Both the position numbers and the translations under genes were made by a program. A stretch of DNA of 33,428 nt from a virus (Duplodnaviria; Caudoviricetes), in IMG/VR virus record IMGVR_UViG_3300020543_000018, positions 1 through 33,428 of that record. The stretch is one strand, 5' to 3'. Shown piece after piece: positions 1-33,428 of the stretch; positions within the stretch are counted from its first letter, which is position 1; every line of letters begins with the position of its first letter. The notes beneath the pieces are model-generated. The model saw only the letters and a list, made by a program, of their open reading frames with translations, did not search any database and was not told the DNA's origin.

Positions 1-145
1 CGCTAGGAGGAGGGGCTGCGGAAGCGACTTTCTTAAAGCGGAAAGTCAGACTGTCTCCAGCGACCTGCACTCTTGCAAAGGTCTTGTTCTGCGTCAACGC
101 GGGATTTGCGTTCCGCTTGCGAATGAACTTGGTGACTTTAGCCAT
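1..145 (-). CDS. Hypothetical late/structural protein, N-terminal part (runs off the window edge)
   Basis: ATG at 145 overlaps the TAA of the tail-fibre gene (TAATG). The frame MAKVTKFIRKRNANPALTQNKTFARVQ... is open to base 1. Confidence 0.6.
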   Translation of the reverse strand, partial: MAKVTKFIRKRNANPALTQNKTFARVQVAGDSLTFRFKKVASAAPPPS

Positions 146-1224
146 TACAAAAGAATTGTTGCGACCACAAAATTGCCAGTAGATATGGCAACTCCTGTTG
201 AATTTATATTCCTCAAATATACGGTAACTTGACCAGCCGCAGTACACAGTGCCCACATTGCTAGTGGTTGCGCCGGAACAAACGACAGAGATGCAATTGC
301 AGGCACTCCTAGCGTTGCCCCTGCAACATTTACTACATAAGATTGCGTTGTATTTGCTGCAATAGTTATGCTTGTTGTTGCTATAGCCCCTTGGACTGGC
401 CTAAAGGGAACCGTTTGCGTCCCAGATGAGCCAAATGTAACTCCAGCTCCAGCTTTAAGAGACACTCCATTGGTTGTTATCGATGTGCCTGTTAGCTGGT
501 CTGTTGTTGCAAGAAAATCTGGAGATGCAATTAGGGTTGTCGTTCGGATGGCGAATAGGGAGTTTGGACAGTTAATAAAGAGTGCAGTTCCAGTAACCCC
601 AGCACTTGATATTGTTCCTCCCTGTGTTGTTGATATTGCGCCGATAGCTGCTGGCGTTATGGTCGTGTTTGACGCTGCTGTTAATCTGCCTTTTGCGTCT
701 ACTGTGAACGTGCCAGCTTGACTGGACGATCCATATGTCCCTGCTGTTACCGCTGTGTTCGCTAGCGTTGTTACCGTAGACCCTGCCGTGGTGGTCACGT
801 CTCCAGTAAATGCTGGCATTACAGCAGCAGTTATATCTCCAGCCTGGATTGCAGACATCACTACGTTCGTGCCGTTGCCTCGCAGGTATTGACCAGAAGC
901 TGTTGATGCAGCTATGGCGTTTAGCGCACCTTGTTGCGTGCTAGCTCCTGTTCCTCCGCGACTTACAGGCAGTGTTCCAGTAGAGATGTCTGATGCGTTG
1001 ATTGGGATTGCTTGCGCGGATGTCACGCGGCCCTTTATGTCAACGGTAACTTGCGGCACAGATGAGCTTGAGCCGAATGTTCCTGTATTTGTTCCTATTG
1101 AAGGAACCAGTACGCCGTATGTTGTCTTTTTTGTTACAGCCGGACTGCCTTGGTTTACTATGAATACATCCGAATCTGAAACTGATTCTGTAGATGGCAG
1201 ATTGGAAATTTTTACGTCCGGCAT
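145..1224 (-). CDS. Tail fibre / tail-associated structural protein
   Basis: T/G/A/S-rich 359 aa with N-terminal KISNLP, two GT(Y/F)GSSS..TVDxKGRxTxA repeats and GTLPVSRGGTGA, all typical of fibre proteins. Lies downstream of the adaptor gene. Confidence 0.75.
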   Translation of the reverse strand: MPDVKISNLPSTESVSDSDVFIVNQGSPAVTKKTTYGVLVPSIGTNTGTFGSSSSVPQVTVDIKGRVTSAQAIPINASDISTGTLPVSRGGTGASTQQGALNAIAASTASGQYLRGNGTNVVMSAIQAGDITAAVMPAFTGDVTTTAGSTVTTLANTAVTAGTYGSSSQAGTFTVDAKGRLTAASNTTITPAAIGAISTTQGGTISSAGVTGTALFINCPNSLFAIRTTTLIASPDFLATTDQLTGTSITTNGVSLKAGAGVTFGSSGTQTVPFRPVQGAIATTSITIAANTTQSYVVNVAGATLGVPAIASLSFVPAQPLAMWALCTAAGQVTVYLRNINSTGVAISTGNFVVATILL

Positions 1225-1226
1225 AA

Positions 1227-2408
1227 CTAGTAGGTGTATTGCATGTTCATCCGCTGCACTTGTCCCTCTTGGCGCAGCACCTTGTCAATAGCGTCCTGCA
1301 TCCCCTTCTCTGCCATTTGCTCCGCAGCCATAGCTGCTTCAAACTGTCCTTCTGATTTCAGCCAGTCGGAGTGCATGGCGTTAATAAGGAAGTCTTTGAA
1401 CAAGTCAGGGATAGGGATGAGCTTGTAGTTTTGCGGAGCTGTGTATGGAGACTGTCCGCTAGCTGCCGTTGTGATTGGGGAATAGAAGTCCCCTTTCATC
1501 TGACGGTCGTTCGGTGGAACTAAATGGTTAGCGGATGGTTCGTGAAAGCGGAAGTAGAAGAACTGTGCTCCGGCGAGATAGTTCGTTGAGGAGTTATACA
1601 CGTCTCCCCATACAACTGGATTCTCGATGGAGTACTCGATGCACACGCTATCCGTGTTCTGCGTGATGAGGAACTTCTGTTCGGAAGCTGCGACATAGCC
1701 GGATGCCACGCCGCTATCTTCTAGGATAAATGCCACCTCTTGCGTGCGGGTCGTTGTGCGTGGATCGCGTGAGTATACGCCTTGAACCGTGTCCGCGTCC
1801 TCTGGCAGCTTGATACGGTTAATTGGCAGGATTTGCGCTCCGTCAGTTCCGTTCTTGGTGTGTAAGCAAGAGCCGATGTAGTTGTTGTACGGATACCGCT
1901 GAAACTGGCTTGCCGTGATAACGACCGTCTCCGTTGCCGTGGATGCCGAGTTGATAAGCTCGTCAGCTTGCGCCACAATCTGGATGCACGTCATCCCGTT
2001 GGATGTCACCGTTGTTGGCCCTGCTGAGATGGTGCAGGCTTGGCTTACATCCGCATCATTTGGCGTGAGCGTGAGCACTCCCTTTGGAATCTGCACAGAA
2101 ACAGACCCGCCAACGCTGTAGCTTGTGAACGTGGTGTCCTCGTAGTACGGACTGCTCTCGTCGCTAGAGAAGCGCAGGGTCAGTGTGCCTGTAGCTGGAG
2201 CATAGTCCAGCGAGTACATCTGGAGTCCTGGGTATCTTGTGATATACTGGACAAAGTCTGGCCAGCGTTCTCTGTTCCACGCCTCTGCAATCCGCTTGCT
2301 AAAAAAGTCCCGAAAGGTTGCGAACGTCTTGTTGCTCAGGCTTACCCTATCAACGCCAGCGAGTTGCAGGGTTGCGTTCAAGATGTCGCTATACGGGACA
2401 GTTTTCAT
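1227..2408 (-). CDS. Head-tail adaptor / tail tubular protein A-like, with inserted beta-rich domain
   Basis: Position after the capsid gene. Helical N-terminus (ILNATLQLAG...AWNRERWPDF), KLPED motif and helical C-terminus (IPDLFKDFLINAM) resemble podovirus adaptors. Confidence 0.55.
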   Translation of the reverse strand: MKTVPYSDILNATLQLAGVDRVSLSNKTFATFRDFFSKRIAEAWNRERWPDFVQYITRYPGLQMYSLDYAPATGTLTLRFSSDESSPYYEDTTFTSYSVGGSVSVQIPKGVLTLTPNDADVSQACTISAGPTTVTSNGMTCIQIVAQADELINSASTATETVVITASQFQRYPYNNYIGSCLHTKNGTDGAQILPINRIKLPEDADTVQGVYSRDPRTTTRTQEVAFILEDSGVASGYVAASEQKFLITQNTDSVCIEYSIENPVVWGDVYNSSTNYLAGAQFFYFRFHEPSANHLVPPNDRQMKGDFYSPITTAASGQSPYTAPQNYKLIPIPDLFKDFLINAMHSDWLKSEGQFEAAMAAEQMAEKGMQDAIDKVLRQEGQVQRMNMQYTY

Positions 2409-2719
2409 TAGTTTCCGAATCCTACCTGCAACTTCGTCCCTTTACTATTCACTCTGCATTCGGGATTGTCGCGCAAAAACTCTCGCAAAAATTCTTGGTC
2501 TTTCCAGCAATCGTAGCCCAGCTTTTGACCCCAGAAATGGAAAGCAACCCCAGGGATACGGGCTGTAAGTTCACCAATGCCTTCAACGGATTTGTGCTCC
2601 TGTGAGTTGAGCTTGCCGAGTTCTTCAGCAGCTTTCTTTGCGTCGATTCGGGACTGCTGCCACTTGGCATCCATCATGCCATGCGCTCGCTCACGGAACT
2701 CTTCTGGAATGTGTATCAT
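2408..2719 (-). CDS. Conserved phage hypothetical protein downstream of the major capsid
   Basis: 103-aa ORF coupled to the adaptor gene. Contains an ARIP...FLRDNPECRV pattern seen in small post-capsid phage proteins. Confidence 0.7.
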   Translation of the reverse strand: MIHIPEEFRERAHGMMDAKWQQSRIDAKKAAEELGKLNSQEHKSVEGIGELTARIPGVAFHFWGQKLGYDCWKDQEFLREFLRDNPECRVNSKGTKLQVGFGN

Positions 2720-2802
2720 AAGAAAATGTGCTCGTCTCTCCGAGCTGTCGCACCACTTTTAGCTCAACCTCAGTCAAGCCACGCAGGTGTCGCGGATGGC
2801 GA

Positions 2803-3882
2803 TTAAGCCCCAGTGTAGTTGAACTTGCCAAGTCCGAGCGGGTTGCCAACCACAAGGCCAGCAACTGCTTCAACAAGGCGAGCAGGGCCAGCACCGTAGT
2901 CAGGCAATGCCGTGACGTTGGCGACATTCCCACCGTAGCGAACTTCAATCAAGTCCATGTCGAGCACAAGCCCACGGGCCGTGTTCTGCGTCCAAGTGGA
3001 GCCGGAGATGGTTCCCAAGAAGGTCGTTGGGTGCAATCGCACCGTCCCGAAGTCCCCTTGGAACACGTCAACGCTCTGGATGAACGTGTCAGCAGCAGCA
3101 TCACGCTGGAAGGTCTGCACCTTCGTTGCGCCAGAACCAGTCACATTAGCGGTGGTCGTGGTCGTGAGCGCAGTCGTGCCGAGCAAGCTCGTGAATGCAC
3201 GTTTGAGGTCAGTTCCAACGATTGCGTCGAAGGACTTGTACTTGCCCGTCTGGTCGTAGATCGACTTGAGCAGGTTCTGCACAACCGTGTCGGTCAGGTT
3301 TGCGCCAAGGGCACTTCCAGTTCCAACGATGCTGTTTGCAGGAGTGATGAACGAAGGTGCACCAACCGGAGCGGTCGTGCCGATGTTCAGTCCAGTGCCG
3401 ATGTTGTCGCCACCAATCCACGCTTGGATTCCTGCCGTGAGGTAAGGATTCGTCGTGCCGTTGTCGGGTTGACCAAGCTGGTCGGACGTGAACGTCGCTT
3501 CCATCGAACGCTTGATGGCGATGATGGCTTTGGCGATGTTGTCGCTCAACTCGTCGCGAATCCCTGCAACGTCTGCGATGTCCTGCGTGAGCTTGGACAC
3601 ACGAACGGTTTGCCGGAAAATCTGTGCGTAGTTGGCGAGTTCCTTGCGATACCCAACAACAAAGTTGGAGTACGAAGTCACATCCGTGCCGTCCACGACA
3701 CCACCGACAGTAACGCCAGGGTTCTGGTCAGCTTGCCAGCGGAAGTACATGTTGCCAGGTTTGGAGCCTTTACGCGCCATTGAAGTAAATGGCGTGTCCT
3801 TGGCATCCACCAAGGCAATCATGTCCATGAGGTCTTCGCGTTTACCGCGACCGGAGAGGTTGGGTTCAGTTAATAGTGCCAT
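2803..3882 (-). CDS. Major capsid protein (HK97 fold; DUF5309/SU10-like)
   Basis: N-terminal REDLMDMIALVDAKDTPFTS..YFRWQAD, NYAQIFRQTVRVS and VDVFQGDFG motifs. Follows the scaffold gene; 359 aa. Confidence 0.85.
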   Translation of the reverse strand: MALLTEPNLSGRGKREDLMDMIALVDAKDTPFTSMARKGSKPGNMYFRWQADQNPGVTVGGVVDGTDVTSYSNFVVGYRKELANYAQIFRQTVRVSKLTQDIADVAGIRDELSDNIAKAIIAIKRSMEATFTSDQLGQPDNGTTNPYLTAGIQAWIGGDNIGTGLNIGTTAPVGAPSFITPANSIVGTGSALGANLTDTVVQNLLKSIYDQTGKYKSFDAIVGTDLKRAFTSLLGTTALTTTTTANVTGSGATKVQTFQRDAAADTFIQSVDVFQGDFGTVRLHPTTFLGTISGSTWTQNTARGLVLDMDLIEVRYGGNVANVTALPDYGAGPARLVEAVAGLVVGNPLGLGKFNYTGA

Positions 3883-3894
3883 AATATTGAGTTG

Positions 3895-4893
3895 TTAATC
3901 TACGAAACCTTTGGCTTTGAGCAGGTCAGAGAACAGCTTTGAGTCACCGTTGTTTCTAGCGAAGCTATCAAACACCTTTTTGCCATTGTCCTTAACCATA
4001 GGCGCAGCCTTGATTGCGGGTTGGCTTGGTGCTCGCTTGATAGGCTTGGGTGCTGCTGCCTGTTTCCCATGCATGTTTTGGTATGCTTGGAGTCCCAGAA
4101 CAACAATCCCAGCGATGTGTTTGTAGTCTGCTCTTTTGGCCCGAATCTCTGGGAAGTCCCTCAACACCTGCTGGGCGGTCTGATACTCTTTCGTAGAAGG
4201 GTCTTTCCACCATGGGAACTCCTTCACCGTCTGAGCGTCAGCTTCTCGCTCAACTAGCAGATATTGTCTTCGTGCTGGCAACTCCAGTTCCCTGCGCCGG
4301 AGCGCAAGTTTCTTCATTTGCCGCACTTGGGATTCATCCACATCAGCTTCTTCGCCACTAGGCAGTTGAATAACGCCGCCATCTGGATTCTCCTCGCACC
4401 ACATCAGCACCTCAGTAGCTTTTCTCCACTCTGCATCCACCTGCTCAACACTCGTGAGCTTGGCAACTGCATCAGAGATATTCTCCTGCTTTGCGACCTG
4501 GGCTGGAGCCTGACTGAGCTTGCTCTCAAGCTCCGTGAGTTTCTCCTTGTAGGCTTGCGCTTCAGCAAGGGCAGCTTTCTTAGCGGCAACTAACTTGTTG
4601 ATTCGCTTTTGAACGCCCTTGGACACATCGTCGCTGGATTCTTCGGATTCTTCTTCCGATTCTTCCTGCGTTTCAGATTCGGATTCTTCAGCTTCGGCTT
4701 CTTCAGCCTGCGGCTCTTCCTCCTCCTCTGCCGATTGCTCCTCTTGAGCGGGAGCTTTTGCTTGTCCCTCGTCGGATAGGAACGTGTCTTTGATCATCGC
4801 ACTAAGCGAATACTCATCGAGCAAACCGACTTGTTCCGCAGAACTTTCTTCCCCCTGTGACTGCGACACAGGTTGTGTTTCATCTTGTGGCAT
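3895..4893 (-). CDS. Capsid scaffolding protein
   Basis: Very acidic, low-complexity N-terminus followed by GVQKRINKLVA coiled coil. Lies between portal and capsid genes. Confidence 0.75.
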   Translation of the reverse strand: MPQDETQPVSQSQGEESSAEQVGLLDEYSLSAMIKDTFLSDEGQAKAPAQEEQSAEEEEEPQAEEAEAEESESETQEESEEESEESSDDVSKGVQKRINKLVAAKKAALAEAQAYKEKLTELESKLSQAPAQVAKQENISDAVAKLTSVEQVDAEWRKATEVLMWCEENPDGGVIQLPSGEEADVDESQVRQMKKLALRRRELELPARRQYLLVEREADAQTVKEFPWWKDPSTKEYQTAQQVLRDFPEIRAKRADYKHIAGIVVLGLQAYQNMHGKQAAAPKPIKRAPSQPAIKAAPMVKDNGKKVFDSFARNNGDSKLFSDLLKAKGFVD

Positions 4894-4974
4894 GCTGTTT
4901 TATTGCGGTGCAAGAACCGCTATCATTAACCAAGTCTGTTTGTTGTTGCCCAGACTAGCAGGCAATTAACCGCA

Positions 4975-5226
4975 CTATGCGGTCAAATCTGTATCTGTCA
5001 ACCCTCTTTTTTTAAGGGCTTCCTCTCTAAACCATAGCAAAGTTTCCTTGAGACCATTAGCCCCGTCCGCTCGTCCAGCAGCGTGTGTTCTGGCTTCTCC
5101 AGCGGTATTTCTGTCGATTGCAGAGAAAACTTCACGCTCAATGTACGAGTCAGCTACAGCCAAAATATTGTCCCATAGCTTGTTCTCGCCAGTAAAGCTA
5201 AACGCTAGTGCTTGTTCTTCGGTCAT
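4975..5226 (-). CDS. Small hypothetical protein between portal and scaffold
   Basis: 83 aa, ATG adjacent to the portal stop. Position and helical RTHAAGRADG segment are typical of this slot in podoviruses. Confidence 0.7.
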   Translation of the reverse strand: MTEEQALAFSFTGENKLWDNILAVADSYIEREVFSAIDRNTAGEARTHAAGRADGANGLKETLLWFREEALKKRGLTDTDLTA

Positions 5227-7325
5227 TTATTAACTTGGTTCACTCCCAATCTCCCAATCTGAGCGTTCTGCTGTTGCATCAGGCTCATCTGGATATTCTT
5301 CACATAGTTCTCGAACAGAGCCTTGAAGTTCTCGTCCTGCTGCAATGCCGCTTGCGCTTTCGGGTTCTTCGACATGATGTCCTGCACGAACTGCATCTTG
5401 GTCTGTGCGGCTGGATCGTTCTCAGCGTAAATGGCCTCGTTGCCTAGTAGCATATTGGCAATATCGCTCTGCACATCCTTGTACATCTGCTGGCTTGCTT
5501 GCGCTTGATTCACGATAAGCTGGTTCGCCACCTCTGGAGCCACAGCTTGCAGCATCATCTTGGTTAAGGCGTTCTTATCGATAGCTCCGCCAGCGTCCAT
5601 TTGGCTAATGGTCTGCAAGAACTGAATCTTCTTCTGGATGAAGTCAGGGTTCATGTCCTGCACGTCAAACCGAATGTTGATGTCGAACTCGTTGTGGATA
5701 GACGCCAAGTTCTGCGGGATTTGCATTCCGCCAGTAATCGCAGCAATCTCTTCTGGCGAGAGGAACTGAGCGCACAGAGCAAACACTTGCCGGAACACGC
5801 CTCTCCAACTCATAAGCCAGTTGTTCACGAGCAACTGCTGGAGCGTTTGCGTCCTGACCGGATTCACAAGCTCATGCGAGACTCCGAAGTACGCGCAGTG
5901 CCGCATCTCCACGGCTTTAATCAGGTTGAACGCTGTGTTCGGCTCCCGTGCCGGAGGCTCCATCCATGTGTAATCGTCCCGCTGCGTCACGGGCAGTTGC
6001 ACCCCTGGGCCAACCTTGTTAATAGCTCCGATGCGCTTGACCACCTTGATGGGCGGCAGCGTTGCGAACGCCGTGTAATCGCGGATAGAGTCGTGCTGCG
6101 CCTTAATCTCGTCCTGATCGGTCATCGCTAACTCAGGAATCCCACGGCTATCTGCAATCGCTCTGCGGAGCTGTTCTCTGCGGAACTCCACAAAGGGATA
6201 CTCGCCATGTGCGTAGTCCAGCTTCTCGTAGATAGCCCAGCTTGCGTCATCCTCGCGCCTGTTGCTTGCCGCCTGCGGACAGAACACGGTGTAGTAAATG
6301 CAGGGAGCCTTGCCATCCAAGCTCTTCTGGTACGCATACACCACCTCAACCATGTTGTTGTAGTTGACCCCGTTGTAGACGAGCATCGTCGTCGTGGGGA
6401 GCAGGTTGATATTGTAGAGCGTGCTGCTTTTGCCAATCTGCTGGAGTGCTCTTTCAACCCAGTTGGGATCCCAACCGTCAGTGGTGATTTTCTCGCGCAG
6501 TTCCACTTCGCTCATCCACGTTCTGCGGAAGATGACCCTGCTCCTTTGCAAGTCTGCTGTCTCAGGCGGGAAAATGATTTCATCCCAAGGCTTGAGGGCT
6601 TGCACCGTTGGCAGGTTGCGAGAGACGTACTCTTCGTCGTATGAAGTTACGCCTGTCTCAGCTAGCTCCTTAACCATGCGCTTGCATTCGGAGAGGTCAA
6701 TCCCCAAGGCAGCTTGCACGATGGACGCTGCTACGTCCGGTTGCTCCATAATCAGTATGGGAAGCTGCGCTAACTGCTCGCTGCCTGCTTGCTGTGCTAG
6801 CCCCATGATTTGTTCCATGGAAATGGACTGTGGCCGCTTGCTGATGTGCTGTTCCCAACCAACGTAGAATGCTGTCCAGCCGTACTGAAGAGCGTACTGC
6901 GCTGCTAGCTCTGCTTCTTTGCGAAGCTCATTCGCCATCTTATTGTCCCTAACCCACTGCATTAAGGTGTAGGCTACGTTCGATAGCCCTAAATCTTGCA
7001 GGTTGGACGCTTGCGCTTTGATGTCTGAGCGTTGAAAAGCTGTAACTAGCAGGGCAGATAGCTCGTTGCAGGTGCTGTCCACAAGCCGGAGCCTAACATC
7101 GCTTGCGCCTTCAAAAGGCCACGCCGGATTGCCTTCTTCACGCCATTTGCTCCATTTCTTGCCGTCATCTGTCTGTCCAGACCACCTGCAAAAGCGGATA
7201 TTATCGAACTTGGTCGCCAAATTGCCTTGGCTTGAGTTCACCATGGAGCGGTTATACTCGTCCAGAAGGTCGCCAATATCGGGCGTTGCTCCTGCAATCG
7301 CTAGTGGATCTTTGTCGTAAGTCAT
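5223..7325 (-). CDS. Portal protein
   Basis: 700 aa directly after terL. Contains WPFEGASD, HGEYPFVEF and GIPEL motifs and a Q-rich C-terminal coil. Confidence 0.8.
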   Translation of the reverse strand: MTYDKDPLAIAGATPDIGDLLDEYNRSMVNSSQGNLATKFDNIRFCRWSGQTDDGKKWSKWREEGNPAWPFEGASDVRLRLVDSTCNELSALLVTAFQRSDIKAQASNLQDLGLSNVAYTLMQWVRDNKMANELRKEAELAAQYALQYGWTAFYVGWEQHISKRPQSISMEQIMGLAQQAGSEQLAQLPILIMEQPDVAASIVQAALGIDLSECKRMVKELAETGVTSYDEEYVSRNLPTVQALKPWDEIIFPPETADLQRSRVIFRRTWMSEVELREKITTDGWDPNWVERALQQIGKSSTLYNINLLPTTTMLVYNGVNYNNMVEVVYAYQKSLDGKAPCIYYTVFCPQAASNRREDDASWAIYEKLDYAHGEYPFVEFRREQLRRAIADSRGIPELAMTDQDEIKAQHDSIRDYTAFATLPPIKVVKRIGAINKVGPGVQLPVTQRDDYTWMEPPAREPNTAFNLIKAVEMRHCAYFGVSHELVNPVRTQTLQQLLVNNWLMSWRGVFRQVFALCAQFLSPEEIAAITGGMQIPQNLASIHNEFDINIRFDVQDMNPDFIQKKIQFLQTISQMDAGGAIDKNALTKMMLQAVAPEVANQLIVNQAQASQQMYKDVQSDIANMLLGNEAIYAENDPAAQTKMQFVQDIMSKNPKAQAALQQDENFKALFENYVKNIQMSLMQQQNAQIGRLGVNQVNK

Positions 7326-9043
7326 TAGTACGCTCCTGCAAATTTTTGTCCCGCCTTCATAAGCTCATCCGTCGCATCCGAATGCTGCGGGTTCATCATT
7401 ACCAAATATCCTAGTGCGTCAATAGGGTCTTTACTAGCTCCTTTTTGCCCGTCTGCGCCTGTCCACTCCCGAAGCGAGTAAATCAGGTTCTGACACGTCT
7501 CATGCACCATAAGCCTTGGATGGTTCACCCCTTCTTCTAGGGGTTTTTCCCTATCATAGCACAGCAGGTCGTTAATGATGAGCACACGCTCATCCACACT
7601 GGCCGAAGCTGCGGGGATAAAGTATGTCGGTATCTCAGCGTCTGCTAGCATATCAAGCAGCGTAACCCCGCCTTCTTTCGTCATAGCGGCTGTTCCAGCA
7701 CTTCTTGGGTCGATATATCGCTCTGCTATCTCTTCTTTATCCTTGTCGTTAATCTCCAGCGTCTGGATAAGCAGACTGTACTCGTCCACGCCTCTGCCTG
7801 CTGAACTGCGCTGCGCTGGCCCAGGTTTCCCGTCCGGCTTCTCGCACGGCAACGCCCACTCGCCATAGCTTTGGTCAGGCCACTCTCTGTACACCCAGAG
7901 CACTCCGTTCTTGTCCACTCTCACCCAGAGCATGAACCAGTTTCGCGCACCTGCTGGGTCAACCACCATGTAGTTCGTGCCCTCAATCTCTCTCGGGTCT
8001 TTGCTGAAGATGTTGTGGTCATTGAACAGAGGGAACTGGCTTCCTGCTGTTGCTTCAGCCCAGCCGTAGGCGCGAATCTTAATCTCGTTCGTTGTCTTCC
8101 CTCGGAGCGTCTCCTTCATCCGGCTCCAGTTGTTGTAGGGGTTATCTCTTGAATGATACCAAATGCAGGCGTGTTTCCCGAACACGTTCTTGGCCATGTA
8201 GGGCATGTGCCCCGCTGGAACGCCGATGACGTTGCTGTTCGGGAGCAAGTCAGAATCTTTCCAGTGCGTAATCTTGGCTGAGTTGACGTACTCCTTCACA
8301 ACGGATGTATAGCCCTCGACAGGGGTGAACGTGATGAGCATCTTGCCGTTCCTTGTCACCAAACGGTATCTTAGCGTCTCTAGCCAATCCTGCGGCACCA
8401 ATTCATCGCACCAGATGAAGTCCACCTCACCACCTTCAATCACCTTGATGTCTTGGAAGTAGTTCATAAACCACACCTGGTTTCCCATGTATACGGCCGT
8501 ATTGTCCGTAAACCCGTTCTTCTGGCTGTAGCCAATCTGGGTGTGGACGCTCTTCTTGAGGTTCTTTAGCTCCTTTGGCAAATACTTGTAGAAGACGTTC
8601 TGCTGCGCTGACACGGAGGTGAAATGGCTCGTATGGAGCATCCATATCCGCAGGTTGCGCTTCTCGATACGTTCCTTGATCCAATCGGGCATACCGCCCA
8701 AGTCTGCGCCAACGAACATCTGCGCTGCTCTCTTTGCAGCATACTCCGTCTTGCCTGCCCTGTTCCCCCCCAAGATAATCATCTCGTTGTATTCGGAGAG
8801 CAGCTTGTCTGAGTCTGCCCATGAATCGAACTCTGTGCCGTATCGTATCGGGTCAGACTGCTCTGCGCGGATTCTGTTCTCTCGCAGCTCAAGCAACTCG
8901 ATTGTCCGAAACGCGCCAACATTCCCAATCATCCGTTTGCGCTCATCCACGCTCAACATGGGGATAATCGGATGCGGCTCTTGCTTGAGCCGGAGTATCT
9001 GCTCCACCAACTTTTCCTCTTGCTCTTTGTCTATCTCTTGCAT
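7325..9043 (-). CDS. terL: Terminase large subunit
   Basis: Walker A GGNRAGKT, Walker B FIWCDE, coupling motif ITFTP, RNase H-like nuclease VVDP...KDPIDALGY. ATG at 9043 is preferred over TTG at 9061. Confidence 0.92.
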   Translation of the reverse strand: MQEIDKEQEEKLVEQILRLKQEPHPIIPMLSVDERKRMIGNVGAFRTIELLELRENRIRAEQSDPIRYGTEFDSWADSDKLLSEYNEMIILGGNRAGKTEYAAKRAAQMFVGADLGGMPDWIKERIEKRNLRIWMLHTSHFTSVSAQQNVFYKYLPKELKNLKKSVHTQIGYSQKNGFTDNTAVYMGNQVWFMNYFQDIKVIEGGEVDFIWCDELVPQDWLETLRYRLVTRNGKMLITFTPVEGYTSVVKEYVNSAKITHWKDSDLLPNSNVIGVPAGHMPYMAKNVFGKHACIWYHSRDNPYNNWSRMKETLRGKTTNEIKIRAYGWAEATAGSQFPLFNDHNIFSKDPREIEGTNYMVVDPAGARNWFMLWVRVDKNGVLWVYREWPDQSYGEWALPCEKPDGKPGPAQRSSAGRGVDEYSLLIQTLEINDKDKEEIAERYIDPRSAGTAAMTKEGGVTLLDMLADAEIPTYFIPAASASVDERVLIINDLLCYDREKPLEEGVNHPRLMVHETCQNLIYSLREWTGADGQKGASKDPIDALGYLVMMNPQHSDATDELMKAGQKFAGAY

Positions 9044-9119
9044 ATCTTGGCTTCGGTTCAAATAGAACCAGCGTAACCGTCATGCTACGAGTAAAATCGT
9101 CATACCGGCTAAGGGAGGG

Positions 9120-9600
9120 AGAGTGGGTTTGCCCCACACTCTTAATAGAAGTGCCTCATAAGCACTGCTTTCCGTGGAGTCCGCTAGAGTAGACTAGAGT
9201 ACATTGATGGGTAAACCCTCGCTCGTGCCACGGCAAAAATGCGAAACGATTCGATACGCGACCGCGACGGATGTCGTTGTTTCCAAGCATGATAAAGCTC
9301 CTTCTTTATGGGAAGGGGCTTATTCTGCTCACTCATCTCCATCGCTCACGCTCTGGATGTGGTTGCTTCGCAAGAGAATAGCTACACCGTGCAAATGTTG
9401 AGGCTTATGCTCGAAGCCCGAATGGGCGGAGGCATAAGGTTCAACATGCGCAAGCAAAGCGCGGGTGAGCGAAGCGAGCAGCGTTTGCGAAGTTCACCTC
9501 TCCCACCTCTCACCTTCATCACCTCCATGCTACGTCTGCTTCTTGCTTATCGCAAGAACCCGACTTCGCCCTTTGGCTCACCTTATCTCCGTAGGATAAA
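9120..9600 (+). ncRNA. Candidate structured non-coding RNA or ssDNA element
   Basis: A series of hairpins in a 590-nt intergenic gap. Several stems pair through G-U only on the + strand (e.g. 9296-9321, 9358-9386, 9395-9447, 9464-9498). Confidence 0.45.
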
Positions 9601-9654
9601 GTAAGCCACATACAAAGCACATAGCAAAGGGATAGCTATGTCCTTATCCATCCT

Positions 9655-9960
9655 CTAGCTCCACTTCTTCTCTTCAAGCAGCACTCCAATGAGCGCATAG
9701 CCAGCCATGTCCTTGAACGAGTCCATATACGCCTCACATGCCGCTTGCTTATCCTTCCGCAGCAGATTCTTGATGCGCTCCATCTTGTCGTTCATCCGCA
9801 CCACAACGCCAAGTATCCCGAACTCGTCGATATTCCTCGGCCCATAATCCTGCTGCTTCTTGTCCATTAGCTGCACAAGCTGCACGGCTGCGTACAGCAG
9901 CTCTCGCCCTTGCTTCGTCTTTAGGCCCAGCTTGTCGGCCATATCGCCCACAGCGTTCAT
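9655..9960 (-). CDS. Nucleotide modification associated domain protein (DUF1599/Nmad1-like)
   Basis: KKQQDYG...GVVVRMNDKMERIKNL...DSFKDMAGYA pattern. Confidence 0.8.
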   Translation of the reverse strand: MNAVGDMADKLGLKTKQGRELLYAAVQLVQLMDKKQQDYGPRNIDEFGILGVVVRMNDKMERIKNLLRKDKQAACEAYMDSFKDMAGYALIGVLLEEKKWS

Positions 9961-10436
9961 CGCACCACCTCCTTGGTGTCAAACTGTCCACGCGCATTCT
10001 TCTTCGCCAATAGCAGCATCCCCACCTTCACCCTAGCACTGTCCTGCACACGCACCACCTCGCCCTTCGTCCCAATCACAAAACGGTAGTTCATCGCTTT
10101 CTTCGCAATCTTCACCTCCACATAATCCCCAGGCTCGTCAGCCACCTCGGCTGCATCAAACACCTCCGGCTTAAATGCGCCAATCTCCTCTGTGGTCAAT
10201 GCAGGGATCACGTCCACTACTTCTGCTGGCGGAGGCACCATTGCCGGAGGCACTGCCACGGGCACTGCCCCCACGGGCTTCGCCATTGCTACTGCACGCA
10301 CGGCTTCCTCGTCGTACCACTTCTCCATGCCAGTGCCCTTCTTGCGCTCCTGCACCTGCTCGCTCGTCCACTTGTGCTTGCGGACATCCACGCCAAACTG
10401 CTGCATCGCTTGCTTACGATTGATGTATGTAGCCAT
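9957..10436 (-). CDS. Hypothetical protein (possible N-terminal DNA-binding domain, P/A-rich linker)
   Basis: ATG at 10436 lies just downstream of a sigma70-like promoter. ATGA coupling to the DUF1599 gene. Confidence 0.7.
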   Translation of the reverse strand: MATYINRKQAMQQFGVDVRKHKWTSEQVQERKKGTGMEKWYDEEAVRAVAMAKPVGAVPVAVPPAMVPPPAEVVDVIPALTTEEIGAFKPEVFDAAEVADEPGDYVEVKIAKKAMNYRFVIGTKGEVVRVQDSARVKVGMLLLAKKNARGQFDTKEVVR

Positions 10437-10446
10437 ATATGCGGCT

Positions 10447-10476
10447 ACGCTAGCACATGGGGGCAAATGAAAGCAA
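10447..10476 (-). promoter_or_regulatory. Sigma70-like promoter, possibly driving the DUF1599/terL late operon
   Basis: Minus strand TTGCTT-N18-TAGCGT with extended -10 TG, ending 10 nt before the ATG at 10436. Confidence 0.5.
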
Positions 10477-10784
10477 CCTTGCTATGCCAGCACCCTATTG
10501 AAAGGAAATGGCAGTTTGCTTTCAATGTGCTGCACGGAGCCATGCGCGGACGGGCTCGCGTTTGGTGGAAAAATTGTATGGGTGGGGATGCGTTGCAGCT
10601 CTCTCGCCCAACCTGGACTCGACCCCCTCCCCCCCTATCTGGATTCGGGATTGCTGCGTTGCTCCGCTGCTGCTGCTCCATCGCTGCTGCTGCTGCCATG
10701 TATACATGATGCGTCATTGTATTGCGTCAGGAATCGGGGGTGCATCGGTGCTGTACGGTGCTTTGCGGGATGGATGACGACACG

Positions 10785-10815
10785 AAAAAGCCCCTAGGGG
10801 ATATCCCTAGAGGCT
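10785..10815 (-). terminator. Rho-independent terminator closing the early-gene block
   Basis: Minus strand AGCCTCTAGGG-ATATC-CCCTAGGGGCT followed by TTTT. Confidence 0.7.
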
Positions 10816-10881
10816 CGTGCACCTTCAGTCTCTGCTTCGGGAGCCTAACGCATCACCTAACAATCTTAGCCTAGCCTAACA

Positions 10882-10989
10882 TCACCCCATGCTCGCCATC
10901 CTGGCGCATCCTCTCACCAGCATCACCGCGCCAATGCACAGCACAGCAAGCACGGTTCCCAACAAATCTCCGCCGTTATCCTCGCTCAT
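10882..10989 (-). CDS. Small single-TM membrane peptide (35 aa)
   Basis: Hand-translated MSEDNGGDLLGTVLAVLCIGAVMLVRGCARMASMG. ATGA overlap with the upstream gene. Confidence 0.55.
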   Translation of the reverse strand: MSEDNGGDLLGTVLAVLCIGAVMLVRGCARMASMG

Positions 10990-11333
10990 CTCATTCCCCC
11001 TTCAACGTAGTCGCCCCAGGTGGTTAGCCGTATTGTGCCGCTCCTCGCTGAATAGAGCAGGGTAGGTGAGTAAGTGTCCCCTGTATTAAGGTACAGTGAG
11101 CCATCATCCAGCCCTTCAACGCCGTAGGATCCGACAACTTCATCCAAACACTCCATCAGTCTGTCTGTATACGGGAGGGGGTTGTAGCAAGCAGCGAAAT
11201 GCTTGTTTGCCTCAGGGAATAGTGTCGCATCCATTGTCTTCACTTCCCGCCTAATCAATCCCCTCACGAGTCTCGCCTGCTCGTCGGACAGTCCCAAATA
11301 CTCTCTCAGCCGTTTTGCGCCTGGTGCGTTCAT
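10986..11333 (-). CDS. Early hypothetical protein (YLNTGDTY family)
   Basis: GGGAGG SD plus ATGA start at 11333. YLNTGDTYSPTLLY...WGDYVE is a recurrent phage early-protein pattern. Confidence 0.75.
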   Translation of the reverse strand: MNAPGAKRLREYLGLSDEQARLVRGLIRREVKTMDATLFPEANKHFAACYNPLPYTDRLMECLDEVVGSYGVEGLDDGSLYLNTGDTYSPTLLYSARSGTIRLTTWGDYVEGGMR

Positions 11334-11599
11334 CTCGCCACCTCCCATACAAGTTCAGGTGCGGTCTGATAGTGTGCAGTATGCGGTCTGAAGGTGTGGA
11401 CTCTCTCGCCGTTCGCTTCATCCGTTGTGGCGTAGCCAGTGATGTGCTTGCCACGAACCCGCACGCTAGCGGGAATGGAAAAGAAAGTGTCAGGCGTTTG
11501 TGCCAGCTCCGCCGCTCGAACTTTGCCATCTGCACACAATAGCCTGTTGCCATTCCGCCGGATGAGGCCCCATGGGTAAGTGTAGTTAATTGTCGTCAT
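11330..11599 (-). CDS. Early hypothetical protein
   Basis: ATG at 11599 just after the previous stop. Contains PDTFFSIPA. Confidence 0.7.
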   Translation of the reverse strand: MTTINYTYPWGLIRRNGNRLLCADGKVRAAELAQTPDTFFSIPASVRVRGKHITGYATTDEANGERVHTFRPHTAHYQTAPELVWEVAR

Positions 11600-11603
11600 A
11601 GCC

Positions 11604-12017
11604 TTATGCGTGAGCCTCAACGATTGTCCAATTGGTTAACCCGAGAAACTCAGCGAACGCCGTAATTGCCCCGATAATTGCCTGTGTCCCCACACCGTGA
11701 ATTGAGTGCTCCAGCGTCAACCCCGCATCACGCAGTGCCGAGTCAACAGCCGCGCTTTCTTTGCAATAGCCACAGCCACCAGCTTTCCCTTTGCCTACAG
11801 CGTACCAATCGCGAGTGGATAGCCAAACGCATGCAAAGGCCGTTTGAGCTGGCCAGTATACTCGTATGATTAACGGCTCTGCATGGTGCACAACCCCCAG
11901 CAATCGCGGGTTGTCTAGGTCAACTAGTGTATACTGCCGGAATAGTCCCGATTTTTCCTTTCGGTAGCTTCCAAGGGTGTTGGAAGCTGGTTTGCAATTA
12001 GTCACTTTGTTTTTCAT
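11604..12017 (-). CDS. Early hypothetical protein (GxGxAGGxGYxKxSAA family)
   Basis: 137 aa with GKGKAGGCGYCKESAA. Preceded by the ACATACAGA leader motif. Confidence 0.75.
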   Translation of the reverse strand: MKNKVTNCKPASNTLGSYRKEKSGLFRQYTLVDLDNPRLLGVVHHAEPLIIRVYWPAQTAFACVWLSTRDWYAVGKGKAGGCGYCKESAAVDSALRDAGLTLEHSIHGVGTQAIIGAITAFAEFLGLTNWTIVEAHA

Positions 12018-12047
12018 GTGTCTGTATGTATTGGTTGGTTGGTTGTT

Positions 12048-12206
12048 TTACTCCGCAAAAGCTGACCAAAGCCCCATCCCGTAGCTAACAGTGCATAGCA
12101 CACCAAAAGCCACAGCCTCCCAAAGTGAGAGGCTGAGTTGAGATAGTGCGACAACGTCCCCGCATGCGAGGACGATGAATCCGGTTGATATGGTATTTTT
12201 GTTCAT
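12048..12206 (-). CDS. Small hydrophobic membrane protein (52 aa)
   Basis: Hand-translated MNKNTISTGFIVLACGDVVALSQLSLSLWEAVAFGVLCTVSYGMGLWSAFAE. Fills the gap between two genes. Confidence 0.6.
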   Translation of the reverse strand: MNKNTISTGFIVLACGDVVALSQLSLSLWEAVAFGVLCTVSYGMGLWSAFAE

Positions 12207-12211
12207 GGCGG

Positions 12212-12445
12212 TTAGTAGAGGTTCAGTTTGTTCAGTTCATTTTTGTCCAGCGGGTATCTGGTTTCAATCCAGCCTCTCCCTGGCGCACCGTTCACGCTGT
12301 ACCACACACCGTTCAGTTGAGCTATCGGGCCTGTTTTCGTCATTCGATACCCGCTCATGATTGGAGCCTGTTCCCGTGGGAGTGTGCTCGTATAGTCCGT
12401 GATTGTTACCGTGATACCTGCTGCTGTTTTCGTTGTGTACTGCAT
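12212..12445 (-). CDS. Early hypothetical protein, first gene after a sigma28-like promoter
   Basis: 77-aa ORF whose ATG is 11 nt downstream of the GCCGATAA box. Confidence 0.65.
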   Translation of the reverse strand: MQYTTKTAAGITVTITDYTSTLPREQAPIMSGYRMTKTGPIAQLNGVWYSVNGAPGRGWIETRYPLDKNELNKLNLY

Positions 12446-12456
12446 ATGGGTATGGG

Positions 12457-12484
12457 TTATCGGCGGGATTCAGCCCCCACTTTA
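12457..12484 (-). promoter_or_regulatory. Sigma28 (FliA/SigD)-like promoter
   Basis: Minus strand TAAAG-N15-GCCGATAA, very close to the sigma28 consensus. Upstream A/T tracts. Confidence 0.65.
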
Positions 12485-12709
12485 GCAAAAAGTGCAAAAA
12501 AGTTTCCCCTTCACTCTCCGCTTGCAATCCACGCTAATCCCCACTAAACGCGCCGCCCCATCGCCAGGGCATGGCTACGCCACAACGCCAGGGGCTACAC
12601 ACGCCAACCCCACGGGGGAGGCTTTGTGGCCTCCCAACCGTGGAGCAGCGGGATCATCTGCCCGTGGATGGGCGGGTGCGCGGGCGGGTGCGTGTGCGTG
12701 TGTGCGCTA

Positions 12710-12770
12710 TTTTTGAATTTTGAAGTTCATTTTTGAATTTTGCTTTTTGAATTTTGAATTTTTGAATTTT
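12710..12770. repeat. Tandem TTTTGAA(TT) repeat array
   Basis: About six copies of TTTTGAA in 60 nt, immediately after a GC-rich alternating purine/pyrimidine tract. Confidence 0.85.
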
Positions 12771-12868
12771 CACTCCCGCATCATTGCCACACCGAACCGA
12801 AGGAAGGTGAATAGAACTGCTAGAACGATGAAGGCAGGAACGGCATAGGGGTCATGTGGTTCATTCAT
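12770..12868 (-). CDS. Small single-TM membrane peptide (32 aa)
   Basis: Hand-translated MNEPHDPYAVPAFIVLAVLFTFLRFGVAMMRE. Overlaps the stop of the upstream gene. Confidence 0.55.
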   Translation of the reverse strand: MNEPHDPYAVPAFIVLAVLFTFLRFGVAMMRE

Positions 12869-13055
12869 ACAAATCGAATTCTGAAGGCGTCTCTGCTGTC
12901 ACCACTCTGAATCCACACTGGTCTGCGTAGTGCTCTGCCTCCACTAGTGCATCGTGCAGGGAGCTGAACAGCTCAGGCTCATAGGGTGCTCCGTCAATCG
13001 AGCATTTGATATCGGCCCAGCCGTTGACTGATAGGGTTTGAATCTTCCAAGTCAT
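12861..13055 (-). CDS. Early hypothetical protein
   Basis: 64 aa, preceded by the ACATACAGA leader. Confidence 0.7.
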   Translation of the reverse strand: MTWKIQTLSVNGWADIKCSIDGAPYEPELFSSLHDALVEAEHYADQCGFRVVTAETPSEFDLYE

Positions 13056-13071
13056 AATGTCTGTATGTTGG

Positions 13072-13269
13072 CTATGCTGTTATGTATGTGTGTTCTGCTA
13101 TTATGTAGCGAACGTAGTTCTTTTCATTAGTGCGAGCGCACTCGTCGTCGTCCGTTTTTTTGAGAATCGCTTTCACCCGTTGCGCCAGTGCTTCGGTCGC
13201 GCAAATGCACTCGATTTCTCCGTGAGAATCAAACGTGTTAGCCAGTCTTGTAACCGAGTAAACTTTCAT
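13072..13269 (-). CDS. Early hypothetical protein
   Basis: 65 aa, preceded by the ACATACAGA leader. MKVYSV...CATEALA pattern. Confidence 0.7.
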   Translation of the reverse strand: MKVYSVTRLANTFDSHGEIECICATEALAQRVKAILKKTDDDECARTNEKNYVRYIIAEHTYITA

Positions 13270-13290
13270 GGTCTGTATGTTGGTTAGTGG

Positions 13291-13815
13291 TTATTTGATG
13301 GTCACAAGGTACGCTCTGCCAGAGCCGTGTTCGGTATCGACCCAGCCGATTTCGTCAACCCATTCGATGAATGGGTGGAAACAGATATCTGATAGCGTGG
13401 AGTCGAAGTAGTTCCATGCGTCCTCTGGCTTTACTCCCCCTCTGATTCGGTATGCGACGATATCAACCGTGAACTGCGTCTCTGGATTGCCTAGCTCATC
13501 GTCGTACAACTCGGATGCTGAAACGTGAACCAGTTCATGTTCTTTGAACTGGCAATTGATGACTCTAGCTGCCTCGTGTGGCGTGATGGATGTGGTCTTC
13601 ATGTCTGTATGTTGGTTAGTGGTTTTGTTTCGCAAACAGCAGTTCGGTTCAGCAAAAAATCCCTCCTTATAGTGGATAGCCAGTGAGCAGTCGCCAGTGG
13701 TGCTGCATTTGACCATTGCTCTGCCTAATTTGTCTATGATTAGCCTATACGCTAGGCTCATCCAGTACACTTCGCGCCCATTGGCTAGGGCTTGCATTGC
13801 CTGTTCCAGTGTCAT
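13291..13815 (-). CDS. Early hypothetical protein, probably a fusion with an internal start at 13602
   Basis: 174-aa frame. A full leader motif (ACCACTAACCAACATACAGAC) precedes the in-frame ATG at 13602. Confidence 0.65.
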   Translation of the reverse strand: MTLEQAMQALANGREVYWMSLAYRLIIDKLGRAMVKCSTTGDCSLAIHYKEGFFAEPNCCLRNKTTNQHTDMKTTSITPHEAARVINCQFKEHELVHVSASELYDDELGNPETQFTVDIVAYRIRGGVKPEDAWNYFDSTLSDICFHPFIEWVDEIGWVDTEHGSGRAYLVTIK

Positions 13816-14135
13816 TTGATTAGCCCTTTCAGCATCGTTACCCTATCCTCATTCGGCTCCGGCGCATCCAACTCGTCATCGAGCGACTCCCTCAGCCACG
13901 TTTGCAGGTTGTCCTCACAATACTCTGCTAGTCCCTCCACAATGTCAGTAGGTTCGGCATCACCTGCCATGGCGTATAGCCCTTCGCGGTCGCTCACAAT
14001 CATGTATTCGTCGCGGTATTGCTCCGCCCAGTCGCTATAGACCGCTATCCAGCCCTCATCGCAATAGCAGAGGGACTCGTTGGGGTTATTGAGGACAGCG
14101 CGGATGGCGCCAGTCAGTTGGTCGTTTGTGCTCAT
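13812..14135 (-). CDS. Acidic early hypothetical protein
   Basis: Start reassigned to the ATG at 14135 (MSTNDQL), which follows the leader motif and lies downstream of the promoter at 14177-14204. D/E-rich. Confidence 0.7.
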   Translation of the reverse strand: MSTNDQLTGAIRAVLNNPNESLCYCDEGWIAVYSDWAEQYRDEYMIVSDREGLYAMAGDAEPTDIVEGLAEYCEDNLQTWLRESLDDELDAPEPNEDRVTMLKGLIK

Positions 14136-14176
14136 AGTATCTGTATGTGAGCGAGGGGTTGTCCTCGCTGAGTGGA

Positions 14177-14204
14177 TAATCGGCACACTCCCGCATGGCC
14201 TTAA
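14177..14204 (-). promoter_or_regulatory. Sigma28-like promoter (second copy)
   Basis: Minus strand TTAAG-N15-GCCGATTA with an upstream A tract. Confidence 0.6.
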
Positions 14205-14389
14205 ACCTTTTTTTCCAAAAAGTTTTGCGCCCCACAAATCCCGTTGACTGCCCCGCGAGCTACGATTATTTGCGCGAGCGTCCATGCTCCAGGGACACGG
14301 CTACCGCAGCACCACACCGCTACGCGAAAAACCCCCAAGCAGCACCCGCTGCAAGGGGGAGTTCCATTCGCACCCGTCGTGCGCTCAAG

Positions 14390-14416
14390 CTATCGGCAAA
14401 CCACCAGGCGGCTCAA
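14390..14416 (-). promoter_or_regulatory. Weaker sigma28-like promoter candidate
   Basis: Minus strand TTGAG-N14-GCCGATAG with an upstream A tract. Confidence 0.4.
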
Positions 14417-14420
14417 GCAC

Positions 14421-14450
14421 TTTTTTGAAATTTGAAATTTGAAATTTGGA
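14421..14450. repeat. Tandem TTTGAAA repeat
   Basis: ttttttgaaa tttgaaa tttgaaa tttgga; related to the 12710-12770 array. Confidence 0.75.
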
Positions 14451-14453
14451 TTT

Positions 14454-14693
14454 TCAAGCATAGGCAATGAACTCAAGCCCGGCGCCTTTGATGGACGGCA
14501 GTAACCCTCGCTCATCGTAGATGCCTGCGCCCTTGGGAACGATCCCATCCTGCGGCGGGTTATGCCCCATCTGCTGAATCGGCCCTGCGGCTGCACCAGG
14601 GGATGGCTTCGATAGCACCACGAGCCCAGCAGGGGCATCCATGCCTGTGTATCGTTGCAGCAGTTCTTTGAACGGTACTCCTTCAACCTTCAT
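14454..14693 (-). CDS. Hypothetical protein
   Basis: 79-aa ORF following the putative terS. Confidence 0.6.
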   Translation of the reverse strand: MKVEGVPFKELLQRYTGMDAPAGLVVLSKPSPGAAAGPIQQMGHNPPQDGIVPKGAGIYDERGLLPSIKGAGLEFIAYA

Positions 14694-14705
14694 ACTTTTT
14701 TGAAT

Positions 14706-15245
14706 TTACGATTTTGGCTTCAGCGCATCCTGAAACATTTTTGAAATGTCCTGCGCCCCATGAATGTGCACATGCTGGTGCATGATGTCCGGCGTGCTAC
14801 GCTCCATGGCTAGCAGCTTGTCCATGGTTATTCCAGCAGCAATCGCAGCATCTCGTCCGCCCATTGTGGGCATGAGGTCAGTGAGCCTGTCCAGTGAAGC
14901 GTCCGCCACCCGTTGCAGCTTGGCCTTTAGATTGTGCCGATAGTACGACTCCCGAAACTGCGAGTCCGTGTCCAGAGCATGCGTCTTGATGGATTCCACT
15001 ACGTCCACCCCAAACCCCGTTGCTGCGACGATCGCTGAGGTGGCATTCCCCTGCTGATACATATCGATGACTCGCTTGCGTACCTCGTCGGTTGCGATAG
15101 CAAGTGCGCCTCTGCCGTTGATTTTCTCAACGTCCACATTGACGTGATCTTTGACCCGCACGCCGGATAGTCCAGCAAGTTGGTTTGCCCTTGCTGTTTC
15201 GCTCTTGTAGCTAGCAGGTCGTCGTTGGCGTTCCTTCTCTTTCAT
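14706..15245 (-). CDS. Putative terminase small subunit (HTH protein)
   Basis: HTH-like VRKRVIDMYQQGNATSAIVAATG, helical core ending RDAAIAAGITMDK and a beta-like tail HQHVHIH. This architecture is typical of TerS. Start could be 15245 or 15254. Confidence 0.55.
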   Translation of the reverse strand: MKEKERQRRPASYKSETARANQLAGLSGVRVKDHVNVDVEKINGRGALAIATDEVRKRVIDMYQQGNATSAIVAATGFGVDVVESIKTHALDTDSQFRESYYRHNLKAKLQRVADASLDRLTDLMPTMGGRDAAIAAGITMDKLLAMERSTPDIMHQHVHIHGAQDISKMFQDALKPKS

Positions 15246-15429
15246 GTTTAGCAAGCCTCGGCATAGTCACTTCTCTGTACACTGCGGACTTTAGCATGTC
15301 GCACTCTAATAGCACAGACCTATCTCCAGGCCGTGCATCCATGTCGTTGGTGATGCGAGTGCGGATACGCTGCTCCATCGATTCGATCAGGCACATGGCC
15401 CTATCTAATAGTTGCTCTGTTCTGTTCAT
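15211..15429 (-). CDS. Hypothetical protein
   Basis: ATGA-coupled start at 15429 (MNRTEQLL). Confidence 0.6.
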   Translation of the reverse strand: MNRTEQLLDRAMCLIESMEQRIRTRITNDMDARPGDRSVLLECDMLKSAVYREVTMPRLAKHEREGTPTTTC

Positions 15430-15677
15430 ATTATCGTCACAAATAGCGGAGTTTGCTCGCCAACGTAAGCATAGAACGTGTTGAACTCCAGGTGCTCGAT
15501 TGCTTCTTCCTCGCTCATCCCCTCGGCAACCATGCACTGCACGCACGCCACCTTGTCGTAGATTGCTCGCGGAACATCGTCGTCGGTGTAGCCAATGAAG
15601 GCTTCGTCCAGCCCGTCTGCTAGCAGGAGTTCAATGTCCCGCTCCTCACACATTTTTTGAATTTCCTCTCTCGTCAT
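15426..15677 (-). CDS. Conserved phage hypothetical protein (DGLDEAFIG family)
   Basis: ADGLDEAFIG...EEAIEHLEFN..AYVGEQTP pattern; ATGA coupling. Confidence 0.8.
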   Translation of the reverse strand: MTREEIQKMCEERDIELLLADGLDEAFIGYTDDDVPRAIYDKVACVQCMVAEGMSEEEAIEHLEFNTFYAYVGEQTPLFVTII

Positions 15678-16312
15678 ATCAACTCATTGATTGTCGGGAA
15701 CACGAACGCAAACCACTTCCGTACCTCCTGCGCCACCTCTCTGTGCTCCTTCTGCGTGTGCTCCGATAGCCGCTGCTGCAAGTAGTGTATCCACGAGCGG
15801 CATGTACCGCTCATGTACAGGGTAGTTGAGGTAGCTAGCGGCAGCACCATCCTCGCGCATTCACGGGCAACTCCAGCGTTGAGCAACTCACGGTAGAATA
15901 ACGCTGCCTCTCTGTTAAATAGCCGCACCCGTGCTTCCAGCCCAGCCTCCTCAACTGGCTCTGCGCTTGATTGCCGATTCTTCTCAGCCTGCTTGCGTAG
16001 CTCTACAGGCTCAATGCCAATGGCTTCGGAGTAGCGTTGGCTAAACTCTTGGAAGGAGAACGAGCGATGGCGTAGCAACTGCGCTGCGATTGCACGGGAG
16101 GTCTGAATCTCCACGGTCATCGATGCCTGCTCAAACACGCTCCAGTGCCCATGTTCCATGCAGTAGCGCAGTAGCTTGTGCCCTGTCTCCACGTTGGTCT
16201 GGTTGCTAGGGTTGCTTACCCTAGCGCAGTAAACCATGAGGTCTTCGGGAGTGCGAATCTCCGGCGTCTCCATCATCATAGGGACAGTGTACGATACGAG
16301 CTTCACGTTCAC
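15674..16312 (-). CDS. thyX: FAD-dependent thymidylate synthase
   Basis: ARVS, HWSVFEQ, ThyX signature QLLRHRSFSFQEFSQRY, ARECARMVLP and QKEHR. GTG start at 16312 after GGAGGAGG. Confidence 0.95.
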   Translation of the reverse strand: MNVKLVSYTVPMMMETPEIRTPEDLMVYCARVSNPSNQTNVETGHKLLRYCMEHGHWSVFEQASMTVEIQTSRAIAAQLLRHRSFSFQEFSQRYSEAIGIEPVELRKQAEKNRQSSAEPVEEAGLEARVRLFNREAALFYRELLNAGVARECARMVLPLATSTTLYMSGTCRSWIHYLQQRLSEHTQKEHREVAQEVRKWFAFVFPTINELI

Positions 16313-16608
16313 GGCTGCACCTCCTCCCACTTCCCCAGCGTTTTCAGAAACGCCTCTGCCCGTTGGCGAGCGGTGGCGCGTATGCCAAATAAAGACCCCT
16401 CTACGGCATCCAGCATCAGAGCGTAAACCATGTATTGGTTTCCACTAAGTTCGTCCTCCGCTTCGTGCATGGCGTTGAGGTCAGTGCAGTAGTCTGGGAT
16501 GGCCTGAGTGCCGACTCGTAATCCATTGTCTGGATACCAACCCCCGTCTGGGTTCCTCTCTCTGCCACACGCTTCAGCGATTGCCTCGTTGATTTCCTGA
16601 TCGCTCAT
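16309..16608 (-). CDS. Hypothetical protein (phage ABA-sandwich-like, PDYxxDLNA motif)
   Basis: Starts at a junction repeat. INEAIAEACG...PDYCTDLNAMHEAE...ATARQRAEAFL. Confidence 0.7.
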   Translation of the reverse strand: MSDQEINEAIAEACGRERNPDGGWYPDNGLRVGTQAIPDYCTDLNAMHEAEDELSGNQYMVYALMLDAVEGSLFGIRATARQRAEAFLKTLGKWEEVQP

Positions 16609-16757
16609 CTCTGCACCTCCCCACAGCGGCATCCGTTTTTGTTCATCAGGAAGCGTATGCTGTTTTGCCAAAGGTTGAGGCATAAGTTGATCCAAGCGTA
16701 AGCGATTACCAAAACGCAGACGAACAAGAGCAGTTTACGAAAGGTGATCCAGCTCAT
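16605..16757 (-). CDS. Small membrane protein (50 aa)
   Basis: MSWITFRKLLLFVCVLVIAYAWINLCL..., bounded by two junction repeats. Confidence 0.65.
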   Translation of the reverse strand: MSWITFRKLLLFVCVLVIAYAWINLCLNLWQNSIRFLMNKNGCRCGEVQR

Positions 16758-17056
16758 TCCTGCACCTCCTTCGGTGGTTCCGGCAATGGCATCCAATGGG
16801 TTGGCAGGTAGCCTCTCCACACCCCAAACTGGTCGATGCAAGACACCGTCAAGTGATACCACCTGCCAATGCAGACAAGCACCATCTCGTTGGCTGGAGG
16901 GTGAGCTTCGTCCACTGGAATCCAGCGGCGTTCTGCGCGGAGGCGATTCACTTCAAAACGAAATTGGTCGCGCTCATCTGCCAGTTCTTTGATTAGTTTT
17001 TCATATCCATTCATGGCCAATTCTCTTCCACAGTCCATGCAAAATTCTTCATTCAT
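16754..17056 (-). CDS. DUF551-like protein with N-terminal CxxC and coiled coil
   Basis: WIPVDEAHP...VLV...THWMPLPEPPK signature. Confidence 0.8.
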   Translation of the reverse strand: MNEEFCMDCGRELAMNGYEKLIKELADERDQFRFEVNRLRAERRWIPVDEAHPPANEMVLVCIGRWYHLTVSCIDQFGVWRGYLPTHWMPLPEPPKEVQE

Positions 17057-17376
17057 CCCTGCACCTCCTTCTCGAGAGCTTCCAGTTCAGCTTCAGCCGC
17101 TTTGAACTGTTTAGCGAATGGCTTATACGCCCTGAGCCACAGTGCAGCCTGCATGGCGCGTTCGCGTTGACCAAGTAACAGCGTGTTTTCGGCCGTCAAC
17201 CGCTCCAACTCAGCAGCTTGACCGCTGTTCTCAATGCGTGCGTCATGCAAGGCTTGCTTCAACCGCTCTATCTCCAGATTTTTCCAATCAATGCGCGTAT
17301 CTTGCAATCCTTCACACAGACGCTGTATGCGAGCATCATGCAATGCTTGGCGTATGGGATTTAGTTCATCGCTCAT
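17053..17376 (-). CDS. Coiled-coil hypothetical protein with internal duplication
   Basis: QALHDARI occurs twice. Bounded by junction repeats. Confidence 0.7.
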   Translation of the reverse strand: MSDELNPIRQALHDARIQRLCEGLQDTRIDWKNLEIERLKQALHDARIENSGQAAELERLTAENTLLLGQRERAMQAALWLRAYKPFAKQFKAAEAELEALEKEVQG

Positions 17377-17594
17377 CCCTGCACCTCCTTCTCAATGCTC
17401 TTGTAATGGTACATATTCAGTATCCGCATTAGGTCATCTGCGTTTATAATTTTTCTCTCAAATAGAACCTCAAGCAGTTCGGCTATTATGGTGTGCGTAT
17501 CCTCATGCCAATCGCCATACGCAAGCGCAAGTCTAGCAATGGACGCATACTTGAAGCGTTCCCCATAGTTGCTGGTTACTACAACCGCGCTCAT
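17373..17594 (-). CDS. Hypothetical protein
   Basis: Start at 17594 after AAGGAGG, with ATGA overlap. Confidence 0.65.
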   Translation of the reverse strand: MSAVVVTSNYGERFKYASIARLALAYGDWHEDTHTIIAELLEVLFERKIINADDLMRILNMYHYKSIEKEVQG

Positions 17595-17743
17595 TTCGTC
17601 TCCTCCTTCTCGCATTCGGGGCACTTGAGCATTTCGCTCATCTCGTTCCACTCCATCATCGTCCCGCATCGGCAGTCCGGTGCTTCGGGCTGTTCATTCG
17701 GATCGTTGGTTAGCCAACGGTCGTACCAGGATGGTAGGTTCAT
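17591..17743 (-). CDS. Small zinc-ribbon-like protein (50 aa)
   Basis: Hand-translated MNLPSWYDRWLT...DCRCG...KCPECEKEETK. ATGA overlaps at both ends. Confidence 0.65.
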   Translation of the reverse strand: MNLPSWYDRWLTNDPNEQPEAPDCRCGTMMEWNEMSEMLKCPECEKEETK

Positions 17744-17892
17744 CTTGCGTTCTTTATAGCCTCCAGTTCTTTTTCAAATAGAGCCTTCAGCTCCTCGATT
17801 TCGTGCTCTTGCAAGTAAAACTGCGTGCTCTCCCAGATGTTCCACGCAATGTCCGCAAGCTGCTTTGCTGTCAGTTTCTTATTTTTTGGCAT
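17740..17892 (-). CDS. Small hypothetical protein (50 aa)
   Basis: MPKNKKLTAKQLADIAW..., overlapping the methyltransferase stop. Confidence 0.6.
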   Translation of the reverse strand: MPKNKKLTAKQLADIAWNIWESTQFYLQEHEIEELKALFEKELEAIKNAR

Positions 17893-18484
17893 CGTGATTC
17901 CCTCCCCATTGAGTTGCCATTGCTTTGGCAATTCCTTCATACGTTTTCGACCTGATCTTCCACCTATCAGCAGATGGCCCCAGGTTGTTTTGTCCAGACG
18001 GAGTCTGGTTCGCATACCTATCCTTGAGAATCAACTGTGTTGGCTCTAGCTTTGGCAGGCCGCGAAGCCACAGACATGTGGCTTTTTTAGCGTCTTCCCC
18101 AAACTGATACGGCTGGATAACCTGCGTGTGGTTCACGCCGATAATCTCCTTGGCATACCTGTGCATGATTGGGTTTTCTACGCACACTTTCGGGATGTTC
18201 GCCTCAAGCAGTTTCTTGAAGAACAACGCACCTTCTCGCATCTTTTCTTCTCGCCCCTCCTGTCGTCCAAGCCAGTGGACTCCACTATTGCACAGGTATG
18301 TGCAAGGCGGGTGAGCAATCATCAAATCCCATTCTTGGGATATTATTTCCATAATATCTCCCTTGAAGTGATGCTCGCTTTCGTCATCTGACGGAAGGAG
18401 ATCGCAACTCCAAGCATCGTGCCCTAGCTCTCGGAACGCTCGTCTGACAGTTCCGCTGTATTCGCAGGCAACAAGTACTCGCAT
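17879..18484 (-). CDS. Short C5-cytosine DNA methyltransferase-like protein
   Basis: VLVACEYSG (SAM binding), SCD, GD, catalytic AHPPC, ENP, KATCLW and RSKTY motifs. Confidence 0.8.
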   Translation of the reverse strand: MRVLVACEYSGTVRRAFRELGHDAWSCDLLPSDDESEHHFKGDIMEIISQEWDLMIAHPPCTYLCNSGVHWLGRQEGREEKMREGALFFKKLLEANIPKVCVENPIMHRYAKEIIGVNHTQVIQPYQFGEDAKKATCLWLRGLPKLEPTQLILKDRYANQTPSGQNNLGPSADRWKIRSKTYEGIAKAMATQWGGNHDAKK

Positions 18485-18487
18485 AAC

Positions 18488-18835
18488 TCAGAACCCGATA
18501 AGTCTGTCCAGCCACGTCCGGCCCTTCTCCTTGTTGAACGCCTCCTGTAGATCGTCCAGTTGCCTCACGAGGTCAGCATTGCGCTCCTCATTAGCCTGCA
18601 CCTCCCGCACAAGCCGCTCGATGGTCTGCTTAAGAGTGCCGATGATGCGCTTGTCTGACTCGCGCTGCAACTTCTCCTCTGGTACAACTCCAGCCTTTCT
18701 GCACACCACATACACCGTCTGCGGGTGGATGCCGTGCTTGCGTGCAATGTGGGTGTAGGTCTTCCCTGCTTTGCGGAGGGAAATGATGCTGTCTTTCGTG
18801 GCTTGTGGAAGCCCTGGTCTACCGATTTTATTCAT
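18488..18835 (-). CDS. HTH DNA-binding protein with coiled coil
   Basis: GRP...IISLRKAGKTYTHIARKHGIHPQTVY HTH; C-terminal WLDRLIGF. Confidence 0.75.
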   Translation of the reverse strand: MNKIGRPGLPQATKDSIISLRKAGKTYTHIARKHGIHPQTVYVVCRKAGVVPEEKLQRESDKRIIGTLKQTIERLVREVQANEERNADLVRQLDDLQEAFNKEKGRTWLDRLIGF

Positions 18836-19049
18836 GGGTTTTGTCTATTAGTGCTGATGTGATGACCGTTAGGTCATGTATCCTCTGCTTCATTTCCTCA
18901 AAGAGCATTGCTGCTTCCTCTGGAGTTTGGCAGTGGGTTGCTTTTCTCCACTTTTTAATCGTGGTGAAAACTTGCTGTTTTTCCGCTGAAGCGGAGTGAT
19001 GTGCTGACCCCGCAGGGGCCGTTGCGTTGGATAGGAATGGAGATTTCAC
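18828..19049 (-). CDS. Possible small hypothetical protein
   Basis: Fills the gap between helicase-C and the HTH gene, but its start overlaps the helicase by 95 nt. Confidence 0.35.
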   Translation of the reverse strand: MKSPFLSNATAPAGSAHHSASAEKQQVFTTIKKWRKATHCQTPEEAAMLFEEMKQRIHDLTVITSALIDKTHE

Positions 19050-19569
19050 GGTATTCTTCGTCTTCGACCTTCACCACCAGAACCGCAGTTGCATCCTGCT
19101 GAATCGCCCTAGACTCACGAGCCTTGCCAGCCTCGTTAAGCTGAGTAATCGCAAACAGGACGCACTTGAGTTCCATGGCCAGCAAGCGGAGTCCACGAGA
19201 AACCTCGGCTACCTCCCGCTCACGAGTGCCATCCTTGCCAAGATCGAACCGCACGAGCTGGATGTAATCGACAACGATTGCCTCCAACCCGCCGCTCTTT
19301 GCCATAGCCCGTGCTGTAGCGCAGATGCTAGCAAGGTCGTACAGGTCGTCCCGTACAACCAGCCCAGTGCGTGCAAGATTCGAGATAGCCGTGGCGACAC
19401 GCCGGAAGTCTCCCTCGTTCCTCACGCCTTCTGCCAGCGTCCGAAGCGACACATTGGCTTGCTTGGCCACGAGACGGTCAAGGATTTGACTTGCTGGCAT
19501 CTCAAGCGAGATGACCAGAATCTTACCTTTGCCCGTTACCTGGCCTTGCGCTGGTTGTGTTGCGTCCAT
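18955..19569 (-). CDS. DnaB-like replicative helicase, C-terminal part
   Basis: H1a ILVISLEM, H2 IVVDYIQL, H3 EVSRGLRLLAMEL..ITQLN, H4 RESRAIQQDA and QRNGP. No Walker A. Confidence 0.9.
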   Translation of the reverse strand: MDATQPAQGQVTGKGKILVISLEMPASQILDRLVAKQANVSLRTLAEGVRNEGDFRRVATAISNLARTGLVVRDDLYDLASICATARAMAKSGGLEAIVVDYIQLVRFDLGKDGTREREVAEVSRGLRLLAMELKCVLFAITQLNEAGKARESRAIQQDATAVLVVKVEDEEYREISIPIQRNGPCGVSTSLRFSGKTASFHHD

Positions 19570-19771
19570 TCTTGGTGATGGTGAAGTCTACCTTTATGTC
19601 ATCGGTGGATTTGTCCACGGGCTTTAGGTCTTTTTTGAATTCTTTCAAAAAATCTTCGCACGCATCGTAAGTGCCTGTGAACAAGACTGTCCGCACAATC
19701 TTTGGCCTAGGCAGCTTGAGCTTTTTGACCACCGTGCTGACACGAACGACTGTCCAGTTAGTCGCGGCCAT
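19523..19771 (-). CDS. Basic hypothetical protein
   Basis: ATG at 19771 overlaps the exonuclease end; 82 aa, K-rich. Confidence 0.55.
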   Translation of the reverse strand: MAATNWTVVRVSTVVKKLKLPRPKIVRTVLFTGTYDACEDFLKEFKKDLKPVDKSTDDIKVDFTITKNGRNTTSARPGNGQR

Positions 19772-20540
19772 GGATAATCCTCCGTTTGGGAAGCCCAGGC
19801 CATGTGTCGGTTTTGACGCAGCCAGCAAAGCGTTCCAGTTCAGCATCTATCGAGTCCTGCGCTTCTTGGATAAGCGGGGTAGCCGGAATCACAACCTGCG
19901 CTAAGTGAGGCTCTTCTGTGTCCACCACAGCAAAGTAGAACTCCACTTCATCTAGCGGCACATTCAGCGTCTTGTGCAGTCCGTACATGTACCACGCGGC
20001 TTGCCAGTGGTACTTTAGCGAGAAGAAGTTGCGGTCGAACGCTGCAATGCCGGAGGTGGTTTTGAGGTCAACCAAGATGAACCTGCCTCCCTGCTGCACG
20101 ATGAGGTCGGGCCTTCCCTTGCATTGGACTCCTCCACGCTCCCAGAACATGGATGCCTCAGCCACCTTGCGCTTACAGCCTTCAGTGATTTCGTCCAGCA
20201 TTGGCGTTGCAGCGGCTTGCACCCCAAGCACCATGCGCTCTTCTTCGGCGGTGATGATGTACTTGCCAGTGTTGTCCTCGCAGAAAGCTTGGTACGCCTC
20301 CTTGCCAGCCTTGGTGCGCCTGTCCGTGTCCGCAGGGAGCACTGCATATTCGACTCGGTTCTCTAGCACCAAAGAGTGGATGACCGTCCCCATCTCCATG
20401 GCTTTGCTCGTCTTCTTATGCTCGTGCCTGTGCTTGTAGAGTACTGGCGCAAAACAGAATGCGTCGAACTCGTGCTTGCTCAGGCCGTGTGCAGCCCTGT
20501 AGTCCAGGGCTTCCATATCTGTATGTATCTTGGTTATCAT
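19758..20540 (-). CDS. PD-(D/E)XK exonuclease (RecE/ExoVIII, DUF3799-like)
   Basis: GTVIHSLVLE, DRRTKAGKE, KGRPD, LVDLKTT and YHWQAAWY motifs. Alternative start at 20516 after the leader motif. Confidence 0.88.
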   Translation of the reverse strand: MITKIHTDMEALDYRAAHGLSKHEFDAFCFAPVLYKHRHEHKKTSKAMEMGTVIHSLVLENRVEYAVLPADTDRRTKAGKEAYQAFCEDNTGKYIITAEEERMVLGVQAAATPMLDEITEGCKRKVAEASMFWERGGVQCKGRPDLIVQQGGRFILVDLKTTSGIAAFDRNFFSLKYHWQAAWYMYGLHKTLNVPLDEVEFYFAVVDTEEPHLAQVVIPATPLIQEAQDSIDAELERFAGCVKTDTWPGLPKRRIIHGRD

Positions 20541-20845
20541 GGGTTCTTTTCAAATGCGCCGCAGCCAACAACTCTGCCGTTGCTATCCCTGTGTAACTTC
20601 GCTGGAGAGATGAGATCGCTGCGCTCTGGCAACGCTTGCCGGACGTATTGCGACACGATGTAAACAACGCCATCTTTCTTGGGCGGACAGTTCTGCACTG
20701 CGCCGGAGTCACAAACCATCAACGGAATCCCGTCGATGTCCCCGACTTTTCGGAGCGTTGTCGCCACACGGGCAACGTGCCCCGATGGAGGATATTTGTT
20801 CCCGCATGCGTCCACCTCATGCGCCATGTAATTGACTACTTTCAT
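20537..20845 (-). CDS. Conserved phage hypothetical protein (PPSG..AR / IVS / RD..G.VVGC family)
   Basis: YPPSGHVARV...YIVSQYV...RSDLISP...RDSNGRVVGC; ATGA coupling to helicase-N. Confidence 0.8.
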   Translation of the reverse strand: MKVVNYMAHEVDACGNKYPPSGHVARVATTLRKVGDIDGIPLMVCDSGAVQNCPPKKDGVVYIVSQYVRQALPERSDLISPAKLHRDSNGRVVGCGAFEKNP

Positions 20846-21579
20846 TGTTTGTTCAGTAAGTTGCTTATGATGTTGAGCGCAAGCATCGTCTTGCCGCTCT
20901 TGGTTTCCCCGCCGATGACCACATAGTCACCGTACCGAATAGGGCACATGTCGTCCAATTTCTTAAAGCCAGTGGAGATACGCATGCTAGAGTCATCCCC
21001 CTCCTGATACCGCTTTGCTGCGTCTACCAGCAGACTCTTCGTGTCCATCGCTTTCGGAGGCACAGTCTCGCGCATGAGTGCGTCCACTTTCATGGAAAGC
21101 CCTGCAATGAGGTCAGAGGTGGGGTGCTCGTTTGATTGAGCGTCCTGCACAGCTTGGTATGCCAAGATCATCAGAGCCCGTCGCTTGCTTGCGCCTCTAA
21201 CCAAGTTAATGAACTCAGGCATTGCCTGCACTACTCCGCACAGGTGGTACAAGTCAGACACGTCCGGCAACTGCACGCTGGAGTCTTTCTCTCGGAGTTT
21301 CTCGAAAACCACACGCAGGTCGCACGAGGCGTTGCGGGTCGTTTGTTCTAGCACTACTTCCACGGTCATCTTTGCCAGCGGGTTGATGAAGTCGGACGGA
21401 CTGAGCCGCGCCTCCATACTCGCATGCAAAAACTCGTTCGGGTGGTTCAGCGCAATCGATGCTAGACCGCGCTCTGCTTCGTCGCAGGATGGGACGGTCA
21501 AGGTGACAGAATCACCAGCTTGTTGCTGTGCTTTGTGGCGCATTCGTGAGGGACGGTTTGGCAGTTGGAGCTTGTGCAT
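20842..21579 (-). CDS. DnaB-like replicative helicase, N-terminal part including Walker A
   Basis: DnaB N-domain (AERGLASI...LSPSDF...SKRRALM), ISTGFKKLD, Walker A GGETKSGKTMLALNI, then a stop. The exact start is uncertain. Confidence 0.88.
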   Translation of the reverse strand: MHKLQLPNRPSRMRHKAQQQAGDSVTLTVPSCDEAERGLASIALNHPNEFLHASMEARLSPSDFINPLAKMTVEVVLEQTTRNASCDLRVVFEKLREKDSSVQLPDVSDLYHLCGVVQAMPEFINLVRGASKRRALMILAYQAVQDAQSNEHPTSDLIAGLSMKVDALMRETVPPKAMDTKSLLVDAAKRYQEGDDSSMRISTGFKKLDDMCPIRYGDYVVIGGETKSGKTMLALNIISNLLNKQ

Positions 21580-21973
21580 AGGCCCGTGAGAGCCACGAGT
21601 TGATAAACCGCATCATGCCGCGCATCGACTTCCTTTTTGCGTAGTTTGCGTTTCCCCACGCAATGATTACTTTCAACTCCTTTTCCACCAACTCGCGCCC
21701 GTATGAGCGAACGAAATCACGATAGTCCTGCTCCTTCAGTCTGTACCAAGTTTGATCCCGTGTTGGGAATATCCACGGCCAAGCATCCTCCGGCCGCTCT
21801 GGCAGCTCATCCAGTCTAGCTGGAGGCTCGATAAGTTCCGGCATCGTTTCCGCGATCACTTCGCGTGTTTGCTCCACCTCTGGAGCTAGCGTCTCCTTGT
21901 CGAAGGTGATGCCTTCAGCATCGAACTTAATCGTGATGCTGTGGCCGTCCTTCGTTTGTATGTGTATTTGCAT
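21512..21973 (-). CDS. Phage replication initiator/loader-like protein
   Basis: C-terminal W..AN..KRKS.RG..RFINSWLSRA pattern; directly upstream of the helicase. Confidence 0.55.
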   Translation of the reverse strand: MQIHIQTKDGHSITIKFDAEGITFDKETLAPEVEQTREVIAETMPELIEPPARLDELPERPEDAWPWIFPTRDQTWYRLKEQDYRDFVRSYGRELVEKELKVIIAWGNANYAKRKSMRGMMRFINSWLSRAYAQAPTAKPSLTNAPQSTATSW

Positions 21974-22403
21974 GTATGTATGAGGATGCCATTAGCAGGG
22001 CATCGGCTGTTTCTAGCGTCACCTTGACTTCAGGGAAGCGCATCCGCGCAACGTCACGCAGCTTCTGCTTCCACTTGCTGTAGGTCAGTCCGTCTCGTCC
22101 ACCCACGCCGCACGCCTTTTGCCACTCCTTGGGCTTTACCATAATGACGGGCAGGTTGAGCGCAGCGCAAACCCCTAGCACTACGCCCACGGACTGGAAT
22201 AAGACTGCCACCATTGAACCTGGGATGTTTTTCCCTGTGAACTTAGGAACATCTTCGACATAAACCCCAGACAATGAAAGCTGGCGAAGTTGCTCTGCTA
22301 GTTCAACGGGAGAGGATGGCATGCTCCACGCACTGACTTTGCCCTCAATGCAGGTGGCGATTCCGCCCTTCACCCCAGGATCAATGGCAGCGAAGTTTAC
22401 CAC
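21927..22403 (-). CDS. RuvC-like Holliday junction resolvase
   Basis: AIDPGxxGG, YVEDV, VKPKEWQK and ADALLMA motifs. Confidence 0.82.
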   Translation of the reverse strand: MVNFAAIDPGVKGGIATCIEGKVSAWSMPSSPVELAEQLRQLSLSGVYVEDVPKFTGKNIPGSMVAVLFQSVGVVLGVCAALNLPVIMVKPKEWQKACGVGGRDGLTYSKWKQKLRDVARMRFPEVKVTLETADALLMASSYIHANTHTNEGRPQHHD

Positions 22404-23062
22404 TTCACGTCATCCTCGGTTAAGTCTTCCTCCGCAAACAGAGGCTCTTTCTTGGCCGGAGCTGCCTTGGCTGGAGCTTGGTCAAGCGGATGTGTTGGCA
22501 TCGCGTTCTCTAGGCTGCCCTTGTTGAGAGCGATAAATAGAGTAGCGGTAGCAGCAGGGAGATCCACTTCGGGGTTCTCATCCTTAACCCACTTAGCAGC
22601 GCGATGTGCCACAAGATAGAGGTTCGCCAACTGCATTGCCCTCTTCCGTACACCATCCACGTCGGTGGCGACAATCGGCTGGGGCGAAGCTGACGCTGAA
22701 GTCTTGGAGCTAGAGGGAGCAGTCCCTGCGTTTGGCCCATCGAACCGGACTTTGTCGGTGATGCTAAGTTCGTTTTCGCCCTTCTGATCATTGAGTTTTA
22801 CTTTGATACCTTCCAAGCCACGCTTGCCTGCTTGTGACTGCAAGCACACTTCCTTGCCCTTTAAATCTGACACGTCGATTCCCCAGAAAGATGCACGCAC
22901 TTCTGTGCCGTTCTGTGTGAGGATAGCGTTCTGAACACGCCATTCGCCATGCTTGCCTTGCCCTGTGCGTGGTGGAAACACTGCCTTCACCACTGCCTTT
23001 ACCGCTGGAACAATCTCTCCGTCGGAGAGGCCAGCAACGTCACTGAGTTCTACTAATCGCAT
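22397..23062 (-). CDS. Single-stranded DNA-binding protein (OB fold)
   Basis: OB-fold-like N-domain (VKAVFPPRT...VQNAILT...VRASFWG), P/A/S linker and acidic tail EEDLTEDDVKW. Confidence 0.65.
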   Translation of the reverse strand: MRLVELSDVAGLSDGEIVPAVKAVVKAVFPPRTGQGKHGEWRVQNAILTQNGTEVRASFWGIDVSDLKGKEVCLQSQAGKRGLEGIKVKLNDQKGENELSITDKVRFDGPNAGTAPSSSKTSASASPQPIVATDVDGVRKRAMQLANLYLVAHRAAKWVKDENPEVDLPAATATLFIALNKGSLENAMPTHPLDQAPAKAAPAKKEPLFAEEDLTEDDVKW

Positions 23063-23154
23063 ATGTATATTCCTGTCATGCCAAGTTGCCCTTGGCGAGC
23101 ATCCACCGCTTCATGCGGCAGATACTCAACAACTGCCAGTGTTCGTGTAAACGG

Positions 23155-23304
23155 TCAACAGGATTTTTTTGAATCCCTGTAAGTGTGTGCCGTGTTGGGC
23201 TTTGAACCTTTCTGCGTGCCTAGCTCTTGGTGCAGAACTTTGGCAGAACGCTTGTCGGTCTGGTCGATGGACTTGACGTGCTTGAACGAGATTTCCTTTT
23301 TCAT
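23155..23304 (-). CDS. Small basic hypothetical protein (49 aa)
   Basis: Hand-translated MKKEISFKHVKSIDQTDKRSAK...; ATGA overlap with the 1425-aa gene. Confidence 0.45.
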   Translation of the reverse strand: MKKEISFKHVKSIDQTDKRSAKVLHQELGTQKGSKPNTAHTYRDSKKSC

Positions 23305-26300
23305 TTCTTTGCTTTCTTGATTGCGTCTTCTCTATTCCGAAATACCCCGATGAGTCCAGCAGTTGCTCCGTAGAGGCGGTATTTTCCGTTGAGCTTGAGG
23401 ATGATGCGGTCTTTGCGAATCGGCTCTTGCTCTGCTGTCACAACTTCTTCTGGTCTACCAAACTTGCTGGCTGCACGTTCCTTTATGCTTCTCGCCCACT
23501 CTTCGTATTCTTTCTCTTCAGTGATTCTTTTCGCTTCTTCTTCAGCAGCCTTTGCTTCCATTTCAGCCGCCTTCTTTGCTCTTTCTGCTTTTCTCTGGCG
23601 AACCAAATCTCCAGCACCAGGCCCAAGTGGCTTATCGGCTTGATAGGTCGGCTTCTTGGTTTTCACCATTTCTGCAACCCATTCCGTAAGTGCCCTTTGT
23701 GGATTAGCTCCATATTGCACAGTTAATGCCTCAGCCTCATATGGCTGGCTCTGCTGCGCTCTTGCTTGGGCTTGCTGTTGAACAACTTGCTCTTGCGCTA
23801 TTGCCCCACGCTCCGTTGCGCTGAACATCCGCTCGATAGCCACGCGCATTTCGTCTGGCACAAACTCACGAGCAACTTGGATTGCACGCATGGCTTCCGG
23901 CGTGTCCATGGACAATGCTTTCCGAAGAATAGCGTCCTTTTGCAAGGAGGTCATCTTGAGCGGTTGTTTCTGGTATATGACTCCCGTAGGCTTGCCGCCC
24001 AACGTGTTCTCGAAATCAATCAGAGCCTCAACGTAATCGCGCAGCTTGTTCGTTTCCTGTAAGGCTTGGTACTCCTGCTCTGTTAGCGGTTTGCGAACAT
24101 CTTTAGAGAAGAGTCGAGAAAGTTCCTGTTGCTTAGCAATAGCTTGCTCTTGCAGGATTGCCGCTTCCTCTGCGGTAGCAACTCCATCTGCCTCAAACTT
24201 AGCCCTTAGCGCAGCGACATCTCGGTCTGTGCGGCGTTGAGCAGACTCGGCCATGCCTTTCTCGCGTTTAGCGATTTGCTCTCCCATCTCAAATGGAGTG
24301 CGAGGCAATGGCTTCTGCTTCTTGCGCTTAGGCTGGAACCTTACTTGGCCTTCTTCTTGACGCGCTCCGGCAGCTTCTTGCCCTTGGGTGTCTCCTTGGC
24401 GAACCGCTTCGCGATTGCTGGCTCGTTGGCGTACAGATACTTCCTTTGCGCGTTGCTCTTGAATGGCATCTTGTAGTTTGTTGATGGTTTGCGTGTCTTT
24501 GATTGACCTGCGAGTGGACGCTTCCGCCGCTTGATCGAAGGTCTTAAAAATACCAACACGATTGCCAAGCACATCGAACACGCGATAGCCCGTCGTCTCG
24601 GTCTTTACGATTCTATCTCCAGAGATGTCTTGCGCTATGCTCCCGTTTGGAAGCTGTTCGTATTTGGTGCGGGCTGGCTGGAAGTGCCTCTGAATGCCTT
24701 GGATGCTGCTTACATCCATTGGGACACGAGTGTCGGTGATGTTGATTGAGCCGACAACACGCCGCAGTGGAATAAGCTCCATGCCATTCTGCCTTTCAGC
24801 TCCCATTCGGCCAATCATCGCTGCATCTTCCAGCGACAACTTATTGAGCATCGTAACGCCTTGTTCAGCGAACCGTTTGGTTGGCGTTGGAATCTGGAAT
24901 GATTTGAGCAAAGAGGCGTGTCGTTTATCCCCTAGCGGAACCCCATCAACTTCCACCGCAACTCGGCTATTCTTTGCAGCTTCCGGCGTGAACCTGTTCT
25001 TGGATAGATACTGCAAGTAAGCATCCATGTATCGACGTGCCTGCGCCATGTCAGTAAACCCTGACTGTCCGCTAGCCACAGCCTTGCCTAGTCGGTCGAT
25101 AGCGTTCCCGTAATCAAACGCCAAAAGCTGTACTCCACCGTCCCTGTTCCAGATGATGTCAATGCCTACGAGATCCTTATCGAAAGGAGTGCCCATCCGG
25201 ATGTTACCAGTCTCAGCAACGCCAGACTCGCTCATCATCTTGAACACCTGCGATAGCCGCGCCACCTTGCCCTCTCTGATGGCTTGCTTCATCGTGACGA
25301 GGTTTTGAGCCTCAATCGGATACAGCAGCGGAGCGTTGGCTTTTGCTTTGGTGGTGATAGTGCGCTTCGTCAAGTCCCAGATGACATTATCCGGCAGGTC
25401 GAGAACAGATAGCCCATTCTTGCTGTAGTACTTGGACAACGATTCCTTGGCTCCATTCTGAATCAAAGCATCCTTGATTTGGTCGAACACTTGCGGGAAG
25501 TGTTGCTTGCGAATCTTGTCGTTCATCATCACGCGAAGACGGTCAGCGTAATCCGCTCTGAATATGTCCGGCGTCATCTTCACCGCCACTGGCTCTGGAG
25601 GAAGACCTGGAGCATCTTTCGCGAAGATGCGATCCATGACTGGGTCAAGAATGGGGTTGCCCTTAACCTCTGAGTTGAACAGTCTGCGGAGCTTTGTCTT
25701 TGCGACATTAATGCCTTCTTGCCAGATTGTTGGCACTGCTCCACGGATAAAGCTGCGAGGGTCTTTCCCCTTCACCCAGTCTTCCGCATAGGTCGCAGCA
25801 ATCTCGTGCGTGATGTCCCGCAACTCTCGCACAACTTGTTCCCTTGGAACTGACGGGTCTGTAATCCGGTCAAGCTGCTCGCGTATCTTGTCGGCCTGAG
25901 TCGTGCCGTCTGGATAAGTAATGTTCTCTGCTCTAGAGATATAGTCATCAAGCAGCTTTGCCGTCTCAGCGTTACTTAGCTGCGGGGTCAGCTTGCCTTC
26001 GGAGTCTCGCCTAAAAAGCGTGTTCGTGATTTCGTCAGCAACAACGTCGGTCACCAACGAATGCACCATTTCATGCGGCAGCGTGCTTGCATCTGCATTG
26101 TTTCCGTTGATGTAAATTGTTCCGTCTTTCTTGTCGAAGACAGCATTCCATCCATCCACAACCTTGCCGTCAATCAAGTGCGCCTTCCCGTCAACCACCT
26201 TTACTTGACGATTGCGCTCAAGTGCCAAGTCGGTCATGGCAACGAATGTCGCTAGGCTTTTGCCGTCGCGATCCATGTTGCTCAACTTGTCAACAAACTC

Positions 26301-27578
26301 AGCCCTCAACGCCAGTTCTTCTGGAGCTTCGCCTAGCAACTCAAATGCGCGGAGTTGTCTGCCAGCTTCGTTCAACGCTCTTTCTTTCGATACCTTGCCA
26401 GTAGAGACATCAATCATGCGTGCTGTTGCGCCCATGATTCCGCCAGCAGCCAAACCGCCGCCGATAGCCTCTCCGATTCGCTCTGCGTCCGTTGTTTGCG
26501 TTGCCTCAAGAATGCCGTTGATTGCCCCTGCGCTAAGTCCAGCTTTTGCTGCCTGCAAAGCAATCCCTGCTGCTTCGCGTGGAATAATTCTCTGGGCAAT
26601 CGTAAGCGGAACTTTTGCTGCGCCAGAAATCGTTGGGTCTAGGAGTGCTCGCTCTAAAGCACTCAGTTGTCTTTCACCGCCAACCATTGCCCTGCCAACA
26701 GCTTCAGTTGCCTCGCCAACAGCTTTTACTGCCGTGCCTGCCGCTCCAACCGTAGCCGCTTCTGCCGCCCCTGGAACAAGCCCTCCAGCAATATCAGCTA
26801 CTGTTGCTGCTGTTGCCGCCCTCTCTGCAAGCTGCGTTGCCGCTTCCGGCGTTACTCCAGCGACACCTCTTGCCACCGCTGCAACTGTGTTCTTTGGAAC
26901 CGCTGCAATTGCCTCTGCTGCTCTGCCTGTGTTTCGCAGAATTGTGCCAGCGGCTTGAGTGGCCTTAGCCCCAGCAGTACCTGCTTTTCCAGCAATCCCA
27001 ACTCCAATGAGATTCATTGGGTCTGCAATCGGGGAGAGACCCTGCACTTGTTCTGGACTTACTTGGAACCCAGTTAGCGTTTCCTGTCCTGTCGCAGCTT
27101 TTGCAAGAGCCTTGGCCCTATTCAGATTATCTCTCCACGCAAAGTAGGCGAGCGTTTCATCTGAGCCATTCACCGCATTGAACACCATGCCTCCAGGGTC
27201 TGTTCCGCCTGAGAGGATTTGTCCGTATGACAATAGGTTTTGCGCTACCGCTTCTGCTGCTGAGGCTGGAACTGCTATTGGATCGGCGAGTGCCGCTGCT
27301 GGCAAACCAATCATGCTCTTGCCCATTTCGAGTAATCCTCGTCCCACTCCTTTAAGCGCATCGCTTGCATCGAAGCCTCGTTCTTGCGAGAAGCTCTTGT
27401 ACTTACGGAAGTCCTCTAGAGAAGGTTCGTAATCAAGCAGGTTGTGCTTGATGTTATCCTCAACGTCCTGCCCTGTGCGTGGATACTTGAAGTCAACGTA
27501 GGCTGCAATCTCCTCATCTGACATGTCGTCAGGGAGGTTTAAGGTGATGTTCTTACCTTTGATAGTTACTGTAGCCAT
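23301..27578 (-). CDS. Large internal virion / DNA ejection protein with zincin-like HExxH domain
   Basis: 1425 aa. N-terminal LPDDMSDEEI, A/G-rich hydrophobic region, IYIN...TLPHEMVH and coiled C-terminal part. Largest and last gene of the ejection cluster. Confidence 0.7.
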   Translation of the reverse strand: MATVTIKGKNITLNLPDDMSDEEIAAYVDFKYPRTGQDVEDNIKHNLLDYEPSLEDFRKYKSFSQERGFDASDALKGVGRGLLEMGKSMIGLPAAALADPIAVPASAAEAVAQNLLSYGQILSGGTDPGGMVFNAVNGSDETLAYFAWRDNLNRAKALAKAATGQETLTGFQVSPEQVQGLSPIADPMNLIGVGIAGKAGTAGAKATQAAGTILRNTGRAAEAIAAVPKNTVAAVARGVAGVTPEAATQLAERAATAATVADIAGGLVPGAAEAATVGAAGTAVKAVGEATEAVGRAMVGGERQLSALERALLDPTISGAAKVPLTIAQRIIPREAAGIALQAAKAGLSAGAINGILEATQTTDAERIGEAIGGGLAAGGIMGATARMIDVSTGKVSKERALNEAGRQLRAFELLGEAPEELALRAEFVDKLSNMDRDGKSLATFVAMTDLALERNRQVKVVDGKAHLIDGKVVDGWNAVFDKKDGTIYINGNNADASTLPHEMVHSLVTDVVADEITNTLFRRDSEGKLTPQLSNAETAKLLDDYISRAENITYPDGTTQADKIREQLDRITDPSVPREQVVRELRDITHEIAATYAEDWVKGKDPRSFIRGAVPTIWQEGINVAKTKLRRLFNSEVKGNPILDPVMDRIFAKDAPGLPPEPVAVKMTPDIFRADYADRLRVMMNDKIRKQHFPQVFDQIKDALIQNGAKESLSKYYSKNGLSVLDLPDNVIWDLTKRTITTKAKANAPLLYPIEAQNLVTMKQAIREGKVARLSQVFKMMSESGVAETGNIRMGTPFDKDLVGIDIIWNRDGGVQLLAFDYGNAIDRLGKAVASGQSGFTDMAQARRYMDAYLQYLSKNRFTPEAAKNSRVAVEVDGVPLGDKRHASLLKSFQIPTPTKRFAEQGVTMLNKLSLEDAAMIGRMGAERQNGMELIPLRRVVGSINITDTRVPMDVSSIQGIQRHFQPARTKYEQLPNGSIAQDISGDRIVKTETTGYRVFDVLGNRVGIFKTFDQAAEASTRRSIKDTQTINKLQDAIQEQRAKEVSVRQRASNREAVRQGDTQGQEAAGARQEEGQVRFQPKRKKQKPLPRTPFEMGEQIAKREKGMAESAQRRTDRDVAALRAKFEADGVATAEEAAILQEQAIAKQQELSRLFSKDVRKPLTEQEYQALQETNKLRDYVEALIDFENTLGGKPTGVIYQKQPLKMTSLQKDAILRKALSMDTPEAMRAIQVAREFVPDEMRVAIERMFSATERGAIAQEQVVQQQAQARAQQSQPYEAEALTVQYGANPQRALTEWVAEMVKTKKPTYQADKPLGPGAGDLVRQRKAERAKKAAEMEAKAAEEEAKRITEEKEYEEWARSIKERAASKFGRPEEVVTAEQEPIRKDRIILKLNGKYRLYGATAGLIGVFRNREDAIKKAKK
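24341..24469 (-). CDS. Nested out-of-frame small basic protein (MPFKS family, 42 aa)
   Basis: MPFKSNAQRKYLYANEPAIAKRFAKETPKGKKLPERVKKKAK resembles a recurrent stand-alone phage peptide. A-rich leader CAACAAACTACAAG precedes the ATG. Confidence 0.6.
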   Translation of the reverse strand: MPFKSNAQRKYLYANEPAIAKRFAKETPKGKKLPERVKKKAK

Positions 27579-27583
27579 GTCTG

Positions 27584-29029
27584 CTATCGTTCAATTTGAA
27601 TCCTTGATCCTCCGCTTGTCGTGCTGTTAGTGGCGTTGGGTTTTGGAGCCGCTTTCATCTCTTCAAGAAGCTGCTCTCTTGTTCTGGGTTGCCCAAACAT
27701 TTCTCCCAAGTACTCCGGCAATTGAGGAGCAGATGGGAGGAACTTGTTTTCCTTCCTTAGCTGCTGCATGACCTCCATGTCCGGCTTTAGTCGTTGAGCA
27801 ACAATTGAGCGAAGCTCTCTCATCTGCTGTGCAAACCCTTCTGGATTTGCTGTGAAGAACTTTGCGATTGAGTCCTCTCCCTGCAAGATTGCGTTCACGT
27901 TGAACTTTTCAAGAGCCTCGGCATACCGCTTAAATTCCGCATTCTGAATAGCATCTGAAGTTCCAACAATTGCACTCTGTGCTGCTTTGAGGCCATTCTT
28001 GAGTGCCGCAATCTTAGCCGCCCTTGCTTTGGGGTCTTTTGTTGCGGCTGCTTCATCCGCAAGGATTGCCATCTGGTTAATCTGCTCGATTCCTCTCAAG
28101 GTGTCCGTTGCTTGAGAATAAGACTTATTGAACAATTCCTTTGATGAGGCTCCAATGTCTTGTACTTCTTTCCAAGGCGTAGTGGGCGAGTCTCTTGTTT
28201 GCAGCTTTGAGCCAACAACCCTGACTTCTTCTTTCCAGCTTGATTCAGCTTGTGCAAGCTGCGCGTCATAGATGTCTTTTATCCGCATCCGGTCAACTCG
28301 CGGGTTGGCTAGGTTTGCCGCCCTCCACTGCTCAAGCGAACTTTTGAATGCTTTGAATCGTTTTTCTTGAGGCGTTATTTCTGGAAGTTGATATACACCT
28401 GCTCCCTCCTCTGCTTCTGCTCTCGTTGGAATCTTCCCTTGTCGCGCTGCGGCAGGTTGCGGCCCTGTTGGAGCTTGCTGTTCTGGCAAAGCCACGTCAA
28501 TGAACGTGGGGCTTACTGGAGCTGTGCTCTTCTCTAGCTCCGCACTGCTTGCCTTGAGCTTTTCTTCGGCTGTTCCAAGCTGGATGCTTAACTTTGCTCT
28601 ATCCCTGTTGTTTAACGGAATCGGAGGCGGTGGGATAAACTCTCCAAACCCACCCATTGGGGTCACTTGCGTCACTCCAGATTTGATCTTCTCCCTGATT
28701 CTATTAACCTCTGCAAGGGATTGCGCCACTGCCTTTTCTGCTGAACTTACTTTGCTTGCTTGATTCTCTACATCTTTGATGTATTGCATCGTCGCTGTTC
28801 CAAGCGTTGTTGGACTCAAAGCCTTCTGCTTTGCAAGCTCGTATGCCTTTCTGTGCTCTGGATTTTCTGGGCTGTATTCGGCAGGAATACGCAAGGCAAT
28901 AGGAGCGTCATCGAAGTTCCAGCCCTCTGGTCTGATTGGCTCCATTGAGCCTGGCGGTGCTGTTGCTACTGCCGCTGGTGCTCCCGTGCTGTAGTCAAAA
29001 ACATTAGCATCTACATCAAATTCATCCAT
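27584..29029 (-). CDS. Probable internal virion / ejection protein
   Basis: Helical/coiled ~481 aa in the ejection cluster. Start reassigned to 29029 (MDEFDVDA) to avoid overlap with the upstream gene. Confidence 0.6.
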   Translation of the reverse strand: MDEFDVDANVFDYSTGAPAAVATAPPGSMEPIRPEGWNFDDAPIALRIPAEYSPENPEHRKAYELAKQKALSPTTLGTATMQYIKDVENQASKVSSAEKAVAQSLAEVNRIREKIKSGVTQVTPMGGFGEFIPPPPIPLNNRDRAKLSIQLGTAEEKLKASSAELEKSTAPVSPTFIDVALPEQQAPTGPQPAAARQGKIPTRAEAEEGAGVYQLPEITPQEKRFKAFKSSLEQWRAANLANPRVDRMRIKDIYDAQLAQAESSWKEEVRVVGSKLQTRDSPTTPWKEVQDIGASSKELFNKSYSQATDTLRGIEQINQMAILADEAAATKDPKARAAKIAALKNGLKAAQSAIVGTSDAIQNAEFKRYAEALEKFNVNAILQGEDSIAKFFTANPEGFAQQMRELRSIVAQRLKPDMEVMQQLRKENKFLPSAPQLPEYLGEMFGQPRTREQLLEEMKAAPKPNATNSTTSGGSRIQIER

Positions 29030-29057
29030 ATGTATGGCTTTTGATTTGCCTGCTTCT

Positions 29058-29510
29058 TTATCTAGAAAAACTTGGTGGCGTTGTGGGGTTTTCACTCGCT
29101 TGCCCTGCACTCCTCATCCCTGCAATCCGCTCACGAGAAGCTATTTCATTTTGCTGCATCGTGTACTTCATGCCGTAGTCTAGCAGCGTGTTGAACAGGT
29201 TCGTGCCCATCTGAGCTTTCTGTTTGTTGGAGAACTCGTCGCTAGACAAGAAGTCTTGAAATGCTTGTTTCTGCTGCGGGTCTTGAATCAAGTCTGCTGT
29301 TTTTCCTAGAGCCGACACGGTGCTCTTGGCGTCTTGCCCAGCAAAATAGTTCCCAGCTCCCGTTGAGATTCCGGAAGCCATCCCCTTGCCGAAGTCAGCT
29401 AGACCTTGGTAGTTAAACTGTCCGATCCTTGCTCCAGCCTCAGAGAGTCCTGCTCCCATCTGTGCCATTGCTGCTGGTGCTTGTCCGCTAAAGGGGTTTC
29501 TTGGAGTCAT
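29058..29510 (-). CDS. Probable small internal virion / ejection protein
   Basis: G/A/Q-rich 150 aa (GLADFGKGMASGISTGAGNY); ATGA-coupled to tfuA. Confidence 0.6.
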   Translation of the reverse strand: MTPRNPFSGQAPAAMAQMGAGLSEAGARIGQFNYQGLADFGKGMASGISTGAGNYFAGQDAKSTVSALGKTADLIQDPQQKQAFQDFLSSDEFSNKQKAQMGTNLFNTLLDYGMKYTMQQNEIASRERIAGMRSAGQASENPTTPPSFSR

Positions 29511-30502
29511 AGGTTGTTGAATAGTTTGTAGTCTTGCTCAAGTCTTGCTGCTAGAATGCACCCGTCTGTGGAATCAAACCAGTCAAGCACACATTGCTTG
29601 ACAGCAAGTTTGATTGCAAACATATTCCACCGCTCTTGGCTCACGTTGTTTGCCTCCATCCACTCAGAGGCAGCTTTATCGCTAGTGATGCCTAGCTTTT
29701 GCCACATTGCCTTGGATTGCTCGCTAACTTCGTAAGCGTTTGGATTCACTCCCATCGTTGCTGCCATCTCAACTAGCATATGCAGTGCTATAGCCTCTTC
29801 TTTGTGCGTTGATAACTCCCACGGCCTACCCTTGCTGTTTGGCATGTCGTGCTCTAGGAGCATCCCCATGTTCGAGGTGTAGATATGCTTTGCGGAAGGA
29901 ATGACCGCAACAGGCTTTCTTGCGTGAGCGATAGCCTCCTCGGCATCAAGCCGCTTCTGGTCGATGTAGTTGTCCTTGAGCAACTGCCCTGTGTCGCCCA
30001 AGTCCTTGAGAAGCCGCTGCCAGCTTCTCTCCATGTAAAAGATTCCACGGCACTGCTCAATGACCTGCTGTGCGCTCTTGATTTTGCCGCTCTCCTCAAG
30101 GTGCTTGGCTGTTGCCATGATGTTCACAAGCGGAACTGAAAGCTGCTTGCACCCGTCCTCTGCGGCAGAGTGCGCCAATGCAACGTCAGCGTCATCTGTG
30201 CATGTTCCATTCTTGTACCACTCGGCAATTACTCCAACTGGCTCTGCACCGTATCGCTCGCATTCAACAGCCCTGAGTGCCCCTAGCGAACCCGCGCCAA
30301 TGACCCTGCATCCTTGATGGATTGCGTGCAGGATTTCCTTGTGCCAAGGGGCTAGGTTCTGCGTGAAGAAGCCGTCGATAAGGACGATGGTTTTCTCTCC
30401 TTCGTGAACAGCTCTAGCGATGTCTCCCTGCTGCGCTGGCGCAAACACGTCCAGTCCGTCCAGATTCATTCCATGCCCAGTTGGGCCAATAAACACTCTC
30501 AT
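29507..30502 (-). CDS. tfuA: TfuA-like protein (YcaO partner in thioamidation)
   Basis: VFIGPT, PAQQGDI, IDGFF, WHKEILHA, GAGSLGALRAVEC, DDADVALAH, SVPLVNI and DQKRLDA motifs. The true start at 30502 overlaps the ycaO stop (ATGA); 331 aa. Confidence 0.92.
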   Translation of the reverse strand: MRVFIGPTGHGMNLDGLDVFAPAQQGDIARAVHEGEKTIVLIDGFFTQNLAPWHKEILHAIHQGCRVIGAGSLGALRAVECERYGAEPVGVIAEWYKNGTCTDDADVALAHSAAEDGCKQLSVPLVNIMATAKHLEESGKIKSAQQVIEQCRGIFYMERSWQRLLKDLGDTGQLLKDNYIDQKRLDAEEAIAHARKPVAVIPSAKHIYTSNMGMLLEHDMPNSKGRPWELSTHKEEAIALHMLVEMAATMGVNPNAYEVSEQSKAMWQKLGITSDKAASEWMEANNVSQERWNMFAIKLAVKQCVLDWFDSTDGCILAARLEQDYKLFNNL

Positions 30503-31653
30503 GCAATCCCCCTTTCTCCAATGCGTCCACCTTTGTGGTAATAGCCTTCGGCTGTTGGTATTGTAACACGCACAACGCTGCACGGATACGGGTGCTTGAA
30601 CACCTTTACAAGCGGCTCTGGCATCTTTGCTTTGTGCAACTTGTGCAAGAGGACAGCAATGTCTGCTGTGAACGAATCTGCGCTGCAATCCTCGTGCTTG
30701 TTGGCATCTATCGTGTCGAACTCGTAAAACGTCTTGATTGCAGAAGCCGCATCAATCGTTCGTGATTTGGTGAACTTTTCGTGCGAGATGTCGTCTCTGC
30801 TGCCGGAGAGATATACAACCCTGCTTTGCACGGCTTCGCAAAGTGCTCTGGCTTGAGCCACATGAGGGCTGAGGTGCGACGAGTAGCCTTTGTGAACCCC
30901 TGTTCCTCCCTCAATATCAAAGGTGTATCCGATATACGTTGGCACATCGATGTCCTGAGTGACATCCAAGAGAACTGGCATGATGCCGTTTGTCCTGAGC
31001 TTTTCGACCAGCGACCCAACAATCTCATCCTTGATGGTGTCCAAGTCCACTCGGTGTGCATGAATGTTTTTTGTGAATGACGTTGAAACTTGGTCGCGTT
31101 CGATAACTTCGTAGATGCCGCCTGCGATTGCCTCGTTCAGCGTGTTGCCGCTGGAGAGTCCGTTCGTTGTTGAGCCGAAGCTAGTCTTGAAGATTGGGAA
31201 CAAAGGCTGAGATTGCTCCAAGCGCACGGACACTGCGGGAACTATCTTTCGCTGCTTTGAGCGAAGGCCAAACATGTCTGTCCACTCAATCGGTATATCT
31301 GGGTGATAGAAGCCTCCCTTGACCATCTGCACTCGCGTATCGGTGTCCTTGAGGTTTCGGCCCTTATCGAAGAACGAGTTGATTGGAAAGCTCTCAGCAA
31401 CGTGCCTCTCAAATGACTCCATCATTGCGGAGCATAGCGCAGCCTCGGTTGTGAATCCTTTTCCCGAATCAACGCAAACAGATTTGCTGTCTGGTCGTAT
31501 GCTTTGAGCCACAGGAATCCCTGTGCGATCAAGTCCCGTTATCTCTGCAAGACGAGTTATGCCAGCAGCTTTTAGCCACGGCTTCATCCTCTCTAGTGTC
31601 TGTCTGTGGGTGCAAGCTCTCTGAGCACCATCTAGCTTTGTTTTAACATCCAT
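30499..31653 (-). CDS. ycaO: YcaO-family ATP-dependent amide-activating enzyme (TfuA-associated, thioamide synthetase type)
   Basis: GITRLAEITGLDRTGIPV, SGKG, SAMMESFER, TNGLSSGN, YEVIERD and EAVQSR..SGSRDD motifs. Lacks the C-terminal PxP of azoline-forming YcaOs. Confidence 0.93.
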   Translation of the reverse strand: MDVKTKLDGAQRACTHRQTLERMKPWLKAAGITRLAEITGLDRTGIPVAQSIRPDSKSVCVDSGKGFTTEAALCSAMMESFERHVAESFPINSFFDKGRNLKDTDTRVQMVKGGFYHPDIPIEWTDMFGLRSKQRKIVPAVSVRLEQSQPLFPIFKTSFGSTTNGLSSGNTLNEAIAGGIYEVIERDQVSTSFTKNIHAHRVDLDTIKDEIVGSLVEKLRTNGIMPVLLDVTQDIDVPTYIGYTFDIEGGTGVHKGYSSHLSPHVAQARALCEAVQSRVVYLSGSRDDISHEKFTKSRTIDAASAIKTFYEFDTIDANKHEDCSADSFTADIAVLLHKLHKAKMPEPLVKVFKHPYPCSVVRVTIPTAEGYYHKGGRIGERGIA

Positions 31654-32708
31654 GCGGAAGAAAGCCCTGTTAGGGCTATGCGTCCAATGAACCGCATGAC
31701 GCTAGAGTTGGCAATCGTTTCAGCAAGCTGCTCGCCATTTTTGCAGTACCACCGGATGAACTTGTCGGATGCGTTGCGAATCATGCTGTTTCTGAACTTG
31801 ACCCACTTGTCGCTCAAGCTGCCAAAGCATGCTCTGGCAATCCAGCAGTAGGCAACTGCGGCAACAACCGCTCCGCCAATTGACCCAATCATGCTCATCG
31901 TCCCTGCTCTTTGCCCCGCTGCTGCTTGAGCGTTCGCTGCCGCTAGTTGTGTTTGCGCGTTGTATGCCCCGTAAATCGACCCCATGCCAACTTGGCTTTC
32001 TGGGTTGAACATGGAAGGGCCGGACATCTGCTGTGACATCAACGCTTGACCCAGCGAGTTGCCTGCGAAGTTTGCTGCGTACATTGGTTGCTGGTAGAAC
32101 GATGCAATCGCTGGAGCCGCTGCCTGTTGCAGTGACCCTGCAATACCAGCAGACATCTGCATTCTGCCAGCCTGCAATTGGTCTTCCTCCAGCTTGCGTT
32201 GACGCTGGAACTGGTAGCGGTTGAGGATCTCGCTTAAAGCAGATTGGTCGCCAAGGGCTGTTCCTCGTGCGGCATACGCTGCACGGGTTGATTGCTGGAT
32301 TGCGCGTTCTTCCTGTGGGTTTAGCCCGTACTCTGGCCTGCGACCTTGCAACTCCTCTGCATAGGTGCGAAGTCCTTTGGTGAGCGGAGTGATTCCAGCA
32401 GCATCTTGAAAGGCTTGAACGTAGCCTGGAGCACGCTCTCGCAGAGCCTGTGTCTCTGCCAGTTGTTGGGAACGCTTGTAGCTTGATTCAAGCTGAGATA
32501 ACTGCGGCTGAAGCTCTCTAAATAGACCTAGCTGGTCTTTTGCTTCCTGTGATTGAATTTGCGACTGGAGCTTTTGGTAAAGCGGTTGGTATTCCTTCTC
32601 GCGAGCGTATAGCTGTGGCGCAAGTTCAATCTGAGCCATGAGGACATCCCTCATGGATTCCTTGTATTGCGGTGGAGGCGGAGCTTGGATTTTGGGTGAA
32701 GATCCCAT
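31632..32708 (-). CDS. DNA pilot / internal virion protein with C-terminal CWIAR (CFI-box-CTERM-like) domain
   Basis: MGSSPKIQAPPPP N-terminus, Q/A-rich helices, hydrophobic IGSIGGAVVAAVAY, then CWIARACFG..W..FR..FIRWY..GE.LA. Confidence 0.65.
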   Translation of the reverse strand: MGSSPKIQAPPPPQYKESMRDVLMAQIELAPQLYAREKEYQPLYQKLQSQIQSQEAKDQLGLFRELQPQLSQLESSYKRSQQLAETQALRERAPGYVQAFQDAAGITPLTKGLRTYAEELQGRRPEYGLNPQEERAIQQSTRAAYAARGTALGDQSALSEILNRYQFQRQRKLEEDQLQAGRMQMSAGIAGSLQQAAAPAIASFYQQPMYAANFAGNSLGQALMSQQMSGPSMFNPESQVGMGSIYGAYNAQTQLAAANAQAAAGQRAGTMSMIGSIGGAVVAAVAYCWIARACFGSLSDKWVKFRNSMIRNASDKFIRWYCKNGEQLAETIANSSVMRFIGRIALTGLSSAWMLKQS

Positions 32709-33084
32709 AAAATAGGCGCAGTAGCTTCTTGGTTGTTATTTCATGGATGATTCCATCCCGTATAGCGTAAATCAAGTCAGGTTTCTTATCTTGGATAGCC
32801 CTCTCGGTCATATCCTCTAAAGCCTTCCTGTTCTTCGCCCACGCCGTTAATATTGTCCAGTCGTTTGTTAGCTCTTCCCATTGCCAATCCGGCAACTTGC
32901 AGCCAGGGTGAGCTAACATCACAGCAGTAACTTCGCCATCTTCTATCGAGTAGAAAAGCCCTCCGTGCAGTCCGTAATATGTCAGTATGTTCTTTATCTC
33001 CGCTTCGCTAGTTCCATCCCAGAGCTTGGGATATCTCTTCGCAGCAGCTAGTTCTGCTTCAAGGATTTTGTCCCATACGGTCAT
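32626..33084 (-). CDS. Hypothetical protein, possibly GNAT-like (T7 gp13-like slot)
   Basis: Lies between tail and ejection genes; EDGEVTAVMLA beta strand. Overlaps the next gene by 83 nt. Confidence 0.45.
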   Translation of the reverse strand: MTVWDKILEAELAAAKRYPKLWDGTSEAEIKNILTYYGLHGGLFYSIEDGEVTAVMLAHPGCKLPDWQWEELTNDWTILTAWAKNRKALEDMTERAIQDKKPDLIYAIRDGIIHEITTKKLLRLFYGIFTQNPSSASTAIQGIHEGCPHGSD

Positions 33085-33428
33085 CTTATGACGCTTATAA
33101 TGCCATCGTATATGCCATTTGTTGTTATTGCAGGATGACTAGGAAATACTATTTGAATTCCTTTTGATGTGATCCCGTATCCGGTAAGTGCTGAGTCTGG
33201 GTTGTTTATTGACTGGTTGCTTATTGGGGCTTCTATTTTTCTAGCAATTATTGCGGAATACAATGTTGGTGTAGTCGTGCTTCCAATAAGAGCATTCCCA
33301 AAAACACTGGTTGTGAGTAACGTGGGGTTTGCAGTCTGTGTTTGCGGCACAGATGTCATGTCTTGCGTTTCTGAATCTCTCCAGTAATTTATGTAGTACT
33401 TTTCTGAAGTTAAATCCACATAAACACT
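33081..33428 (-). CDS. Tail/structural protein, C-terminal part (5' end outside the window)
   Basis: T/S/I-rich open frame running to the window edge; ATGA coupling to the next gene. Confidence 0.55.
   Translation of the reverse strand, partial: SVYVDLTSEKYYINYWRDSETQDMTSVPQTQTANPTLLTTSVFGNALIGSTTTPTLYSAIIARKIEAPISNQSINNPDSALTGYGITSKGIQIVFPSHPAITTNGIYDGIISVIR

Follow-up and report, generated by a model that had tools for sequence, protein, structure and literature searches.

A virus-restricted YcaO-TfuA pair and its proposed substrate, the Ala/Val-rich tail of an adjacent, probably gp7-like ejection protein

Introduction

YcaO enzymes activate a backbone carbonyl at the expense of ATP. In the literature searched, full-size proteins with backbone thioamides were described for McrA and uL16 only, where the thioamides occupy single sites in folded proteins (accessible parts of PMC5589413 and PMC13063428), and the core of the peptide thioviridamide, SVMAAAASIALHC, carries five contiguous thioamides (accessible part of PMC10125368). 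Such peptides are guarded by their thioamides against proteolysis, according to the available portion of PMC8153245, and TfuA is said, in that portion and in excerpts of PMC13063428, to hydrolyse a thiocarboxylated ThiS-type carrier, by which sulfide is released. The C-terminus of the P22 ejection protein gp7 forms outer-membrane pore helices, as stated in the accessible part of bioRxiv 10.64898/2026.09.03.749273. The words "phage" and "virus" are absent from the main text of PMC8120280, and the literature searched, in which subscription journals are little covered, held no report of a phage YcaO-TfuA pair, nor of a thioamide in a virus protein.

The stretch of DNA analysed here, termed the window, is a podovirus-like genome fragment of 33,428 nucleotides, in which every long gene lies on the minus strand and which also encodes an SU10-type capsid, a terminase, ThyX and a split DnaB. 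Its relevant features are as follows.

23301..29110, minus strand: genes of 508 and 1425 aa, probable further internal virion proteins outside the cassette (from context; no family match)
29058..29510, minus strand: gene of 150 aa, which begins at the right-hand boundary of the cassette (boundary comparison)
29507..30502, minus strand: tfuA, 331 aa counted from the ATG (PF07812, structural model)
29507..29902, minus strand: C-terminal helical extension of TfuA, aa 201-331 (weak SurA-chaperone-like fold hint, a lead only)
29903..30502, minus strand: TfuA domain, aa 1-200, with invariant K55 and S72 (Z 25.9 to 6XP8)
30499..31653, minus strand: ycaO, 384 aa, a standalone thioamide-type YcaO (PF02624, NCBIfam, motifs aligned to MjYcaO, AF2 model)
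31632..32708, minus strand: pilot gene upstream of ycaO, 358 aa, encoding what is probably an ejection protein of the P22 gp7 type, the proposed substrate (language-model lead)
31632..31847, minus strand: C-terminal CWxAR domain of the pilot, aa 288-358 (weakly CFI-box-CTERM-like)
31848..31892, minus strand: uncharged hydrophobic tail of the pilot, aa 273-287, ending in GGAVVAAVAY, the proposed thioamidation site (its Ala-rich form is tied to ycaO-tfuA)
31956..32009, minus strand: conserved pilot segment FNPES...YGAYNA (DNA comparison of relatives)
32626..33084, minus strand: gene of 152 aa upstream of the pilot, conserved in position (context)

The YcaO and TfuA Enzymes and Their Gene Context

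The original prediction, made from the sequence of the window, held that ycaO and tfuA are intact, and both genes were borne out by Pfam matches and by structural models. YcaO matches PF02624 with 186 bits, its best NCBIfam match being TIGR03266 with 212 bits (cut-off 365), and its AF2 model (pLDDT 88) has Methanocaldococcus YcaO, 6PEU, as the closest structure (TM 0.82-0.84). The motifs S63GKG, S75xxxE79xxE82R, N164GLSSG, E182xxE185RD and R269xxxE273, aligned to MjYcaO and taken by us to be ATP-binding (ATP/Mg), are invariant across 25 sequences. TfuA matches PF07812 with 113 bits and scores 134 bits against the equivalog cut-off of 235 (NF033432); its model (pLDDT 90) reaches Z 25.9 to Methanosarcina TfuA, 6XP8, and S72 and K55 are presumably the Ser/Lys catalytic pair. 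The protein also contains a helical extension of about 130 aa that is absent from the 217-aa archaeal TfuA. For this extension a SurA match (8QPV, E 0.72) and a structural match to 3RGC (Z 6.9, rmsd 4.0, 80 residues) were noted as a lead only.

The three gene junctions lie exactly where they had been placed: the pilot gene and ycaO share a 22-nt overlap (31632-31653), and ATGA overlaps join ycaO to tfuA (30499-30502) and tfuA to the 150-aa gene (29507-29510), a coupling which suggests that ycaO-tfuA would be expressed late. The absence of ThiS, ThiF, protease and transporter genes, claimed earlier, was confirmed by zero family matches among the 38 window ORFs scanned, and the same ORFs gave none to thioamitide-type precursor, tailoring, protease or export families, candidate precursors having been sought among ORFs of 60 aa or more. 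When the window and two near-identical loci (L001 and L030) were searched for ORFs that end in GG, the only ones obtained were two short frames on the opposite strand of the window. The accompanying proposal that host sulfur donors are used fits this genome but not all relatives, since in 9 of 48 tail groups of relatives the cassette has its own ThiS gene, with the end AFAGG, between ycaO and tfuA. The presence of ThiS inside related cassettes supports sulfur chemistry.

Reality, Selection and Distribution of the Pair

A chimeric assembly was looked for and is refuted, since all junctions are bridged by independent contigs that come from four sequencing runs of separate studies: the pilot-ycaO junction by contig X4 (31024-33400), the ycaO-tfuA junction by X3 and X4 (30039-30960) and the tfuA-downstream junction by X7 (29113-29824) and X17 (27600-30849). 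At least half of the sampled words were present in 16 runs, 14 labelled freshwater or lake and two fungus metagenome. No RNA run is among those listed, and X17 is probably DNA.

Both genes are under purifying selection. In the three pairs that involve the window dN/dS is 0.05-0.07 for ycaO and 0.03-0.08 for tfuA, and over all pairs the ranges are 0.035-0.29 (ycaO, 15 pairs) and 0.03-0.57 (tfuA, 14 pairs). A profile scan of viral records found 79 loci with YcaO (82 viral matches); tfuA is visible at 65 of them, and the remaining 14 end within 114 bases of ycaO. The same search showed that synteny with the pilot gene, which the original prediction had asked about, is recurrent, as 75 of the 79 loci hold a pilot homologue, in most cases immediately upstream of ycaO. 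A quickly built tree of 73 YcaOs places the majority of the viral enzymes in one supported group, which sits among bacterial relatives and apart from the archaeal enzymes; the YcaOs of four loci (L154-L157), which are 27-31% identical, are long-branched and fall outside the main viral group. Among 50,697 cultured-phage records a single weak match pointed to a YcaO of the E. coli type, and the pilot and the PP-loop enzyme described below had no match at all; the best 80 matches of a GTDB scan (31-35% identity) came almost entirely from methanogen records and included no prophage. The YcaO-TfuA pair is real, selected and virus-restricted.

It may be asked whether the pair is nonetheless inert cargo, or an artefact of assembly. 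Most relatives (88 of 144 distinct pilot tails) come without it, so it is dispensable at the lineage level; yet a neutral one-off insertion is refuted by the 79 viral loci and by dN/dS far below 1, and together with the deep viral clade and the junctions bridged in independent studies this leaves the idea largely refuted and hardly credible.

The Pilot Protein and Its C-Terminal Domains

The description of the surroundings as an ejection module stood only in part. The upstream gene is gp7-like by a language model (Atlas score 0.94; 19 of 30 matches in PF25688 clusters, that family being found on 32-46% of cluster members), and the pilot is, on this lead, probably a P22 gp7-like ejection protein. 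However, Pfam, PHROG and PDB sequence searches gave no significant match for the pilot, its PF25688 homology included, or for the three downstream genes.

Every pilot homologue has an uncharged hydrophobic tail, which is followed by a stop, by a CWxAR domain or by an S74 autocleavage domain, and in the window the tail lies within the most hydrophobic 19-mer of the pilot. The CWxAR domain is probably either removed or a follower domain. Its score against CFI-box-CTERM NF041770 (17 bits, cut-off 40, E 0.004) marks a distant likeness only; PDB sequence searches gave no match, and Atlas placed it in nothing but unnamed viral clusters, below 0.9. The CW extension is borne by 50 of 56 YcaO tails, the other six being stop-ended.

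Two explanations that also invoke the pilot tail may be considered here. According to the first, the pair acts on the tail by another YcaO chemistry, either amidine formation or ATP-dependent cleavage of the CW domain. The extension on those 50 tails may need removal, and PDB 7U58 is, by its title, a YcaO with ATP-dependent peptidase activity; nevertheless, such chemistry appears improbable, because TfuA follows ycaO wherever the DNA is in view, ThiS is present in some cassettes, six YcaO tails have no extension while 15 CW tails have no enzyme, and the closest structure is the thioamide-forming MjYcaO. The second holds that the tail is a RiPP-like core, thioamidated and cut at both ends to give a small thioamitide-like peptide that acts on the host or on competitors. 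We see little chance of this, since the window has no protease, transporter or cyclase gene, since homologous enzyme-free tails are the natural C-terminus and since the C-terminus of P22 gp7 is structural (accessible part of bioRxiv 10.64898/2026.09.03.749273). What speaks for a released peptide is the likeness of the tail and its following Cys to thioamitide cores, GGAVVAAVAY-C resembling the thioviridamide core in composition (homology is not implied), and the S74 autocleavage domain that occupies the same downstream position in relatives.

The Cassette as One Allele of an Exchangeable Slot

Ten locus pairs were compared at the DNA level, eight of which are adjacent-allele pairs. All eight are 74-93% identical up to a point 7-45 codons short of the tail end, where the similarity is lost; six of them match again from the beginning of the following gene. 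Most pairs of relatives have their left exchange boundary between the FNPES...YGAYNA segment and the end of the tail, the partner that best matches the window being too distant for placing the break, and the N-terminus of the 150-aa gene is, by eye, alike under all alleles. With this left boundary located within the pilot gene, the tail end, the extension and the enzymes move as one block. The block occupies an exchangeable slot, with ycaO-tfuA as one of its alleles; across 144 distinct tails the slot contains YcaO-TfuA in 56 cases and a PP-loop ATPase in 62, and 26 have no enzyme there. On the tree of family-A pilot bodies the YcaO status changes 12 times, 11 of these changes being forced, and it clusters no more than in shuffles. 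Displaced copies of ycaO-tfuA were found in the searches at four loci only (L004, L005, L020 and L158), three of which have them on the strand opposite the structural genes; these copies sit among non-structural genes, that of L158 between portal and scaffold.

Association of Tail Composition With the Allele

Pilot homologues for the comparison of tails were drawn from metagenome loci and from three alignments, of which two had been made with the tail left out. Removal of 31 of 308 rows (23 without downstream DNA and eight truncated) left 277 rows with 144 distinct tails, and a tail was termed Ala-rich if at least four of its last eight residues are Ala, a threshold that was picked after the data had been seen. 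Ala-rich tails accounted for 55 of 56 beside YcaO, 2 of 62 beside the PP-loop ATPase and 0 of 26 in enzyme-free slots (2 of 88 without YcaO), and the lone exception among the YcaO tails, L003, has three Ala. The threshold is leakier out of sample, as 5 of 26 tails of a later PP-loop set had at least four Ala and fell on the YcaO side. Tails rich in Gly/Ala are common to all alleles.

The association is separately true in three pilot families, and a composition score that was trained within a single family also works in the others (AUC 0.95-1.00). Profile comparisons between pilot families were set aside as circular, since the set A1 draws members from both. Among 11 independent pairs about 10 go in the same direction and none in the opposite one; families B and C give four and two independent pairs, all in the same direction and too few for a test. 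Five family-C rows with extended tails were omitted from the tree of that family, and L286, which shares both length and tail with the window, was not counted as independent. YcaO was found nowhere in 96 records classed as YcaO-minus, 24 of them at least 90% complete, and the search recovered four of four controls. As a possible cause of Ala-rich tails the CW domain was rejected: all six stop-ended YcaO tails are Ala-rich, and none of the 15 CW-bearing enzyme-free tails is.

Since the tail lies inside the exchanged block, the 11 independent pairs alone do not show adaptation; linkage alone could account for much of the tail-enzyme association, and a small number of old cassettes, transferred again and again, may have produced these pairs without repeated adaptation. 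A rival explanation is that the pair thioamidates another phage or host protein, while the tail merely hitch-hikes and the conserved pilot segment is the left crossover site. The boundary inside the pilot makes linkage complete, four loci have the pair elsewhere, three of them opposite to the structural-gene strand, and neither McrA nor uL16 is encoded beside its YcaO (accessible parts of PMC5589413 and PMC13063428). The locations of the displaced copies fit other substrates or timing, which counts against the tail as target. We nevertheless regard hitch-hiking as unlikely, because three observations reach beyond linkage. In the complete phage G001 ycaO-tfuA lies on the opposite strand at a distance of more than 15 kb, the CW domain is of the enzyme-free type, and still the tail, GAIVGAAGAAAAAAI, is Ala-rich; this unlinked control is a single genome, the displaced loci L005, L020 and L158 having no pilot in their records. 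The signature also persists beside the YcaOs of only 27-31% identity (L154-L157), with different tail sequences, and it is retained in CW, CWVAREVYG and stop contexts. Moreover, the 13 window proteins scanned contain just two other short Ala-rich stretches in non-enzyme genes, and the downstream N-terminus is constant across alleles.

The Alternative PP-Loop Allele

PP-loop enzymes with Cys clusters, such as TtuA, DndC and LarE, insert sulfur. The PP-loop ATPase that occupies 62 of the 88 YcaO-minus slots is PF01507-like, with an SGGKDS motif and four invariant Cys, and the TtuA, DndC and LarE families are merely weak matches to it; in 56 of the 62 it is followed by a CxxCxxCC gene (PF03692). 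All 62 PP-loop genes come after a free hydrophobic C-terminus and none after a CW or S74 domain. A reverse search that started from the enzyme found the motif in 81 of 84 loci, in all 81 behind a free hydrophobic tail. A PP-loop gene was present in none of 20 YcaO records and in one of 12 enzyme-free-slot records, where it stands behind a second pilot-like gene. This allele is the commoner one, with 402 viral matches against 82 for YcaO. A DNA- or sulfate-related role is possible for it; its annotation as PAPS reductase in the sources may hide an enzyme that modifies virion proteins behind the name of a sulfur-metabolism gene.

Discussion

The original prediction was that the phage thioamidates its own ejection or virion proteins, or else a host protein. 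The branch concerning its own ejection protein is backed and has been narrowed, by the cassette boundary, the tail association and G001, to the Ala/Val-rich tail of the pilot; the host branch has become less likely. We consider it rather probable that YcaO-TfuA thioamidates the Ala/Val-rich, membrane-inserting tail of the adjacent, probably gp7-like ejection protein, the modification itself being predicted. In the proposed mechanism YcaO would activate backbone carbonyls of the tail with ATP, and TfuA would free sulfide from the host's thiocarboxylated ThiS-type carrier. The tail would be the substrate and probably receive several thioamides, as in thioamitide cores, presumably in the cytoplasm before packaging, with the CWxAR domain either removed or serving as a follower. 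Once ejected, the tail may form outer-membrane pore helices like the C-terminus of P22 gp7, where thioamides could tune membrane insertion, or shield the ejected protein from proteases and entry-blocking defences.

A broader proposal is offered tentatively, as a possibility that we would not yet favour. The locus may be a slot through which these podoviruses exchange the means of maturing the membrane-piercing tip of their ejection protein, unrelated chemistries coming each with a matched tail: YcaO-TfuA(-ThiS) for polythioamidation of an Ala-rich tail; the PP-loop ATPase with its CxxCxxCC partner, which would activate a free hydrophobic C-terminus and cap it, perhaps with sulfur; and, as a third kind, the self-processing S74/CWxAR domains. 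Such a slot would amount to a RiPP-like code of diversifying post-translational marks on a virion protein, with control over entry, over host range or over the evasion of defences that block entry. A thioamidated ejection protein, if true, would be the first known viral protein with this modification and a new class of virion modification, and it would provide a compact enzyme-substrate pair, together with natural allele swaps, for asking what thioamides do in a membrane-inserting helix.

Comparison With Known Systems

With P22 gp7 (PF25688) the pilot shares its position in a podovirus module, a Gln/Ala-rich helical body and a hydrophobic C-terminus; however, alignment-level support was not found, nor was any report of an enzyme cassette that modifies gp7. 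The E. coli YcaO that acts on uL16 (accessible part of PMC13063428) is likewise a YcaO that thioamidates a full-size protein, as is proposed here, but it has about 580 aa and no TfuA, and the phage YcaO scores 39 bits against the cut-off of 700 (NF040716).

The methanogen YcaO-TfuA system, which forms McrA thioglycine (TIGR03266/NF033432; 6PEU, 6XP8; accessible part of PMC5589413), has the same folds (TM 0.82-0.84, Z 25.9) and the same overlapping ycaO-tfuA arrangement, with sulfur-carrier genes nearby in some members. In contrast to it, the phage pair is viral, stays below both equivalog cut-offs (212/365 and 134/235) and lies outside the archaeal clade; its TfuA has the 130-aa extension, McrA is missing, and the proposed target is a repetitive Ala-rich tail instead of one glycine. 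Thioamitide clusters (thioviridamide, thioholgamide, thiostreptamide S4; accessible parts of PMC8153245 and PMC10125368) combine YcaO and TfuA with an Ala/Val-rich stretch and a following Cys encoded beside the enzymes, as is the case here. They differ in having a short precursor, leader, cyclase, decarboxylase, protease and transporter, none of which was found in the window, whereas the phage "core" forms the last part of a 287-aa protein body and has homologues that occur where the enzymes are absent. The phage pair would work like a thioamitide or McrA system and is a member of neither.

Alternative occupants of the slot

The exchangeable site behind the hydrophobic tail of the pilot, the probable ejection protein gene adjoining ycaO-tfuA in the window, is occupied in L068 and in 61 other tail groups (distinct pilot-tail sequences) by a PP-loop ATPase, usually together with a CxxCxxCC gene, as in these example loci:

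L068:6793-7635 and L247:7395-7682, PP-loop ATPase and CxxCxxCC gene allele

The pilots preceding this allele end in a free hydrophobic C-terminus. The ATPase, annotated at source as PAPS reductase, carries four invariant cysteines and has 402 matches among viral sequences. In the 50-kb record L444 (G066) there is a pilot-like gene with the S74 allele and a second one with a stop and the PP-loop gene, reflecting either a duplication or a chimeric record.

Sulfur carrier and displaced ycaO-tfuA copies

Some cassettes of the putative thioamidation pair include a phage-encoded sulfur carrier, which in the related locus L145 is preceded by an extra 72-aa gene with no assigned function, and other copies of the pair lie away from the pilot slot, being inverted amid non-structural genes, located in the portal-scaffold interval, or arranged head to head beside a small gene.

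L126:11149-11415 and L107:5408-5674, ThiS/MoaD-like carrier between ycaO and tfuA
L004:10001-12123, L005, L020 and L158:5353-7571, displaced ycaO-tfuA

Split DnaB helicase

Window 20842-21579 and 18955-19569, DnaB helicase in two ORFs

The break falls immediately past the P-loop, three genes intervene, one of them exonuclease VIII-like, and this order recurs in relatives.

Pilot variation and the CWxAR domain

L012:7455-10001 and L021:7068-10001, length-variable family-B pilots
Window 31632-31847, with L188 and L221, CWxAR domain and its position across alleles

Repeats rich in Ala/Gln/Asn make family-B pilots anything between roughly 390 and 980 aa long, and their tail is constant. At window 31720-31989, covering the tail and CW region, low-depth contigs of sequencing runs X3 and X4 diverge, which suggests that other tail/CW alleles co-occur in those samples. 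In L002:1-1400, probably a chimeric contig, the pilot 3′ part adjoins genes resembling the head-tail connectors of a different type of phage. An invariant cysteine opens the CWxAR domain, at precisely the position taken in other alleles by a stop or by an S74 autocleavage domain; CWxAR may be a relative of CFI-box-CTERM that processes itself and has so far escaped recognition.
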